Source: Candidatus Aminicenantes bacterium UBA6228
GTDB lineage: Bacteria > Acidobacteriota > Aminicenantia > Aminicenantales > Saccharicenantaceae
Reading direction: 5' to 3'
DNA length: 64,000 nucleotides
Assembly: GCA_002441005.1 (NCBI GenBank)
Contig: DJWO01000009.1
Location: 402,226 to 466,225 of the forward strand
Notes under the pieces: model-generated
Database searches by the model: none
The model's input: only the letters and a program-made list of their open reading frames with translations
What the model was told of the DNA's origin: nothing
Shown here: positions 1 to 64,000 of the stretch, piece by piece
Position numbering within the stretch: position 1 is the stretch's first letter
Layout of the letters: every line of letters starts with the position of its first letter
Position numbers and translations under genes: made by a program

Positions 1-856
1 GGGCGAAGAAAAACTCGAGCCTGACCAGCAGGCTCTTTCCCTGCCCAACCGCTGGATCCGCAGCCGCTTGACCAGGGTAATTGAGCAATTAAATGATTCG
101 CTGAAGAACTACAAGTTCTATGAGGCCGCTGAAACTATTTATCACTTTATCTGGCATGAATTTTGTGACTGGTATATCGAATTTATCAAGCCCGAACTCA
201 AGGAGAGTAATAAAAATACTCAGGCGGTGATGGAAGATACTCTCGATAAGATTCTAAAACTTCTGCATCCTTTTATGCCATTTATCACCGAGGAAATCTG
301 GCATCATCTGCCGGAGAGCGGCCTGTCCTTACTGACCGAGAGCTGGCCCGAAGCCAACCGCCGCTGGCAGGATGAGGAAGCTGAAGAGGCCATGAGATTT
401 CTGCAGGCCCTCATCTCTGAAATCCGGACGATTAGAGCTGAAAACCAGCTTCCGGTTAAAGAGAAAGTCAATCTCTGGATAAGCGAAGGAAAGAAAAGTC
501 ACAGCCTGTTCGGGCCGCCAGAGGAAGCCATCAGGCAGCTGGCTGGCGTCGATAAAATCGAATATGTCACCGAAATGCCCGCCGCCAATAATCTCCTCAG
601 GGGCGTGGCTGGAACAACCGAAATCGGACTGCAGCTGGCCCGGGCCATTGACAGCGCTCAGGAAATCGAGCGGTTGCAGAAAGAGCTGGCCCGTCTCGAA
701 GAAGATTTAGCCAAACTCGTCTTCCGTCTGGAGAATCCAGACTTCAAGCAAAGAGCGCCTCAAGCCGTGGTAGCCGAACATCAGCAGCGGCGGCAGGACC
801 TTCAGCTGAAGAGAGAAAAGCTGCTTAAAAGCTTATCTCAATTGAAAGAATCATAA
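1..856 (+). CDS. valS: Valyl-tRNA synthetase, C-terminal part. The gene continues upstream of the window, and the reading frame is open from position 2.
   Basis: Frame 2 is open from nt 2 and reads ...EEKLEPDQQALSLPNRWIRSRL before the TTG at 68. The C-terminal coiled-coil (ELARLEEDLAKL) is typical of ValRS. Seen in sequence plus family knowledge. Confidence 0.8.
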   Translation, partial: GEEKLEPDQQALSLPNRWIRSRLTRVIEQLNDSLKNYKFYEAAETIYHFIWHEFCDWYIEFIKPELKESNKNTQAVMEDTLDKILKLLHPFMPFITEEIWHHLPESGLSLLTESWPEANRRWQDEEAEEAMRFLQALISEIRTIRAENQLPVKEKVNLWISEGKKSHSLFGPPEEAIRQLAGVDKIEYVTEMPAANNLLRGVAGTTEIGLQLARAIDSAQEIERLQKELARLEEDLAKLVFRLENPDFKQRAPQAVVAEHQQRRQDLQLKREKLLKSLSQLKES

Positions 857-885
857 TCTCCTGCTAATCAGTTAAAATATATACC

Positions 886-1647
886 ATGGAAGCTATAAAT
901 TTTGGCGAGTTGTCTTTTAGATTTGCCAGCCTGAGTTCCACCATGGACTTTGGACGGATATTGGCCCGGCTGGGTTTTCCCGAAGGAACAGCCGTTTTAG
1001 CTGATGAACAATCAGCCGGCCGGGGGACCAGAGGCCGCCACTGGCACTCACCCGCCAAAAAAGGGCTTTATGTATCTTTTCTTCTCCGGCCACCAGTGGC
1101 TTTTTTAAATCTGGTGCCGCTGACTGCCGGTCTGGCTGCAGCTGAGGCTATAGAGAAGCTGGCCGGAGTAAACATTAATTTAAAATGGCCCAATGATTTG
1201 CTGCTTAAAGACAGAAAAATCGGCGGAATTTTATGCGAAAGCCAGACCGCTCAGGCCGGTGAGCCTTATGTCGTGGCTGGTTTTGGTATAAACTTAAATC
1301 ACCACCAGGAAGATTTTCCACCCGAAGTGGCCAGCCTGGCCAGTTCGCTTTATCTGACCAGCGGCCAGAATTATCAGCCAGAAGAATTATTCCGGCTCCT
1401 TGGTAAGCAACTGCAGTTCTGGTATAATAAATTAAAAGAAGGGCAGGCGGATCTAATTGTCGGCAGGCTGGAAAAAAAGCTTTTCTTCTCTTCAGGCCAG
1501 ACTCTAATCATCCAGGAGCCAGCAGGCCAAGTGAAGGGTCAGTTTATCGGCCTTGGTGAGGATGGAAGTTTAATCCTCCAAACCGGCCGGGAAAATAAAA
1601 AATATTATGCTTCAGAAATAATTAAAGTCACGGATGGAAATGATTAG
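886..1647 (+). CDS. birA: Biotin--[acetyl-CoA-carboxylase] ligase. It is the catalytic-only form, with no N-terminal HTH repressor domain.
   Basis: ATG at 886. Shows BirA motifs GRGTRGRHWHSP (GRGRxGRxW biotin-binding loop) and KWPNDLL. No DNA-binding N-domain. The birA-coaX pairing is a conserved neighbourhood. Confidence 0.8.
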   Translation: MEAINFGELSFRFASLSSTMDFGRILARLGFPEGTAVLADEQSAGRGTRGRHWHSPAKKGLYVSFLLRPPVAFLNLVPLTAGLAAAEAIEKLAGVNINLKWPNDLLLKDRKIGGILCESQTAQAGEPYVVAGFGINLNHHQEDFPPEVASLASSLYLTSGQNYQPEELFRLLGKQLQFWYNKLKEGQADLIVGRLEKKLFFSSGQTLIIQEPAGQVKGQFIGLGEDGSLILQTGRENKKYYASEIIKVTDGND

Positions 1648-1659
1648 CAGGAGAAAACA

Positions 1660-2439
1660 ATGATCATGGTTCTTGATATCGGCAATACGACCATTGCTCT
1701 TGGTGTCTTCCAGGCCAGGAAGCTACTGGCTAACTGGAAAATCAAAAGCGACCGTGAAAAGACTGCCGATGAATACGGCCTGATTCTTTCCAGTTTGCTT
1801 GGCCATGAAAAGCTAACCTGCCAGAAAATCAAAGGGGCGATTGTCTCTTCAGTTGTTCCACCCCTTACCCCGGTCATTCAGCAGGCCATTGAGAGATTTT
1901 TTAAGGTCAAGCCATTGCTGGTTGGCCCCGGTCTTAAGACTGGCCTGCCAATTCTTTATGAAAACCCGGCCGAAGTTGGTTCTGACCGGATTGTGGCGGC
2001 CTGTGCCGCTTTTGAAAAATACGGCGGTCCCTGTCTGGTAGTAGATTTCGGGACTGCTACTACATTTGATGCCATCTCGGCTGCCGGCGAATATCTGGGT
2101 GGATCAATCGCTCCCGGAATTCAGATTTCAGCTGAAGCTCTTTATCTTCGGACAGCCCGCCTGCCCCGGATCGAAATTAAAAAGCCCAGAACAGCTATTG
2201 GCCGAAATACTGTGGCCAGCATGCAATCAGGCCTTTATTTTGGTTATATAGGGCTGGTCAATCAAATTGTTGCCGAGATATCGGCTGAGCTTCAATCCAG
2301 GCCGACGGTCATCGCCACTGGCGGGCAGGCTGATCTGATCGCACTGGAGATTAAGGCCATCAATCAGGTCGAGCCCAACCTGGTCCTCGAAGGGCTGAGG
2401 CTTCTCTATGAAAAGAACCGCCGCCGGGAGAAAAAATGA
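1660..2439 (+). CDS. coaX: Type III pantothenate kinase
   Basis: N-terminal MVLDIGNTTIALGVF and later GTATTFD/ATGG motifs of the acetate/sugar kinase fold, characteristic of CoaX. Confidence 0.85.
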   Translation: MIMVLDIGNTTIALGVFQARKLLANWKIKSDREKTADEYGLILSSLLGHEKLTCQKIKGAIVSSVVPPLTPVIQQAIERFFKVKPLLVGPGLKTGLPILYENPAEVGSDRIVAACAAFEKYGGPCLVVDFGTATTFDAISAAGEYLGGSIAPGIQISAEALYLRTARLPRIEIKKPRTAIGRNTVASMQSGLYFGYIGLVNQIVAEISAELQSRPTVIATGGQADLIALEIKAINQVEPNLVLEGLRLLYEKNRRREKK

Positions 2440-3074
2440 AGACGGATGAAGCCAGTCGCCAGGACTATTATCAGCAAATAGTCCGCCATTTTCTAAAGCA
2501 CCAGACGGCCATGTTCTTCCTGCCGCCCCGCGATCTGGCTTTGATTTCGGATTGGGAAAAGCTGGGTATTCCCCTGGAGCCAATTCTTGAGGGGATTGAT
2601 CAAACTTTCTCGAGACAGCTCAAAAGAAGAAAAAGGCGGAATATTTATTCACTAAGTCAGTGTGAAAAAGAAGTCTTGAAGGCTTATGCCAGCTATCAGG
2701 ACCGCCTGGTGGGCCAGGCTGCACCCAGAATTGAACCAGGTGAAAAGAGAAATAAAGCCAGAATTGAGATCGAGACTTTCCTGGGGCACCTTCCGGTTGA
2801 ATTCGAGGACTTGAGGGAAATATTCAAGCAGGCCCTGGACCTGCTCGCAAGCTCTGAGCCAGATGAAAACAAACTGGAAGAACTGGATGAGGAAATTGAC
2901 CGGCATCTTTTTGAGCTGGCGCCGGAGGCAGAGAAACAGGCCAGCTTAAAGGAGGTTAAACGGGATTTTCCAGACAAGCCAGCCTCCCTCCTGACTGAAA
3001 TTCAGCAAACCAGGATGATTAAGGCCAGAAGACAGGCCAACCAGATTCCTTATGTCTCTCTTTTTTATTATTGA
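2436..3074 (+). CDS. Hypothetical highly charged protein (212 aa) that is translationally coupled to coaX. No recognisable domain.
   Basis: ORF overlaps the coaX stop by 4 nt (ATGA). Protein is Glu/Lys/Arg rich with no motif I can assign. Confidence 0.5.
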   Translation: MKTDEASRQDYYQQIVRHFLKHQTAMFFLPPRDLALISDWEKLGIPLEPILEGIDQTFSRQLKRRKRRNIYSLSQCEKEVLKAYASYQDRLVGQAAPRIEPGEKRNKARIEIETFLGHLPVEFEDLREIFKQALDLLASSEPDENKLEELDEEIDRHLFELAPEAEKQASLKEVKRDFPDKPASLLTEIQQTRMIKARRQANQIPYVSLFYY

Positions 3075-3131
3075 AAACCCGTAAACTATAAGATTGGTAA
3101 ATTTAGATGAACAGAAAATTGGAAGAAAACA

Positions 3132-5195
3132 ATGGAAAAAGAAATAATTGAATATTTAGAAAAAAATAAAAACCCGGTCAGTTTGGTAAAACTGGCCAGG
3201 AGCCTCAACCTGAATAAGACAGAAAGGAAAAAATTAAAGGGACTGCTTGGCTATCTGGACAAAAAAGGGCTCCTCAAATTAAAGGGCGATAAAGTTCAGG
3301 CAATTCCCCGGAATAAAATCAGCCGGGGGATTATCTCTTTAAACAGGCGCGGCTTCGCTTTTGTCACTCCGGAGACAGCTGAAGGCGGTTCAGCCGATAT
3401 TTTTATTCCGCCCGGTCAGACGGCCGGGGCTCTGACCGGTGATTTAGTTGAGGTTATGGTCAGAGAAGAGGGGCCGAAAGGCAAAACAGAAGGACGGGTG
3501 ACCAGAATATTAAGAAGAGGCCGGACCGCAATATTCGGGCTGTATCTTGAAATTAATTATCAGCCTTTTGCTCTGCCCCTGGATACGGTTCATGAAGAAC
3601 CATTTCTGGTGAAACTGAGAAGCCGCCAGAGGCCGAAACCGGGTCAGATAATCGAAATCGATCGCCTATCTCTGGAGGTTAAGAAAATAATTGGCTATCA
3701 GGACGAACCAGGCGTAGATGTTAAAGTTGTTATTGACCAGTACAACCTGCTGGACAAGTTTGGACAGGAAGTGCTGGCCGAAGCAACAGCTCTGCCGGTG
3801 GCTCCCCGGCCTGAAGATTTTTCTGGACGGATAGATTATCGGGACTGGACAACCATCACCATTGACGGAGAAAAGGCTCAGGATTTCGATGATGCCCTGA
3901 GTATCAAAAAGCTGGCGACCGGCCATTATCTCCTGGGAGTCCACATAGCCGATGTCTCTCATTATGTTAAGCCAGGTTCCCCTCTTGACCAGGAAGCTTA
4001 CCTTCGCGGAACCAGCGTTTATTTTCCGGATCTGACCCTGCCCATGCTGCCCGAAAAATTATCCAATGATCTGTGCAGCTTGAGACCCAGGGTGCCCCGC
4101 TTGGCAGTCTCAGCCTTGATAGAAATAGACGAGAGAGGCAATATTATTCAGACTGATTTTCACCCGTCAATTATTCAGACCTCGGAGAGAATGACCTACA
4201 CTTCCGTCTATAAAATCTTTCAGGGAGATCCGGAGGAACGGCGACGCTACAGTTACCTTCTCAACGATCTGTTCGTTATGAGGCACCTGGCTCAGGTGCT
4301 TAAAGCCCGCCGGCTCAAGCAGGGCAGCCTGGATTTCGATTTACTCGAGCCAGAACTGGTCTACCAGGAAGGACTGCTGACAGCGGTGGTGCCTTCCGAG
4401 CGAAATGAGGCCCATTGCCTGGTTGAAGAATTTATGTTAGCGGCCAATGTGGCAGTCGCCACTTATCTAACTGAACTTAATTATGGCTGTCTCTACCGGG
4501 TTCATCCGGCCCCGACCAGATCCGACCTGGAAAAATTAAGGAGCCTGCTGGTTCACTTTGGCCTGGAATTGCCGCGGGCCAGCCAGATAAAGTCAGCTAA
4601 CCTCCAGAAAATTATTGAAAATTTTAAAGGCCAGCCTGAAGAAAAATTCATCACCATTCAGGTTCTAAGGTCAATGCGGCTGGCTGTTTATTCTGACCAG
4701 AACTGCGGCCACTTTGGACTGGCTCAGCCGGTTTATGCCCATTTTACTTCGCCCATCCGGCGCTATCCTGATCTGGTTGTTCATCGCCTGTTAAAAAGAG
4801 CCTTGACCGGGAAAAAGCCCAGACCTCTGCCCTTAGCAGACCTGGCCTTGCACTGTTCCCAGCGGGAACGCCTGGCCGATGAGGCCGAAAGATCCCTCAT
4901 CCAGTGGAGAATAATGCGCCTGCTCAAAGACAAACTGGGCGAGGACTTCAGCGGGATAATAACCGACATCAACCGGGCAGGACTCGTCGTCGAGCTGGAT
5001 GACTATTTTATAGACGGCCTGATACCTTACTCGGCCCTGGGTGATGACTATTTCCTGAAAAGAGATGAGAAAACTCTGCGCGGGCGGAGAAGCGGAGTTA
5101 CCTTCTCCCTTGGAGAAAAAGTAAGAGTCAAAATGGTTAGCTGCAACCCCATTTTAAGAAAGGTTGAGTTTACTCTGGCGCATAAAATTGATTAA
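3132..5195 (+). CDS. rnr: Ribonuclease R (RNB-family 3'-5' exoribonuclease with C-terminal S1 domain)
   Basis: N-terminal HTH/cold-shock-like region. RNB catalytic region with DFDDALS and HFGLAQPVYAHFTSPIRRYPDLVVHR. C-terminal S1-like region. 687 aa. Confidence 0.85.
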   Translation: MEKEIIEYLEKNKNPVSLVKLARSLNLNKTERKKLKGLLGYLDKKGLLKLKGDKVQAIPRNKISRGIISLNRRGFAFVTPETAEGGSADIFIPPGQTAGALTGDLVEVMVREEGPKGKTEGRVTRILRRGRTAIFGLYLEINYQPFALPLDTVHEEPFLVKLRSRQRPKPGQIIEIDRLSLEVKKIIGYQDEPGVDVKVVIDQYNLLDKFGQEVLAEATALPVAPRPEDFSGRIDYRDWTTITIDGEKAQDFDDALSIKKLATGHYLLGVHIADVSHYVKPGSPLDQEAYLRGTSVYFPDLTLPMLPEKLSNDLCSLRPRVPRLAVSALIEIDERGNIIQTDFHPSIIQTSERMTYTSVYKIFQGDPEERRRYSYLLNDLFVMRHLAQVLKARRLKQGSLDFDLLEPELVYQEGLLTAVVPSERNEAHCLVEEFMLAANVAVATYLTELNYGCLYRVHPAPTRSDLEKLRSLLVHFGLELPRASQIKSANLQKIIENFKGQPEEKFITIQVLRSMRLAVYSDQNCGHFGLAQPVYAHFTSPIRRYPDLVVHRLLKRALTGKKPRPLPLADLALHCSQRERLADEAERSLIQWRIMRLLKDKLGEDFSGIITDINRAGLVVELDDYFIDGLIPYSALGDDYFLKRDEKTLRGRRSGVTFSLGEKVRVKMVSCNPILRKVEFTLAHKID

Positions 5196-5223
5196 AAGGC
5201 CAGGAAAGTAAGAGAACAACAAG

Positions 5224-6327
5224 ATGAGCTCAATGGTGAATGTTTTTTATGCCCTGCCCGGTAAGGAGTGGCCTGAAATATCCCGGACAGAAAATAAGAC
5301 CGGCCAGATCACAAACAGCCAGGGTCAGTTTCAGGCAAAAATAGAGACGACCTGTCTGGCTTCACCCGGGTTCAACCTTCCTTACCTGAGAGTAGAAGCC
5401 AGCCTGCCGTTTGACCTCAGATGGGGCGACAGTTTTCACCTTAAACTTCCAGGCTCTGAGCTGACCATCTGGCTCAGAGTTATTTACCCCCAGGCAAGCC
5501 AGATGAAAAAGATAAAAAAAGAGGAAAACCTAATCCAGCGGCTGGATAGATTTGCTGGCGGGGAGAAATCCATGTTGCTGGCCCTGACCGAAGAGGCCGG
5601 GATCAAAGGTCTACGTCAACCAGAGATGGAAGCTTTTTGCCGGTTGGTTTCCTCCCGGCTCAGCCAGTTAGCGGCGGCTCTCGAAAAAGAGGGCCAGCTC
5701 TTTATCCTGGAATTTTCACCTCTTTTTCTCCTGAGCAGGAACAGCTTTGATTTTCTGGCCGGGAAAATGATGAGCTTTATTCAAGATTATCATCAGCGCC
5801 GGCCAGGGGAAACCGGAGCCCCGATAAAAAATCTCAAAGAGAAATTCAGGGTTCCAAAGCCAGTTCTCTGGCTGGCTCTTAACCGGCTGTTAAAGAATAG
5901 GCAAATAAAAATCAGCGGTGAGCAGGTTTCTCTCCGGGGTTTTGAAACCAGCTTGTCGGCAGAAGAAAATGAGATTATGGCTGCCATTGAAAAGATGCTT
6001 CTTGACCAGAAGTTTTCTGCTTTCTCCCTCGACGAACTGGCCAGGACATTTAAGGTCCATCCCAGCCGTCTGGAGACCATGGTTGAACTTCTTCTTCAGA
6101 AAAAGAAAATAGTGGAGAGCCGCGAAGGATTTATCCTGCCAGTCAGCTGGCTGGAAGAAATAAAAAACCAGCTGGCTGAAAAAAAGAAGCGTGGTCAGAG
6201 AGAATTAATGGTTAGCGAGTTTAAAGAAATGACCGGGCTATCAAGAAAATATGCTATTCCTCTTCTCGAATTTCTGGATGAGTTAGGGCTGACCCGCCGT
6301 CTTGGCTCAAAGAGATTGATAGTCTAA
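5224..6327 (+). CDS. Stand-alone SelB C-terminal-like protein (beta-barrel domain III-like plus tandem winged-helix domains), lacking any GTPase domain
   Basis: The C-terminal ~250 aa resemble the SelB winged-helix mRNA-binding domains (e.g. LSRKYAIPLLEFLDELGLTRRLG, ELARTFKVHPSRLETMVELL). No G1-G4 GTPase motifs. ATG at 5224, 29 nt after the rnr stop. Confidence 0.55.
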   Translation: MSSMVNVFYALPGKEWPEISRTENKTGQITNSQGQFQAKIETTCLASPGFNLPYLRVEASLPFDLRWGDSFHLKLPGSELTIWLRVIYPQASQMKKIKKEENLIQRLDRFAGGEKSMLLALTEEAGIKGLRQPEMEAFCRLVSSRLSQLAAALEKEGQLFILEFSPLFLLSRNSFDFLAGKMMSFIQDYHQRRPGETGAPIKNLKEKFRVPKPVLWLALNRLLKNRQIKISGEQVSLRGFETSLSAEENEIMAAIEKMLLDQKFSAFSLDELARTFKVHPSRLETMVELLLQKKKIVESREGFILPVSWLEEIKNQLAEKKKRGQRELMVSEFKEMTGLSRKYAIPLLEFLDELGLTRRLGSKRLIV

Positions 6328-6347
6328 ACCAGCTTGAGCGGCTGAGG

Positions 6348-8465
6348 CTATTTTTTCTCTTCAGGTTCTTCTTCTTTCTGTTCCGGCTGTTTTTTGGTCA
6401 GGGCTGATTTCAACATTTCGGCGAAGAAGCCAAATTTAGCCTCTTGCTTGGCTGCTTCGAGTTCAACCTGGATGGTTTTGTCCTCGGCTTCTGCTCCGTC
6501 TTCTGCTTCTTCTTTCTGAGCCTTAACTGCCTCCAGTGCTTCTATTTCAGATTCTTCCTCGACAATTCTTTCCTCAATCAGCCGACGGTCGCTTTTTTTT
6601 GGCTTGAACTTTTTCTCTTCAACTGGCCCTTTCTTCTTTTTAGCCAGCTTCTCTTCTTTCTCCTTTTCTTTGCCCTTTTTAACCGGTTCGAGAGTAACTT
6701 TGATTTCAGGCTGTTGAGCAGGGGTGATAACCGCTTCTGGCGCCCGGGTTCCTTCCTCTACCTCTTCAGCCCCGGGCTGCTCCGATTTTTCGGTCACAGC
6801 AGATTCCTGGCTGACTGCGGGCCTGGCTTCAGCTCCACTGCCAGCCAGCTGCTCGGCCAATGATTCCAGGAATGAGGCAGCTGCTTTTTCTTCCTCAACA
6901 GGAACTTCCTTCGGTTCAAGCGACTCCTGATAGATATAAATACCTTCTTTTTTCTCTGAAGCTACAAATTCAGGAGCATTATTCAGTACATATTCAACAT
7001 CTTCAGCGGTCGTAGCCTGGAGCAGGTCAACCAGATGGTAGGCCCGGAGAAAATGCAAAGAGCGGTTATTACCGGTCAGCTCCGGTGTCTTGAAGACTTT
7101 TACCAGCAACTGCCGCAGATCTAATCCTTGGCTTTCTTCTTGCCTGCCCAGCAAGTAAGCAACTGCTTCTCTGTCCAGATTCAGGGTCTTATTGGCCAGG
7201 GCCAGGGTAAAGACTTCTTCCTTGGTCAAACTAAAGCGGCCAGTGGCCGGATCATATTCCAGCTGGTAGGTGGCTGTCTTTTTCTTGGATTTCTTGATCC
7301 AGAAAGTAAAGGCATCCTGGGCCTTCCGGTTAATAGTCAGACTTGTCCCCTGAGGAATATTATTGGCTCGGAAATACTCGCCCAGTCCCAGGAAATAATT
7401 CCCCTCGGGATAATAATAAACGGTATAGGCTTTGCCATCTTCGTCATCTACAAGCTGATATTCTCGTGAGGTAAATTCGCGGGACAGACTTCTGGGAAGC
7501 CGGATTGCACCCGATAAAACTTCTCGCCAAGTCAGATAGACTTTAAACGGAAAAGAATCAATCCGGGCGTACTGCAGGCCCTCACCCTGCCCGAGATCAG
7601 GGACTGAAGCCAAGGGACTGGAAATCGGCAGGCCTTCAGGCAGCCTGTTTAGCACACTCTTCAGGTGCCATTTGCCCCAGTTAGCAGTCGACAGGCAGAT
7701 AAAATCACGGCGGTATTTCTTCTCGAGCCAGGCATTTAAACTCAAACAATAAAGCTCAAAGAGATCACTGGATGGCTCCAGGCCAAAATACTTCTTCACT
7801 ATTTCTTCAGTCGAGAGAGAAAACTGGGCCACCAATAGCTCGTCAGAAATTTCTTTGATTTTTTCTTCAGGAATCTCAATCCTTTTGGAACTTAATTGCC
7901 AGAAATCATTCCAGCCAAAGAAAGCAGGTGAGCTGCTCAGGGCTTTTCTCAAGTTTCTCTCGAGGGCTTTAATATCCTTCTCCGTCATTGGCAGTTCAGT
8001 CTGCCGCGGGTCGCGTTCCTCCCCAAGGATCTCAGGCTCTTTCCCCTGCCCGTCAGGATTGGAGGGCAACAAGACTTCGGTTTTAGTCTTTTTCATGTAA
8101 TCAAGATAGCGCCGGAAAGACCCCCCGCCATCATAATCGACTTCCAGCATTTCATAAGGGAAATTAGGCAGCCTGGTCTTGTTTACAACTTTAAGAACCA
8201 CTCCACCCTGAAAATGCTCGGTAGCTTTGCTACCGACCTGGAGATTTTCATCATATTCTTTATAGATAAAATCTCCAATTTCATAACGGGCATTGGGATC
8301 ATAAATTTTAACGGCCTGATGCCGTTCGCTGGCCGTCTTGGCAAAAGCCAGCTTCCCGGTCAGTTCAGCCGCCGGCCAGGGCCGGTTGGTCCTGATTAGT
8401 TCTTGCTCGACTACAGCCATATCTTCAGGGGTAATGGCCGTAATTTTTAAATTTTCTTTATCCAT
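6348..8465 (-). CDS. Hypothetical 705-aa protein; a ~540-aa N-terminal region with no recognisable domain, followed by a Glu/Lys-rich low-complexity C-terminal tail; last gene of the COG2403-arcC-argF operon
   Basis: Long uninterrupted ORF. Its start lies 3 nt after the argF stop on the same strand. C-terminal ~170 aa are EK-rich (KKGKEKEKEEKLAKKKKG...). No motif match that I can recognise. Confidence 0.6.
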   Translation of the reverse strand: MDKENLKITAITPEDMAVVEQELIRTNRPWPAAELTGKLAFAKTASERHQAVKIYDPNARYEIGDFIYKEYDENLQVGSKATEHFQGGVVLKVVNKTRLPNFPYEMLEVDYDGGGSFRRYLDYMKKTKTEVLLPSNPDGQGKEPEILGEERDPRQTELPMTEKDIKALERNLRKALSSSPAFFGWNDFWQLSSKRIEIPEEKIKEISDELLVAQFSLSTEEIVKKYFGLEPSSDLFELYCLSLNAWLEKKYRRDFICLSTANWGKWHLKSVLNRLPEGLPISSPLASVPDLGQGEGLQYARIDSFPFKVYLTWREVLSGAIRLPRSLSREFTSREYQLVDDEDGKAYTVYYYPEGNYFLGLGEYFRANNIPQGTSLTINRKAQDAFTFWIKKSKKKTATYQLEYDPATGRFSLTKEEVFTLALANKTLNLDREAVAYLLGRQEESQGLDLRQLLVKVFKTPELTGNNRSLHFLRAYHLVDLLQATTAEDVEYVLNNAPEFVASEKKEGIYIYQESLEPKEVPVEEEKAAASFLESLAEQLAGSGAEARPAVSQESAVTEKSEQPGAEEVEEGTRAPEAVITPAQQPEIKVTLEPVKKGKEKEKEEKLAKKKKGPVEEKKFKPKKSDRRLIEERIVEEESEIEALEAVKAQKEEAEDGAEAEDKTIQVELEAAKQEAKFGFFAEMLKSALTKKQPEQKEEEPEEKK

Positions 8466-8468
8466 TGG

Positions 8469-9389
8469 TTATTTTTTCCCCATTAGAATCATCATTATGA
8501 CTTTTTGGACATGTAATCTATTTTCAGCCTGATCATAGACTATAGAATTGGGCGAATCAATAATCTCATCTGTTGCTTCTTCTCCCCGGTGGGCCGGCAG
8601 GCAGTGCATGAAATAAGTTCCAGGCTTAGCTCTGGAAAATAATTCCCGGTTAACCTGATAAGGAGCAAAAATCTTCTTTCTGGTTTCCTTTTCTGTTTCC
8701 TGGCCCATCGAGGCCCAGACATCAGTATAGATGGCATCTGCCTCTTTAACCGCTTCGGCCGGGTCATTAGTAATGGTCAGTTCAAAATCAGTGCCGTGCC
8801 CATCTTCCCTGGCCCAGTCTATAATCTCGGCTTTGGGCTCATAGCCAGGCGGAGTCGCTACCGCCATTTTCATCCCGGCTTTAGCTGCAGCCAGCATCAG
8901 GCTGTGAGCCACATTGTTGCCATCACCGACATAAGCCAGCTTCAGGCCAGCCAGGCTACCCTTCTTTTCCAGCAAAGTGAAAAAGTCAGCCATGGCCTGG
9001 CAGGGATGGAGGAGATCAGTCAGGGCATTGATGACTGGCAGCCTGGTGCTTTCTGCCAGTTCGAGGATGATATTATGTCCAAAGGTCCTGATCATAATCC
9101 CATCAACCCAGCGCTCGAGGTTTTTACCTATATCCCGGACGCTTTCGCGAGAACCCATTTGAATATCAGATGGGGCTAGATAAATAGCTTCACCGCCCAA
9201 TTGCAGCATGCCGACTTCAAAGGTCATTCTCGTCCGGAGAGAAGGTTTCTGAAAAATCATAGCCAGAATTTTATCTTTCAGCACCGAGCGGTATTTCCCT
9301 GGATTTTTCTTCATCTTTTCGGTCATATCCAGAATTTCATTGAATTCATAACGGCTCAAATCATGGATGGTAATAAAATCCTTTCTCAT
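8469..9389 (-). CDS. argF: Ornithine carbamoyltransferase
   Basis: Carbamoyl-phosphate-binding STRTR (SLRTRMTFE), HPCQ, DxxxSMG ornithine loop (DVWASMGQE) and the OTC-specific HCLP motif (HCLPAHRGEE). Confidence 0.85.
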   Translation of the reverse strand: MRKDFITIHDLSRYEFNEILDMTEKMKKNPGKYRSVLKDKILAMIFQKPSLRTRMTFEVGMLQLGGEAIYLAPSDIQMGSRESVRDIGKNLERWVDGIMIRTFGHNIILELAESTRLPVINALTDLLHPCQAMADFFTLLEKKGSLAGLKLAYVGDGNNVAHSLMLAAAKAGMKMAVATPPGYEPKAEIIDWAREDGHGTDFELTITNDPAEAVKEADAIYTDVWASMGQETEKETRKKIFAPYQVNRELFSRAKPGTYFMHCLPAHRGEEATDEIIDSPNSIVYDQAENRLHVQKVIMMILMGKK

Positions 9390-10372
9390 CTTTGTCCTCC
9401 GATGGCTAAGTTTGAGCTGGCTGAGGCAGCTGAGACAATTCTCGTTCCGGACCGGTTAATCAGAGCAGCTTTCAGATGACTGGCTGAGGTAATAAGAACT
9501 TCTTTCCCCCCGGCTTCAATATACTCAATAGCCGCTCTAATTTTTGGACCCATGGAACCGGCGGGGAACTCTCCCTCTTCCAGATATTTCCTGGCTTCTT
9601 CTACTGTAATGACAGGCAGAGGTGTCTGGTCAGGCCGCCCAAAATGATAATAGACACGGGGAATGCCAGTCAGAATAATGAACAATTCAGCTCCAACTTC
9701 TCTGGCTAAAAGGCTTGAAGCGTAGTCTTTATCAATGACGGCCTCTACCCCTTCATACAGGCCGCGGCTATTGATGATAACCGGGATGCCGCCGCCTCCG
9801 GCTGCAATCACTACCCGGCCAGACATGACCAGATCTCTGACCATCCATTTGGGGACAATATCAATCGGCAGAGGAGAAGGGACAACCCGCCTGAAACCCC
9901 GCCCCGCATCTTCTACCATTGTCCATTTCTTTTGCCGGGATAGCTGTTGAGCCCTGAATTTAGGGTAAAAAGGGCCAACCGGCTTGGTCGGCTTCCCGAA
10001 AGCCGGATCGTCTTTATCTACTACCACCTGGGTTATAATGGTGGCTACATCCTTATCTATCGATTGACGCCGAAGCTCATTAATGATGGCCTTTTCCAGC
10101 ATGAAACCCATGCTGCCTTCAGTCATGGCGTCACAGACATCAAGGCTGAAAGGCGGAATTTTATTGGCCGCTTCTTCCATTTGAATCAGCAAATTTCCCA
10201 CCTGGGGGCCATTCCCATGAACAACAATAAGCTCATAGCCCTTTTTGATGATCTGGACCATGAGTTCAGCTGCCTTCTGGGCCTGGCGCATTTGCTCTGC
10301 CTGTAAACCTTTCTGGTTTTCAGGCAGAATGGCATTTCCGCCAAAAGCAATCAGTGCAACTTTCGCCTTCAT
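9386..10372 (-). CDS. arcC: Carbamate kinase
   Basis: Amino-acid-kinase family N-terminus (KVALIAFGGNAI...VVHGNGPQVG) and length ~328 aa typical of carbamate kinase. Overlaps the argF start by 4 nt. Confidence 0.75.
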   Translation of the reverse strand: MKAKVALIAFGGNAILPENQKGLQAEQMRQAQKAAELMVQIIKKGYELIVVHGNGPQVGNLLIQMEEAANKIPPFSLDVCDAMTEGSMGFMLEKAIINELRRQSIDKDVATIITQVVVDKDDPAFGKPTKPVGPFYPKFRAQQLSRQKKWTMVEDAGRGFRRVVPSPLPIDIVPKWMVRDLVMSGRVVIAAGGGGIPVIINSRGLYEGVEAVIDKDYASSLLAREVGAELFIILTGIPRVYYHFGRPDQTPLPVITVEEARKYLEEGEFPAGSMGPKIRAAIEYIEAGGKEVLITSASHLKAALINRSGTRIVSAASASSNLAIGGQR

Positions 10373-10450
10373 CTTCTGCCGCCTTAACCTTGCCTGTTTT
10401 TATCTTCTGTGATTTTTCCCGGTAGCGTCCATTCCTGCCGTCACTCAGGT

Positions 10451-11755
10451 TCAAAATTCCTTTAAAACAGATTTAATATTGGGCTGGCCAATTTCCTCAA
10501 GTTCATAGCGCACCCGGAGCATGGGTTTGTTAACTTTAATTACCCGGTTGAGATCAATAGGCGTAGCGCTTATCACCAGATCACAATCTATTTTGTTGAT
10601 GGTGGCAGCCAGTTCTCTCGTCTGTTTTTCTCCGTAACCCATAGCTGGCAGCACCTTATCCAGATGGTTATATTTTTCAAAGGTCTTTTTAATGCTGCCC
10701 ACAGCATATGGCCTGGGGTCAATGATCAAGGCTGCTTTGTATTTCTGAGCAGCCACAATGCCCGCTCCATAGCGCATACCACCATGAGTCAGAGTCGGCC
10801 CATCCTCAATGACCAGAACCTTTTTACCGGTAATTTGAGAGCCGTCATCAACAAAAATTGGTGAATTGGCTTTAATGACTTTAGCCCTGGGGTTAATCTT
10901 CTTGATGTTATCCATCACCAGTTGAATTTTTTCCGGCTCAGCTGTATCCATTTTATTAACGACATAGACGTCAGCCCGGCGGAAATTGGTTTCACCGGGA
11001 TGATAACTTAGCTCATGACCAGCCCGGTGAGGGTCAACCACGACTATTTCCAGATCTGATTTATAGAAAGAAAAATCATTATTACCGCCGTCCCAGATGA
11101 TGACGTCGGCTTCCTTTTCCGCCTGTTTCAGAATAGCGCCATAATCAACACCGGCATAAACGATGATACCATTATCAATATGGGGTTCATATTCTTCTCT
11201 CTCTTCAATTGTGCATTCATACCGGTCAAGGTCTTCATAAGTAGCAAATCTCTGAACCTTCTGCTTTTCCAGGTCGCCATAGGGCATAGGATGCCTGATG
11301 ACCACCACCCGGCGCCCTTTAGCCTTCAGGGTCAGAGCAACTTTTCTGGTGGTCTGGCTTTTGCCCGAACCGGTTCTGATCGCGCAGACAGAAACTACCG
11401 GTTTACGGCTCTTAATCATCGTATCATCCGGACCGAGCAGAACAAAGCTGGCCCCCGCCCCCATCACCTCCGAGGCCTTGTGCATCACATAGTCATGAGG
11501 AACATCGCTATAAGCGAAATGGACCTCATCGACCTTATATTTCTGGATGAGATCAGTCAATTCAGATTCAGCATAGATTGGAATTCCTTTGGCATAAAGC
11601 TTTCCGGCCAGAGCCGCCGGATATTTTCTGCCTTCAATATCCGGGATCTGGGTAGCAGTAAAAGCTACTACCTGGTAATCTGGGTTATCACGAAAATAGA
11701 CATTGAAATTGTGAAAATCACGTCCGGCCGCTCCCATAATAATGACTTTTCTCAT
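10451..11755 (-). CDS. COG2403-type predicted P-loop protein (cyclic 2,3-diphosphoglycerate synthetase-like family), first gene of the operon with arcC/argF
   Basis: MobB-like P-loop CAIRTGSGKSQT. I prefer the start at ATG 11755 (MRKVIIMGAAGRDFHNF), which has the SD AAGGAG 6 nt upstream; the track's TTG at 11818 is an upstream extension. Family assignment is from memory, not a search. Confidence 0.5.
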   Translation of the reverse strand: MRKVIIMGAAGRDFHNFNVYFRDNPDYQVVAFTATQIPDIEGRKYPAALAGKLYAKGIPIYAESELTDLIQKYKVDEVHFAYSDVPHDYVMHKASEVMGAGASFVLLGPDDTMIKSRKPVVSVCAIRTGSGKSQTTRKVALTLKAKGRRVVVIRHPMPYGDLEKQKVQRFATYEDLDRYECTIEEREEYEPHIDNGIIVYAGVDYGAILKQAEKEADVIIWDGGNNDFSFYKSDLEIVVVDPHRAGHELSYHPGETNFRRADVYVVNKMDTAEPEKIQLVMDNIKKINPRAKVIKANSPIFVDDGSQITGKKVLVIEDGPTLTHGGMRYGAGIVAAQKYKAALIIDPRPYAVGSIKKTFEKYNHLDKVLPAMGYGEKQTRELAATINKIDCDLVISATPIDLNRVIKVNKPMLRVRYELEEIGQPNIKSVLKEF

Positions 11756-11791
11756 TTCCAAGCTCCTTATCATAATTTTTTTATAATTAGC

Positions 11792-11818
11792 TTGATTGCT
11801 ATCCTGACCGGCAATCAA
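11792..11818. promoter_or_regulatory. Perfect 8-bp inverted repeat TTGATTGC-N11-GCAATCAA, 37-63 bp upstream of the COG2403-arcC-argF operon start; candidate operator
   Basis: Read directly from sequence. Lies in the promoter/5' leader of the minus-strand operon. Confidence 0.3.
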
Positions 11819-12125
11819 GAACTATAAGTATAGCAAAAAACAGGGGTTAAAGTCTAATTGAATCCCGGCAGCAGAATCTGGCCTTTAATCAATTTCAGCC
11901 AGCGCGATGAGACAGTGCCCGGCTGGTTTTCTAACTTTTCTTTGTGCTCGCCAGGTTATTCTTTTTTTGGTCCTGAAATTTCTTCAAAAGCCGCCTTTGA
12001 TGGTCAGCCTCTGCCTTTCTCACCCTTTGCCAGCCTGGTTTTTGACGATTACCAATGGTCTTACTCACCGATTCACCTCCTGCCCATCAACTGGCAGCCG
12101 ATAAAAATTTGCATTTAGGCCGCAA

Positions 12126-12596
12126 TCATAAGATTATAATGTCGGCCGTTAGCTCATCGGTATCAAGTAGAACAACCGTGCTAACTCCTCTTACCCACCC
12201 CCCGGTTTCTCCTGGATTGATCACCAAGCAATTGCCTTCCTGGCTTACCTGAGCGCGGTGGGTATGGCCGAAGACCACCACTTCGGCCTCTTCTGGCGGG
12301 TCTTCTAAAGGATAATGAGAAACAATCAGCCGGCGGTTATCATGAGTCAGGACCAACGGGGCTGTCTTTATCTCGCCCAGATCCTTAAAGACCTTAACCA
12401 GCCCTTCTTTTTCACCATCGCAATTACCAAAGACAGCCTTGACCGGGCATTTTAATTTTCGGAGTTCCCGGGCAGCAAAGGGGGCAATGATATCTCCGGC
12501 ATGGATGACCAGGGAGCAATCAACCTGGTTAAACAGGCTGATAGCCTTATTGATGGCGATTAAATTATCATGCGAATCTGACATCAGGCCAATCAT
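12126..12596 (-). CDS. Metallophosphoesterase of the YfcE/MJ0936 family
   Basis: MIGLMSDSHDNL...HAGDI...GNCD...GHTH calcineurin-like phosphoesterase motifs. Start likely the internal ATG (MIGLMSDSH) rather than the track start at 12641. Confidence 0.7.
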   Translation of the reverse strand: MIGLMSDSHDNLIAINKAISLFNQVDCSLVIHAGDIIAPFAARELRKLKCPVKAVFGNCDGEKEGLVKVFKDLGEIKTAPLVLTHDNRRLIVSHYPLEDPPEEAEVVVFGHTHRAQVSQEGNCLVINPGETGGWVRGVSTVVLLDTDELTADIIIL

Positions 12597-12747
12597 AATT
12601 TTATTATAGCTCAGCCTTGATTTTATGCCAGCCGGGAGCAAGTGAACTAATGACCGTGGTTCGAAACCGGAAAATCATAAAAGAACAAGGCTGTTTTCCT
12701 CCAGCTTACTGGCCTTTGACTTTCTTGACCAGTGGTCAGTCGTTAAC

Positions 12748-12777
12748 TTGACAGGCTAAGGGGGATTTCATTAATAT
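12748..12777 (+). promoter_or_regulatory. Sigma-70-like promoter for the tRNA-Val/thrS operon: TTGACA, 17-18 nt spacer, TAATAT
   Basis: TTGACA at 12748-12753 and TTAATA/TAATAT at 12771-12777. About 25 nt upstream of the tRNA 5' end. Confidence 0.4.
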
Positions 12778-12802
12778 ATAGAAGCTTTGAAAAATAGTGG
12801 GC

Positions 12803-12877
12803 AGGCGCGTAGCTCAGTGGGAGAGCGCTTCCTTGACGCGGAAGAGGCCGTGGGTTCAATCCCCTCCGCGCCTACCA
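12803..12877 (+). tRNA. tRNA-Val (anticodon GAC) with encoded 3' CCA
   Basis: Manual fold: acceptor AGGCGCG pairs with CGCGCCT. D-arm GCTC/GAGC. Anticodon stem CTTCC/GGAAG with loop TTGACGC (anticodon GAC). T-arm GTGGG-TTCAATC-CCCTC with one U-U mismatch. Discriminator A plus CCA. Confidence 0.75.
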
Positions 12878-12951
12878 TTACCCCTGATTTTCCCGGGGAT
12901 AAAAGCAAGCCTTGTTTATGGTAAAATTAAGATCAAGATTAAGTTAAGTTA

Positions 12952-14874
12952 ATGGAAGAACTAATCAAAATTAAAGTTGGTGAGTCTGCCTTTTCTTTGC
13001 CCAAGGGGAAACCCCTGTTTGATCTTCTCCCTCAGCTGGGTTTAGAAGACAGGCCTTTATTATTCCGCAGCGGCCAGGAACTACTGGATTTGAGCTATCC
13101 GGCCGATCATGATCGCCAGCTTGAACCCGTAACTGCCGCTGAGCCCGAAGCTGTTGGCATTCTCTGGCACAGCGCTTCCCACCTGCTGGCTCAGGCCGTG
13201 CTTGACCTCTTTCCAGGCGTTCAGGCTGGGATTGGACCAGCAACGGACACTGGTTTCTATTATGATTTTCTGCGGGATACAGCTTTTACTCCCGATGATC
13301 TCATAGCTATTGAGAACAGAATGCGGGAAATAGTTGAACAGGATCTTCCCATCCGGCGCCTGGTCTTAAAAAAAGAAGAAGCGGTACGGGTTTTTGCCCA
13401 GCGCGGCCAGACCCTTAAAGTGGAATTAATCCAGGAAAAAGGCAGCTCCGAAGTTACCTGTTATGAGCAGGGAAACTTCATTGATTTTTGCCTCGGGCCT
13501 CATTTGCCTTCAACCGGTTATATCAAGCACTTTAAATTACTCTCAGTTTCTGGAGCTTACTGGAAAGGCGATGAACACGGCCTTCAATTACAAAGAATCT
13601 ACGGGACAGCCTTTTTCAGCCAGAAAGAACTGGATGATTATCTGTTCTTTCTGGAAGAAGCCAGAAAACGTGATCACCGCCGTCTGGGTCAGGAGCTCGA
13701 GTTGTTTCATACCAGCGACGATCTCGGAGCTGGCCTGGTCATCTGGCAGCCAAAAGGCTCAATCATCCGTCATTTAATTGAAAACTTCTGGAAAGAAGAG
13801 CACCTTAAAGATGGCTATGATTTTATTTATTCTCCTCATATAGCCAAGCTGGATCTCTGGAAGAAGAGCGGGCACACCGAGTTTTATGAGGCGATGTACC
13901 CGCCGTTAGAACTGGAAGGCTGCCAGTATCAGCTCAAGCCAATGAATTGCCCTTTTCATATCATCGCTTACAAATCCCGGCAGCGATCCTACCGAGAATT
14001 GCCCTTGCGCTGGGCCGAACTTGGCACAGTTTACCGGTACGAGAGGAGCGGCGTTCTCCATGGCCTGCTTCGGGTCAGGGGTTTTACCCAGGATGATGCC
14101 CATATCTTTTGCCGCGAGGATCAATTAGAAGACGAAATTAAGGGAGTCATCCGCCTGGCCATCAGGCTGCTCCGGGCTTTTGGCTTTGAAAATTATCAGG
14201 TCTATTTAGCCACCAGACCCGAAAAGTATGTTGGCCGGCTAGAAGACTGGGATAAGGCGGAAAAAGCTCTGGAGGAAGCCCTGAAAAGCTCTGGCCTGCC
14301 TTATCAGTTAGATGAGGGAGAAGGCGTTTTTTATGGCCCGAAAATAGATATCAAAATAAAAGACGCCATTGGCCGTCTATGGCAGTGTACGACTGTTCAG
14401 CTGGACTTCAATCTGTCTGAGAGATTCGACCTGTCCTACGTCGGCGAAGACGGCAACTTCCATCGCCCTTTTATGGTTCATCGGGCTTTACTGGGTTCGA
14501 TGGAACGGTTTTTCGGCGTGCTAATTGAGCATTATATGGGAAACTTTCCCCTCTGGCTGTCACCGGTCCAGATGATCATTTTGCCCATCGCTGACCGGCA
14601 TGAAGCTTATGCTAAAGAACTTCGGGCCAGGTTAGCCGGAGAGGGGTTAAGAGCCAGAGTCGATGACTCCCGGGAAAAAATCGGGAAAAAAATACGTCAG
14701 GCTGAATTGGAGAAGATTCCTCTGATCGCTGTTGTCGGTGATAAAGAAATAAAGGAAGGCAATCTGTCTTTGAGAATACACGGTCAGGGTGACCTGGGTG
14801 AAATGAAGATTGATACCCTTCTCCCCAGGCTAAGACAGTTAATTCAAGAAAAATCTCTGGAAATAAAGATTTAG
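12952..14874 (+). CDS. thrS: Threonyl-tRNA synthetase
   Basis: TGS N-domain. Class II aaRS motifs (FRxE-like RELPLRWAELGTVYRYE, GLLRVRGFTQDDAHIF). C-terminal anticodon-binding domain. 640 aa. Confidence 0.9.
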   Translation: MEELIKIKVGESAFSLPKGKPLFDLLPQLGLEDRPLLFRSGQELLDLSYPADHDRQLEPVTAAEPEAVGILWHSASHLLAQAVLDLFPGVQAGIGPATDTGFYYDFLRDTAFTPDDLIAIENRMREIVEQDLPIRRLVLKKEEAVRVFAQRGQTLKVELIQEKGSSEVTCYEQGNFIDFCLGPHLPSTGYIKHFKLLSVSGAYWKGDEHGLQLQRIYGTAFFSQKELDDYLFFLEEARKRDHRRLGQELELFHTSDDLGAGLVIWQPKGSIIRHLIENFWKEEHLKDGYDFIYSPHIAKLDLWKKSGHTEFYEAMYPPLELEGCQYQLKPMNCPFHIIAYKSRQRSYRELPLRWAELGTVYRYERSGVLHGLLRVRGFTQDDAHIFCREDQLEDEIKGVIRLAIRLLRAFGFENYQVYLATRPEKYVGRLEDWDKAEKALEEALKSSGLPYQLDEGEGVFYGPKIDIKIKDAIGRLWQCTTVQLDFNLSERFDLSYVGEDGNFHRPFMVHRALLGSMERFFGVLIEHYMGNFPLWLSPVQMIILPIADRHEAYAKELRARLAGEGLRARVDDSREKIGKKIRQAELEKIPLIAVVGDKEIKEGNLSLRIHGQGDLGEMKIDTLLPRLRQLIQEKSLEIKI

Positions 14875-14884
14875 GAGGTCGCCT

Positions 14885-15523
14885 ATTTTCCAACGAGAAC
14901 CTTATCGTCCCCCAAAAGTTAAGGAACATCCCCACCGGATAAATGAAATGATCCGGGCACCGGAAATCAGAGTCATTGACGAAGATAAGAATCAATTAGG
15001 GGTGATGTCAGTCCCTCAGGCCCTGGCCATAGCCAGGGAGAAGGGACTTGATCTGGTCGAGATTGCTCCTCAGGCCGCTCCACCGGTTTGCCGGATCATG
15101 GATTATGGTAAGTTCCTGTACGAACTTCACAAGAAAGAACATGAGGCCAAGAAACATCAGAAACAGGCTCAGATCAAGGAAATTAAATTCAGGCCGAAAA
15201 TAAGTATTCATGATTACAATTTCAAGTTGAAACATATTCGCCGCTTTATCGAAGAGGGTGATAAGGTTAAAATTACGATTATGATCAGAGGCCGGGAAAG
15301 ATCTCATCCAGAGATGGCCTATCAGGTTATGAATAGAATTTTATCGGATGTAGCTGATATAGCCCGGTTAGATGGAGAAGTGAAAAACCAGGACTGGGCC
15401 AGTATCGCCCTGGTTGTTCCGACAAAAACAGGAGGAAAAGATGCCAAAGTTAAAAACCAATCGAGCAGCCAAAAAGAGGTTCAAAATAACGGCGAACAAG
15501 AAGGTGCTCCACAAAAAAGCTAA
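14885..15523 (+). CDS. infC: Translation initiation factor IF-3, starting at an AUU codon
   Basis: In-frame ATT at 14885 lies 6 nt after AGGAGG (14873-14878). The frame is open to the track's ATG at 14948 and encodes ...RINEMIRAPEIRVID, a typical IF3 N-terminus. An AUU start is the conserved autoregulatory feature of infC. Confidence 0.7.
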   Translation: MFQREPYRPPKVKEHPHRINEMIRAPEIRVIDEDKNQLGVMSVPQALAIAREKGLDLVEIAPQAAPPVCRIMDYGKFLYELHKKEHEAKKHQKQAQIKEIKFRPKISIHDYNFKLKHIRRFIEEGDKVKITIMIRGRERSHPEMAYQVMNRILSDVADIARLDGEVKNQDWASIALVVPTKTGGKDAKVKNQSSSQKEVQNNGEQEGAPQKS

Positions 15524-15641
15524 CAAAAGCCATATTCTGACCAAAAAGTCTGCCAAAAGAATTAGACAGTTAGGCAAGAAAGCTGAGTTGAGCCCAGCCG
15601 ATCTGAAGACAGTTAAAAAAATGCTGCCTTATGACTTTTAA
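15441..15641 (+). CDS. rpmI: 50S ribosomal protein L35
   Basis: MPKLKTNRAAKKRFKITANKKV...SHILTKKS is a canonical L35. AGGAGG SD lies 6-8 nt upstream. The start sits inside the 3' end of infC in a different frame. Confidence 0.85.
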   Translation: MPKLKTNRAAKKRFKITANKKVLHKKANKSHILTKKSAKRIRQLGKKAELSPADLKTVKKMLPYDF

Positions 15642-15692
15642 TGTCCGATCTGGCCGGAAGGCAGACAGCACCAGCAGGAAAGGAGAAAAATT

Positions 15693-16061
15693 ATGCCAAG
15701 AGTAAAAAGAAGCTCTAAGAAAAGAGAGCGCCGCAAAAAAATATTAGCCTCCGCTAAGGGTTACTGGGGAACTAAAAAAAGCAATTACCGGACAGCCAAA
15801 GAAGCTGTGGAAAAATCCCTGCAGTATGCCTATCGCGACCGCCGGGCCAAAAAAAGAGATTTCCGGCAATTGTGGATCATCAGGATTAAAGCCGGAGCTC
15901 AGGCTAATGGTCTTCCTTACAATCAGTTTATCAATGGACTTAAAAATCTGAGGATTGAACTCGACCGGAAGATTCTGGCTGAACTGGCGGTTAAAGCTCC
16001 AGCCACGTTTGCTTATCTGGCTGAGCAGATCAAACAGGCCCAGGCTTCTCCAAGGACATGA
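15693..16061 (+). CDS. rplT: 50S ribosomal protein L20
   Basis: [26 protein letters not shown] is a canonical L20 N-terminus. Confidence 0.9.
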
Positions 16062-17092
16062 GCAGTCTGCCAGAGAAAATAGAGCAGTACCGCCAGGTTC
16101 TTAACGATCTGGCCGCCAAAACTAAGAATATAAAAGAGTTAGAAGAGGTAAAACAAGCTTTTCTGGGCAGGAAAAATGGTCATTTAACCCTGCTTTTTGA
16201 GGAACTGAAGCAATTGCCGCCTGAGGAAAAAAGGGCGGCCGGGATCGCTCTCAATAATTTTAAAATGGAAGTTCAGAAGACTCTGGCTGAACTCGAAGAG
16301 CAATGTCTGCGGCCCAGGGCCGAAAAAACAGTCAGCGATCTGACTTTACCCGGAAAAAGAATCTACTGGGGTGCTCCTCATCCTTTGACTCTCTTCCAGA
16401 GAAAAATAGAGAAAATATTTGTTTCCATGGGCTTTTCGGTCGAAGATGGCCCGGAAATTGAAACTGACTATTATAATTTCGAAGCCCTTAATTTTCCCCC
16501 CTATCATCCGGCCCGCGACAGCTGGGATACTCTTTATATAAATGACAAGTTACTTCTGCGCACCCATACTTCCCCCGTTCAAATCCGGGTGATGGAAAAA
16601 AAGAAACCACCGATTCGGATCATCATTCCAGGAAAAGTTTACCGGCGGGAAACTGCCGACCCAACTCATCTACCCATGTTTCATCAAGTTGAGGGCCTGG
16701 TCGTTGACCGGGGTATAACTTTTGCTCATCTTAAAGGAACGCTTGAATATTTTATTAAGGCTTTATTTGGCGAAAAGGTCAAGCTTCGCTTTCGCCCGAG
16801 TTTCTTTCCTTTTACTGAACCTTCAGCTGAAGTGGACATTGAATGTTTAGCCTGCCATGGTCAGGATAGTCAATGCCGGGTGTGCGGCGGAACTGGCTGG
16901 AAGGAAATTCTGGGAGCCGGCCTGGTCGATCCCCAGGTCTTTAAAAATGTTAATATTGACCCGGAAAAATACAGCGGCTGGGCTTTTGGCCTGGGCATTG
17001 ACCGGACAGCCATGCTGGCTTATGAAATTCCCGAGATGCGTTATTTTTATGAAAATGATCTGAGATTTTTGAGGCAGTTTAACCGAAGATGA
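16058..17092 (+). CDS. pheS: Phenylalanyl-tRNA synthetase alpha subunit
   Basis: Class II core ([30 protein letters not shown]). Overlaps the rplT stop (ATGA). Confidence 0.9.
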
Positions 17093-19131
17093 ACATTTCA
17101 TACGACTGGCTAAAAGAATACATTGATCTCAACGTTCCCCCCGAAGAACTGGCCAAATATTTTGACCAGATCGGTTTAATGGTTGAATCCACCAGAGAAG
17201 TTAATGGCCAGACGGTCTATGAAATTGAAACCTACGCTAACCGGCCCGATACTCTGGGCCACCTGGGTATAGCCAGGGAACTGGCTACTCTCTTTGGCTT
17301 GCCTCTAAAAATGCCTGGCTGGCAGCTGAGTGAACTGGAGCAGTCAACTTTTGATCTCATTGATATTCAGGTCTTGGATAGCCAGCTCTGCCCGCGTTAT
17401 TGCGGCCTGGTAGTCAGGGGGGTGACGGTCGGCCCTTCCCCTGAATGGTTAAAGAAGCGGATTGAAGCTATTGGGCTTCGTCCCATAAATAACATAGTTG
17501 ATATCGGCAATTATGTTTGTTTCTCCCTGGGCCAGCCGCTTCATACTTTTGATTTGAACCGGTTAAAAGAGGCCAGAATCATTGTCAGAAGGGCCAGAAA
17601 AGGCGAGTTCATTCGCACTCTGGAAGGGCAGCTGGTAGAATTAACTCCAGATATGCTGGTCATTGCTGATGACAGTAAGCCAGTAGCTTTAGCCGGTATT
17701 ATTGGGGGAGAAGAATCAGGCATAACAGAAAAAACAACAGATGTTTTTATTGAGAGCGCTAATTTTGACCCGGTGTCCATCAGGCTGACAGCCAAAAAAC
17801 TTGGCCTGTCGACTGATGCTTCCTACCGGTTTGAACGGGGTGTCGACATCAATGCTGCTCCGCTGGGAGCCAGGATGGCCGCTTCCTTACTGGGCCAGTT
17901 CGGCGGAAAAGTCTCCAGGGGCTTGCTTGATGTTTACCCCAACCAGAGGAAGCCCAGATCCGTTCCCTTGCGCCTGAAAAGAATCAGCGAACTGCTCGGG
18001 ATCGAGATACCGGAAGAATTTGTCACCAGGACACTCACTTCTCTTGGCCTTAAATTGAATGAACAGAAGCCGGGGGTCTGGGTAGCTGAAATTCCCAGTT
18101 TCCGGGTAGACCTGGAAAGAGAAGCTGATCTAATTGAAGAAATTGCCAGGTTTTTTGGCTATGACCGGATCCCGAGTGAAGTCACCCCCACCAGGTCTTT
18201 TGAACTGCCCGGCAACCAGGAGCAGGACTGCCTCTGGCTCTTGAAGGAAACCTTACTTCATTACGGCTTCGATGAAGTTATAAACTTCAGCCTGGCCGAC
18301 CCGGAAAAAGAAAAAATCTGGCAAACCGGGTACCAGCCAATTGAGCTCCGGAACCCGATTTCTTCCAGGACTTCAATCCTCAGGACTTCACTCCTGCCTG
18401 GTCTGGTAGAAAATGCTGTCTGGAATTATAATCGCGAAGCTAATGGAGTTCATATCTTTGAAACGGGTAAAGTTTATTTCTGGGAAGCGGATGGACAGCA
18501 GGGCGAGGAATTACATCTTGGCCTGCTGACCAGCGGCCTAAAAGAGCAGAAAAGCTGGGCTCAACCCGCCCGTGAGACTGACTATTTTTCCCTGAAAGGG
18601 GCAATTGAGGATCTGTTTTTTTACCTGGGTTATGAGGCTCCAGCTTTTGAACCAGAAGACCATAGCTTTTTTGAGAGCGGCCAGTCGGTTAAGATCTTGA
18701 CTAAAAATGAAACGGCTGGCTATCTCGGGCTGTTAAAGCCAGAAATAAGAAAGGCCTATGAACTGGAAAAATTAGCTTATGCCTGCGAGCTTAATCTGGC
18801 TGATTTGTTCGATCGCCAGCCAAGGGCTTTTGTTTTCGCTCCGGTGCCCAGGTACCCGGGGATGGTGCGTGATCTATCATTTCTGGTCGAGGCTCAAGTT
18901 AATTTCCAGGCTATAGACGTCCAGCTGAAAAAGCTTAATGTTCCTTATCTGGAGAGATTTGAAATTTATGACCGGTTTGAGGGCGGCAGCCTGCCAGCCG
19001 GTCAGATTAGCTATTCTGTTCGTTTCTTTTTCCGGCATGAGTCCCGGACTCTTCTGGCCGAAGAAGTTGAACGGGCAATGCTAAATATTATTTCTCATTT
19101 GAAATCGACTCTGAAGATTCAATTGAGGTAA
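17089..19131 (+). CDS. pheT: Phenylalanyl-tRNA synthetase beta subunit (short form, ~680 aa)
   Basis: B3/B4 and B5 regions, plus a C-terminal anticodon-binding-like domain. Start is translationally coupled to pheS. Confidence 0.85.
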   Translation: MNISYDWLKEYIDLNVPPEELAKYFDQIGLMVESTREVNGQTVYEIETYANRPDTLGHLGIARELATLFGLPLKMPGWQLSELEQSTFDLIDIQVLDSQLCPRYCGLVVRGVTVGPSPEWLKKRIEAIGLRPINNIVDIGNYVCFSLGQPLHTFDLNRLKEARIIVRRARKGEFIRTLEGQLVELTPDMLVIADDSKPVALAGIIGGEESGITEKTTDVFIESANFDPVSIRLTAKKLGLSTDASYRFERGVDINAAPLGARMAASLLGQFGGKVSRGLLDVYPNQRKPRSVPLRLKRISELLGIEIPEEFVTRTLTSLGLKLNEQKPGVWVAEIPSFRVDLEREADLIEEIARFFGYDRIPSEVTPTRSFELPGNQEQDCLWLLKETLLHYGFDEVINFSLADPEKEKIWQTGYQPIELRNPISSRTSILRTSLLPGLVENAVWNYNREANGVHIFETGKVYFWEADGQQGEELHLGLLTSGLKEQKSWAQPARETDYFSLKGAIEDLFFYLGYEAPAFEPEDHSFFESGQSVKILTKNETAGYLGLLKPEIRKAYELEKLAYACELNLADLFDRQPRAFVFAPVPRYPGMVRDLSFLVEAQVNFQAIDVQLKKLNVPYLERFEIYDRFEGGSLPAGQISYSVRFFFRHESRTLLAEEVERAMLNIISHLKSTLKIQLR

Positions 19132-19141
19132 GGAGGGCAAA

Positions 19142-19402
19142 TTGACAACCGAGATTGAGCGGATTAAAATACTGGAGGGCAAAATCTCTCAGATTGTAGA
19201 ACATTTTAACCGCCTTTCTTCTGAAAATGCCCGGCTGAAGGATGAGGTCAAGCAGCTTAAGAGTGAAAAAAAAGAGCTGGAAGAAAAGCTAAAAGCCTTC
19301 GGCCTGATGACCGAAGAACTTAATCAGCTTCGTCAAGAGAAGGAAGCGGTTAAAGACAAATTAGAAGCTCTAATTGCCCAGATAGAAAAATTGGGAATAT
19401 GA
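19142..19402 (+). CDS. Small coiled-coil protein, ZapB-like (86 aa), translationally coupled to zapA
   Basis: TTG start. Heptad-rich sequence (ENARLKDEVKQLKSEKKELEEKLK). Overlaps the zapA start by 4 nt. Confidence 0.45.
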   Translation: MTTEIERIKILEGKISQIVEHFNRLSSENARLKDEVKQLKSEKKELEEKLKAFGLMTEELNQLRQEKEAVKDKLEALIAQIEKLGI

Positions 19403-19728
19403 GCGAAAAAATAATTGAAATTGAAATTTTCGGAAATAAATACAGGATCTGCGTCAAAGGAGAAGAAGACGAAGAATATATCAGCCAGCTAACCTCCTAT
19501 CTTGATCAGAAGATGAAGGAAGTGGCAGCTAAATCGCGGTCTTCAGATTTAACCAAGATAGCTGTTCTAACCGCTTTGAATCTAACTGATGAACTGTTTT
19601 TAGCCGAAAGGGAGGCAGCCAGTTTAAGAGAGGCTTTTGACCGGCTGGAAAAAGAGCTGGCTCAACTTGAGGCTCAGGTAAAGAACTATGAATCTGATTT
19701 TAATCCACTGGAAAAACTCACCCCTTAA
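19399..19728 (+). CDS. zapA: Cell division protein ZapA
   Basis: N-terminal MSEKIIEIEIFGNKYRI (ZapA beta-hairpin region) followed by a C-terminal coiled coil; ~109 aa. Confidence 0.75.
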   Translation: MSEKIIEIEIFGNKYRICVKGEEDEEYISQLTSYLDQKMKEVAAKSRSSDLTKIAVLTALNLTDELFLAEREAASLREAFDRLEKELAQLEAQVKNYESDFNPLEKLTP

Positions 19729-19779
19729 TTTGGGAGAATTAACTATTAATTCTTTTGATAAATTAGTTCTCAAGTCTAT

Positions 19780-19900
19780 CTCTGGCCATAAGCTTGAAGA
19801 AGACAGGTCTGATCCTGTCGGCCAGCCTAAGGGGCAACCGTCCAGCGGCGAATCAGCCTGACACTACCTGACCTCCTTGTAAACTCTTTTGGCCAGCAGT
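19780..19900 (+). ncRNA. Candidate structured RNA in the zapA-rny spacer (long-range closing stem plus internal hairpin); identity unknown, 6S-like only by synteny
   Basis: 5' segment CTGGCCATAAG...CAGGTC (19782-19810) is imperfectly complementary to 3' segment GACCTCC...TTTTGGCCAG (19870-19897). Internal hairpin GACAGG-tctgat-CCTGTC at 19802-19819. No homology check done. Confidence 0.2.
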
Positions 19901-19919
19901 CCGGCGAGGAGGTTTGAAG

Positions 19920-21482
19920 ATGAAAACATTATCACTGGTGGGAATTCCACTTTTAGCTATTCTGCTTTTAATTCTGATTTTTGTTTTTCTCAAGCGAAGC
20001 CAGGGTCTGAAAGGTATCCTGCAAGCGGAAGAAAAAGCTAAGGAAATTGTCGCCAGAGCAGAACAGGAAGCTGAAAAAATTAAGAGGCAGGTTGAGGGCG
20101 AAGCCCGGGAAAAGGATGTTGCCCGACAGGCTGAGTTTGAAGCTCAGACTAAGGAAAAAAGATATAAGCTAACCGAGCAGGAACGCCGGCTACTCCATAA
20201 AGAAGAAGCTCTGGAGAGACGGTATCAGAATCTGGAAAGAAAAGAAAAAGAATTTTCAGTTAAAGAACGGCGCCTGTATGCCAGGGAAAAAGAGCTGGAA
20301 CAGCTCGAGCAAAAAATAAACGAAGCTCTGGAAAAGCAGACTAAGGAACTGGAAAGAATATCAGGGCTGACTCAGGAAGAAGCTAAAAATATGCTGGTTC
20401 GCAAAATTGAAGATGAAGCCAAGCTCCAGGCTATTCAAACAGTCAGGAGAATTGAGGAAGAAACCAAAGAAAAAGGCAAAGTCTTAGCCCGGGAAATAAT
20501 TTCCAATGCTATCCAGCGATCAGCAGCCGAACATGTCGTTGAGACCACAGTTTCAGTGGTGGACCTGCCCTCAGATGATATGAAAGGCCGGATCATCGGG
20601 CGGGAAGGCCGTAATATCCGGGCCCTGGAGATGGCCACCGGGGTGGACATCATAATTGACGATACCCCCGAAGCCGTTATTCTCTCAAGTTTTGATCCTC
20701 TGCGGCGCGAACTGGCCAGAATGGCCATCGAAAAGCTGGTGGCTGACGGCCGGATTCATCCAGCCAGAATTGAGGACATTGTCGAACAGGTCAAAGTTGA
20801 ACTGGAGGAAAAAATAAAACAGGAAGGTGAAAATACTTTACTGGAGCTTGGAATTCAGAACATGCACCCGGAACTGGTCAAATATTTAGGAAAACTAAAA
20901 TACCGGACAAGTTACGGGCAAAATGTTCTTCAGCATTCAAAAGAAGTCGCTCTGCTGGCAGCTCTGATGGCCAGGGAACTTGGCCTGCAGGTGACGGTAG
21001 CCCTGAGAGCCGGGCTGCTTCATGATATAGGCAAGGCCGTTGACAAAGACTACGAAGGAACTCATACCGAACTGTCAGTGGAGTTGACCAAGAAATATGG
21101 AGAAATTGAAGCGGTGGTCCAGGCGATTGCCTCTCATCACCGGGATATAGATTTTCCATCGGTGGAAGCTGTTCTGGTCCAGGCGGCTGATACTCTGTCG
21201 GCCGCCAGGCCTGGAGCCCGCCGGGAACTCCTTGAAACTTATGTTCAAAGGCTGGAAAAACTCGAGCAGATTGCTACTTCCTTTGAAGGCGTGGCCAAAG
21301 CTTTTGCCCTGCAGGCCGGGCGCGAGATACGGATCATTGTTGATGCCCAGAAGATCTCAGATGATCAGGCGGCGGTCATTGCCCGGGATATTGCTCAGAA
21401 AATCAAGGAAGAGCTCGATTATCCTGGCCAGATTAAGGTTATGGTCATCAGAGAAATGAGAGCAGTGGAATATGCCAGATAA
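19920..21482 (+). CDS. rny: Ribonuclease Y (N-terminal TM anchor, coiled coil, KH and HD domains)
   Basis: KH motif ([13 protein letters not shown]). HD domain ([17 protein letters not shown]...LLHDIGKA). SD GAGGAGG lies 10 nt upstream of ATG 19920; the track start 19914 is a TTG extension. Confidence 0.85.
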
Positions 21483-22275
21483 TTTTAAGGTTCTTTTTAT
21501 TGGAGATATTGTTGGCCGTCCCGGGCGGCGGGCCCTGGGCAAGTTTCTCCCCGATCTTAGAAAAAAATACTGCCCTGATGTCGTTATCGCCAATGGAGAA
21601 AATGCCGCTGGAGGTATCGGCCTGACTGAAGACATTGCCCGGGAACTATTATTACAGGTGGATGTACTGACTTCAGGCAATCATATCTGGGATAAAAAAG
21701 AGGTCTTTAATTACCTGGAGAAAGAACCGCGGCTCATCCGGCCAGCCAATTATCCCGAAGGTAACCCAGGTCATGGTTATTACCTCTTTCAGAATGAAAA
21801 TGGAATAAAGGCAGCCGTTCTTAATCTCCAGGGGCGGGTCTTTATGGAACCCGTAGATTGCCCCTTCCGCCGGGCGGAGAAAGATCTTGAAACCATTTTA
21901 GCCCGGACGCCCGTAGTCATTATTGATTTCCACGCTGAGGCTACCTCTGAAAAACAGGCCCTGGCCTGGTTTCTTGATGGCCGGATATCTGCTCTGATCG
22001 GCACCCATACTCACATTCAGACGGCTGATGATAGAATTTTACCAAAGGGAACGGCCTATATATCTGATGTCGGTATGGCTGGCGGTTTTGATTCAGTTAT
22101 CGGCATGAAGCCCGAACAGGCAGTCAGCCGGTTTTTAACCGGCCGGCCGCAAAAGTTTGAGCCAGCTAATGAAGGCCTGATCCTGGGGGCCGTCCTGATT
22201 GAGATTGACTCTCAAACCGGTAAAGCTTTGAGTCTAAAAAGAGAAATGATGATTGAGGATAGTCTTGAAGACTGA
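21472..22275 (+). CDS. ymdB: YmdB-family metallophosphoesterase (2',3'-cyclic nucleotide phosphodiesterase-like), co-transcribed with rny
   Basis: [12 protein letters not shown]-terminus and GNHIWD. The rny-ymdB pairing is conserved. Overlaps the rny stop. Confidence 0.8.
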
Positions 22276-23650
22276 TAGTCTGATCATTAAGGACAAGGTT
22301 TATACCGTCAGCGAGCTAACCAAACTCATCAGTTTTGAACTGGAAAGTTCTTTTCCTTTCGTCTGGGTCGAAGGCGAAGTTTCCAATCTGAGGCAACCCT
22401 CGTCCGGGCATTATTACTTTACTCTGAAAGACGACCAGTCTCAGGAAGAAGTTCAATTAAAGGCTGTCCTCTTCAAATTTAACGCCAGGCGAATTCAGAC
22501 CGAGAACAAAATAATTTCAATTCAGCCGAAATTCGAGTTGAAAAACGGAACCAAGGTCATCTGCGGGGGGAAAATAGCTGTTTACCAGCCGCGAGGTGAA
22601 TATCAGCTGGTAGTGGAAAAACTTGAGCCGCTGGGAAAGGGAGCCCTCCAGCTGGCTTTCGAACAACTTAAGGAAAAACTTCGGACCGAAGGCCTGTTTG
22701 ATGAAAAATATAAGAAAAAACTGCCCCTTCTGCCCAAACAAATTGGTATTGTCACCTCTCCAACCGGAGCGGCCATCAGAGATATCCTGCGTATTCTCGA
22801 ACGGCGATTTAACCGCCTCCACCTGGTCATTTATCCCGCTCAGGTTCAGGGCGAAGGAGCAGCTGAGCAAATTGCCGCTGGTCTCGATTATTTCAGGGAA
22901 AGAGATGACATTGATGTGGTCATCGTCGGGCGGGGCGGCGGCTCAGTCGAAGACCTGTGGGCTTTCAATGAAGAGGTGGTGGCCCGGGCTATTTTTAATT
23001 GCATGAAAACCAAGCCGGTCATCTCAGCAGTTGGCCATGAAATCGATTTTACCATCGCTGATTTCGTGGCTGATATCAGAGCTTCAACTCCCTCAGCTGC
23101 GGCTGAAATGGTCGTGGCCAAGGAAGAAGAATTCCGCAATAAAATTGACCAGTTAGCCGCCAGGCTTGGTCAGGCTGAAAAATATCTTCTCGAAATCAAA
23201 AGAAACAAGGTCAATCTCCTGGCCGAAGAGTACATTTACCGTAATTTTCAGGTTAAGCTGATGACTTTAGCTCAACGGGTTGATGACCTGAAGACCAGGT
23301 CAGTGCGCTCCATGCTTGAAGAAAAGAGGCAGATCAGTGAAAGCCGGGCGCGAGCTGAAGCCCAGGCAGAAAAGCTCAAACATCTCATCGAACTAAAAAT
23401 GAAGGACTATGAGGCCGGCTGGGAAAGGCTGGCTTCGGCCCTGTCCAACCTGTCACCTTTGAACATTCTCAAGAAGGGATATACAATTTGCTGGAAAGCA
23501 GGTGGCCTGCTGCCAGTCGTCAAGGCCACTGAGGTTGAACCAGGGGATGATCTGATTGTTTCTTTTTACCGCGGGGAAATTAACTGCCAGGTAAAAGGCC
23601 GTGACCCCCGGATAAAAATAGAATCAAGATTCATCAAGGAGTCAAAATGA
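22253..23650 (+). CDS. xseA: Exodeoxyribonuclease VII large subunit
   Basis: OB-fold N-terminus (VYTVSELTKLI...FPFVWVEGEVSNL) and a central catalytic region. Exact start is uncertain (TTG at 22253 or a slightly later codon) and overlaps the ymdB stop. Confidence 0.8.
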   Translation: MRIVLKTDSLIIKDKVYTVSELTKLISFELESSFPFVWVEGEVSNLRQPSSGHYYFTLKDDQSQEEVQLKAVLFKFNARRIQTENKIISIQPKFELKNGTKVICGGKIAVYQPRGEYQLVVEKLEPLGKGALQLAFEQLKEKLRTEGLFDEKYKKKLPLLPKQIGIVTSPTGAAIRDILRILERRFNRLHLVIYPAQVQGEGAAEQIAAGLDYFRERDDIDVVIVGRGGGSVEDLWAFNEEVVARAIFNCMKTKPVISAVGHEIDFTIADFVADIRASTPSAAAEMVVAKEEEFRNKIDQLAARLGQAEKYLLEIKRNKVNLLAEEYIYRNFQVKLMTLAQRVDDLKTRSVRSMLEEKRQISESRARAEAQAEKLKHLIELKMKDYEAGWERLASALSNLSPLNILKKGYTICWKAGGLLPVVKATEVEPGDDLIVSFYRGEINCQVKGRDPRIKIESRFIKESK

Positions 23651-23961
23651 ATACTAAAGGTCGGGAAATGAATTTTGAAAAAGCCCTGAGTGAACTCGAG
23701 CAGATTGTTAACAAACTGGAAAAAGGCGGCCTATCCTTAAATGAATCATTAGCCCTGTTTGAAAAAGGGATAAAATTAGCCAGATTCCTGAGATCAGAAC
23801 TGGACAAAGCAGAGAAAAAGATTGAAATTCTAATCAAGGATGAGAAAGGGGCACTCAAAGCCCAGGAATTTGAACTGGAGGATCTGGAGGCTGACTTTAA
23901 ACAGGAAGAACAAGAAGGAGAAGCTGATCAAGAAGATCTGGACGAGGAAAACGACAAATGA
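23647..23961 (+). CDS. xseB: Exodeoxyribonuclease VII small subunit (with acidic C-terminal extension)
   Basis: FEKALSELEQIVNKLEKGGLSLNESLALFEKGIKL is a canonical XseB. ATGA overlap with xseA. Confidence 0.85.
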   Translation: MNTKGREMNFEKALSELEQIVNKLEKGGLSLNESLALFEKGIKLARFLRSELDKAEKKIEILIKDEKGALKAQEFELEDLEADFKQEEQEGEADQEDLDEENDK

Positions 23962-23992
23962 ACCGGTAATAATCGCTGGCCGGGCGTTAATC

Positions 23993-24856
23993 ATGGAACC
24001 AATAAAATATCTTGAGAAGAAAAAAACCTGCCTCGAAGAGGCTCTGGCTTCCTATCTGGCCGGGGACGATTCCAGGGTTTTGGCGGCCATGCGCTATGCA
24101 GTCTTCTCCGGAGGCAAGAGAATCCGTCCCATTTTATTACTGGTTTCAGGAGAATATTTCGGTTTAACAGAAAAAATCCTCCTGCCCTATGCCTGTGCCA
24201 TTGAATATATTCACAATTATTCACTGATTCATGATGACCTGCCAGCTATGGACAATGATGATGTCCGGCGCGGGCAGCCAACCTGCCATAGAAAGTTTGG
24301 TGAAGCCTTGGCTCTGCTAGCTGGTGATGGATTGCTATCTCTGGCCTTTCAAATTCTGTTGGCTGCTCCCTGGCCGCCAGGAGGGCCACGGTTAAAAGAA
24401 GAAGTCTGCCACGACATTGCCCGGGCAGCCGGTCCAGCCGGTATGATTGACGGCCAATGGCTTGACCTGAGTTTTGACCCAGCCGAAACAAATATCAAAA
24501 CCTATGAAGAACTGGCTAAAAAAAAGACAGCCGGGCTGATCCGGGTATCAGTGGTCAGCGGGGCGAAGCTGGCTTCAGCCAGCCAGCTTCAGATCAAGGC
24601 TCTTGACAGTTATGGAACCAGCCTGGGACTGGCCTGGCAACTAAGAGATGATCTGGAAGATATCAAACAGGACAGGGTCTCTGCCGGGAATTTCCGTCCT
24701 AACCTGGCCAGGTATCTCGGTCCCCAAAAGACGAAAGCTCAGGTCAATAAGTGGCTAAACCAGGCGATTGAGACTATTAGGAAAGCTGATATCAACTCCT
24801 GCCTCCTCGAGTATTTTGCCACTCAGCTTGAATTCTTACCAGAGAGAGAATCATGA
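23993..24856 (+). CDS. ispA: Polyprenyl (geranyl/farnesyl) diphosphate synthase
   Basis: First Asp-rich motif LIHDDLPAMDNDDVRRG and second motif WQLRDDLED. Start set to ATG 23993 (MEPIKYL); the track ORF from 23840 overlaps xseB and is an upstream extension. Confidence 0.8.
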   Translation: MEPIKYLEKKKTCLEEALASYLAGDDSRVLAAMRYAVFSGGKRIRPILLLVSGEYFGLTEKILLPYACAIEYIHNYSLIHDDLPAMDNDDVRRGQPTCHRKFGEALALLAGDGLLSLAFQILLAAPWPPGGPRLKEEVCHDIARAAGPAGMIDGQWLDLSFDPAETNIKTYEELAKKKTAGLIRVSVVSGAKLASASQLQIKALDSYGTSLGLAWQLRDDLEDIKQDRVSAGNFRPNLARYLGPQKTKAQVNKWLNQAIETIRKADINSCLLEYFATQLEFLPERES

Positions 24857-26730
24857 GTCCCGAAAAACTTTTGTTGAAAATAAACTCTCCCCAGGATTTG
24901 AAAAACCTGTCGCTGGATGAACTGAAGGAATTGGCTTCAGAAATCAGAGCTAAAATCATCGAAACAGTGTCCCGGAACGGCGGGCACCTGGCCTCTAATC
25001 TCGGAGCGGTTGAGCTGACTCTGGCTCTTCATTATGTTTTTGATTCTCCCCGAGACAAGATTATCTGGGATGTCGGGCATCAATGTTACACCCATAAGTT
25101 AATTACCGGCCGGCGGGAAGCCTTCAGCCGTTTGCGTCAGTCAGGAGGCTTACTTGGTTACCCCAGCCGGGAAGAAAGCCAGCATGATGTTTATAATACC
25201 GGTCACGCTTCTACCGCTCTGTCGGCTGCTCTGGGGCTGGTGGTGGCCAGAGATAAAAAACATGAAGACTATAATGTCATCGCCGTAGTTGGAGATGGCA
25301 GCCTGACTGGCGGAGTAGCCTATGAGGCTTTAAATCAAATTGGACACCTCCGGGAGAAATTGGTCATTGTTCTGAACTATAATGAAATGAGCATCTCGCC
25401 AAGCGTTGGAGCTCTTTCCAGCTATCTATCCTATCTGGCCTCAGGCCAGCCTTTTTTGAAGATTAAAGAGCAGACCAAATCAGTCTTGAGGTCCATCCCG
25501 AAAATTGGGAGGCCTTTAATAAAAACCGCCCGGGCCTTCGAAGACCTGATTAAAAAGACTTTTTTCCCCGGTATCTTTTTTGAAGAGCTGGGGATCCGTT
25601 ATGTCGGCCCGATTCACGGGCACAGTCTTCATTCTTTAATTGAAGCTTTTGAAAATGCCAGGGAATATCCTGGTCCGGTGCTGGTTCACTGTGTTACTCA
25701 GAAAGGAAAGGGTTATCGGCCGGCCCAGCTTGACCCGGAAGAGTTTCACAGCGCCTCACCCTTTAATATTAATACCGGAGTAACAATCGGCCAGGAAAAC
25801 AACCCAACTTATTCTCAGGTTTTCGGCGAGGCTATCGCTGATCTGGGCAGCCAGGATGACTCGATCATGGCCATCACCGCCGCTATGACCGATGGCACCG
25901 GGCTTAATAGGTTTGCGGCTGAACATCCTGACCGTTTTTTTGATGTAGGCATAGCCGAGCAACATGCGGTTAATTTCGCGGCGGGCCTGGCCATAGCTGG
26001 CCTTAAGCCGGTCGTCGCTATTTATTCTACTTTCCTCCAGCGGGCTTATGACCAGATTTTTCATGATGTTTGTCTAATGGATTTGCCAGTAATTTTCGCC
26101 CTCGACCGGGCAGGCTTGGTAGGAGAAGACGGACCAACTCATCAGGGTATTAATGATATTGCTTACCTCAGACACCTGCCAAATATGATCCTGATGGCTC
26201 CCAAGGATGAAAATGAGCTTCGTCAGATGATTTATTCCGCTTTCCAGTATGGGCATCCAGTCGCCATCAGATTTCCCAAAGGCAAGGGCATCGGAGTCAA
26301 GGTCGACCCCAATTTTTCCTTTCTGCCCGCTGGCCAGGCAGAACTGCTGAAACCGGGCCAGGACCTGATCATTGCCTATGGCTATCCGGTCAATACCGCT
26401 CTGGAAGTGGCGAATCGGTTGGAAGAAAAGGGCCTGTCCTTAGCTGTCATCAATGCCCGCTTTGCCCGGCCACTGGATGAAGAGTTGATTATCAGCCAGG
26501 CTCAAAAAGCCAGGACGATTTTCACTCTGGAAGAGGGTATTCTGGAAGGAGGCTTTGGCACTGCCGTCAGGGAGCTTCTCGACCGTCAGGGGTTGTATCA
26601 GGTCAGGTTCAAAAGTTTTGGCCTGACTTCAGCTCTTTACCCGGTGGGGAAGGCAGAAGAGATAAGAAAACTGCTGAGGCTCGATGCTGATAGCCTGGTG
26701 GAAGATATCAGCCGCTTTTATTCGAGCTAA
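24853..26730 (+). CDS. dxs: 1-deoxy-D-xylulose-5-phosphate synthase
   Basis: TPP-binding GDG(x)nN region (AVVGDGSLTGGVAYEALN) and transketolase-like Pyr and C-terminal domains; 625 aa. Confidence 0.9.
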   Translation: MSPEKLLLKINSPQDLKNLSLDELKELASEIRAKIIETVSRNGGHLASNLGAVELTLALHYVFDSPRDKIIWDVGHQCYTHKLITGRREAFSRLRQSGGLLGYPSREESQHDVYNTGHASTALSAALGLVVARDKKHEDYNVIAVVGDGSLTGGVAYEALNQIGHLREKLVIVLNYNEMSISPSVGALSSYLSYLASGQPFLKIKEQTKSVLRSIPKIGRPLIKTARAFEDLIKKTFFPGIFFEELGIRYVGPIHGHSLHSLIEAFENAREYPGPVLVHCVTQKGKGYRPAQLDPEEFHSASPFNINTGVTIGQENNPTYSQVFGEAIADLGSQDDSIMAITAAMTDGTGLNRFAAEHPDRFFDVGIAEQHAVNFAAGLAIAGLKPVVAIYSTFLQRAYDQIFHDVCLMDLPVIFALDRAGLVGEDGPTHQGINDIAYLRHLPNMILMAPKDENELRQMIYSAFQYGHPVAIRFPKGKGIGVKVDPNFSFLPAGQAELLKPGQDLIIAYGYPVNTALEVANRLEEKGLSLAVINARFARPLDEELIISQAQKARTIFTLEEGILEGGFGTAVRELLDRQGLYQVRFKSFGLTSALYPVGKAEEIRKLLRLDADSLVEDISRFYSS

Positions 26731-26753
26731 AGGCGCTCCGGTCACCCAGCAAA

Positions 26754-27554
26754 ATGAATAAAATCAGACTTGATCTCCTGCTGGTCGGGCAGGGATTAGC
26801 TCCCAGCCAGGAGAAGGCTCAGGCTCTAATTATTTCCGGCCAGGTCAAAGTCAATGGCCAGGCTGTCACCAAACCAGGCACCCTGATTAGCCCGGATTCT
26901 GCTCTGGCTATTGAGCAGTCTTTCCCCTACGTGAGCCGGGCCGGGGCTAAACTGGCCAGGGCTCTTCAGGTTTTTCCGGTCAAAACCCGGGGAGTTACCG
27001 CTCTTGATATTGGCTCATCAACTGGCGGTTTTACCGATTGCCTCCTCCAGGCAGGAGCCCGCCAGGTCTATGCAGTTGATGTTAATATCAAGCAACTTGA
27101 CTGGAAACTGGCCCGGGATCCCAGGGTCAAGACTATTGAGAAGAACGCTCGTTATCTGGAGCCCTCCGACTTAAAAGACGGGCCAGAGCTGGTGGTCATG
27201 GATGTGTCCTTTATCTCTATCCTCAAGATCCTGCCAGCTGTAAAAAATATAATCAAACAAGGAGATCTGATCGCTCTCATCAAACCTCAGTTTGAGGCCC
27301 GTCGAAACCAGGTGGGCAAAAAAGGTATAATCAGAAACAGAGAAACCCACCGCCAGGTGCTTGAGCAAGTGCTGGCTGGAGTAGTCTCTCTTGGCTTTAG
27401 TGTCCAGGGGCTGGTGGCCAGTCCTGTTTTAGGACAAAAGGGCAATCAGGAATTTCTGGTCTGGTTAAAGCCTGAGGCCGGCGGCCTGAGCCAGAATAAC
27501 CTGAAAAAGATCGTTGAGGAGACGTTAACCGATGGACAGGAAGAAAAAAATTGA
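26754..27554 (+). CDS. tlyA: TlyA-family 2'-O-ribose rRNA methyltransferase (S4 domain plus FtsJ-like methyltransferase)
   Basis: S4 N-domain (RLDLLLVGQGLAPSQEKAQ) and SAM-MTase motif (ALDIGSSTGGFTDCLL). Confidence 0.8.
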   Translation: MNKIRLDLLLVGQGLAPSQEKAQALIISGQVKVNGQAVTKPGTLISPDSALAIEQSFPYVSRAGAKLARALQVFPVKTRGVTALDIGSSTGGFTDCLLQAGARQVYAVDVNIKQLDWKLARDPRVKTIEKNARYLEPSDLKDGPELVVMDVSFISILKILPAVKNIIKQGDLIALIKPQFEARRNQVGKKGIIRNRETHRQVLEQVLAGVVSLGFSVQGLVASPVLGQKGNQEFLVWLKPEAGGLSQNNLKKIVEETLTDGQEEKN

Positions 27555-28389
27555 CCAAATAGGAATTGCTATTAAGCCGCATGCTCCGGGAATAGAAAAA
27601 ATCCTGAAGGAGATCATGAGCTATCTTGAACGGGAGGGGATTAATTGCCTGCTGGAAGAAGCAGCGGCCTGCAAAATGAATTTACCTGGCGGTTACCGGC
27701 GTGAAGACCTGGCAGCCTTAAGTCAGGCCATCATCGTCCTGGGCGGAGATGGCACCCTGCTGAGTGTTGCTGCCTCCGCTGCCCGAGCAGGAGTACCGGT
27801 CATCGGGCTGAATCTTGGCCGCCTTGGCTTTTTGACTGAAATTCCTGTCGACGAGGCTTTTCCCGTCCTGGAAGCCTTTTTAAAGGATGAGAATGGCTTC
27901 ATCAGCCAGCGGACTCTGCTTGAGGTTAAGTATAAAGATCAGGCAGATCTCTGTTTGAATGATGTGGTTTTGAATAAAGGGGCTCTGGCCCGGATGATAG
28001 AGATGTTGATTTATATCAACGGGCAGGAAGTGACCAGGTTAAAAGGTGATGGCTTAATTATATCCAGCCCAACCGGCTCTACGGCTTATTCTCTTTCAGC
28101 TGGAGGGCCAATCGTTCACCCCGGAGTCGAGACTATCATTCTGACTCCAATCTGCCCCCATACCCTGTCTTTCCGGCCATTGCTGATTCCGGCTGATTCA
28201 GACATCAAAATTAAATTGTTATCGCCGGAAGAAAAAGTCTTTATCACCATTGACGGGCAAAGAGGACAGACCATTGATAAGAATGAAATAATTGAAATCA
28301 GGAAATCTGTTCTGGAACTTCAGCTGGTGACCTCTCCCTGGCGCAGCTATTACAACCTGGTTAAAGAAAAGCTTGGCTGGGCTGAATAG
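27532..28389 (+). CDS. nadK: NAD kinase
   Basis: GGDGT motif (IVLGGDGTLL), NDVVLNKG, and the conserved DGLIISSPTGSTAYSLSAGGPIV. Confidence 0.9.
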   Translation: MDRKKKIDQIGIAIKPHAPGIEKILKEIMSYLEREGINCLLEEAAACKMNLPGGYRREDLAALSQAIIVLGGDGTLLSVAASAARAGVPVIGLNLGRLGFLTEIPVDEAFPVLEAFLKDENGFISQRTLLEVKYKDQADLCLNDVVLNKGALARMIEMLIYINGQEVTRLKGDGLIISSPTGSTAYSLSAGGPIVHPGVETIILTPICPHTLSFRPLLIPADSDIKIKLLSPEEKVFITIDGQRGQTIDKNEIIEIRKSVLELQLVTSPWRSYYNLVKEKLGWAE

Positions 28390-28434
28390 CCCCGGCTAAT
28401 TTAATTCTCTCCCGTAAGGCAGTTCCCTGTTGGT

Positions 28435-28463
28435 TTGATTTTTGAATCTAAGACAGCTATTAT
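28435..28463 (+). promoter_or_regulatory. Sigma-70-like promoter for glgA-trxA: TTGATT, 17-nt spacer, TATTAT
   Basis: Hexamers read directly at 28435-28440 and 28458-28463, about 17 nt before the glgA ATG. Confidence 0.35.
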
Positions 28464-28479
28464 TTTTATCTAAGGGAAA

Positions 28480-29937
28480 ATGCTGAAAATTGCTCTTCTT
28501 ACCCCGGAATTGTCTCCTTATGCCAGATCAGGCGAGCTAGCCGAAGCCACAGCTGGACTGGCCAAGTACCTGGCCCGGGCTGGTCATGAAGTATCTGTTT
28601 TTCTGCCTTATTACCGCCGGTCTGAACTTGAATCCCTTAACAAAAAAGCTCTTCAACCTGAGCTTCTGGTGCCGGTTGGCTCTAAGAAGCTCCAGACCGC
28701 AGTTTTCAAGGCTGAAGTTGACAAATACAGCCTTTATCTTATTGATCAGCCAAAGTATTTTCACCGGGATTATATCTATGGCTCGCCTAAGGGTGACTAT
28801 CTCGATAATGATGAAAGGTTTATCTTTCTTAACCGGGCGGTCTGCGAATTCCTCGCTGCTTCCAGAATGAAGCTGGATGTAATTCACTGCCATAACTGGG
28901 CAACCGCCGTTGGGCCTCTCTTCCTAAAATCTATTTATCAAAAAAAACCGAACCTGAAAAAGGCGGCTGCTCTTCTGACCATCCATAATTTTTCTTATCA
29001 GGGAGAATTCCCGGCCGAATCTCTCGGCCTGACCGGTCTTAGCTGGAACTATCTCAATTCCCATCAGTTAGCCTTCAGGGGTAAATTTAATTTTCTGAAG
29101 GCCGGCATACTTTTTTCAGAAGTGGTTAATACGGTCAGTGCAACCTACCGCGACGAAGTTTTAAAGCATCATCAAGAAGTCAGCAGTTTATTCTCCAAAA
29201 GGAATAAGCCGCTTTATGGCCTGAGAAATGGTTTAGACACTGAAGAGTGGAACCCGGCCACTGATCCCCTGATTCCGGCCAATTTTTCCCCTGCTGACCT
29301 CTCCGGGAAAAAAGCCTGTAAAAGACAGTTGATTAAAGACTTTGGCCTGCAGCTCAATGAAACCAGGCCGGTGTTAGCTGTGGTTGGCTATCTGACCAGA
29401 TTAAAAGGTATAGAGCTGATCCTTGAAGCCATTAATGATCTGCTGGCTCTGGATTGCGGTCTGGTAGTAGCCGGGCAGGGCAATGAGATTTATGAACAGG
29501 CGCTTTTGAAGCTTCAGGACATTCACCGTGGAAAACTGGGCGTTCAGCTCGATTTGAGCCCAGGATTTTTTCACCGGGTGATCGCCGGCGCTGATCTTTT
29601 ATTGATGCCTTCGCTCGAAGAGCCCTGCGGGCTGACCCTGATGCAAGCTATGAGATATGGAACGGTGCCGGTAGCCCGGTCAGTCGGCGGTTTGCGGGAA
29701 TCGATGGAACGTTTCTCTCCAGAAAATAATTCCGGTCATAGTTTTGAGTTTGGTGACTATTCCGGCCAGGCCTTTTTAAGAGCGGTGAGAGAAGCCCTGA
29801 CCTTTTACCGGCAGCCGGAGGTCTGGTCAAGCATCATGTCCCGCTGTCTAGATCAGAATAATTCCTGGACACGGGTTATTTCTCAATATGAAATTCTTTA
29901 TCAAAAAGCCGTCAGGTTAAAAAGGAGGTCGGGATGA
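28480..29937 (+). CDS. glgA: Glycogen (starch) synthase, GT5 family
   Basis: N-terminal KIALLTPELSPYARSGELAEA...LPYY. C-terminal GT-B region with EPCGLTLMQAMRYGTVPVARSVGGL. Confidence 0.85.
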   Translation: MLKIALLTPELSPYARSGELAEATAGLAKYLARAGHEVSVFLPYYRRSELESLNKKALQPELLVPVGSKKLQTAVFKAEVDKYSLYLIDQPKYFHRDYIYGSPKGDYLDNDERFIFLNRAVCEFLAASRMKLDVIHCHNWATAVGPLFLKSIYQKKPNLKKAAALLTIHNFSYQGEFPAESLGLTGLSWNYLNSHQLAFRGKFNFLKAGILFSEVVNTVSATYRDEVLKHHQEVSSLFSKRNKPLYGLRNGLDTEEWNPATDPLIPANFSPADLSGKKACKRQLIKDFGLQLNETRPVLAVVGYLTRLKGIELILEAINDLLALDCGLVVAGQGNEIYEQALLKLQDIHRGKLGVQLDLSPGFFHRVIAGADLLLMPSLEEPCGLTLMQAMRYGTVPVARSVGGLRESMERFSPENNSGHSFEFGDYSGQAFLRAVREALTFYRQPEVWSSIMSRCLDQNNSWTRVISQYEILYQKAVRLKRRSG

Positions 29938-30269
29938 GCAATAAAGTTCTTCAACTCAATGAAAGCAATTTCGAGCAGGAAGTACTTAAGTCCAATTTGC
30001 CAGTGCTGGTTGACTTCTTTGCCCCCTGGTGTGGACCCTGTCAAATGGTGGCACCAGTGATAGAAGACCTGGCTGAAAGTCATCAGGGGAAACTAAAGGT
30101 GGCCAAACTCAATGTTGACGAGAATTCAGGCCTGTCGAGCCGCTATCAGATCCTGAGCATTCCGACTATGATTCTTTTCAAGAACGGGCAGCCGGTTGAT
30201 TCTCTGACCGGAGCCTCAACTAAATCCAAGCTGGAAACTTTTTTAGGACGTCACCTTCAGCCGGTCTGA
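29934..30269 (+). CDS. trxA: Thioredoxin
   Basis: WCGPC active site (FFAPWCGPCQMVAP); 111 aa. ATGA overlap with glgA. Confidence 0.9.
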   Translation: MSNKVLQLNESNFEQEVLKSNLPVLVDFFAPWCGPCQMVAPVIEDLAESHQGKLKVAKLNVDENSGLSSRYQILSIPTMILFKNGQPVDSLTGASTKSKLETFLGRHLQPV

Positions 30270-30282
30270 AACAAATAGCTGA

Positions 30283-31170
30283 TCAGGCTGGCCGGGAACG
30301 GTGATAGCTGGCCAGTTCATTGTTTTCATTCATAATGGCCACCAGTTCAGCTCCCCACAGCAAAATAACCAGGGAAGACGAGATCCAGAGAAGGAAAAAA
30401 ATAACAGAAGTCAGGGTACCGGCCAGGACTCTGGACAGCACCAGGCCGACCGCTGAAAAGTGGATCGCATAGAAAGCAAAACCCCTTTTAAATATCTCCC
30501 AGAAGACAGCAGTAATAGCGGCTCCGAGCAGAGCACTGCGGGTCTGAACTCTGACCTCGGGTATAAACTTATAAAGGATAAAGATCATTAAAAAAGTTAA
30601 GAAGAAGGGCAGGAGATACTGAAAGAAGAAGCTGTTCAGGACATTAACCGCCTGGGGATTAATAAATCCGGAAAAAACCGGGCTCTGGCGGAGCAATTGC
30701 TGGAAGGCAATCCAGACGGCAGTAATTGATAAAGACAGCAGTAAGAAAACACCGATAAGAAGCATAACCACATATTCAATCAGCCGGTTATAAATAAAGG
30801 AATGATTATATTTAGCCCGGAAGATCCTGTTGATGGCGGTTAGCAGATTGGAAAAGAGGAAGGAGGCGGCGATTAGAGACCCGATAATCCCGAACCAGCC
30901 CAGATTGGACAGACTGCCGCCCAGGGCTTGAAGCTTTTGGAAAAAAGCCGGATCCAACTGAGCAAAAAATTCATCGGTAAAAATATTTAAACTGCGGAAA
31001 ATAAGTTCAGAATTACCAAGAATTTTCCCCCCCAGAAAGGCAAAGAGGGCAATTAAAGGAATCAGGCCAAGCAGGGAGAAATAAGAAATAACGATGGCCG
31101 CTGTAAAACAGCGGTCATCGTTAAACCTTTTCCAGGAAGCTAAAATAATTTGAAAAAAATTAGCAGCCAT
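30283..31170 (-). CDS. YihY/BrkB (virulence factor BrkB/ribonuclease BN-like) family inner-membrane protein
   Basis: Six predicted TM segments and the family-typical N-terminus (FFQIILASWKRFNDDRCFTAAIVISYFSLLGLIP). Confidence 0.65.
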   Translation of the reverse strand: MAANFFQIILASWKRFNDDRCFTAAIVISYFSLLGLIPLIALFAFLGGKILGNSELIFRSLNIFTDEFFAQLDPAFFQKLQALGGSLSNLGWFGIIGSLIAASFLFSNLLTAINRIFRAKYNHSFIYNRLIEYVVMLLIGVFLLLSLSITAVWIAFQQLLRQSPVFSGFINPQAVNVLNSFFFQYLLPFFLTFLMIFILYKFIPEVRVQTRSALLGAAITAVFWEIFKRGFAFYAIHFSAVGLVLSRVLAGTLTSVIFFLLWISSSLVILLWGAELVAIMNENNELASYHRSRPA

Positions 31171-31198
31171 CTATCGGGTCAGCAGGACGGCAGCTTAA

Positions 31199-31534
31199 TC
31201 AATAAGCTCCCCATTTGACCATGAGGATGATGATGGTGATGAGCAAAGCATAAATAACCAGCGTTTCAATCAACACCAGCCCGAAAATCAGGATACCGCG
31301 GATATTCTGCCCCCCCGCCGGGTTACGGGAAATGCTCTCGCAGGCTGAAGTTATAGCTTTAGCCTGGCCGAAAGCTCCGGCGACCACGGCGACAGTGATC
31401 ACGGCTCCTCCCACGATTAGCGACAGCTTAAATAGAGAAGCCCGGGCCGGATCAACAGTCTGAGCAGCCAGCGGACTGAAAGAGACCATCAGAGAAAAAA
31501 GCAACAGGGCTAAGGTCTTACCTTTTTTTGTCAT
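31199..31534 (-). CDS. atpE: F0F1 ATP synthase subunit c (with N-terminal signal-like extension)
   Basis: Two-helix hairpin with the polar loop SRNPAGGQ and the conserved carboxylate in helix 2 (LVLIETLVIYALL). Confidence 0.75.
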   Translation of the reverse strand: MTKKGKTLALLLFSLMVSFSPLAAQTVDPARASLFKLSLIVGGAVITVAVVAGAFGQAKAITSACESISRNPAGGQNIRGILIFGLVLIETLVIYALLITIIILMVKWGAY

Positions 31535-31564
31535 GTAAAATACTCCTTTTGGTTATATTCTCGA

Positions 31565-32308
31565 TCATTCTTGTTCTTCCTCCACCGCTCCGGCTAAGTA
31601 GATGCAGGTCAGCAAAACAAAGACATAAGCCTGAATGACAGCAGTAAAAATGGCTATAGCCATAAAAGGCAAAGGTAAAAGATAGGGAATGATGGATAGC
31701 ATGATCAAAATTAATAATTCTTCAGAAAAAATATTGCCAAAAAGACGCATGGAAAGCGAAACCGGCCGGGACAAATGGGAAATGATTTCAATTGGCAGGA
31801 GCAGCGGGGCCAGAAATGGGTTTCCGCCCGTAAAGTGCTTCAGATAGCCGAACAAACCTTGAGCTTTAATCCCCTGCCAGTGATAATAAAGCCAGACAAC
31901 CAGAGCGCAGCCCAGAGTCACATTCAATTTACTGGTTGGAGCCATAAAACCGGGAATTAAGCCAAGAAGATTAGCAGTTAGAATAAAAAGTCCGACCGAA
32001 GCCACCAGAGGCAGGTATTTTCTGCCTTCTAAGCCCATCGTATCGTCAATCAGGCCTTCAAAGAAATCAATCAGGCTCTCCAGAATAACCTGGGACCTGG
32101 TGGGAACAAGCTGCAATCGCCGGCCGAAAAGGCCCAGAAGGATAGATAGTAAAACAACTACTATAATACTCATGACCACATAGTCTGGTATCAAGTGGTA
32201 GGGATCTTTAACTTCCTGGCCGAAGACTCTGAGGACAGCTGCCACCACCGGGCCAAAAATCAGATTAAAGCCCTGGACCAGGGGAAGAGAATGCTCTAAG
32301 CCTTCCAT
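31565..32308 (-). CDS. atpB: F0F1 ATP synthase subunit a
   Basis: Conserved essential arginine region LSMRLFGNIFSEELL and five TM helices; 247 aa. Confidence 0.8.
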   Translation of the reverse strand: MEGLEHSLPLVQGFNLIFGPVVAAVLRVFGQEVKDPYHLIPDYVVMSIIVVVLLSILLGLFGRRLQLVPTRSQVILESLIDFFEGLIDDTMGLEGRKYLPLVASVGLFILTANLLGLIPGFMAPTSKLNVTLGCALVVWLYYHWQGIKAQGLFGYLKHFTGGNPFLAPLLLPIEIISHLSRPVSLSMRLFGNIFSEELLILIMLSIIPYLLPLPFMAIAIFTAVIQAYVFVLLTCIYLAGAVEEEQE

Positions 32309-32697
32309 TGTTTTATATTCACCAGGTTTCTGATGGCTTCTATCAAGACGGCTACCACCAGTGAAGAAAAGCCGGCAACGAAAGCAATAACCTTTCCTCT
32401 AAAGATAAAAATTATAGCCAAAAAGATCAGGCAAATCAATAAAAGGCGCAGGCTGAACAGGACCAGGGCCCTCTTCACCAGGACAGTTCTCTTTCCGCCG
32501 AGATAACGGTTAACAAAAGATTTCAGGCTAATAAAGCCAACGGCGGCCAGGATGGCTCCCCCGGCCACCAGAACCGCCGAGACGGGATCAAGGAATAACA
32601 GAACTAAAATCGAGGCCAGACAACCTATAGCTAGAGTCTCAACTGGAACTCTTTTTAAAGATTTTTCAAACTGATCGGGAGAGGTTATTTCTTCCAT
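32296..32697 (-). CDS. atpI: ATP synthase protein I-like small membrane protein
   Basis: 133-aa four-TM protein immediately upstream of, and overlapping, atpB. Assignment by position and topology only. Confidence 0.45.
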   Translation of the reverse strand: MEEITSPDQFEKSLKRVPVETLAIGCLASILVLLFLDPVSAVLVAGGAILAAVGFISLKSFVNRYLGGKRTVLVKRALVLFSLRLLLICLIFLAIIFIFRGKVIAFVAGFSSLVVAVLIEAIRNLVNIKQWKA

Positions 32698-32712
32698 CTG
32701 ACACCTGATTTA

Positions 32713-32958
32713 CTAGTCCTCTTTTTTATTGAGGTCGTCCGCGGCTTCATTTTCCCTTAAATATTTTCTTATCCCGCGGAAAAGATTCAATAATCCTGAT
32801 ATTATACCGAAGACCAGCCAGATAAGCAGCAGATAAGGCTCGGTTTTAAACCAGCGGTCAAGTAAATAACCAATAGCCAGGCCGACAGCAATCGAGGAGG
32901 GCAAAATCAGGGCTAAAGAGGACACCGCTGCCATCTTCTTAAAATCAGGGCGAACCAA
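32713..32958 (-). CDS. AtpZ/AtpR-like small membrane protein (putative F0F1-ATPase accessory subunit)
   Basis: 81-aa two-TM protein at the head of the atp cluster. Assignment by position and topology. Confidence 0.4.
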   Translation of the reverse strand: MVRPDFKKMAAVSSLALILPSSIAVGLAIGYLLDRWFKTEPYLLLIWLVFGIISGLLNLFRGIRKYLRENEAADDLNKKED

Positions 32959-33032
32959 TGATTTCCTCTCCTCCAGATAAAGCTACCTTTTTCTTGCATT
33001 AATCACTATAATATACAATAATAAATCTTAAT

Positions 33033-33527
33033 TTGTTGTCTTATCAACAGAAAAAGGGTAAAAGTCAGTTCAGGCATGGAGAAGAGAAGTTGATTGCTCG
33101 CAGGCAGAGGGGACCTGTTTTGTTCATCTTGATGAGCCTGTTTATTATTCTGCTGGCCGGGGGCAGCACCAAACTGGCTGCTCAGTCCACTTCGTCCGGG
33201 CATCAGCTGGTTACTGACCCTTTCTATCTCAAGGTTTTTGAAGAAGCCAGAGCCAACTTTAACCGTGGCGATTATAAAAAGGCCTTTGAGAATTTTAAGA
33301 TAGCTGCTTTCGGCTTGCTGGATGAGCCTGATCTTCTCGGCCAGGCCTATGTTTATCTGACTGTTTCTGCCTATCAATTAGGCCAGGCAGATCAGGTAGA
33401 ACATTATCTTGATCAAATTTCGCGTCTCAAATTGTTTGGCCGGATTTCTGCTTCTACACTCCCTAAAGAGGTCAAGGACAAATTCAAGGAAATTTGTGAC
33501 AGCTATAAAATTTTGACCAGCGGTTAA
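33033..33527 (+). CDS. Hypothetical exported protein with signal peptide and helical-repeat (TPR-like) region
   Basis: Hydrophobic N-terminus (VLFILMSLFIILLAGGSTKLAAQS) followed by repeat-like helical sequence. No catalytic motif. Confidence 0.4.
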   Translation: MLSYQQKKGKSQFRHGEEKLIARRQRGPVLFILMSLFIILLAGGSTKLAAQSTSSGHQLVTDPFYLKVFEEARANFNRGDYKKAFENFKIAAFGLLDEPDLLGQAYVYLTVSAYQLGQADQVEHYLDQISRLKLFGRISASTLPKEVKDKFKEICDSYKILTSG

Positions 33528-33555
33528 TCTTCCGGTCAGCCTTAGAGGCTTTTTT

Positions 33556-34719
33556 TCATTTCAACTTTAGACCAAGAGCTGAAGCTAGATTTTTATCGGT
33601 TATTGCCCGGCCTTTTTCCCGGAAAACGAGGCCAAAGCTTCCATCAAATTCCCACATGGCCCAGCTGATCCGATACTTGTCGAGAGCCAGCCGGACATCC
33701 CTGATCCAGGCCCGGCGAAATGGCGGCAGGCAATAGTCCCGGTAAGCTCCAAATTCGTTGCAGAAAAGCCTGACTCCGTATTTTTCTGCCCAGTCTACGG
33801 CTTTAAGAATTTCGGTTTCAATTTTCTGACCGTCCCAGCGCTCTTCCCCATAAGTCCGGAGATATTTCTTCAAATTCTCATCTTCAACTAAGGAAATGGC
33901 TTTTTCTACCGCTGCCGGTGAAGAGGGGTAAGGAACCTGCCTGAGATCCTTTTCATAAGGTGCACCCCAGGTTGCCCCCTGGTGAGTAAAGAGATGAGGA
34001 TCATAAAAATGAAAATTATACCAGACATTAGGGTCATCAACCGGCTGAAGGCTGAGCAACCCCGGTAGATTAGACCACAGGGCGCCAGTCGCCAGCAGAG
34101 TGTGGTCAGGCATTTTTTCTCTTATGGCCTGCAATAGTTGTTTTTGAATTGGCGGCCATTTATATTCTTCAAACAGAAAAACCGGTTCATTCATCGGTTC
34201 AATCAACAGCCAGTCAGGATCGAAGATGGCCAGCTTCTCAGCCAGGTGCTGCCAGAAATTAATAAATTCAGCGGTGAATTTTTCGTCCTGGCCGAGAGGA
34301 CCAGAATAATTGGAACCACCGGTTTTTTGAGAAATGCTGTGGAGATCAAAATTAACAGCCAGGCCGCTCTTCAGGATAATTTTTATTCCGGAGAGTAGAA
34401 GTTCGAGGGCAGCCGGGTCAAGTCTGTCATCCCGGTCGGGAGCATAAATGTTGGCCATATCAACCGGCAGCCTCACAAAAGTAAAGCCCAGTGTTTTAAT
34501 CAGACTGAGATCACCGGCTGAATATCTTTTTGGGAGCGGCTGGAGTTCTCCCTGATTTAGCCAGAACCAGTAAGGCAAGTTTATGCCGCGGAGAAAATGA
34601 CTGGACCTGACAGTTGATGTACGTATTTCATCTGATTTGAGCTGAGAGCCATTCAGGGTAATCACCAGGAGGAAGCTTAAGACCAGAAGGCTAAATATTT
34701 TTTTCAGTTTTGTTTTCAA
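33556..34719 (-). CDS. Glycoside hydrolase family 5 (cellulase-like), secreted
   Basis: Catalytic acid/base NEP motif (LIEPMNEPVF) in a TIM-barrel context, with a signal peptide. Start set to TTG 34719 (LKTKLKKIFSLLVL) with SD GGAG 8 nt upstream; the track ORF extends into the upstream gene. Confidence 0.65.
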   Translation of the reverse strand: MKTKLKKIFSLLVLSFLLVITLNGSQLKSDEIRTSTVRSSHFLRGINLPYWFWLNQGELQPLPKRYSAGDLSLIKTLGFTFVRLPVDMANIYAPDRDDRLDPAALELLLSGIKIILKSGLAVNFDLHSISQKTGGSNYSGPLGQDEKFTAEFINFWQHLAEKLAIFDPDWLLIEPMNEPVFLFEEYKWPPIQKQLLQAIREKMPDHTLLATGALWSNLPGLLSLQPVDDPNVWYNFHFYDPHLFTHQGATWGAPYEKDLRQVPYPSSPAAVEKAISLVEDENLKKYLRTYGEERWDGQKIETEILKAVDWAEKYGVRLFCNEFGAYRDYCLPPFRRAWIRDVRLALDKYRISWAMWEFDGSFGLVFREKGRAITDKNLASALGLKLK

Positions 34720-34720
34720 T

Positions 34721-35305
34721 TTATCTCCTTTTTTGCCGGCTCCTGGTTTTTCCTGGTTTAAGGATAAACCGCCATTTTTTTTGTGACCAGTAGGGGCCAG
34801 CGTAATCAATACCTATCCTGGGAGTTCTCTCCAGTTGGGTGGGTTTAAAGGTCTCCCCTCTATCCTCAACCCAGATGATTTTAGAACTGGTTAAATCTTC
34901 CCCGTAAAAAGATTTATCCAGCTGTAAATAGCGGCAGAGCTTGCCCGGCCCTGAGGCCAGCTCTTTACTTTCGCCGGGAACTTGGAGAGCTCTGATTAAG
35001 ACACATTCGGGCTTTCCGGCCTGGCCGGTGGTAATATTTAATTGCCAGTACATCCCGTAGACCAGATAGATATAGATGTGACCGCCAGCCAGATATTCTA
35101 CCCGGTTGCGGGGAGTCACCTTACCTCCGTAAGCATGCGAAGCCTTATCTTTTGGTCCGATATAGGCTTCGGTCTCAACGATTTTACCGGTTAGCTTTAT
35201 TGAACCGGCTATTCTGACAATATATTTACCAAGCAGTTCGCGGGCTACTTTTAAGGTTGATTGCTCATAAAAGCTGCGGCCTAATCTTCTGATTTTCTGG
35301 CTCAT
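34721..35305 (-). CDS. mpg: DNA-3-methyladenine glycosylase (methylpurine glycosylase, Mpg/AAG family)
   Basis: ARELLGKYIVR...IVETEAY...ASHAYGG...RN are AAG-family motifs. Start at ATG 35305 (MSQKIRRL). Confidence 0.75.
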   Translation of the reverse strand: MSQKIRRLGRSFYEQSTLKVARELLGKYIVRIAGSIKLTGKIVETEAYIGPKDKASHAYGGKVTPRNRVEYLAGGHIYIYLVYGMYWQLNITTGQAGKPECVLIRALQVPGESKELASGPGKLCRYLQLDKSFYGEDLTSSKIIWVEDRGETFKPTQLERTPRIGIDYAGPYWSQKKWRFILKPGKTRSRQKRR

Positions 35306-35392
35306 CCTTTTTTTATCCTGCTTTAATATTATAGTTCTTAAAGCTTTTCTCCGTCCCGCCCCTTTCTGGTCTGAAAGCCGATCAATCACTGG

Positions 35393-36073
35393 TTAAAAAC
35401 CTAACTCTTTAAGACGGGAGGCCAGTTCCTCCTTTTCGGCCTGCCCGCCTGGCCACTTTCTTTTAAAGCGATCAAGAAATCCAGGGTTGGCCGCCTCCTG
35501 ACCTTTTATTACCTGTTGAATTTTCATTTTTTCTTGCTCAGAGAGAAGCAGCCATTGTTCGAAAAAAACGACCAGCGTACGGCTCAGCAGAAACTCATCA
35601 TGAGGAGCCCGGTTGATGGCTTCCCAGCAGAGTTCACGCCCTTTGTCAGCATAAACCGGCAGGGGATAGTTCATCAAGAAATAGACCTTGCTTAGCTCCC
35701 AGAAAGCGGCATAATCAACCGGTCGTAAAAAGATGGCCCGTTTTAAAGCTTCTGAAGCCTGGCCGAGATAGGATTCACTTTTTTCAGGCTGCCCGAATTC
35801 AATTTCAGCCATGGCTCTTAGCAGCCGCAACCGGCCCAGCTCTAAATAAAACTCAGGCGAAGAATACCAGCTGACTGCCCGCTGGAGTTTTCCCTGCAGT
35901 TTTTCAAAATCTCTTTCCAAACTGCGCATCTTCATTTTTTCGGATTGATAAAGGCTGAAGTGATAGTGACCCAGATAAGAACAGACCGAGACAGCCAGAC
36001 CAGCTAAGCAGACAATTAACAGGAAAATCTTTTTCCATCCAGGCCGGCTTTTAGCCAGATCAGTCACGTTCAT
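35393..36073 (-). CDS. Hypothetical membrane-anchored protein (single N-terminal TM helix, helical-repeat ectodomain), overlapping the O-antigen-ligase-family gene
   Basis: TM at KKIFLLIVCLAGLAVSVCSYLG. Overlaps the upstream gene's end by 14 nt. Confidence 0.45.
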   Translation of the reverse strand: MNVTDLAKSRPGWKKIFLLIVCLAGLAVSVCSYLGHYHFSLYQSEKMKMRSLERDFEKLQGKLQRAVSWYSSPEFYLELGRLRLLRAMAEIEFGQPEKSESYLGQASEALKRAIFLRPVDYAAFWELSKVYFLMNYPLPVYADKGRELCWEAINRAPHDEFLLSRTLVVFFEQWLLLSEQEKMKIQQVIKGQEAANPGFLDRFKRKWPGGQAEKEELASRLKELGF

Positions 36074-37508
36074 GTCCTTTCAGATCTTCGTCATTAAAAT
36101 CCCTCGGGCCAAACAGTGGAATCTTGAGGCTAAGAACAAAAAGAGATAGCCAGACGATAGCATTTCCGGGCATCCTGAGGCTGAAGTCGGTTAGGCTATG
36201 GAAAAAAAGAGCCATAACTCCCATCAGGGCGCCTAAGGACAGGCCGCGGGTTAGAGAATCACCGGTCTTAAAATAACGTTTTATTCCCAGCCCAAATAAT
36301 AAAAATCCGCTAAGAATTAAGGCCCCGCCCCCAACCAGGCCCGCCTCTCCGGCCATTTCCAGATAATCATTATGGGCATGATTAATAATGGCGTAAAAAT
36401 CTTTCTCCAGATAGCGGTTGATGGCCTTAACATAAGTCCCCAGACCGGAGCCCAGCCAGGGATAATCTTTTATCAGGCCGAGGGTGTCTTTATAATAAAG
36501 CAGCCGGCTCTCATCAATCAGGCTCTGGCTGGTAAATCTTTCCAGGATGGGCTGGATACCAATCAAAATAACCGCAGCCAGAACGATGAAAACAACCAGA
36601 TTAACCAGTCTTCTCTCTGTCTTTCTTCGGCCTGAAAGACTGGCTACGGACAGCAAAAGAACCATCAGGAAAAAAGTCAGGAGAAAAATGATGATGCCTG
36701 AGCGGCAACGGGAAAAGAACAGTCCGACCCCAATGATGAGTGGCGGCAGAATAAATAAAATTGATTTTTGCAATTTTTCCTGGCCGAACCAGGCCATTTT
36801 CTGTCTCAAGGACAGTCCCGGTGGTAATGAAAAGTAGTCGGCTCTGGCCAGAAAATAACCAAGGCTCAGTGGAAATATCATTTCGAGAAAAGCTGAATAA
36901 TGATCGCGATTAACAAAAGTGCCAAAAGCGCTGCCCGAATAATACCTGTTCACCCAGGTGAATATCCGGTGGCTGCCGCTAAAATGCTCCGATAGCCCGT
37001 AAAGAGATTGAAAAACACCAGCTCCGATTAGAACCAGGGTCAGGGCCCTGACCTTTTTTCTGGTATCAATCGCCCTGGACAGGAGAAAGGCAAAAAGCCC
37101 AAAAGCTAAATATTTTACCAGCTCAGATAGGCTTTCAGCTGGCGAAAGAGAAATGGTTTGCCACCTAAGCTTAGCCTGATCGACGAGGCCAGAGGTGACC
37201 AGCGTCTGTCGCCAGTCATAACCGGCGGGAGATATCTGTCTGACCACCGCTGCCGGGAGAGGAACAATCTGCAGTAGACCGGCTAAAAAAAATATGATGA
37301 TCAACCACAGCGGGATCAAAGGAACAAGCTTTTTTTCTTCAGCTTGAGGGCTGCCATTTGGATTTTTCTTACTACCGGTTACCAGGTAGAGGGAGAAAAG
37401 AATAAAAATACTGGCCTCAAAGCCGAAGATGGCCCACTCGATATTACCGCCAAACGGTAAAGGCAGGAGAAACAGCAAAAGACACAGGGCAACCAGCAGC
37501 CAGGTCAT
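36060..37508 (-). CDS. O-antigen ligase/polymerase family (Wzy_C) polytopic membrane protein
   Basis: About 10-12 TM segments and the family signature HNDYLE followed by AGEAGLVGG (INHAHNDYLEMAGEAGLVGG). Confidence 0.7.
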   Translation of the reverse strand: MTWLLVALCLLLFLLPLPFGGNIEWAIFGFEASIFILFSLYLVTGSKKNPNGSPQAEEKKLVPLIPLWLIIIFFLAGLLQIVPLPAAVVRQISPAGYDWRQTLVTSGLVDQAKLRWQTISLSPAESLSELVKYLAFGLFAFLLSRAIDTRKKVRALTLVLIGAGVFQSLYGLSEHFSGSHRIFTWVNRYYSGSAFGTFVNRDHYSAFLEMIFPLSLGYFLARADYFSLPPGLSLRQKMAWFGQEKLQKSILFILPPLIIGVGLFFSRCRSGIIIFLLTFFLMVLLLSVASLSGRRKTERRLVNLVVFIVLAAVILIGIQPILERFTSQSLIDESRLLYYKDTLGLIKDYPWLGSGLGTYVKAINRYLEKDFYAIINHAHNDYLEMAGEAGLVGGGALILSGFLLFGLGIKRYFKTGDSLTRGLSLGALMGVMALFFHSLTDFSLRMPGNAIVWLSLFVLSLKIPLFGPRDFNDEDLKGHERD

Positions 37509-37628
37509 GATTGTTTTATTATATAAAAGGCTGATAAAAATAAAAGCAGGATCTGAGAATCCTGCTTCTATTATACAAACCTTCCCCCTTCTTTAGGGGT
37601 CTAATTAGTTTTCAGCTTGAAAGTGGCT

Positions 37629-38174
37629 TTACTTCTTGGTTGGAGAAGCTTCTTCTTCACCTTCCAGCAATTTAAAAGTGCCGTAAAGAGCCAGAGTAGT
37701 GGCTACCATCAAAACAGCAATCCCGGCTGGGGTCCTGAAGAATGAAACTTTTTCTTTCTCAGGAGCTCTTTCCTCACCCTGTCCGCTCAGCGCTTTAACC
37801 TCACCGGTTTTGAGGGCCAATGACAGCTTGCCCATTTCTCCGCCCTTGACCTTCAGCACATAGTCAAAATTATAATCGCCAGTTGGAGCATTGATGCCGA
37901 GAAGGTATGTCCCTTCTTTAATCTGGCCAATTTTATAGGAACCGCTGTTATCGGTTGGGCCAGAAACATATTCCTCTCCACTGTTCAGATTGCGAATCTT
38001 GACCACTGCCTTTTCAACAGGAGTCTTCATATCACTCCCATAGATAAAGCCGACCAGAGAACCAGCTTGGGACGAGGCCTGAGCTAAAGATTCCAGTGGC
38101 AGCATGATCAGCATGAAGGAGAAGATAGTCAAGGCCAGTAAAGCCGGAGAACGAAAAATTTCTTTTCTAAGCAT
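37629..38174 (-). CDS. Secreted carboxypeptidase-regulatory-like (CarbopepD_reg) domain protein
   Basis: Signal peptide and a beta-sandwich signature (KAVVKIRNLNSGEEYVSGPTDNSGSYKIGQIKEGTY). Confidence 0.5.
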   Translation of the reverse strand: MLRKEIFRSPALLALTIFSFMLIMLPLESLAQASSQAGSLVGFIYGSDMKTPVEKAVVKIRNLNSGEEYVSGPTDNSGSYKIGQIKEGTYLLGINAPTGDYNFDYVLKVKGGEMGKLSLALKTGEVKALSGQGEERAPEKEKVSFFRTPAGIAVLMVATTLALYGTFKLLEGEEEASPTKK

Positions 38175-38229
38175 GTTCGCCTCCCTTTAAAACTAATATA
38201 ACAGCTATAATTTCAAAAATCAAGTACCT

Positions 38230-39006
38230 TTATTTTTTAAAAAAAATAAACTTTTTTCTGTCTTTATCTGGCCTGACCGGAGAACCCCAGTCGGGAATGA
38301 TTTCATTGTTAAGAATGGCCAGGGGAATATCATCGACCATGGCTTCGGCTTTTTCCCGGCCAACAAGAGCAGCTGCGGCTTTAACTGCCTGGCTCAAGAC
38401 GGGTTTCCTCTTTTTTGAATCATGAGCGTCTGTAGCTATAAACTGAACCAGGTTATTTTTTAAAAATAATTCGGCTCTTTTATAGACTGCTGCACCAAAT
38501 TGACCGGTCAGGCTCATGGCTGTTACCTGGGCCAAACAGCCGCGGCAGACCAGATCATACAAAAGTTCAGGCTGGCTACCGAAAACAGAATTCCTTTCCG
38601 GGTGGCTGATAACTGGCGTTAAGTCGGCCAGCATCATCCGGTAAAAAAGATCTTTAGTCCCAGTTGGTACCTGATCAGCAGGGAATTCAACAAAAACATA
38701 TTCGCTGCCATTCAGGCCAAGGTTTTCCCGCTTGATGTGTTTGATGATATCGGGACTAATAAAGACTTCAGCTCCACGGTAGAAGCTTATTCTTTTTTCC
38801 TCTTTATATCTTTCAGAAAATTCCTCAAACTTTGACCGCAAAACGTCTGGATTGTTCCCATGCCGGGAAAAGCGCAAATAGTGAGGCGTAAGACAGATGG
38901 CTTCAGTTCCGTCTTCGACCGCCAGAGCAATCATCTGGTCAACTTCTTCCCAGGAATTAGGACCATCGTCCCAGTCAGGCAACAGATGACAGTGCAGATC
39001 GATCAC
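38230..39006 (-). CDS. cpsB: PHP-family protein-tyrosine phosphatase of capsular polysaccharide biosynthesis (CpsB/YwqE type)
   Basis: N-terminal MIDLHCHLLPDWDDGP and downstream His/Asp metal ligands (HPERN, DAHD). Adjacent to the BY-kinase. Confidence 0.8.
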   Translation of the reverse strand: MIDLHCHLLPDWDDGPNSWEEVDQMIALAVEDGTEAICLTPHYLRFSRHGNNPDVLRSKFEEFSERYKEEKRISFYRGAEVFISPDIIKHIKRENLGLNGSEYVFVEFPADQVPTGTKDLFYRMMLADLTPVISHPERNSVFGSQPELLYDLVCRGCLAQVTAMSLTGQFGAAVYKRAELFLKNNLVQFIATDAHDSKKRKPVLSQAVKAAAALVGREKAEAMVDDIPLAILNNEIIPDWGSPVRPDKDRKKFIFFKK

Positions 39007-39009
39007 GCT

Positions 39010-41205
39010 TTAACCCCTGGATTCCTTATAGTAATGGCGATAATAATGCCGGCCATAATAGCCATGATTTTCCAGATTAAGGGAATTGACCACCACGCCT
39101 AAAGTCCGAAGTTTAAGCAGATCGATTAATTCTCTGGTCTGCACCAGGGCCTCGCGAGGGGTTGTCCCGGCCTGAACCACCAGCACCAGTCCATCAACCA
39201 ATTTGCCCAGAATCTGTGCATCAGTCACAGTCAGGATAGGAGGGGTATCAATCAAAACAAAATCAAATTGATCTTTTAACAAAGCCAGCAATTTCGACAT
39301 CCGGTCTGAGCCCAGGAGCTCGGCCGGATTGGGCGGAATCGGACCGGAATTAATTAAATAAAGCGAAGGGACCATCGTCGGCTTGATCAATTTTTGAACT
39401 GGCAGATCCAGGGCTAAATAGCTGGTCAGCCCTTCATGATTCTTCATTTTAAAAATCTGGTGCTGCTTTGGCCGTCTGAGATCAGCATCTATAAGGAGAA
39501 TCTTTTTGCCGGTCTGGGCCAGGCTAACTGCCAGATTGGAAATGGTGGCCGACTTGCCTTCTTCCGGCAGCGGGCTGGTAACCATAATAGTTTTAAGACT
39601 ACCCTGAGGACTTGACAAAAGAAGGGCCGTCCGGAGAGAACGGTAGTTTTCAGCAAAAGCCGACTCCGGAGCGAAATGAACAATTAGCTCAATATTCTTT
39701 GGCTTCCCGGAGTCTTCTTTTCCCCCTTTTCCTTTTTCTTCACCCTTTTTCTGCCCGTAGCTGTAATAGTAGCCATAAGCCCGGTTGGAATCATCTCCAA
39801 AAACTGGAACAACCCCGAGAGTAGGCAGGCCGGTATAGCGGCCAACTTCTTCGGCGCTCTTAACCGTGTTATCCAGGTATTCCATGACAAAAGCCAGGCC
39901 CGCCCCGCCGAAAAGCCCTAAGAAAAGAGCCAGGAGAAGGTTCCTCAGCTTTTTCGGGCTGGAAGGGTTGATGGGCAGGTCAGCCCGGTCAATCACTCTT
40001 ATGTTAGATGTTCTCAAGCCTCTCAGCCTGGCCGAAACGCCCGTTTCGCTCTGCCTTTTTAACAGTGATTCAAGCAGGCTCTTCTTGTTTTCAATTTCAA
40101 TTTTCAGGCCGTTGTAAAGAATAGCATTGGAATTGAGGCGGAAAGCCTCATCTTTCTGGCGCTCAAACAGGTCTTTGAGGGAATTCTCTTTTTTGAGAGC
40201 AGCTTGATATTCAGAGTAAGCTGCTTTGACCAGCCCCCCGGTTTCGTTTTTGAGTAAATCCCGGGCAGTGTCCAGCTCGGCTTTGAGCCTTTGCATTTCT
40301 GGATAATCAGGCTGGAATTGCTCCTGCATCTTGGCATATTCGCGGCTGAGCTTTAGATAGTCTTCTCTCAGGCGCTGGATTAAAGGATTATTCATGGCTT
40401 CCGGGATATAATCCGGATTGGCATTTTTGATTTCGTTATAGTAGGCTTCTTTGCGGACCCGGTCAATCTGGGCTTCGGTCAGAGCTTTATTGACCTCACC
40501 CAGTTTGTCGAGCATCGTTGTCTCTTTATCGCTCAGGATGACAATATCTTTTTCCCGACCGTAATTCTGCAATTCCTGCTCTTTCTGACTTATTTCTTTT
40601 TTCAGACCATCTATTTGCTGGCTCAAAAATTCAGTTGCTTGTTCCGTCGCTTCATATTTTGTCTCGATATTCATATCAACAAAGCTATCAAAAAGGGCGT
40701 TAACTGAGTCAGCGGCCAACTGGGGATCATGGGCTTTGAAATCCACTTCTATCAGCCTGGTCATCCTGACCGGTTTAACCTCCAGCCGGCTAAGAAATTT
40801 ATCTATCAGCTTCCGCCGGAAAACAGGATCATTCCAGTCATCGGCTGTAGCTGGCTGCCGCCCGGAAAATTCAGAAGTTCCCCAGAGCTTCAGCCTTTCA
40901 ATCGTTCTTTCCGCCAGGCTGCGGCTTTGCAACAGCTTATACTGGGTTTGATAATAATCATCCCGGAAAGTTTCAACTTGAAAAATCTCTTCGAAACTCA
41001 GGATATTTGGTTCTTTTTCGATCATAACCGTTCCCTGAGCAGTGTAAACCGGCCTCATGGTGAAAGAAACCAGAAAAGTAATAACCAGGGCGATGACTGT
41101 GACTGAAATGATTATCCAGCGCTGGCGGATAATGATGTCGATATATTTTCTTAAATCAATTTCCCCGCCTTCGGCTGGTTCGATCTCGACATTATTTTCA
41201 TTCAT
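39010..41205 (-). CDS. wzc: Wzc-type polysaccharide co-polymerase fused to a BY tyrosine kinase
   Basis: Wzz-like periplasmic coiled-coil domain between two TM helices. C-terminal Walker A (SPLPEEGKSATISNLAV) and Walker A' and B (ILLIDADLRRP, VLIDTPP), plus a Tyr-rich tail (YYGRHYYRHYY). Confidence 0.8.
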   Translation of the reverse strand: MNENNVEIEPAEGGEIDLRKYIDIIIRQRWIIISVTVIALVITFLVSFTMRPVYTAQGTVMIEKEPNILSFEEIFQVETFRDDYYQTQYKLLQSRSLAERTIERLKLWGTSEFSGRQPATADDWNDPVFRRKLIDKFLSRLEVKPVRMTRLIEVDFKAHDPQLAADSVNALFDSFVDMNIETKYEATEQATEFLSQQIDGLKKEISQKEQELQNYGREKDIVILSDKETTMLDKLGEVNKALTEAQIDRVRKEAYYNEIKNANPDYIPEAMNNPLIQRLREDYLKLSREYAKMQEQFQPDYPEMQRLKAELDTARDLLKNETGGLVKAAYSEYQAALKKENSLKDLFERQKDEAFRLNSNAILYNGLKIEIENKKSLLESLLKRQSETGVSARLRGLRTSNIRVIDRADLPINPSSPKKLRNLLLALFLGLFGGAGLAFVMEYLDNTVKSAEEVGRYTGLPTLGVVPVFGDDSNRAYGYYYSYGQKKGEEKGKGGKEDSGKPKNIELIVHFAPESAFAENYRSLRTALLLSSPQGSLKTIMVTSPLPEEGKSATISNLAVSLAQTGKKILLIDADLRRPKQHQIFKMKNHEGLTSYLALDLPVQKLIKPTMVPSLYLINSGPIPPNPAELLGSDRMSKLLALLKDQFDFVLIDTPPILTVTDAQILGKLVDGLVLVVQAGTTPREALVQTRELIDLLKLRTLGVVVNSLNLENHGYYGRHYYRHYYKESRG

Positions 41206-41239
41206 CTCACGCCTCTTTTCCCCGTCTTTGTTTTCCGGC

Positions 41240-42169
41240 CTAAAAAATACTCTGTTTGACTATGACCACGTCTCCTTCCTGAAGGGGAATATCTTTCTTC
41301 TTGCCTTTTATAATATCATTTAAATTAACACTCAAATTAATTTCCTTGCCGCTCTTATCCCTTCTCTTGATAGTCACTCCTCTTTTGGTAGCATTTTCGC
41401 TCAGCCCGCCGGCCTGGGCGATAGCCTGGAGTAAAGTAATCTTATTCGACATTTTCACCTGCAGGGCTCCTGGCTGCCTGACCTCGCCAAAAACATAGAC
41501 ATTAATCAACTTATCGACTGGAACATTAATCACATCATTGGCCTGAATAGGAATGTTCAGATTCTGATTGCCGTTAATCATCAGATCCTCAAGATCAATG
41601 CTGATCGAAGCTGTTGTACCGTCCTGCCCCTCGCGCAGCACATAAATCTCATTAGCGGCCGTATCATTAAAACCGCCTGCCTGTGAAATCATCTGCAATA
41701 ACGTTTGCCGGCCGACCAGTTCGTACATCCCAGGCTTTTCGACTGCGCCGATTATGGCCACCAGGCTGCTTTGATATTCTTTAATAAAAATTGAGACCTG
41801 AGCTTTTTTGACGTATTTTTCCAGTAGCTCTGATAGCCTTTCCTCAGCCTTATCCTTGGTCAATCCGCCTATTTGAATATTGCCAATAAGCGGCAGGGTA
41901 ATCGAACCGTCTTCAGACACTCTGACCGTATGATCAAATTCCGGTAATTCAAAAACTTTAATTTCCAGGAGATCCCTTGGCCCGATTATATATTCTCTGA
42001 TGAAATAATCCCGCCCGTTAACCTGATTCTCTTCCTGGCCGCGGCTGAGGGGCACAGCCTGTTGCGAGCCAGAAGGTCTGACTCCAATAATCAGAATCAA
42101 AAAAACAAAAAGAATCAGGGCAGCCTGTTTCTCTTTTCCCATGTCTTCTCCATTTACCAGGCCATACAA
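41240..42169 (-). CDS. wza: Wza-like polysaccharide export protein (Poly_export plus SLBB domains)
   Basis: Signal peptide, YIIGPRDLLEIKVFELPEF (Poly_export motif), and tandem SLBB-like repeats. Confidence 0.7.
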   Translation of the reverse strand: MYGLVNGEDMGKEKQAALILFVFLILIIGVRPSGSQQAVPLSRGQEENQVNGRDYFIREYIIGPRDLLEIKVFELPEFDHTVRVSEDGSITLPLIGNIQIGGLTKDKAEERLSELLEKYVKKAQVSIFIKEYQSSLVAIIGAVEKPGMYELVGRQTLLQMISQAGGFNDTAANEIYVLREGQDGTTASISIDLEDLMINGNQNLNIPIQANDVINVPVDKLINVYVFGEVRQPGALQVKMSNKITLLQAIAQAGGLSENATKRGVTIKRRDKSGKEINLSVNLNDIIKGKKKDIPLQEGDVVIVKQSIF

Positions 42170-42186
42170 ATATTTATCTATTTATC

Positions 42187-43425
42187 TTAAAAATCATAGG
42201 TCACATTAAGTCCGATAAATTTTCTGTTCGCATCCCAGTTAAGAACATTAATTTCTCTCTTCCAGTTGCCAGCGGTTATTCCAATCCCGGCTGTTTTACT
42301 TATTCTATAATAAATGGCCACTGAATTTAAAGTATAATTATCACGGCGGGGCGAACTGCCTGGAGTTTCCCCCAGAGGGTAGTCATTTTTTGTCTGGCTA
42401 TAAGTATAATCCAGGCGAATTTTCTTTCTGAAAATATAAAAAGACGGCCCGGCCGACCAGTTTGTCTCAATATAGTAAGCGCTATAGGACCAGACAGAAA
42501 AATTTATATCCCGCTGATAGTTGCCGCGAAGAACGAGCGGCCTCATAATTTGCCAGCTAACTGAAGTATCTCCTACCAGGCCCTGGTAATCTGGCAGTTC
42601 CGGATCGAGGGTATCAAACCATTTATGACCAAGCCTGATCTGGCCATGAAGGCGGCCGGTCGGAGAAAACTGGAAGCCGGAGTAAATTGTCTGACTGTTT
42701 GAATCCCCAGGGTTAAGAGGATCTTTAAAATCATATGAGCCCTTCTGCCCTTCGATAAAAAACTGAATTCTGGGGTTAAGCCGGTAATAAATCCGGCCGC
42801 TTAAATAATCCTCATAATGGCTTAAACGTTGATTAATATTGACCGAATCATATTCCAGGCTTTCGTAGGTATAATCAATAGTTCTGGCCGTAAATTCAAA
42901 AGACAGCCGGTATGATTTCTGATAAAGAAAAGAAACAAAACCGCTTTTTTCTTTCCGGCGGGGGCGGATATCTAACTCCGTACTCCAGCGTTCCCGGGCA
43001 TTATTCAGGCTTCCGCCAACTGTCAGTAAAAAACGGCTAAAGCTTAGGGAAACATCCCCGTTGAGATAATTATTCCAGGTCCTTTCCCTTTTAGTCTTTG
43101 AGAAAAAAACGTATTGTGGAGATTCAAAAACGTGAACTATTATTCTTCTTCTGGCTACGAGGTAAACATCGGCGGCCGGTCCGGCCGTAAGCCAGAAGTC
43201 AGAGGTGGCTTCAGGCTGATAGTAAATATTCGAATCATAGCCTGCATCCTTAATCAGAATGGCCGGCTGCAATTTTAAAGGTCCAAATTGCCAGGCAGCT
43301 TTCTCGGCCGCCAGGCGCAGCTCCCTGGCTTTCCAGGTCTCAGCTCCAGCCCCAGTCCACAGGGTCAAACTCAAACTGAGGAGCAAAAATATTTGACTGG
43401 CCTGCCGTCCTATTTTCCCTTTCAA
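42187..43425 (-). CDS. Outer-membrane beta-barrel protein (C-terminal ...YDF), co-located with wza/wzc
   Basis: Signal peptide, alternating amphipathic beta-strand pattern, and an aromatic C-terminal residue. Confidence 0.5.
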   Translation of the reverse strand: MKGKIGRQASQIFLLLSLSLTLWTGAGAETWKARELRLAAEKAAWQFGPLKLQPAILIKDAGYDSNIYYQPEATSDFWLTAGPAADVYLVARRRIIVHVFESPQYVFFSKTKRERTWNNYLNGDVSLSFSRFLLTVGGSLNNARERWSTELDIRPRRKEKSGFVSFLYQKSYRLSFEFTARTIDYTYESLEYDSVNINQRLSHYEDYLSGRIYYRLNPRIQFFIEGQKGSYDFKDPLNPGDSNSQTIYSGFQFSPTGRLHGQIRLGHKWFDTLDPELPDYQGLVGDTSVSWQIMRPLVLRGNYQRDINFSVWSYSAYYIETNWSAGPSFYIFRKKIRLDYTYSQTKNDYPLGETPGSSPRRDNYTLNSVAIYYRISKTAGIGITAGNWKREINVLNWDANRKFIGLNVTYDF

Positions 43426-43526
43426 CTTTCTTCATCCCATAATAATTCATTTACTTTTTAACATAATCTGGAGGCAGCTGGCAACTGGCTAATCTTTCTT
43501 TCTGGCCAAATTCTTCGACCTCTGCC

Positions 43527-45749
43527 TTGTTTTTGACCAAAAGGCAATTGTATATTAATCAACAGATGATTAGTGATAAGTCCAATAACCGGCCAGTTTC
43601 TGGCTGGCTGACCGTTTTAGTTATTTTTATGCTTTTCTCTGCTTTTTTTCCACTTGAGCTAAAAGCTGTTCTAAGCCAGCAGTCCGCATCGGGCTCAGAT
43701 GAATCATTTCGCCTCCTGGCCACCTACCAGGAAAAGAAGGGGGACATGATTCTGGCTTCAGGCCAGGTAGAGCTCCATTTCGAGGATTTGACCCTGCTTT
43801 GTGACCGGCTGCAACTGAACACAGCTACCTACGACCTCCAGGCCGAAGGCCAGGTTTGCCTTCAGCTCCCGTCAGAGGTGGTCAACTGCCAGCGGCTGAC
43901 CTACAATCTGAAGACACGGGAGGCACAACTTGAAGACGTCCAGGCGATTTCCCGACCCAGTCTTTTATTTGGCGCTAAAGAAATCAGTCAGAACTCAACT
44001 GATATAATGAAGGTAAAAGAGGCCTGGTTGACCAGTTGCACCCAGCCCGTTCCCCGCTGGTCATTTAGTTTTAAACAGGCCGAGATCAAAACCGATGATT
44101 ATGTCTCTATGTCCCGAGCGGTTTTTTCTATCAAAAAGGTTCCTGTTTTTTACCTGCCTTACCTGAAATATCCGCTGAAAGAAAGAGCCACCGGTTTTCT
44201 CTTTCCAGAGATAGGCTACAATCAGGTCAAAGGTCTGGCCATCAGTCAAAGTTTTTATTGGGCCATAGCCAGAAACAGTGAAGCCACTCTGACGGCTGAC
44301 TATTATTCCAGTCAAGGGGCAGGAACAGGAATTGCTTACCGCTATCTTTTAAGAGGAAAAACTAAAGGAGAGGCCAGCGCCTATGTCTTTTTCTTCAAAA
44401 GGCAGCCTGATTCGGTTCAGCCTGACCCGGGTTATCTAATCCGCTGGAGCCACCAGCAGCTCCTGCCAGGCAGTTTCCAGTTTAACGGGCAGGTTGATTA
44501 TTCGAGTTCTTTTGATTTTTTAAGGGAATATGAGAATAATTTCAGCCTGTCCACCAGCAATAACCGTTCCTACCAGTTTAACCTGACCAGAAACTGGTCT
44601 TATTTTAGCCTGAACCTCCGGACTTCCCGCTTTGAAACTTATTTTCCGGCCACAGGTCAGAAGGTAATCTCCAATTATTTCCCGCAAATTAATTTCAACC
44701 TCCTGAAATACCGGCTTTTCTCCTCCTTCTACCTTTCCTGGGAATCTGGCCTGACCAACTGGCACTATTCTTATCAAAACGAAAATCAGCCAGCTACCAG
44801 TCTCGCTCTCGGTCAGGCCTTTTTCAGGCCGGCTTTAAGCCTGCCTTTTTCTCCAGCTCCTTTTTTGAATCTTTCTTTTTTCACCACGGGCCTCTTCAGC
44901 TATTATTTCCAGAGTTATGCACCCGGGACGACTATCAGAGAGAATAAGCCGCTTCTGACTGCCCAGGCCAGACTGGGCTTCAATCTGGAAGGGCCAATTT
45001 TCTATCGGATTTTTTTCCGGGGCGGGGAACCATATCTAAAGCATCTTATTGTCCCTTTCTGCTCTTACACTTTTGAAAGCCTGCTCAGCCAGGGCGTTTC
45101 TTCCCGGATTATAAGCCCCCTCGGTTTCTACCGTGACGATGATTTGAAATACGGTTTTACTCAACACCTTCTGATTAAAGACGGTGAAACCAGCCGGGAA
45201 ATGGTAACTTTCGGTTTGTCTCAGGTTTATTATTTTGACCCGGCTACCAGCCGGATAAGATTTTATTACCCGCAGAATCCAGACAGGCATCTGGCCCCGC
45301 TTAACGGCTTTTTACGTTTTTATCTTCAGACCAGATTAAGCCTCGACCTTAGCGCCGATTATAATACGTATGAAAACAATTTTTTGAGCTTCAGATTAAG
45401 TGCCAATTACGGCGCCCCGTCAGATAATTTCTTTCTCGGGTTGAACTGGTCGAAGAGTTATCAGATCCTGGCCGCCGACAGCTTTTTCCGGAGTAATCAG
45501 ATCGGCCTCCGGGCCAGTCTCCGCCTGCCGGCCAGGCTGGATGTCAAGGGCCAGATAGAATACGATCTCCAGCTAAAAAAAGTTATTTATACCGGTCTAT
45601 CCTGTACCTACCATTATCAATGTCTGGACTTCAGTCTTGACCTTAGAATCTTCAATTACCGGCTCAGGCCAGAAACCCAGTTCAGGTTTTCGGTCGGACT
45701 GGGAAATATCAGCCGCAGCTCTGATTTCCTGGGAGGTTTTGCTTTCTAA
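43527..45749 (+). CDS. lptD: LPS-assembly protein LptD (OstA family)
   Basis: OstA-like N-domain plus a large C-terminal beta-barrel ending GGFAF; 740 aa. Start may be the internal ATG (MISDKS...) at ~43566. Confidence 0.6.
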   Translation: MFLTKRQLYINQQMISDKSNNRPVSGWLTVLVIFMLFSAFFPLELKAVLSQQSASGSDESFRLLATYQEKKGDMILASGQVELHFEDLTLLCDRLQLNTATYDLQAEGQVCLQLPSEVVNCQRLTYNLKTREAQLEDVQAISRPSLLFGAKEISQNSTDIMKVKEAWLTSCTQPVPRWSFSFKQAEIKTDDYVSMSRAVFSIKKVPVFYLPYLKYPLKERATGFLFPEIGYNQVKGLAISQSFYWAIARNSEATLTADYYSSQGAGTGIAYRYLLRGKTKGEASAYVFFFKRQPDSVQPDPGYLIRWSHQQLLPGSFQFNGQVDYSSSFDFLREYENNFSLSTSNNRSYQFNLTRNWSYFSLNLRTSRFETYFPATGQKVISNYFPQINFNLLKYRLFSSFYLSWESGLTNWHYSYQNENQPATSLALGQAFFRPALSLPFSPAPFLNLSFFTTGLFSYYFQSYAPGTTIRENKPLLTAQARLGFNLEGPIFYRIFFRGGEPYLKHLIVPFCSYTFESLLSQGVSSRIISPLGFYRDDDLKYGFTQHLLIKDGETSREMVTFGLSQVYYFDPATSRIRFYYPQNPDRHLAPLNGFLRFYLQTRLSLDLSADYNTYENNFLSFRLSANYGAPSDNFFLGLNWSKSYQILAADSFFRSNQIGLRASLRLPARLDVKGQIEYDLQLKKVIYTGLSCTYHYQCLDFSLDLRIFNYRLRPETQFRFSVGLGNISRSSDFLGGFAF

Positions 45750-45830
45750 TTCCCTGACCCAGACTGATTGGCTGCCTGGCCAGCAGCCTGGATAACCGGG
45801 GCTGCCGCCGGCCATTGCTAAATATTTTTC

Positions 45831-45859
45831 CTCCTTTAATTTGACAGCCGGAGCCAAAA
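45831..45859 (+). promoter_or_regulatory. Sigma-70-like promoter TTGACA-N17-TATAAA upstream of the epimerase gene
   Basis: Consensus hexamers read directly (45831-45836 and 45854-45859). Confidence 0.4.
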
Positions 45860-45919
45860 AGGCTATAAAAATCTTAACAATAAGCAGCCGGATAAGCTGA
45901 TATTTGTTTGGGAGCAAAG

Positions 45920-46876
45920 ATGAGAATTTTAGTTACAGGTGTTTCAGGTTTTATTGGCAGTCACTTAGCAGAATATATCAATTCAAATTTGAAGCAGAAT
46001 GAACTCTATGGTTTAATCCGGCCAAGGTCCTCACTGGCCAACCTTCAAAAACTTTCAGGGCAGGTCAAATTTTATACCGGGGATCTAATGGAATTCCACT
46101 CGCTACTGGCTCCCCTGGACGAAATCAGGCCGGATCTTGTCTTTCACCTGGCCGGGCAGGGCGCCCCCTCTTTTTCCTGGAGCCTGCCAGCCAGCATCAT
46201 GGAAGTTAACCTCGTCGGTACAATCAATTTGCTCGAAGCTCTGAGAGAGCTTCGTCTTAATCCCAGAGTCATCATAGCCGGAGCAGGTGAAGCTTACGGA
46301 CTGGCCTTCGCTGATGAACTGCCCATGAAAGAAAGCTCCCATTTCCGGCCGCTTAATCCCTTCGGGGTAAGTAAAGCCGCTCAGGATATGCTGGGCTTCC
46401 AGTATTTCAAGAGTTATAACTTAAAAATAATCAGGGCCCGCCTCTTCAGCACCGTTGGCCCCAGACAGCCCGAGTATTATTTTATCTCCAGCCTGGCCAA
46501 ACAAATCGCTGAGATTGAAAAAAAGAAAAAGGATCCAATTCTTTATGCCGGCAATCTGGAAAACAAAAGAGATTACACTGACGTCAGAGACCTGGTCCGG
46601 GCTCTCTGGCTGGTGGCCGAAAAGGGAGAAGACGGAGAAGCTTATAATCTTGGTTCGGGACAGGCCTGGTTCGGTCAGGAGATACTGAAAACTATATTAA
46701 GCATGACCAGAGCCAAGATTCTGGTTGAAACTGAAGAGAAACGTTTCCGGCCGGCTGATCCGCCGATTCTCCTGGCCGACATCAACCGCCTGGTCAAACT
46801 GACTGCCTGGAAACCGCAAATCAATCTGAAGCAATCTCTGCTGGATATTTTAAATTACTGGCGGGATGAAATTTAA
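45920..46876 (+). CDS. NAD-dependent nucleotide-sugar epimerase/dehydratase (SDR family)
   Basis: Rossmann motif ILVTGVSGFIGSHL and catalytic YxxxK (PFGVSKAAQDML). Start set to ATG 45920. Confidence 0.75.
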   Translation: MRILVTGVSGFIGSHLAEYINSNLKQNELYGLIRPRSSLANLQKLSGQVKFYTGDLMEFHSLLAPLDEIRPDLVFHLAGQGAPSFSWSLPASIMEVNLVGTINLLEALRELRLNPRVIIAGAGEAYGLAFADELPMKESSHFRPLNPFGVSKAAQDMLGFQYFKSYNLKIIRARLFSTVGPRQPEYYFISSLAKQIAEIEKKKKDPILYAGNLENKRDYTDVRDLVRALWLVAEKGEDGEAYNLGSGQAWFGQEILKTILSMTRAKILVETEEKRFRPADPPILLADINRLVKLTAWKPQINLKQSLLDILNYWRDEI

Positions 46877-46906
46877 TAGTCTTTCCGGCCAGTCGCTGCC
46901 GGATAT

Positions 46907-48388
46907 TTATTTAGTCTTTTTTATGTCCAGCTCCAGCTGGTTTTCCTGAATGAGTCTTCTTTCATCTTCTATAGCTTTAAGAAGTTCAGGTGTCACATCT
47001 CCGGTTGGATATTGGCCGTCAAAACAGGCCGCGCAGAAATATCTCAATTTTGGATTTTCCATTCTGATGGCTTTTTTCAGATTGGCCAGGGTCTGGTAAA
47101 TAACCTCATCGGCACCGATGCGGCGGGCCACCAGTTTTTCATCGGCATCCCTGGCTACAAACTCGGTCTTGGTCTGCATGTCTATACCATAAACACAGGG
47201 ATAACGGAGAGGAGGCGAGTAAGAAGCAAAATAAACTTTTTCTGCTCCACATTCTCTGATCATTTCCACAATCGCCCGGGAGGTGTTCCCTCTAACAATA
47301 CTGTCATCAACCAGCAGAACTTTCTTGCCTTCAATTTCCGAGCAGATGGGATTCAGCTTCTGCCGGACAGAACTCTGTCTTTTGGCCTCGGCCGGCATGA
47401 TAAAAGTCCGGCCGATATAACGGTTTTTAACCAGGGCTTCACTGTATTTGAGCTTGAGCCGCCGGGCAATTTCAATGGCTGCATCCCTGGCTGAATCAGG
47501 AACCGGCACCACCACGTCAATGTCTAAATCTTTCTTTTTAATCTCGCCGGCCAGCAGACGCCCGAGATTAACCCGGCTTTTATAGACATTTACCCCGTCA
47601 ATAACCGAATCGGGCCGGGCAAAATAAACCCACTCGAAAAGACAGGGAGTATGTTTTCTCTTAATTATTCGCCGGCGATGAAGCTGCCGGTTGCGATCAA
47701 TAAAAATGGCTTCGCCGGCTTCAATATGTTCGATATCGTCAAAACCCATCAGGTTAAGGCTGACCGTTTCAGAGGCAAAGGCATAAGAAGGCAGCAGGCC
47801 GTCTTTCCGCCGGCCAAAGCTCAAAGGCTTAATACCATAAGGGTCGCGAAAGGCGACCAGACCCTGTTCGGCAATATAGGCCACCGTCGCATAACTGCCT
47901 CTAACCCGCCGGTAAACCCCGGCTACCGCTTTAAAAATGTTTTCAGGCGTAATGACTTTGATGCGCTGCTCTTCCAGTTCCTGGGCAAAAATATTAAGAA
48001 TAACCTCAGCATCGCATTCAGAATTAAGCAAGCGCTGATGCTTTTCGAACAGTTCTTTTTTCAGCCGCCGGTAATTGACCACATTGCCATTATGAGCCAG
48101 GACAATACCGAAGGGGGAATTAAGCATAAAAGGCTGGGCATCTTCCTGGCCGCCACCGCCAACTGTCGGATAACGGGTATGCCCGATGCCAATATGGCCT
48201 TTTAGCTGGGCTGCCTCTTCCTGGCCAAAAATGTCCATAACCAGGCCGCCGCCCTTTTTCTCATGAAATTTGCCGTCATAAGTGATAATGCCGGCCGCAT
48301 CCTGGCCGCGGTGCTGAATAGACAGCAATCCCTGATAAAGGTCATGGAAAACTTCGTCATTAGCCCAGATACCGATTACACCGCACAT
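46907..48388 (-). CDS. purF: Amidophosphoribosyltransferase
   Basis: N-terminal nucleophile MCGVIGIW, a glutamine amidotransferase class II domain, and a PRTase domain (VLLVDDSIVRGNT); 493 aa. Confidence 0.9.
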   Translation of the reverse strand: MCGVIGIWANDEVFHDLYQGLLSIQHRGQDAAGIITYDGKFHEKKGGGLVMDIFGQEEAAQLKGHIGIGHTRYPTVGGGGQEDAQPFMLNSPFGIVLAHNGNVVNYRRLKKELFEKHQRLLNSECDAEVILNIFAQELEEQRIKVITPENIFKAVAGVYRRVRGSYATVAYIAEQGLVAFRDPYGIKPLSFGRRKDGLLPSYAFASETVSLNLMGFDDIEHIEAGEAIFIDRNRQLHRRRIIKRKHTPCLFEWVYFARPDSVIDGVNVYKSRVNLGRLLAGEIKKKDLDIDVVVPVPDSARDAAIEIARRLKLKYSEALVKNRYIGRTFIMPAEAKRQSSVRQKLNPICSEIEGKKVLLVDDSIVRGNTSRAIVEMIRECGAEKVYFASYSPPLRYPCVYGIDMQTKTEFVARDADEKLVARRIGADEVIYQTLANLKKAIRMENPKLRYFCAACFDGQYPTGDVTPELLKAIEDERRLIQENQLELDIKKTK

Positions 48389-48416
48389 CTGCCGATATTC
48401 CTCTTTTAAGTTAGTT

Positions 48417-48425
48417 ATTATAGCA
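48417..48425 (-). promoter_or_regulatory. Extended -10 element (TGcTATAAT) of the purF promoter
   Basis: Minus-strand TGCTATAAT lies ~30 nt upstream of the purF ATG, followed by the SD AAGAGGA. Confidence 0.4.
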
Positions 48426-48540
48426 AATAGCCGGCTTTTTTTAAATGAAACCAGTTTTGACCGGCCAGAAAAAAAGCCCGGGAACCTATCGGAAAAAGCC
48501 GGCCCCGGCTACTTCTCTTAAAGTCCACGAGGCAGAATAA

Positions 48541-48579
48541 TTAACCCAGAATTAACATTTCTTTCACTCTTTCTTTACT
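48541..48579 (+). promoter_or_regulatory. Pho box: four direct repeats TTAACC/TTAACA/TTCACT/TTTACT at exact 11-bp phasing, overlapping the -35 region of the porin-pst promoter (-10 TATACT at 48590-48595)
   Basis: Repeats read directly at 48541, 48552, 48563 and 48574. They match the TT(A/T/C)ACA PhoP/PhoB-type repeat. The Pi-uptake genes lie downstream. Confidence 0.55.
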
Positions 48580-48671
48580 TTCGCCTCTTATACTTCTCAT
48601 CTGAAAAAGCCCGAGACCTGGCCAGGCGCCGGTCAAAGTCCGGGCTAAAAATTCATCGATCAGGAGGAAAA

Positions 48672-49763
48672 ATGAATCCAAAGAAAAAGATTAGAGGAGG
48701 CAGAAAGCCTGTTCTGGCCGGCTGGCTGCTTATTCTGGCCATCGGCCTGCTCGGGTTAGGAACGAGCCAGGCTCAAGCTCAGCAAAAGTTTTCAGGCACA
48801 GTCTATTTCGACTACACTTTTTATCTCTCAGACAAAGGCCCCATTACCACTCCCCCTGGAGACAATCCCAATTTCAAAAACAATTTCATGCAATTCCGAC
48901 GCGTATATTTCCGTTATGATAACAAGATCAACAACAATATCAGTTTCCGTTTGACACTCGATGGCGATACAGTCAAAGCCACCGATGCCGGGTCGAAACC
49001 TGATGACAAATTCCGCCCTTTCCTTAAACACATGTACCTTCAGATTAGTGAGCTCATCCCTGATGCTGATCTTAAAGTCGGTATGGCTGATACCATCACT
49101 TTCAAGCTGGCCGAAGACCGCTGGGGTTACCGCAGCGTGGCCAAGACCCTGCTGGACGGTTATAAGGATATTACCGGCAAGGAGATTGATGCCACCAGTG
49201 CTGATCTTGGTGTCAGCCTCACCGGGAAAATTGCCAGTCCGGTGCGCTATGGCTTGATGCTAACTAACGGAGCCGGCTATTCCCATCCAGAAGGCGACAA
49301 ATATAAGAAACTCATGGGGCAGCTCCAGCTTATCCCCCTGCCCGGTCTGTCAGTTGTTGGTTACGTTGATTATGAGAAGCAGGAAGAGGGGGCTAAGGCT
49401 TTAACCTACAAAGGAGATCTGTTCATTGAATCTATCCCCGGCTTGATTCTGGGAGCGGAATACTTTGTTTACCGAAACGACAAGAATCTGGTCGAAGGAC
49501 AGCGTTCTGACCGGTCAGGTTTTTCAGTCTTCGGACGCTATAACCTGATTTCTGACAAGCTCAATGTCTTCGCCCGTTTTGACCGTTATGAACCCGACGA
49601 CCTGATAAATGATGATGAAATTTCACTGGTTATTGCTGGTTTGGACTGGGCTCCGATGAATAGCAGCTTTAAACTTCAGCCCAATATCTGGGTTTATGAC
49701 TATCAAGACTCTCTTAAGAAAAATGATGTGATTTTTAATCTGACTTTTATGATGGCTTTTTAA
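48672..49763 (+). CDS. Outer-membrane porin-like beta-barrel (phosphate-starvation porin candidate), first gene of the pst operon
   Basis: Signal peptide (LAGWLLILAIGLLGLGTSQAQA), beta-strand periodicity, C-terminal ...MMAF. Position downstream of the Pho box and upstream of pstS. Confidence 0.55.
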   Translation: MNPKKKIRGGRKPVLAGWLLILAIGLLGLGTSQAQAQQKFSGTVYFDYTFYLSDKGPITTPPGDNPNFKNNFMQFRRVYFRYDNKINNNISFRLTLDGDTVKATDAGSKPDDKFRPFLKHMYLQISELIPDADLKVGMADTITFKLAEDRWGYRSVAKTLLDGYKDITGKEIDATSADLGVSLTGKIASPVRYGLMLTNGAGYSHPEGDKYKKLMGQLQLIPLPGLSVVGYVDYEKQEEGAKALTYKGDLFIESIPGLILGAEYFVYRNDKNLVEGQRSDRSGFSVFGRYNLISDKLNVFARFDRYEPDDLINDDEISLVIAGLDWAPMNSSFKLQPNIWVYDYQDSLKKNDVIFNLTFMMAF

Positions 49764-49787
49764 TCATGATTCAAAAAGGAGAAAAAC

Positions 49788-50726
49788 ATGAAAGGACAAT
49801 CTAAAACTAAAAAACACCAAAAACCGGTGGCCTGGCTTTTGACTGCCGGTTTGAGCCTGATTCTTCTGGCTGTCTTCCTGGTTTCACCAGCCTCCGCCCA
49901 GAGGAAAATGGTCCAGATTAAGGGCTCTGATACCTTGGTCAACCTGGTTCAGATTCTGGCTGAAGAATTCATGGCCAAAAATCCTGGCACCGCTCTGGCG
50001 GTGGTCGGTGGCGGCTCCGGGACCGGCATTACCGCTATTATTAACGGCACCTGTGATCTGGCTAACCATTCCCGTGAATGGAAAAAATCAGAATTAGATC
50101 TGGCCTATGAAAAAGGTGTTAGACCCAGAATTTTTGCCATCGCCGTTGATGCTCTAAGTATTGTGGTCAATGAGAAAAATTCTATTGACAGCTTAACTAT
50201 GGCTCAGGTTGGTTCCATTTTCCGGGGTGAAATAAAAAACTGGAAAGTTCTGGGCGGGCCTGACCAGAAAATTTCACTCTACGGCCGGCAATCCAACTCC
50301 GGCACTTATTCTTTCCTGCAGGAACATGTGTTGAACAACAAGAACTATTCCTCTGAGGTAAAAGAAATGAATGGCAACGCCCAGATTATAGAGACGGTTA
50401 CCCAGGATGCGGCTGGTATTGGTTACGTGGGAGTTGGTTATGTTTATGATGAGCAGGGCCAGTTAAGAAAAGGAATAAAAGTTTTAAAAATCAAAAAAGA
50501 TGAAAACTCTCCCGATTACTCCCCGCTCGACAAAGAGGCGGTCTATTCAGCTAAATATGCTATTTCCCGGCCGCTCTATCAATCCACTAACGGGAAACCT
50601 TCCACTGCGGTCAGTCAGTTTCTCAAGTTTGAACTCAGCCCGGAAGGACAGGCCATCGTCGAAAGAGAAGGGTTCTTCCGAATCGGAAAAGACCTAATGG
50701 AACAGAACGAGAAGAATTTAAGATAA
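49788..50726 (+). CDS. pstS: Phosphate ABC transporter substrate-binding protein
   Basis: Signal peptide and PBP fold (GSDTLVNLVQILAEEFMAKNPG...GGGSGTG); ~312 aa. Confidence 0.85.
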   Translation: MKGQSKTKKHQKPVAWLLTAGLSLILLAVFLVSPASAQRKMVQIKGSDTLVNLVQILAEEFMAKNPGTALAVVGGGSGTGITAIINGTCDLANHSREWKKSELDLAYEKGVRPRIFAIAVDALSIVVNEKNSIDSLTMAQVGSIFRGEIKNWKVLGGPDQKISLYGRQSNSGTYSFLQEHVLNNKNYSSEVKEMNGNAQIIETVTQDAAGIGYVGVGYVYDEQGQLRKGIKVLKIKKDENSPDYSPLDKEAVYSAKYAISRPLYQSTNGKPSTAVSQFLKFELSPEGQAIVEREGFFRIGKDLMEQNEKNLR

Positions 50727-50750
50727 CCTCAGATTCAAAGCAGTAAGAAA

Positions 50751-51656
50751 ATGAGATCAGTTAAGAAGAAGGGCCTCCTCGGAGACCTAAGAGAAAGCCT
50801 TATTCACCGGCTTTTTCAGGCCAGCGGCATGCTGGCCATTCTCATCCTGGCCGGTATTCTGGCCCTCCTTCTTTACACTTCGGTTCCGGCTTTCAAAGAG
50901 ATCGGTTTTAAGGAATTCCTGACTTCAACCCACTGGGATCCAACTTCGCCTGAAAAACCTGAATATGGCTTTCTATCCATGCTGGCCAGCACGTTTATGA
51001 TCACCGTTGGAGCCATGCTCATAGCCTTCCCTCTGGGTGTAGCTGTTGCTTCTTATCTTTCCGATGTAGCTTCTCCCCGGGTAAGAGAAATTGTCAAACC
51101 CATAGTCGAATTGCTGGCGGCTATACCTTCAGTTGTCGTTGGTTTTATTGGCATGAATCTGGTCGGCCCTTTTCTGGCCAGAATTTTCAACCTGAGCAAC
51201 GGACTGAATGCTCTCAATGGCAGCCTGCTTCTGGCTATCATGGCTTTGCCCACCATCATCAGTATTTCTGAGGATTCCCTGAATGCCGTCCCGGCCGCCT
51301 ACTCTGAAGCTTCCCTGGCTTTAGGTGCCAATGTCTGGCAGACTCTGATTAAGGTAAAAATCCCGGCGGCGGCCTCCGGCATAATTGCTTCCTTAATGCT
51401 GGGTATGGGACGGGCCATTGGTGAAACCATGACGGTTCTGATGGCCACCGGTAATGCCCGGGCTTTCCCTCATGGTTTTCTTCAATCAGTTAGGACCCTG
51501 ACTGCTAACATTGCTATCGAGCTGGGGGAGGTCCCGTTTTTCTCAACTCATTATTACGCTCTCTTTGCTCTCGGACTGGTTCTTTTCCTGATAACGTTTT
51601 TCATCAACCTGTCGGCTGACGTCATACTGGAAAAACAGAAGAAGAAATTACAATGA
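50751..51656 (+). CDS. pstC: Phosphate ABC transporter permease PstC
   Basis: Six TM segments and the EAA-like loop (SEASLALGANVWQTLIKVKIPAA). Confidence 0.85.
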   Translation: MRSVKKKGLLGDLRESLIHRLFQASGMLAILILAGILALLLYTSVPAFKEIGFKEFLTSTHWDPTSPEKPEYGFLSMLASTFMITVGAMLIAFPLGVAVASYLSDVASPRVREIVKPIVELLAAIPSVVVGFIGMNLVGPFLARIFNLSNGLNALNGSLLLAIMALPTIISISEDSLNAVPAAYSEASLALGANVWQTLIKVKIPAAASGIIASLMLGMGRAIGETMTVLMATGNARAFPHGFLQSVRTLTANIAIELGEVPFFSTHYYALFALGLVLFLITFFINLSADVILEKQKKKLQ

Positions 51657-52537
51657 AAACTTCGGTCAGAAAAAGCGGAAAGAACTCGAGGAGTCAGCTC
51701 ACTCAGTTTCTGGGTTTTTTGGCTCTCCGGCTCTCTGTTTATCTCGTCTTGTTTGTTCTCATCTATTTTTTATACGATGTTTTGAGCCATGGGTCCAAAG
51801 TCATTTCCTGGGAATTTTTAAGCCAGGCCCCCAGGAAAGGCATGACCGAAGGCGGTATCTTCCCGGCTATTTTTGGCACTTTTCTGGTTACCCTTATAAC
51901 CGCTGCCGTCGCGGTTCCTCTGGGCATGGCGGCTGCCATCTATCTCAATGAATATGCCCGGGCGGGGCGGCTGACCAGGTTGATCAGGTTGTCGATCAGG
52001 AATCTGGCCGGAGTTCCTTCAGTGGTCTATGGCTTATTTGGAGTCATATTGTTTGTCAACCTGTTGAAGCTGGGCACCTCAGTTCTGTCTGCGGGCTTGA
52101 CTCTGGCTTTATTGACTTTACCCTGGACAATTACCGCCAGCGAAGAAGCACTGAAAACTGTCCCCGATTCTTACCGCGAAGGTGCCCTGGCCCTGGGGGC
52201 TACCAGATGGCAGATGATTCGAACCAATGTTTTACCCTATTCGATTCCAGGCATGTTGACCGGAGCTATCCTCGGTCTGGCCAGAGCCGCCGGTGAAACT
52301 GCTCCAATCATGTTTACCGGCGTAGCTTTCTACCTGCCGTTTCTGCCTGCTTCCTTAAAAGACCAGTTTATGGCTCTTCCCTATCATCTTTATGTTATGG
52401 CTACCCAGCATCATTCTCTGGACAGAGCTAAGTCCTTAGCCTATGGAACAGCTTTGGTTCTCATCGTTTTTGTGATTCTTTTTAACCTGACGGCAGTTAT
52501 CATCAGGTCAAGACTCAGGCGAAAGTGGAAAAATTGA
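51653..52537 (+). CDS. pstA: Phosphate ABC transporter permease PstA
   Basis: Second permease with an EAA-like loop ([23 protein letters not shown]). Overlaps the pstC stop. Confidence 0.85.
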
Positions 52538-52539
52538 TC

Positions 52540-53322
52540 ATGGACAAGACAGATATCAATGCAGTTTATAAGCCAAAAATATTGGTTGAAGATCTGAATC
52601 TCTATTATGGTCAGAAACAGGTCCTGAAAAGTATCAGCCTGGCCATTCCGGAAAATCAGGTTACAGCCATTATCGGCCCTTCCGGCTGTGGCAAATCCAC
52701 TTTTATCCGGGCTCTTAACCGGATGAATGACCTCATTCCAGAAGCCAGGGTGGAAGGTAAAATCTTAATAGATGATGAGAATATTTACGACCGGGATATT
52801 GATTTAGTCGCTCTGCGTAAAAAGGTAGGCATGGTTTTCCAGAAACCAAATCCTTTTCCTAAATCAATTTTTGATAATGTTGCTTATGGCTTAACCATTG
52901 GCCATCACCGGGGTAAAGCTTCGCTGGAAACAGCCGTTGAAAAAAGTCTGCGGCAAGCAGCTTTGTGGGAAGAGATTAAAGACCGTCTGGAACAGAATGC
53001 CCTGAAACTATCGGGTGGGCAGCAGCAGCGTTTATGCATTGCTCGGACATTAGCGGTTGAGCCGGAGATTATTCTCTTTGACGAGCCCTGTTCAGCCATA
53101 GATCCGATCGCCACCTCCAAGGTCGAAGAGCTGATCCATCAACTGAAGAAGAATTACACGGTGGTCATTGTCACTCACAATATGCAGCAGGCAGCCCGGG
53201 TGTCTGATTTTACGGCTTTTCTCTGGCTGGGGGAGCTCATCGAATATGACCGGACTGATAAAATTTTCACCAACCCGGCCAATAAATTAACCGAAGATTA
53301 TATAACCGGAAGATTTGGCTAA
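52540..53322 (+). CDS. pstB: Phosphate ABC transporter ATP-binding protein
   Basis: Walker [10 protein letters not shown], signature LSGGQQQRL, Walker B ILFDEP. Start set to ATG 52540; GTG 52525 is also possible. Confidence 0.85.
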
Positions 53323-53335
53323 TTGGAAAATAGAA

Positions 53336-54010
53336 ATGACCGAAAGAACCTTTGATCTGGAATTAAATGAGCTCAGGGAAAAAGTAGCTTATCTGGCGGG
53401 AATAACCAGGCGGGTACTGGATACTTCCAGCCAGTTATTAACAGAACAGGATCTATCTTTGAGGACTGAAATAGTTCGGCTGGAAAAGGAGTCTGACCTG
53501 CTGGAAAACGGGATTCAGGACAAGGCCTCCACCCTGATGGCCCGCTATCAGCCGGTAGCAGTTGACCTCCGATTCCTTCTCGCCTCAATGAACATCGCCC
53601 ATGAGCTGGAGAGAATTCCTGATCAGTGCCTGAATCTTGTTCAGCGACTGGAGGAAGTCAGGGCTTTTCTACCGGTAAAACTCCCGGCCGAACTTTATGA
53701 AATGATTTCCAGAGTAAAGGAAATGTTAACCTTAGCTATTGAGGCCTATCTCCAGAAAGAAGACAGGTTGGCCAGCCAGACCATCGGGCTTGACGTTTTT
53801 GTCGATGACCTTAAAACCCTGGTCATGAATAAGTACCTGGACCGGGTCAATAAAAAAGAGATAGACCCGCCCCTGGCTGTTTTTTTCATCCTCTTGAGCC
53901 GGCATTTGGAAAAAATAGGAGATCTGGCTAAGAACATGGCTGAAGAAGCTTATTATTTAGTCCGGGGAGAGTTTATCAAGCATCTGCTGACTTCCGGCTC
54001 TCGCCTCTAA
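53336..54010 (+). CDS. phoU: Phosphate-transport regulator PhoU
   Basis: Two PhoU repeats with E/D-rich metal sites (ELERIPDQC, HLEKIGDLAKNMAEEA). Start set to ATG 53336. Confidence 0.8.
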   Translation: MTERTFDLELNELREKVAYLAGITRRVLDTSSQLLTEQDLSLRTEIVRLEKESDLLENGIQDKASTLMARYQPVAVDLRFLLASMNIAHELERIPDQCLNLVQRLEEVRAFLPVKLPAELYEMISRVKEMLTLAIEAYLQKEDRLASQTIGLDVFVDDLKTLVMNKYLDRVNKKEIDPPLAVFFILLSRHLEKIGDLAKNMAEEAYYLVRGEFIKHLLTSGSRL

Positions 54011-54148
54011 AAGCCTGTCCTGACAGCCGTCAAGCTGGAGCTTTAAATCCTCAATTCCAGATTATATCGAATCACCTCAGAACAAACCGGGCAGTCGAAG
54101 TGGACAATAGCTGTCTAAAATCGTATAAACATAGAGAGGAAAAATTCA

Positions 54149-54838
54149 ATGGTCAGGACCATTGCGGTGCTGGATGATGAAGAAGATATCCTGGAGCTTC
54201 TTCGCACTTATCTGACTAAAGCCGGATTTAAAGTTGAAGCGATGGCTGAGCCGGAGAAGTTTTTAAAGACTGTGGCCAAGGAGCCGCCTGATTTAATTCT
54301 TCTCGATCTGATGCTTCCCGGGACTGATGGCCTGGAGATCTGCCGTTATCTTAAAAACAGACCGGAAACAGCCTCTGTTCCCATTATCATGCTGACCGCC
54401 AGAACCCAGGAAGCTGACCGGGTAACGGGGCTGGAGCTTGGAGCCGATGATTATATTACCAAGCCATTTTCTCTCCGCGAGCTGGAGGCCAGGATAAAGG
54501 CTGTCCTCCGGCGCCAACAGGCCACAGCCGCTGAAAGTTCAGCCAGAAGAATCCTGGCCGGCGGACAGCTGGTTATTGATCCAGAAAAACATGAAGTTCA
54601 AGTCAACGGCCAGCCGGTGGAGCTGTCCTTAGCTGAATTTAAGATTTTAGAATTACTGGCTTCCAGACCGCGCCGGGTTTTTAGCCGGGATGAGATTTTA
54701 GATCATCTCTGGGGCCAGGAGAAAGTGGTGGTCACCAGAACAGTTGATGTTCATATCCGCCATCTGCGGCAGAAACTTGGACAGCTGGCCTCACTTATTC
54801 AAAGTGTCAGAGGCGTCGGCTATAAATTTGAGGAATAA
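54149..54838 (+). CDS. OmpR/PhoB-family response regulator (receiver plus winged-helix); no sensor kinase gene adjacent
   Basis: Receiver motifs (DDEEDI, phospho-acceptor D in ILLDLMLPGTDG, ...TAR...K). C-terminal trans_reg_C (VFSRDEILDHLWG...RTVDVHIRHLRQKL). Confidence 0.8.
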   Translation: MVRTIAVLDDEEDILELLRTYLTKAGFKVEAMAEPEKFLKTVAKEPPDLILLDLMLPGTDGLEICRYLKNRPETASVPIIMLTARTQEADRVTGLELGADDYITKPFSLRELEARIKAVLRRQQATAAESSARRILAGGQLVIDPEKHEVQVNGQPVELSLAEFKILELLASRPRRVFSRDEILDHLWGQEKVVVTRTVDVHIRHLRQKLGQLASLIQSVRGVGYKFEE

Positions 54839-54874
54839 TTTCTGCCAGGCTAAGAGTCTATTAAATAAACTGCC

Positions 54875-56131
54875 CTAAAACTTAAAACGCAAACCTATTT
54901 TTAGACTGAGGCCGGAATAATTAACTTCGGCCTTCCGTGGATTCATAACTCCAGGCTCGGCCGGCACCTGATCCCGGATAAAAAGAACAGGACAGGAGAC
55001 GTTAGGTGCGGTTTGGACCTGCCAGTAATAAAGATCCCCTCTTTCTGTCTGCTCAAACCCGTCTGAATCAAGGTAAATATTGTCCCCGTCAAAGTTCTTG
55101 ACCTTAGCTGAGCGGTAAAATCCCTCTAAAAAGAAGTCCAGCCAGGAAGTAACCGGCCGGTTGACCCCACCGGCCACCAGCCAGCCAAAGGACTGCCCTG
55201 AAGCCTGCCCCGTCCAGCTCATCCAGTTTTCTTCAGGTGTGCCAACCGATTGGTAAACTGCATAAAGATAATTGACTTTGGCCAGATGGTACTCAATTCC
55301 TGTTTTTAAATAAAAATCTTTTACCGGCTCAAACCTCACCGAAATTCTAAGCGGTAGATCCTTCAGGCCAATTTTCGTTCTGACTGAATAATTAGTATCG
55401 CTGGCAGTAAAATTAGTAGTATTAGCCTTAGCCGGCTGGAAATAATCAAATCCCAGGCCGAGATGTAAGCCAGGATAAAATTCGTAATAGACATCAAGCC
55501 CGTAACCCGGGCCAAAGTGAAGCCCGGTCAGATCAGCCTGCCGGTCATAACCAAAAGCCTGATAATAATAATTGGTCACGCCTTCTGCGGCTTGATTCAA
55601 ATCCGATGGCCGAAGATAAGTCAGCAAACCATGAACGGACAGAGAAACCTTTTTTAAAACCGAAGCGACTGAGACCCCGGTGGTGGCTGTTTCCCGGCCG
55701 TAATCAGTCCTGGTTTCTGGCTTTTTCGACTCTTTAGCCGGCTCGGCCCGCCTGGTGTCAGCCGGTTTTTCCTTCTTAACCGGAGCAACCTGCTCCCCGC
55801 CAGCGGGAGTAATTACTTCCACCAGGCTTTCATGGATGTAACCCTGCCCACTGGTTCCATCAGCTTTTTCAAACAAAACCAAAAACCATTCCCCTTCTTT
55901 TTTTTCAGCCTGAAACTCTGTTCCTTCTGGCACTTGAAACAACATCTCACTGCTGATGTCAGGTTTGACCCGGATATTGGCCTGTTCTGAAACGACCCTG
56001 ACCCTTAAATTCTGGTTCTGCCCAGGTAAGTCTAAAGCTGACCAGCCCAGGCTTAAAACAGACATGATCAAACACCACCTTATTTTTTTTCTTTCAGTCA
56101 TTTGTCCGCCTTGAAAGACAGTATAAATCAA
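54875..56131 (-). CDS. SH3b-domain protein fused to an outer-membrane beta-barrel-like C-terminal region
   Basis: SH3_3-like segment (ANIRVKPDISSEMLFQVPEGTEFQAEKKEGEWFLV). Strand-like C-terminus ending LRFKF. Likely start is an internal ATG (MTERKKIRW... signal peptide). Confidence 0.45.
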   Translation of the reverse strand: MIYTVFQGGQMTERKKIRWCLIMSVLSLGWSALDLPGQNQNLRVRVVSEQANIRVKPDISSEMLFQVPEGTEFQAEKKEGEWFLVLFEKADGTSGQGYIHESLVEVITPAGGEQVAPVKKEKPADTRRAEPAKESKKPETRTDYGRETATTGVSVASVLKKVSLSVHGLLTYLRPSDLNQAAEGVTNYYYQAFGYDRQADLTGLHFGPGYGLDVYYEFYPGLHLGLGFDYFQPAKANTTNFTASDTNYSVRTKIGLKDLPLRISVRFEPVKDFYLKTGIEYHLAKVNYLYAVYQSVGTPEENWMSWTGQASGQSFGWLVAGGVNRPVTSWLDFFLEGFYRSAKVKNFDGDNIYLDSDGFEQTERGDLYYWQVQTAPNVSCPVLFIRDQVPAEPGVMNPRKAEVNYSGLSLKIGLRFKF

Positions 56132-56297
56132 ACAAAATAAAATCTAAACATAATAGACAGCCTGTCGCCAGCCAGGTTCTCTCCGGCTGATTTTTTAGCC
56201 TCAAATTTAACGGCTGGCCCGGACCCGGCCTCTTGACCGCTTCAGGTCCCATCTGGCCTGACGGACCCGACCAGCAGGTTTAATGGCCTAAAACCTA

Positions 56298-57605
<1,308 letters not shown>

Positions 57606-57751
57606 TCAAGATATTGAAAATGTTTTGTTTTCTGATTTTAATTTTAGCATAGCCTCAATCAGAATTCTAACCGTGAGCTGATCTGATAAATCCAGCTTTA
57701 AAAAACCCGGTCTTCAGTCCCGGTTGCATTAAGACTGATATTTAAATTATA

Positions 57752-58579
57752 GTGTTGAAAGAGAAGTCAAGGAGTAAAAAAGTGGCTAAAATTTATTATG
57801 TAGGCGATTGGGCTATTCTCACCGGCCCGGTTTTTGCAGAAACTCCTTTTTATCATTCGCCCAAGGGACTTGATATTTTCAATTATGGCCGCTGGCTAAA
57901 GGAAGCTCTGGAGAGCGATGGCCGGCACCAGGTTCAGTCCGTCCCGGCCTGGGATTTCTACAATCAGCTCGGACCCGGCGATTATGAAAGAGTTCTGGCA
58001 GATTATGATGTTTTTATCTTTAGCGATATAGATGCCAAGCTTTTTCAACTTGCCCCGAGTTTTTTTGACCGCGAAAAATTCGGGAAAAAAATTCTGACTT
58101 TCCCCGACCGTGTCCGGCTGACGGTTGAAGCCATAGAAAAGGGCAAATCAGCCATGTTTTTGGGCGGCTGGTATTCTTTTACCGGTGAGCAGGGCAAGGG
58201 CGGTTGGGGCCGGACTCGCCTGGCTGAGATTCTTCCCGTTAGCTGCCTTGATTATGAAGATTTAATCGAGTCAACTGAGGGCTTTTCGGCGGAAGCTACA
58301 TCCGCTGGCCGGCAGGCTTTCTCGGCTGTGGATCTCAGTCAACTCCCGCCTCTTCTGGGCTATAACCGGACCAGGCCCAGGCCGGAAGGGGAAATTCTGC
58401 TTAAGATTAAAGAAACAGGTGATCCTTTACTGGCCGTGATGAAAGCCGGGAAAGGCTGGACTTTAGCTTTTACCTCTGATCCTGCTCCTCACTGGGGATG
58501 TAATTTTGTTTTCTGGGATAAATACCAGGAATTCTGGCAGCGCAGTCTGGATTTAATCTGGCCGCTCAAGAGCTTTTGA
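57752..58579 (+). CDS. Hypothetical protein, possibly a class-I glutamine-amidotransferase-like (ThuA/DUF1355-like) fold
   Basis: Weak resemblance only (YDVFIFSDIDAKLF...MFLGGWYSF). No catalytic triad confirmed. Confidence 0.3.
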   Translation: MLKEKSRSKKVAKIYYVGDWAILTGPVFAETPFYHSPKGLDIFNYGRWLKEALESDGRHQVQSVPAWDFYNQLGPGDYERVLADYDVFIFSDIDAKLFQLAPSFFDREKFGKKILTFPDRVRLTVEAIEKGKSAMFLGGWYSFTGEQGKGGWGRTRLAEILPVSCLDYEDLIESTEGFSAEATSAGRQAFSAVDLSQLPPLLGYNRTRPRPEGEILLKIKETGDPLLAVMKAGKGWTLAFTSDPAPHWGCNFVFWDKYQEFWQRSLDLIWPLKSF

Positions 58580-58676
58580 ACTGGCTTAAAGGGATAGAAT
58601 CAACCGGAGAGTCATCCTCACTATAAAAGAGGAAAGTTTTTAAAAAATTGACCATTCAGGAGCTTAAAGGCTTCAA

Positions 58677-59996
58677 ATGAAAAACATATCTGGCCAGAGG
58701 AATAAAGGAGAAAGCCAAATGGAGAAAAACAGGGCAACTGATTATTTGCAGGCTGGTTATGGTGAAACCGACCTGACTCCGCCCCTTGGGACGGACCTGG
58801 CCGGATTTGGCTTTTATTTAGACCGGCGGGCAACCGTTGTCCGGGACAGACTTAAGACCAGAAGTCTTTGCCTCCAGGGCAAGGAGGAAACAATTCTTAT
58901 CCTCAGCCTCGACCTTCTTTCCCTATCAGTTGATTTTGCTGACCGTTGCCGGCGGCAAATCTCAAGGGAGACTGGAATCCCTTTTAAAAATATTCTTCTG
59001 GCCTGCACTCATACTCACTCCGGACCAGCCGTTCAGCCTCTGCCCGGACTGGGGAAAATAAACAGGGAATATGTCAGCCGGCTGTCTGGTTTATTTCTGG
59101 AAGCAGCCAGTAAAGCCAGAGCTAACCTGGAAGAGGCAGAGGTTGGTTTCCAGGCCGAGGCAGTGGAACCAATCGGTTATAACCGGCGGCTTAATAGCTT
59201 TTCTCCAATAGATCCCTGGCTAAAGACCGGAATTTTTAAACAGAAAAAGAGAACCATTTTTCTGCTGAATTATGCTTGCCATGCCGTCACCCTGGGGCCG
59301 ACTAAAGAAATTTCATCCGACTGGCCCGGAGCAGCTGTTAATGAAATAGAAAGGAGCGGGAATAAGGCTCTGGTCCTTCAGGGATTCTGTGGCGATATAG
59401 ATCCGGTCACCTATCTGAACCGGCGGCTGGGAGCGACCCGGGAAGACTATTATCTCTCAGGCCGGATAATTGCCGCCAGGGCCCTCAAATCGGTGAAATA
59501 TACTAAATTCCGGAAGGACGTTGTCTTAAAATCGGCTGAAAATAGAATCCGCCTGCCGCTGTCTGTTTTTCCCTGGGAAGATCTGGAAAGGGAAACGGCC
59601 GCGGCTCTGGAGGCCAACCAGCAGTTTCTTCATGCTGCGCGGGTCATCAGCCTCTGGCGGAAAAAAATTGAGAAACATTATAAGGCTTTCGCTTCTTCCC
59701 CCTGGCTTGAAAATGTGCCGGTCCAGGCAATAAGAGTTGGCGAGATGCGAATCCTCTGCCTCCCCGGTGAAGCGTTTTGCAGCCTGGGGCTTAAGCTCCG
59801 AGAAAAATTCCCGTCTTTAATGACTGCTGGCTATGCTAATGGTGATGTCGGTTACTTGCCGACGGAGGAAGCCTATCTAAATCCTGACGATTATGCCTGC
59901 TATTGTGCCCCAAAATTTTACGGGCTTTTTAATTTTGCTCCGGCGGTAGAAAAAGTTTTAATTGAGGAAAGCAGCCGGGTGCTGTCTTCAATCTGA
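58677..59996 (+). CDS. Neutral/alkaline ceramidase-like hydrolase
   Basis: N-terminal GYGETDLTPPLGTDLAGFG and the metal-binding CTHTHSGP motif characteristic of neutral ceramidases. Family call from memory. Confidence 0.5.
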   Translation: MKNISGQRNKGESQMEKNRATDYLQAGYGETDLTPPLGTDLAGFGFYLDRRATVVRDRLKTRSLCLQGKEETILILSLDLLSLSVDFADRCRRQISRETGIPFKNILLACTHTHSGPAVQPLPGLGKINREYVSRLSGLFLEAASKARANLEEAEVGFQAEAVEPIGYNRRLNSFSPIDPWLKTGIFKQKKRTIFLLNYACHAVTLGPTKEISSDWPGAAVNEIERSGNKALVLQGFCGDIDPVTYLNRRLGATREDYYLSGRIIAARALKSVKYTKFRKDVVLKSAENRIRLPLSVFPWEDLERETAAALEANQQFLHAARVISLWRKKIEKHYKAFASSPWLENVPVQAIRVGEMRILCLPGEAFCSLGLKLREKFPSLMTAGYANGDVGYLPTEEAYLNPDDYACYCAPKFYGLFNFAPAVEKVLIEESSRVLSSI

Positions 59997-62258
59997 TTTT
60001 TGTCTTCGAGCCTGCCTGGTCTCAATTGATAATAAAACAAAATCGCTGGCCGGAATGGTGACCATCAGACTCTTTAAAGTGCTGGCTTTTCCCGCCTGAA
60101 GGATTTCTCCCGTAGTCTCATTTTTGATTTCGTATTTCTCCTGGGGATCAAGATTTAAAGGAATGACACTTATCCGGCGAGGAGAATCGCTGTGATTGAC
60201 AATGGCTAAATTTCTGGATTCGCCATTAACTGACTCGGCCAGATCAAATTCCTCACTCAAACCGAGCACCTCAAACTCTCTTTTGACCCCATATTCACCA
60301 AGAACCAGGTCGATTAAATCACGGACTAAATCCGGGCAGTCTCTTACTGCTTCTCGCAGGCTCAGCGGAAAAGTATAACACCATCCCTGACCAAAATGGT
60401 TAGCCAGGATAGCGGCTCCGCCGTCTTCAAAAGAAGCTAAGACTGTGGCCGTGATCGGCTGCCAGGAGGCGGCTTGAGCCGGGAGCAAGTTAAAAATTCT
60501 ATCCTTTTGAGCTCTTGTCCCCAGCGGCTCTTCTATCTTAACCCAATGGTGAAGCTTGGCCTGCTTTTCCCGACCCCCGACGAGTTCCTCACGCTCAAAT
60601 TTATCCCCATAAGGAATAGCCGGGCCAAAGAGGACAGCCACACCGCCCTGTTCCACAAACTCCTTTAGCATCTGGCTATCGGGATCCTGCATCCCGGCAA
60701 TATCGCTGAGAACAAGCACATAGTGATTTTTTAGCAGAAACTCCAGCTGTTCTTCATTCGGATGGTAAGGATAATAAGGCAGAACTTCTTCTCCCCGCCG
60801 GGGAATAAAGGGCAGGAGATCAGGACTCAGGCCAAGAGACCGGAAGGCATCAAGGGCAGGAACCACCGTTGTTGTCCAGCGGTCAGCCCACCAGTCATTA
60901 TAAGGAATATAAAGACCAAGGTGGCTTGAATCCCTGGCCGCTTTTTTAGTTATCAAGGAAAAAGCCTTCAGGCCCTTTTCCACTCCGGTTCTGGATTCCT
61001 TAGCGACCGGCCTGGTTTTGGCATAATCATAGATATTATAATGATAGGTAAAGAAAACAATCCCCTCGGGGCCGAAAGCGCTGGCCGCACTCAACATTTG
61101 ACGATAAATGTCCTCCGGGGAAGCTAAATAAGAATGGTCAAAATCTTTCTCCAGATAACCAAACAATTCAACGTGGGACAAAGTTATCTTATCCCTGACC
61201 ATGGTCGCTCCCGCCGACAGGCTGGCAAAATCTTTCACCCGCCGGTATGGAAAGCAGCGGCGGTTATCCTTCCGGTAGGAAGCCATCACCGCTCCCTGAT
61301 AAATCACTATATCCAGGTCATCAATGGCGGCTAAATAACCGGCTAAGAGCGGATCGTCTATATAAGGAGCGCAGGCGGTGAGAAGCCCTCTATCCAGAGC
61401 TTTGACCGCCGAGCAAAATTCTCTCATCTGCCAGACTAAATAAGTCCCGCTTCCTTCCTGATAATTGTAAAAACCAGCCAGAGCTGGTTCGTCACCATAG
61501 AGATTCCAGAGTTCGTTTATTATCTTTTTGGTACTGTCCAGACATTCGCTATAAGGCATATTACGGGTCAGGTCCCAGCTCACACTGAGTAAGGCCGTCA
61601 GGCCATATTCAGCCGCCAGTTTCAGGGCCAGGCCGATTCTATCTTCAGGGCTTCCAGCCACGGCCGGCTTCAGGCAGACTGCCGAAGGATAGTAAGCCTG
61701 GTCAGCAGTAATAATACTGTGAATGATAACCAGATTACCGCCTAAGCTTTTAAATTCGTCAAAATAAGCATTCATATCTTTTTCCAGGCCTTCAGCTGGA
61801 AAACTGCTCAAGATCGTAAAATCTCCGACCAGGCTTCCCAGAAGAAAGCATCCTTTGCTGGCAGTTTTTTGCTGGCCCCGGGCAGCAGTCAACGTCACGG
61901 TATACAGTCCTTCTGGGGAGTCAGAAGCCAGCTCAATTTCTCCCCGGAATTTTCTGGCAGCCGTCTCTTCCTCTTCTGACCTGATCTCAGTCATTTTCAA
62001 GCTTTTCTGGCCCTGGCCCGGGATAAGCAGTCTGGCCTCGATTTTAACCTGGCCAGCTTTTTTCGTCCGGATGGTTGATTCGACAACCACCGTTTCTCCA
62101 GGAGTAGCCCTAAAGGGCGAGACCCGGGTTTCTACGATGAGATCGGAAGGCTGGGCAGTTTGATTTGAATTATCCTGTCCGCAGGTCACTAAAAAGCAGG
62201 CCAGGGTAAAAAGCCAAAAGACCGGTTTAAGACTTTTTTTCATTGTTCGCCGCCTCAA
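59988..62258 (-). CDS. Large secreted lipoprotein (756 aa), possibly a glycoside-hydrolase-like TIM-barrel protein
   Basis: Signal peptide with lipobox-like LVTCGQ. No motif I can name with confidence. Confidence 0.35.
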   Translation of the reverse strand: MRRRTMKKSLKPVFWLFTLACFLVTCGQDNSNQTAQPSDLIVETRVSPFRATPGETVVVESTIRTKKAGQVKIEARLLIPGQGQKSLKMTEIRSEEEETAARKFRGEIELASDSPEGLYTVTLTAARGQQKTASKGCFLLGSLVGDFTILSSFPAEGLEKDMNAYFDEFKSLGGNLVIIHSIITADQAYYPSAVCLKPAVAGSPEDRIGLALKLAAEYGLTALLSVSWDLTRNMPYSECLDSTKKIINELWNLYGDEPALAGFYNYQEGSGTYLVWQMREFCSAVKALDRGLLTACAPYIDDPLLAGYLAAIDDLDIVIYQGAVMASYRKDNRRCFPYRRVKDFASLSAGATMVRDKITLSHVELFGYLEKDFDHSYLASPEDIYRQMLSAASAFGPEGIVFFTYHYNIYDYAKTRPVAKESRTGVEKGLKAFSLITKKAARDSSHLGLYIPYNDWWADRWTTTVVPALDAFRSLGLSPDLLPFIPRRGEEVLPYYPYHPNEEQLEFLLKNHYVLVLSDIAGMQDPDSQMLKEFVEQGGVAVLFGPAIPYGDKFEREELVGGREKQAKLHHWVKIEEPLGTRAQKDRIFNLLPAQAASWQPITATVLASFEDGGAAILANHFGQGWCYTFPLSLREAVRDCPDLVRDLIDLVLGEYGVKREFEVLGLSEEFDLAESVNGESRNLAIVNHSDSPRRISVIPLNLDPQEKYEIKNETTGEILQAGKASTLKSLMVTIPASDFVLLSIETRQARRQKSD

Positions 62259-62530
62259 AGTTTTATTAAAATTATTTTAAAAGTCTTCATTCCTGCCCCC
62301 TAACTTTATATTTCATTTAGCTTTTCAGAACAACAATTTTTTGTTTCTCACTTTATCGATAACTCCGTCTTCCCAATTTAGAGTCTCACTCGCCGGGCTT
62401 AAAAAAATCAAAATAAAGGCCGTTCTTCACCTGTTTCATTTTCAACAGGTACCAGTCTTTGATTTGAACTTTATTTACCTTGATTATAATAGTAGGATAA
62501 ATTCTCTGATAAACTCAAAGGAACCGGAGA

Positions 62531-63388
62531 ATGAACTGGTTATTTCTGGTCTTAGCCATCGCTGGCTATGTGGCCATGAACTTCGTCATGAAACTGGGAA
62601 GCCTGCAGGGATTAAACTCTTCAGAGCTCACCGGCAGTCTCTTCGCTTCGGCTTCATTCTATTGCTTGCTGATTTTAATTTTTAGCGGGCAGGCGTTAAA
62701 TTTTACTCCAGCGGTTATATTACTGGCTGTGGCTGGCGGCGCTGGCGGAGCCGTAGCTTATTTTTTCTTTCTTCAGGCTTTAAAGATTGGAAGTTACGCT
62801 CTGACCATTTCCATCTACACCATGACCTTTCTCACCCCGGTTATCTTTTCGATCATTTTCTGGGACAGACAGGTTACGACTTTAATTGCGCTGGGAATTT
62901 TATTGATCATTGCCGGGATCATTCTGATCTCCCTGGCTGGCTCAACTCCCGAAAGCCAGAAATCCGGGCTCTTTCTAAAATGGCTCGTCTTCCTGACCGC
63001 GACTTTTTTTCTGACCGGGATTCCTCAAATCTCTCAGGCGGCAGCAGTGCGCCTGGCTGAGATCAATTTATGGTCATATCTTTTCATAACTTTTCTAGCC
63101 GGGGCCCTGGTTTTTATGATTTATCTGTCTGTAAAAAAAGTCCGGCTGCCCCGAAAAGCCTTTTCTTTTGGCGCTCTGGCGGCGGCGGGCAGTGTGGCCG
63201 GGAATTTCTTTACGATGAGAGCCCTAACCGGATTGCCAGAGCCAGTTGTTTTTCCCGTTATCCAGGCCGGCCCGATCATCGCTGCCGTTATTCTGTCACT
63301 GGCTTATTTTAAAGAAAAAATTAAGCCCGGAGCTTATTTCGGGATCATGCTGGGACTGGCCGGCATTGTCCTTTTGACCTTGAAGTAA
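62531..63388 (+). CDS. DMT-superfamily (EamA-like) 10-TM transporter
   Basis: Two five-TM repeats. Hydropathy only. Confidence 0.4.
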   Translation: MNWLFLVLAIAGYVAMNFVMKLGSLQGLNSSELTGSLFASASFYCLLILIFSGQALNFTPAVILLAVAGGAGGAVAYFFFLQALKIGSYALTISIYTMTFLTPVIFSIIFWDRQVTTLIALGILLIIAGIILISLAGSTPESQKSGLFLKWLVFLTATFFLTGIPQISQAAAVRLAEINLWSYLFITFLAGALVFMIYLSVKKVRLPRKAFSFGALAAAGSVAGNFFTMRALTGLPEPVVFPVIQAGPIIAAVILSLAYFKEKIKPGAYFGIMLGLAGIVLLTLK

Positions 63389-63634
63389 ACAGGCCTTTAA
63401 ATTGTCAACAGATCCCAGGGGAGTTAAAAAATGAGCAGTGAACAATGGCCTGAGAAGCTCTTCAAAAATTTTGCCCGCCAGTATGAGCAGCAGCCATTTA
63501 CTCAGGGGACGGCCGGCGAGTGCGATTTTATAAAAAAAGAAATAGATTTTGATTTTACTTGTTGGACTTTTTTAATAAAATCATAAGCATCAGAAGATAG
63601 GCATTTTGATTTTAGTCAGGAAGGAGAGGCGCCA

Positions 63635-64000
63635 TCAGATGAATATCTTAGAAATAATTCTCAAGCTAATTCTGGCTATTGCTCTTGGCGGGCTGATCGG
63701 CCTGGAAAGAGAAGCCAGCCAGAAACCGGCCGGGTTCCGGACCAATATCATGGTTTGCCTCGGCTCAGCCATGATGATGAGTATGGCTGCCGGGCTCATC
63801 AAAGGCAGCAGTGCTTCTCCTGATTCTTTAATCAGGATGGCCGCCGGGGTGGTCACTGGCATTGGTTTTCTAGGGGCGGGGACAATTATCCATGCCCAGG
63901 GGGCGGTCATCGGACTGACAACAGCTTCAACTCTCTGGGTGGTAGCCGGACTCGGACTGATCATCGGAGCTGGCTATTATATTCCGGCCATAATTTTTAC
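63635..64000 (+). CDS. mgtC: MgtC/SapB-family membrane protein, 3'-truncated by the window edge
   Basis: ILKLILAIALGGLIGLEREASQKPAGFRTNIMVCLGSAMMM is the MgtC signature N-terminus. The ORF is open to nt 64000. Confidence 0.7.

Follow-up and report, generated by a model that had tools for sequence, protein, structure and literature searches.

The winged-helix arm of SelB is a textbook module for reading an mRNA hairpin at the ribosome, and to our knowledge it has until now been studied only within the selenocysteine system. We know of no curated family for a stand-alone SelB C-terminal protein of Aminicenantia, and a literature search found no paper on a stand-alone bacterial protein composed of SelB domain III (D3) and winged-helix domains (WHDs). 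In the available part of PMC4605307, WHD3 and WHD4 of SelB are described as binding the SECIS hairpin, WHD1 and WHD2 touch helix 16 of 16S rRNA in the authors' docking model, and the limits in A. aeolicus SelB are given as 266-342 for D3, 343-361 for the N-C spacer and 362-582 for WHD1-4. The ribosome-bound SelB structure is summarised likewise in the available part of a 2025 preprint (10.1101/2025.02.04.636165). The locus considered here lies in a window of 64,000 nucleotides (the whole stretch of DNA analysed) from Candidatus Aminicenantes bacterium UBA6228, in which a gene for a predicted back half of SelB follows rnr within a string of genes on one strand:

886..3074, + strand, upstream genes of the conserved string (Pfam and NCBIfam; gene order shared with most of 80 loci), consisting of the next three entries
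886-1647, + strand, birA-like ligase (Pfam / NCBIfam)
1660-2439, + strand, type III pantothenate kinase coaX (Pfam / NCBIfam)
2436-3074, + strand, gene for a lineage-specific 212-aa protein, at the same place in most of 80 loci
3132..5195, + strand, rnr, encoding the 687-aa RNase R; conserved neighbour upstream (Pfam RNB, OB_RNB, CSD2 and S1; TIGR02063)
5224..6327, + strand, gene for the stand-alone SelB-derived protein (367 aa, P0001; open reading frame and translation; Pfam, NCBIfam and PDB matches)

The frame at 5224-6327 opens with ATG and runs through 367 codons with no internal stop. An earlier note on this DNA had described an intact gene with its own ATG 29 nt after rnr; the intact frame and the start stand, and the spacer from the end of rnr at 5195 to the ATG at 5224 measures 28 nt. 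The other intergenic gaps are 57 nt before rnr and 20 nt after the SelB-like gene. RNase R was called with TIGR02063 at 677.9 bits against a cut-off of 597.85, and because its gene leaves only 28 nt before the ATG, the upstream DNA has no room for the G-domain remnant that the note had proposed to look for. The same note had held that the gene is not the tail of a frameshifted selB, and this agrees with the intact frame and with the lack of any SelB N-terminus in the genome.

Pfam places SelB-wing_3 (PF09107) at residues 326-365 (E 6e-17, 61.4 bits against a gathering cut-off of 23.2) and SelB-wing_2 (PF09106) at residues 186-237 (E 1.9e-6, 28.3 bits against a gathering cut-off of 22.3), and its search of the 367-aa protein returned neither GTP_EFTU nor GTP_EFTU_D2, nor Beta-barrel_SelB at E<=1. 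The SelB equivalog TIGR00475 scores 34.4 bits, far under its cut-off of 242.25, and only 457-578 of its 581 positions are matched; the protein is therefore taken to possess no G domain. A phmmer search of PDB chains aligned residues 129-367 with the M. thermoacetica SelB fragment 1LVA (E 2.7e-18). When the profile of the stand-alone family was compared with full-length SelBs (~630-650 aa), profile positions from ~7-20 to 362 corresponded to SelB from residue ~270-290 to the end (E 1e-45 to 1e-32), and hhalign of the family (A1) against 36 full SelBs (A3) gave a probability of 100% and E 1.3e-59 over 361 columns, with A1 9-370 on SelB 270-639. Among the features by which a SelB is recognised, the domain III barrel and the four C-terminal WHDs are present in the 367-aa protein, the G motifs of domain I are absent, as is the whole of domain II, which in SelB builds the Sec-binding pocket jointly with domain I, and co-occurrence with selA, selD and tRNA-Sec is not seen in its own genome, which is 90.4% complete. 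All the features of the stand-alone family are found (about 360 aa, D3 with WHD1-4, no G domain, the family motifs), and the window protein matches the family profile at E 2.0e-145. As judged from sequence and model, homology to D3 and WHD1-4 of SelB is established by Pfam, PDB sequence matches, profile-profile comparison and fold. The earlier suggestion of SelB domain III plus tandem winged helices lacking G-domain motifs was correct, Pfam, TIGR00475, 1LVA and the model being in agreement, and the predicted make-up of D3, N-C spacer helix and WHD1-4, with neither G domain nor domain II, is confirmed. An AlphaFold2 model built with 38 family members as input (mean pLDDT 89, pTM 0.70) divides the gene into the following predicted parts:

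5233..5487, + strand, beta-barrel, homologue of SelB/EF-Tu domain III (residues 4-88; model, VIA-align start at residue 4, hhalign A1 9-370)
5521..5556, + strand, helix equivalent to the SelB N-C spacer (residues 100-111; model), sitting between D3 and WHD1 as in 4ZU9 according to the available part of PMC4605307
5563..5934, + strand, WHD1 (residues 114-171) and WHD2 (172-237) (fold matches to 1lva and 2v9v; Pfam SelB-wing_2 at 186-237; motif I161/F164/P166)
5959..6321, + strand, WHD3 (residues 246-306) and WHD4 (307-366), counterpart of the SECIS-RNA-binding pair of SelB (1wsu_A, 2pjp_A; SelB-wing_3 at 326-365)

With this model as query, Foldseek returned SelB structures on top (1lva, E 2.9e-15; E. 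coli SelB on the ribosome, 5lzb_z, 365 columns, TM 0.67). The alignment to SelB structures that the earlier note had asked for was made with VIA-align, and it succeeded for both of the species named there, with Z 18.5 for M. thermoacetica 1lva (model 112-367 on SelB 377-632) and Z 14.1 for E. coli 5lzb_z (338 aligned, rmsd 5.2, model 4-367 on SelB 264-606); A. aeolicus SelB, 4zu9, gave Z 13.3 (314 aligned, model 4-367 on SelB 268-581). Since model residue 4 falls on SelB residue 264 or 268, the domain limits in the available part of PMC4605307 imply that the protein would start exactly at the D2/D3 boundary. Smaller fragments were matched as closely: 1wsu_A, WHD3-4 with SECIS RNA, at Z 16.8 (rmsd 1.7, 122 aligned, model 244-367 on SelB 511-632), 2pjp_A at Z 14.2 and 2v9v at Z 11.6 (model 112-244), 1wsu_A and 2pjp_A being SelB-SECIS RNA complexes by entry title. 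Taken singly, the WHDs of the model also resemble DNA binders of the IclR, MarR, Rrf2 and Z-alpha types (Z 8.6-10.2). Winged helices are typical readers of DNA and bind DNA more often, and these two points speak for a DNA-binding winged-helix transcription regulator that is merely of SelB descent. This reading is improbable, however, because RNA-binding fragments of SelB are by far the best fold matches (Z 14-18.5), the SelB WHD4 signature is retained almost letter for letter, and no operator-like conserved intergenic DNA was seen beside the gene.

The alignment of 38 stand-alone proteins holds 29 invariant columns, 13 of which lie within residues 333-352, and a family-specific invariant motif, I161/F164/P166, marks the WHD1/WHD2 region; the mean share of the majority residue is highest in WHD4 (0.71) and lowest in D3 (0.37). 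Across 36 SelBs, six residues of the winged-helix half never vary (R610, K611, P615, D621, T626 and R628 in the numbering of P0171), and hhalign places them on R341, K342, P346, D352, T357 and R359 of the window protein, where the same residue occurs in at least 90% of the 38 stand-alone proteins. The preservation of these SelB-invariant WHD4 positions supports the prediction that a SECIS-type RNA-hairpin-binding surface is retained. Substitution rates were estimated by the Nei-Gojobori method for the window gene against four relatives; dN/dS was 0.118 against the 96% identical L048 (dN 0.017, dS 0.141), and 0.137, 0.134 and 0.161 against L052, L049 and L053, respectively, where dS is near or beyond saturation. 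At 0.118-0.161 in four pairs, these ratios indicate that the SelB-like gene is under purifying selection.

In the genome that carries the gene (2.46 Mb, 14 contigs), no SelB exceeds the cut-off; the best matches there are other translational GTPases and the sole C-terminal SelB match is the 5224-6327 gene itself. The search for selA, selD, selC and a full-length selB that the earlier note had recommended likewise returned none in this genome: selA was not found, selD did not exceed its cut-off (best 64.3 bits against 125), and ARAGORN reported no tRNA-Sec. A protein search with a word index gave 291 homologues, of which the 120 listed are mostly 354-391 aa long at 99-35% identity and come from Aminicenantes, Saccharicenans or Acidobacteriota; the databases label homologues automatically as 'SelB C-terminal domain-containing protein'. 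Among 201 genomes spread evenly over the class Aminicenantia (Acidobacteriota), the family profile matches 199, and it matches all 134 of the high-quality genomes. Full-length SelB exceeds the cut-off in 42 of the 201 (0 of 14 in the genus of the window), leaving about 157 of the 199 carriers with no SelB over the cut-off, and where both proteins occur they are encoded by separate genes, for example in G182, G133, G111, G109 and G145 (SelB frames of ~642 aa). The stand-alone form occurs independently of the selenocysteine trait.

These counts bear on two further explanations. The missing selenocysteine machinery is what would be predicted if the gene were a selB remnant in decay, the tail of a frameshifted copy or half of a split one, and a remnant of selenium-system loss had been one of the options in the earlier note. 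This option fails, and its probability is negligible: the frame is intact with a start conserved in hundreds of relatives, the gene is present in 199 of 201 genomes and coexists with SelB, its dN/dS is 0.12-0.16 (0.118 for the pair at 96% identity), rnr occupies the DNA up to 28 nt from the ATG, the genome search returned no N-terminal half of SelB type, and the SelBs of Aminicenantia form a clade of their own (support 100), apart from the stand-alone proteins. The second explanation sees in the protein a SelB without G domain that would sit on SECIS hairpins and compete with or regulate selenocysteine decoding, tuning selenocysteine insertion or selAB expression. Isolated C-terminal fragments of SelB bind SECIS and can inhibit selenocysteine insertion in E. 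coli, WHD4 and its SelB counterpart share almost the same consensus, and the 42 of 201 genomes with a full SelB encode the stand-alone protein as well. It is nevertheless very unlikely as a general explanation, since about 157 of 199 carriers, including 14 of 14 genomes of the own genus, are without SelB, and the own genome, where selection is still strong, is also without selA, selD and tRNA-Sec. SECIS competition could be the ancestral role in selenocysteine-positive lineages; it cannot explain most carriers.

Beyond the class, 300 other Acidobacteriota genomes were sampled (taking in G223, G246 and G341, which are flagged unpublished and on which none of the conclusions rests), and the listed profile matches there are mostly frames of ~620-830 aa, that is, full SelB. 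A few short frames were seen in G398, G361, G388, G254, G400 and G301. Short representatives were considered as stand-alone forms outside the class and rejected, as nine of the ten checked either are singletons whose contigs do not exceed 3.5 kb or belong to clusters with SelB-length members, and look like SelB fragments. Plasmid records contained full selB genes or unannotated matches only and no stand-alone form. G-less clusters are listed for other phyla in the Atlas and are candidate leads. In these samples, the stand-alone form appears as a feature of the class Aminicenantia.

Three architectures were distinguished: D2-D3-WHD of about 470 aa, D3-WHD of about 360 aa and WHD-only of about 260 aa. 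The shortest forms (~260-290 aa; families f4 and f5) match only profile positions ~110-362, which correspond to WHD1-4. The longest (467-471 aa, six genomes; family f13) were modelled from seven sequences with a pLDDT of 81, and the model has two predicted beta-barrels ahead of the WHDs that align to domains 2 and 3 of EF-Tu/SelB (1d2e_A, Z 9.8, 154 aligned, model 59-214 on 250-446; 5lzb_z, Z 17.4, model 11-463). Family f10 comprises divergent forms of ~350 aa that match the family profile at E 1e-9 to 1e-26. Pfam found no extra domain in variants of 470, 460 and 347 aa. A quick maximum-likelihood tree was built from 92 rows; in it a weakly supported branch (70) sets 48 stand-alone proteins apart, the f9 and f13 forms are long branches beside the SelBs, and the clade of five Aminicenantia SelBs lies within the SelB cloud and is not sister to the stand-alone proteins. 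The tree and the variants fit an old duplication of selB, after which D1, D2 and, in some lines, D3 may have been shed step by step in that order.

Linkage to rnr extends well beyond the window. Of 80 close loci in public genomes, 76 have rnr as the next gene upstream in the same orientation, two lack upstream DNA, and in the other two coaX and the 212-aa gene come immediately before the SelB-like gene, with no rnr; the usual order is coaX, 212-aa gene, rnr, SelB-like gene. For the 60 pairs in which both frames were called, 22 overlap by 4 nt, one overlaps by 1 nt and 24 are separated by 9-30 nt, the starts of the remaining 13 being unreliable. Across the class as a whole, 20 loci were compared: rnr is directly upstream in 13, pgi lies between in three and one small ORF in one (f13), one locus is at a contig edge, and two (f10) are in genomes without RNase R. 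RNase R exceeds its cut-off in 116 of the 201 class genomes and in 104 of the 107 of the own order. In the other three of that order (G021, G081 and G113, 88-93% complete), coaX, the 212-aa gene and the SelB-like gene are contiguous with rnr cleanly missing, RNase R was not found elsewhere in these genomes, and their SelB-like proteins are still well conserved (E 1e-131 to 1e-144). Family f10 has no RNase R over the cut-off in any of 72 genomes (16 of them with only an RNB-core paralogue of ~500 aa), and a divergent SelB-like homologue is kept in 70. Because these three genomes and f10 keep the SelB-like gene without RNase R, the link to rnr is considered old and tight, and not obligatory. The gene string also holds birA and coaX, and part of the rnr linkage may be inherited gene order.

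These observations make it necessary to weigh an accessory or adaptor subunit of RNase R, a physical partner that would deliver hairpin RNAs or hairpin-stalled ribosomes and offset a missing basic C-terminal tail. Of the 813 positions in the E. coli-type model, the RNase R encoded here covers only 24-724 and so has no counterpart of the model's C-terminal tail; a putative helper bringing structured RNA or ribosomes is therefore plausible. The directly upstream rnr in 76 of 80 loci, the 4-nt overlaps in 22 of 60 pairs, which suggest translational coupling, and the presence of rnr within two genes of the SelB-like gene in all sampled families that have RNase R point in the same direction. On the other side stand the three genomes and the whole of f10, in which the protein is retained without RNase R, the unrelated housekeeping genes that are also among the neighbours, and the lack of any fusion of the two proteins, and a dedicated subunit is on balance rather unlikely. 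Open frames of 620-1067 aa in L034, L092, L093 and L098 had been candidates for natural RNase R-SelB-like fusions and were rejected as overlapping high-GC frames and one frameshifted rnr.

Searches for an RNA partner gave no candidate near the gene. The Rfam models SECIS_2-5 (RF01988-RF01991) had no match at E<=1 in the own genome, Rfam found no family in the window besides one tRNA at 12803-12874, the intergenic regions flanking rnr are AT-rich or too short and yielded no RNA target, and the spacer before rnr showed no conservation in 15 relatives. Three metatranscriptome runs of one study contain identical contigs, 95-99% alike, that span 5175-5402 and 6130-6584 and leave 5487-6074 uncovered; only 21 letters of the 5' contig lie in rnr, too few to count as a bridge to that gene, and as DNA carry-over is possible, this is weak evidence of expression. 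Replacement of trans-translation was considered as a role and rejected, SmpB (192 bits, over its cut-off) and tmRNA both being present in the genome.

We favour, with moderate confidence, a selenocysteine-independent RNA-hairpin binder derived from SelB that acts in RNA turnover or translation. By this proposal, selB would have been duplicated and one copy stripped of its GTPase end; the C-terminal half that was left, now a separate paralogue, would have become fixed in Aminicenantia and would no longer serve selenocysteine decoding. Stem-loop RNA could be bound through the retained WHD3/WHD4 surface, as SelB binds the SECIS hairpin, and WHD1/2 may contact 16S helix 16 near the mRNA entrance. 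The SelB-like protein and RNase R would be made from one operon in most lineages, and such joint production would put the protein to work in RNA turnover or in processing structured RNA in connection with the ribosome. Possibly the protein makes a hairpin RNA accessible to RNase R or the ribosome, either by gripping that RNA or by docking where mRNA enters the 30S subunit, as SelB does with its WHDs. The comparisons show the architecture, the homology, the conservation, the independence from selenocysteine and the rnr linkage; that the protein binds RNA, what kind of target it has and whether it cooperates with RNase R is what we infer. A more specific version, a surveillance device that docks at the 30S mRNA entrance, senses a stem-loop in the message or a tRNA-like RNA and hands the RNA to the co-encoded tail-less RNase R, is a long shot; if true, it would couple the ribosome to 3'-5' decay in an undescribed way. 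The winged-helix RNA-hairpin-binding regulator derived from SelB that the earlier note had put forward survives in part: descent from SelB was shown and a predicted hairpin binder fits all the evidence, while the word 'regulator' goes further than the results do.

The back half of SelB probably took on a new use as an RNA-binding protein in its own right, because nearly every member of the class has the gene with or without use of selenocysteine. That the arm persists alone across a bacterial class, under selection and mostly without selenocysteine, suggests that the module can serve another purpose, and the family offers a small natural protein, predicted to fold well, for exploring what else a reader of this kind recognises. 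Its deep linkage to rnr is a concrete lead into the RNA decay of an uncultured lineage, and the series D2-D3-WHD, D3-WHD and WHD-only documents stepwise domain loss from a translation GTPase.

Compared with SelB, the stand-alone protein has the same order of the domain III beta-barrel, the N-C spacer and four tandem winged helices, a nearly identical WHD4 consensus (FK.MTGLSRKYAIPLLE.LD versus FK.L.G.SRKYAIPLLEYLD) and fold matches at Z 13-18.5. In contrast to SelB, it lacks the GTPase domain and domain II and therefore cannot carry Sec-tRNA or hydrolyse GTP; it occurs without selA, selD, selC and selB, its D3 has diverged (no match to Pfam Beta-barrel_SelB), WHD1 and WHD3/4 bear family-specific invariant motifs, and its gene lies downstream of rnr and not with selA. 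Recombinant C-terminal fragments of SelB (M. thermoacetica SelB 377-634 and 512-634, and the E. coli mRNA-binding domain) fold and bind SECIS RNA alone, by PDB entry titles, and the natural WHD1-4-only forms of ~260 aa have an equal extent; those fragments are laboratory truncations of a selenocysteine factor, whereas the present protein is encoded by a natural, separate and conserved gene, mostly in organisms without selenocysteine. Archaeal aSelBL, as described in the available part of PMC3037878, is likewise a SelB paralogue kept without selenocysteine encoding, but there the opposite half has been kept, an EF-Tu-like GTPase without the bacterial winged helices.

The genes flanking the stand-alone SelB-like gene are arranged in the window as follows:

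2436-3074, + strand: gene for a 212-aa protein, between coaX (4-nt overlap) and rnr
3132-5195, + strand: rnr, encoding RNase R of 687 aa, the C-terminal end of which lies just past the S1 domain
6348-11818, - strand: operon convergent to the SelB-like gene, encoding a 705-aa protein, ornithine carbamoyltransferase, carbamate kinase, and a 455-aa protein
12803-12874, + strand: tRNA gene, the sole Rfam match within the window

Searches of the 212-aa protein against Pfam and NCBIfam returned no match, and its Atlas clusters are unnamed and belong to Aminicenantota/Acidobacteriota. A tblastn comparison placed the gene at the equivalent position in 70 of the 80 related loci from public genomes, and in loci that have lost rnr it still adjoins the SelB-like gene. 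On the other side, the majority of the 80 loci have the gene for the 705-aa protein downstream of the SelB-like gene, in convergent orientation. Where the 212-aa gene meets rnr (2988-3281), the summed depth of RNA-library contigs was approximately 30, about threefold the 6-10 of the flanks, with these contigs coming from one study and summed contig depth not being a measure of expression.

In the family f10, none of the 72 genomes in the class sample contained an RNase R over the cut-off, and in 16 of them the only related protein was an RNB-core paralogue of approximately 500 aa. The SelB-like protein of this family is far more divergent (e.g., loci L032 and L033), and its gene is adjacent to that of a TPR protein.

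A second SelB-like family without the GTPase domain, the P0187 cluster (374-376 aa), was observed on contigs of up to 637 kb. Its Pfam matches are confined to the WHD domains, and it was placed within true SelBs in the maximum-likelihood tree of 92 rows; this cluster may represent an independent truncation elsewhere. Separately, in genomes of the genus g2 (e.g., G139:C11, G099:C9, and G075:C4), the match to the SelB model is restricted to positions 1-345, within open frames that are 645-1063 aa long. These partial matches may be due to C-terminal halves that have diverged or been extended, or to open frames arising in high-GC DNA.

The RNase R of the window matched the E. coli-type RNase R model (813 positions) at positions 24-724 only; because the match stops at position 724, the enzyme is without the C-terminal tail of the E. 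coli-type model.

Follow-up and report, generated by a model that had tools for sequence, protein, structure and literature searches.

In the 64,000-nt window, that is, the whole stretch of DNA analysed, which comes from a Candidatus Saccharicenans bacterium (Aminicenantes), four tightly linked genes occupy positions 6348-11818 on the minus strand. The open reading frames and spacings given for them in the initial annotation were confirmed: a gap of 78 nt separates arcE from arcC, arcC overlaps the ornithine carbamoyltransferase (OTC) gene by 4 nt, and 3 nt lie between the latter and the gene of a 705-aa protein, here called X. The genes, the elements upstream of them and the regions of X are, in the order of transcription:

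11827..11857, minus strand: putative operon promoter (TAGACT, 18-nt spacer, extended -10 element TGcTATACT), from a consensus scan
11791..11819, minus strand: inverted repeat in the 5' leader (CTTGATTGC, 11 nt, GCAATCAAG), seen in the sequence
10451..11755, minus strand: arcE, probable arginine synthetase, a P-loop (SIMIBI-type) protein of 434 aa
9386..10372, minus strand: arcC, carbamate kinase, 328 aa, from profile scores
8469..9389, minus strand: arcB/argF, ornithine carbamoyltransferase, 306 aa, overlapping arcC by 4 nt
6348..8465, minus strand: open reading frame of X, 705 aa, with its start codon 3 nt past the OTC stop codon
7266..7553, minus strand: B3-like DNA-binding pseudobarrel of X (residues ~305-400), with the conserved basic motif FWIKKSKKK at its end
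6915..7178, minus strand: C-terminal winged-helix region of X (residues ~430-517, a presumptive assignment), with LHFLRAYH and TTxEDVE motifs
6390..6914, minus strand: disordered tail of X (residues 518-692), from pLDDT, conservation and charge

The two middle genes encode a carbamate kinase (CK) and a true OTC, as had been proposed, and both proteins pass equivalog cut-offs. CK scores 369.9 bits with TIGR00746 (cut-off 358.25) and also matches Pfam AA_kinase, while OTC reaches 404 bits with TIGR00658 (cut-off 281) and 430 bits, likewise above the cut-off, with NF001986. Both Pfam OTCase domains match, and the translated gene contains the HPxQ (HPCQ), SMG and HCLP motifs. With the paralogue models the OTC stays under the cut-offs (PTCase 322/500, ATCase 147/237, YgeW 52/500), as it does with the models of the longer type of ~332-334 positions, such as NF003286 and NF009213. 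Scanning the window ORFs against Pfam, a few ORFs being identified solely via synteny, revealed no arginine deiminase, ArcD or ArgR domain, in agreement with the earlier claim that these genes are missing. An Amidinotransf/ADI-type domain was found neither in the cluster nor in the scanned ORFs, and the cluster has no gene for a membrane protein or transporter. With both ArcA and ArcD missing from it, the cluster is indeed not a canonical arcABCD cluster.

The mechanical ORF of arcE covers 10451-11818 (455 aa) and reaches a TTG at 11818. Its true start is almost certainly the ATG at 11755 (Met22 of the ORF), which gives 434 aa: an AAGGAG ribosome-binding site lies 7 nt upstream of this ATG, and nearly all close homologues among the best 120 matches of the protein search are 434 aa long. 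Source databases label the protein 'predicted GTPase' or 'cDPG synthase', and it was initially assigned to COG2403. Judged from its sequence and its neighbours, it is very probably the arginine synthetase ArcE. A P-loop 'putative GTPase' clustered with arcB/arcC and replacing ArcA was characterised as ArcE in 2024 and catalyses Arg + ADP + Pi <-> citrulline + NH3 + ATP (Michimori et al., PNAS 2024; PMC11032458). The authors recognise homologues by BLASTP against TK2200 at E <= 1e-10, and use as a criterion a distribution complementary to that of arginine deiminase, with ArcC present and ArcA absent (PMC11032458). Here arcE adjoins arcC and arcB, in the order arcE-arcC-arcB, in the window and in 108 related loci. 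The list of arcE carriers includes haloarchaea (PMC11032458), and haloarchaeal proteins align with the P-loop protein at 55% identity over 97% of its length; on a haloarchaeal plasmid the arcE homologue stands divergent from arcC. The suggestion that the P-loop gene sits in the place of arcA was well founded, with the predicted ArcE taking over from arginine deiminase.

It is very improbable that this protein is instead a cyclic 2,3-diphosphoglycerate synthetase (cDPGS) or a G3E-type metallochaperone GTPase and that the cluster does not serve an arginine pathway. The resemblance to cDPGS (PDB 8ork, 9sxb) amounts to a phmmer match with 9sxb (E 4.8e-5) confined to about 110 residues (residues 230-341) and to 19% identity in the structural alignment, and the gene context differs; full-length similarity to cDPGS was considered and rejected, since only residues 230-341 match. 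The compound cDPG is a solute of hyperthermophilic methanogens. Matches to CobW, HypB and LpxK among the Pfam and NCBIfam profiles are weak, with the cobW match spanning profile positions 112-179 of 180 only and the hypB and lpxK NCBIfam scores far under their cut-offs, and no G3E P-loop GTPase family (CobW/HypB/UreG) gave a full-length match above curated thresholds. LpxK (PDB 4ehx/4ehy) shares 16% identity with ArcE, acts on another substrate and has no N-terminal Rossmann-like extension. What also speaks against both assignments is the gene context: over 100 genomes keep the P-loop gene together with arcC and argF, and in haloarchaea it adjoins arcC. The NCBI name 'cyclic 2,3-diphosphoglycerate synthase' carried by ArcE homologues is probably an over-annotation that is wrong in thousands of records.

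The genes arcE, arcC, OTC and X would be transcribed together from a strong, conserved promoter near 11827-11857. Dozens of Aminicenantes loci have -10 and -35 elements of the same sequence at the same place upstream of arcE. The tightness of the gene junctions suggests translational coupling and therefore co-expression of X with the enzymes. In close relatives a hairpin is kept at the position of the inverted repeat, with changed bases; its significance is modest because the z-score of the whole-leader fold is only -2.0. Many Aminicenantes share the conserved leader motifs GACAATTGAA and GGAGAAGTTTTT, and single-sequence folds of arcE leaders look terminator-like. The idea that the arcE leader holds a conserved regulatory RNA, either an attenuator or a riboswitch, was considered and rejected on the strength of this z-score, of RNAalifold, which gave no consensus structure for the conserved arcE leaders, and of Rfam, in which the leader has no match. 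No operator for X was identified.

The three enzymes, whose identities are based on homology, fold and gene context and are very probable in the case of ArcE, would make up the arginine synthetase pathway, which has been known since 2024 (Michimori et al., PNAS 2024; PMC11032458). ArcE would convert arginine, ADP and Pi into citrulline, NH3 and ATP, the OTC would phosphorolyse citrulline to ornithine and carbamoyl phosphate, and CK would gain a second ATP from carbamoyl phosphate. The predicted net gain is 2 ATP per arginine, with ArcE in place of the ATP-wasting arginine deiminase. The proposal of an undescribed carbamoyl-phosphate/citrulline system could therefore not be upheld, as the pathway has already been named: what is new about the ArcE-CK-OTC cluster is the lineage, not the biology. 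No relevant publication on how Aminicenantes or Saccharicenans metabolise arginine emerged from a literature search.

The reference system is that of Thermococcus kodakarensis, with ArcE (TK2200), ArcB and ArcC (Michimori, Yokooji & Atomi, PNAS 2024; Michimori et al., Front Microbiol 2026). Both systems have three components, in which a P-loop 'putative GTPase' stands in for ArcA and is clustered with arcB and arcC; both ArcE proteins have fold relations to LpxK and cDPGS, and there is no arcA nearby (here, in the scanned window ORFs). Unlike T. kodakarensis, the present host is a bacterium of the Aminicenantes and not a hyperthermophile, and its three genes are packed into one operon with a fourth gene specific to the lineage. 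With the canonical arginine deiminase (ADI) pathway (arcABC(D), ArgR/ArcR) the cluster shares OTC and carbamate kinase, the conversion of citrulline to ornithine and ATP, and the overall logic of arginine fermentation. It differs in having no ArcA, with an ATP-forming step predicted in place of hydrolytic deimination, and no ArcD antiporter or ArgR/ArcR among those ORFs of the 64-kb window that were scanned; a yield of 2 ATP is predicted, compared with 1 in the canonical pathway.

Because all three steps are reversible, we only infer the catabolic direction of flux. The same enzymes could run towards biosynthesis, with CK making carbamoyl phosphate, OTC citrulline and ArcE arginine, which would give an energy-limited anaerobe a cheap 2-ATP route instead of carbamoyl phosphate synthetase (CPS) and ArgG/ArgH; we regard this as somewhat unlikely. 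ArcE is reversible and supports arginine synthesis from citrulline in vivo, and a biosynthetic role has been proposed for organisms with ArcB and ArcE that lack ArgG/ArgH (PMC11032458). That the OTC belongs to the short, ArgF-like type (best models NF001986 and TIGR00658) also fits biosynthesis, and the operon is possibly the sole, ATP-cheap arginine route of these organisms. However, the equilibrium lies toward citrulline and ATP, with a delta G0' of -6.8 kJ/mol, and the authors take clustering with arcC as a signature of catabolism (PMC11032458); in T. kodakarensis, CK was unable to supply carbamoyl phosphate. One deep relative has an omega-aminotransferase gene directly upstream of arcE, which fits the disposal of ornithine and would also fit ArgD.

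X is a different matter. As initially reported, the 705-aa protein is unrecognisable by sequence, with no family above threshold in Pfam, NCBIfam, PHROGs or PADLOC, and the structure prediction and profile searches proposed for it yielded no known family, only a model that combines a B3-type pseudobarrel with several winged helices, one of which resembles the N-terminal domain of the RNA polymerase delta subunit. The AlphaFold model is confident over residues 1-517 (pLDDT about 90). The tail consists of an acidic linker, a basic Lys-rich stretch, a charged helix (KKSERRVIEE..EESE.EAL) and a C-terminal helix, KFGFFAEMLKSAL, with net charges by segment of -9, +8 and -13; pLDDT falls below 50 at residues 542-621, and helices are modelled at 626-656 and 681-689. 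The charged helix and the short C-terminal helix are conserved, and the KFGFFAEMLKSAL core is invariant across the family. X has no transmembrane segment (maximum 19-residue Kyte-Doolittle hydropathy 0.56). A role of the last helix as a membrane-targeting amphipathic helix was considered and is unsupported, its hydrophobic moment being merely 0.30.

In fold searches X matched solely nucleic-acid-binding or protein-binding modules (B3 and winged helix), and its best-scoring domain was the DNA-binding B3 fold. The pseudobarrel superposes on solved B3 domains and resembles those of the plant proteins FUS3/VRN1/RAV1 and of the restriction enzymes EcoRII-N, BfiI-C, NgoAVII and LlaJI.R1. With Pfam B3 (PF02362) X scores 16.6-17.2 bits, under the gathering cut-off of 30.1, and sub-threshold B3 matches occur in 6 of 9 family members, the best E-value being 2.5e-4. 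Unlike the named B3 proteins, X has a B3 domain under the Pfam cut-off within a 700-aa chromosomal protein, and unlike the restriction enzymes it has no nuclease or catalytic partner domain and does not lie in a mobile or defence context. Its winged helix and charged tail are similar to the delta subunit (RpoE) of Firmicutes, which combines a HARE-HTH with an acidic disordered tail; X is, however, four times longer, has extra domains, belongs to another lineage and gives no significant HARE-HTH match at the sequence level in a comparison with a delta sequence. Neither is X similar to a convergent, SelB-like winged-helix neighbour.

Homologues of X (n=844) are all labelled hypothetical and none has a Pfam domain; a profile search found 111 representatives among 1.84 billion proteins, and the named family members all come from Aminicenantes or Acidobacteriota assemblies. 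Distant X-like proteins show no domain fusions informative on function. The expectation that homologues of the 705-aa protein would travel with the other three genes across genomes was borne out: of 117 non-redundant loci, 116 have X immediately behind arc genes, 108 of them as ArcE-CK-OTC-X and the others after subsets. The reduced arrangements are ArcE-CK-X, ArcE-X, CK-OTC-X, OTC-X and X alone; one sister lineage has X linked to nnr-tsaE instead, and relatives without nearby arc genes were seen at L086, L089 and L091 and on the P0395 contig. Flanking genes change repeatedly on both sides, yet the arc-X junction stays within a few nucleotides in the 116 loci. The adjacency of ArcE and X is kept despite unrelated flanks, a G+C content ranging from 29 to 40% and an X identity of about 30%. 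Over 108 loci the median identity is 79% for ArcE, 76% for CK, 73% for OTC, 64% for ThrRS and 53% for RNase R, and X is conserved to the same degree as RNase R.

X is an uncharacterised partner strongly linked to the arc operon, and by any test applied it is neither an enzyme nor a transporter. The models describe it as a soluble multi-domain protein of the Aminicenantes lineage that is predicted to stand outside the chemistry of the pathway. It had been suggested that the 705-aa protein takes the place of ArcA or ArcD, as a new enzyme substituting for ADI or as a transporter. Its conserved linkage to the cluster and the absence of a recognisable family would suit this idea, which is nevertheless very unlikely: a divergent ADI, a transporter and a defence protein were each considered, and no Pfam, NCBIfam, PADLOC or PHROGs match, transmembrane segment or fold of such a kind was found, the fold matches being B3 and winged helix. 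As a scaffold or tether, with winged helices making protein contacts and the conserved C-terminal helix serving as an anchor, X could assemble the enzymes of the pathway or hold them in place, such as at the membrane close to an arginine/ornithine exchanger. The protein-interaction modules cullin WHB, APC2 and ESCRT-II among the winged-helix matches, the invariant KFGFFAEMLKSAL helix core and the presumed co-expression through tight junctions are supportive of such a role; the modest hydrophobic moment of the helix, a cluster with no transporter gene and a top-scoring domain of the DNA-binding B3 type argue against it, and we consider it improbable.

From the modelled domains we tentatively suggest that X may bind nucleic acid as a regulatory or architectural factor that would be co-expressed with the arc operon and could couple it to the arginine or energy state of the cell. 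Winged helices also make protein-protein contacts (cullin, ESCRT-II, APC2), and the folds do not prove nucleic-acid binding. X may instead have no part in arginine metabolism and be a general, abundant Aminicenantes factor, for example nucleoid-associated or associated with RNA polymerase in the manner of delta, whose gene has stayed in its ancestral position after a highly expressed operon, and we regard this as a serious possibility, though short of an even chance. It persists where arc genes are partly or wholly missing, as if these were lost piecemeal around a fixed anchor, and the linkage to nnr-tsaE, the RNase R-like conservation and the length of 700 aa with a delta-like winged helix and an acidic tail all point the same way; a last gene behind a strong promoter also suits an abundant protein better than a dedicated repressor. 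The arc-X linkage may moreover be historical and not functional, because in thousands of other taxa ArcE does without X. On the other hand, the junction is kept in 116 of 117 loci while the flanks vary, and in some lineages the adjacency of ArcE and X outlasts all other shared context. That X represents a new bacterial B3/winged-helix family and a dedicated partner of the arginine synthetase operon is rather doubtful; as such it could respond to arginine or energy and regulate transcription or RNA in place of ArgR/ArcR, or bind directly to ArcE. Overall, an arginine synthetase pathway operon co-transcribed with X, a non-enzymatic partner of the Aminicenantes lineage, is in our view a likely explanation of the locus.

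ArcE has to date been characterised in one hyperthermophilic archaeon only (PMC11032458), and the present locus provides a predicted bacterial ArcE within one operon with carbamate kinase and OTC. ArcE, CK and OTC are more conserved than ThrRS in the more than 100 related loci sampled, which suggests that the 2-ATP arginine route has a central place in how a widespread lineage of uncultured anaerobes manages its energy or nitrogen. [quoted passage not shown] If X is a dedicated partner, the Aminicenantes operon would represent a four-component variant of the arginine synthetase pathway.

The four linked minus-strand genes and their spacings proved exactly as the initial annotation had given them, with four consecutive ORFs set apart by 3 nt, a 4-nt overlap and 78 nt:

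6348-8465, minus strand: X, 705 aa
8469-9389, minus strand: ornithine carbamoyltransferase (OTC; TIGR00658), 306 aa
9386-10372, minus strand: carbamate kinase (CK; TIGR00746), 328 aa
10451-11818, minus strand: P-loop gene (probable arcE), 455 aa as an ORF, 434 aa from the start ATG at 11755
11791-11819, minus strand: 9-bp inverted repeat in the arcE leader

Judged by its sequence, the 306-aa protein is a true OTC, as had been proposed, scoring 404 bits against TIGR00658 (cut-off 281) and below the cut-offs of the putrescine, aspartate and YgeW carbamoyltransferase models, with HPCQ, SMG and HCLP motifs readable in its translation. The 328-aa protein is likewise assigned as the expected CK (arcC) by TIGR00746 (369.9 bits, cut-off 358). 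The 455-aa ORF gave weak CobW, HypB and LpxK P-loop signals only; the real start of this gene is the ATG at 11755, preceded by an AAGGAG site, and the resulting 434 aa is the length of nearly all its relatives among the matches listed. The larger ORFs scanned in the window were all housekeeping, polysaccharide or phosphate-transport genes, and among them we found no arginine deiminase (ADI, ArcA), arginine/ornithine antiporter (ArcD) or ArgR gene, in agreement with the initial annotation. The closest relatives of the P-loop protein and X among the matches listed are from Candidatus Saccharicenans/Aminicenantes MAGs, and a contig of the Ca. Saccharicenans sp. Go_SlDig_bin_15 MAG shows 95-98% protein identity over the entire neighbourhood.

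Michimori, Yokooji and Atomi (PNAS 2024, PMC11032458) sought the replacement of ArcA in archaea that have carbamate kinase without ArcA, and found it in TK2200 (ArcE) of Thermococcus kodakarensis, a protein annotated as hypothetical, whose gene type often adjoins arcB and/or arcC and whose reaction is Arg + ADP + Pi <-> citrulline + ATP + NH3. Homologues of TK2200 had been named 'putative GTPase', and those listed there are from many bacteria, including Acidobacteria, and from haloarchaea. The window P-loop protein matches every testable descriptor of TK2200 and is similarly called 'predicted GTPase' by JGI; haloarchaeal plasmid-borne homologues are 55% identical to it over 97% of its length, one being divergent from the adjacent arcC. 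We regard it as very probably ArcE, through a transitive rather than a direct tie to the characterised TK2200. Its NCBI name, 'cyclic 2,3-diphosphoglycerate synthase', is most likely an over-annotation, the match to the corresponding synthetase (cDPGS) extending over 110 residues only (phmmer, E 4.8e-5). The same label is carried by many bacterial and haloarchaeal ArcE homologues among the matches listed, and is probably a systematic misannotation, since the window protein is only 19% identical to the solved cDPGS and the genes adjoin arcC/argF. On the 565-kb Salinirubellus plasmid NZ_CP147842 (locus L085), the arcE homologue divergent from arcC has as its surroundings four genes for universal stress proteins and one for a ligase of the RimK/LysX family.

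ArcE, OTC and CK very probably constitute the published arginine synthetase pathway, which gives two ATP per arginine versus one for the ADI pathway and whose three steps are all reversible (PMC11032458). Its authors raised a biosynthetic role for organisms without ArgG/ArgH (PMC11032458), and a 2026 follow-up found the pathway to be also a source of carbamoyl phosphate in Thermococcus. In the window, we lean towards catabolism or a dual role, in which arginine would yield, net, ornithine + CO2 + 2 NH3 + 2 ATP. Median identity across 108 related loci is 79% for ArcE, 76% for CK and 73% for OTC, as against 64% for ThrRS and 53% for RNase R, which is not the usual pattern for an operon of peripheral catabolism. 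The -35 and extended -10 elements 5' of arcE show conservation throughout the class, and this, like the conservation of the enzymes, fits a highly expressed, central function. That the three enzymes and a co-expressed fourth product, X, form a single operon, with a putative promoter at ~11827-11857, is strongly supported. The enzyme part is a new bacterial, operon-organised example of the pathway published in 2024 rather than a novel type of system, and the suggestion of an undescribed carbamoyl-phosphate/citrulline system is superseded by that literature (PMC11032458).

The window's arcE leader has the 9-bp inverted repeat, and other Aminicenantes have leader motifs GACAATTGAA and GGAGAAGTTTTT in common; a structured leader RNA received no firm support from RNAalifold, Rfam or shuffling (z = -2.0). 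Most non-Saccharicenans Aminicenantes share a conserved leader in the ~75 nt 5' of arcE (e.g. L028, L076, L053), seen in loci L001-L084 and others and absent from the window's own clade, in which a pyrimidine run, GACAATTGAA and, ~25 nt on, GGAGAAG with a T-run precede the real Shine-Dalgarno; single-sequence folds are terminator- or attenuator-like, and neither an RNAalifold consensus structure nor an Rfam match was found.

X reached no family above threshold in Pfam or NCBIfam, so that the 705-aa protein is as unrecognisable to profile searches as it first seemed. Of the 5.8 billion proteins in one collection, 844 are homologues of X, every one labelled 'hypothetical' and without a Pfam domain, and a profile of the conserved N-terminal 520 residues retrieved only 111 of 1.84 billion cluster representatives (58 at E <= 1e-30); named members are all from assemblies labelled Aminicenantes or Acidobacteriota, some with evident MAG mislabels. 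In the family alignment, a very conserved body (residues 1-520) is followed by a variable acidic linker, a Lys-rich stretch, a conserved charged helix (KKSERRVIEE...EESE.EAL) and a conserved C-terminal short helix, KFGFFAEMLKSAL. AlphaFold, from a 100-sequence alignment, gave pLDDT ~90 for residues 1-517 and disorder at 542-621; Foldseek, otherwise agreeing, found no full-length structural match. Pfam B3 recurred below threshold in 6/9 members, and searches for transmembrane segments and for defence-system or phage families gave none. On these results, X is a soluble multi-domain protein whose predicted modules are of kinds that mostly bind nucleic acids, in some cases proteins. The reading of X as a cryptic ADI or as a transporter was rejected, there being no family match, no transmembrane segment and binding-type modules. 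In one 928-aa metagenomic protein (P0411), the N-terminal 270 residues of an X-like protein are linked with Tubulin_2-like and HSP70-like segments; this may be a genuine fusion, or a chimera produced by assembly or gene calling.

Loci were pooled from 80 species-level genomes, 80 metagenome contigs (fetched using an alignment of the most divergent X members) and contigs of distant representatives, and 117 non-redundant loci with at least 3.5 kb 5' of X were counted.

Gene order at X in the 117 loci
ArcE-CK-OTC-X: 108/117
ArcE-CK-X: 3/117
ArcE-X: 3/117
CK-OTC-X: 1/117
OTC-X: 1/117
X alone: 1/117

An arc neighbour is therefore present in 116/117 loci; three additional distant relatives of X were without one (~24% identity, or contigs with less upstream DNA). 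With X outside known families and the cluster recurring across genomes, this part of the initial annotation stands. In one deep-branching lineage (L090, L091, L092), nnr (YjeF_N/Carb_kinase) and tsaE come next after X, overlapping it or a few bases away, with or without ArcE upstream, a second recurrent linkage of X.

The 367-aa protein convergent with X (5224-6327, plus strand), which adjoins X in 88/108 related loci, has only SelB-wing_2 and SelB-wing_3, the C-terminal winged helices of SelB, without the GTPase domain; no similarity between it and X was found. The arcE promoter and the metallophosphoesterase gene are separated by a 45-codon ORF (11931-12068, minus strand) with a GTG start behind a GGAGG. 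Its product, a very basic peptide, has the motif NRQKPGWQRVRK, kept in sequence and position across sampled Aminicenantes loci (e.g. MAHPVNRRQKPAWQKVRR in distant ones); in L003/L004 the annotation has a 44-aa gene at this place, and the ORF has the look of a genuine small-protein gene. A tRNA-Val(GAC) gene (12803-12877, plus strand) lies just 5' of thrS, in the interval that separates thrS from the divergent metallophosphoesterase gene. The 212-aa protein at 2436-3074 (plus strand), which relatives likewise have between coaX and rnr, has no Pfam match, and its N-terminal ~100 residues match a PHROGs DnaD-like helicase-loader family (E 1.5e-9).

The arc-X linkage exceeds ordinary synteny: ThrRS, metallophosphoesterase, the SelB-like protein and RNase R are variably present as flanks, nnr-tsaE replaces the usual genes 3' of X in some lineages, the distant loci span 29% to 55% G+C, and ArcE is still directly 5' of X where X falls to ~30% identity. 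Such linkage could reflect functional coupling of X with the arc genes, or an ancestral ArcE-CK-OTC-X block decaying round a fixed anchor. X is not a catalytic requirement of the pathway, because X persists where arc genes are missing, and thousands of other taxa have a working ArcE and no X. We propose tentatively that X binds nucleic acid and has a regulatory or architectural role tied to the arc operon; no operator was found. The main rival, at least as probable, would make X a factor of general use in Aminicenantes, delta-like or nucleoid-like, whose gene has simply stayed in its ancestral place. A role of X in scaffolding or tethering the pathway enzymes seems improbable.

X represents an uncharacterised family, and with this conserved fourth gene the Aminicenantes locus counts as a variant form of the arginine synthetase pathway. 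The ArcE operon itself will not surprise specialists; the near-universal ArcE-X linkage and the predicted bacterial chromosomal B3/winged-helix architecture of X merit follow-up.
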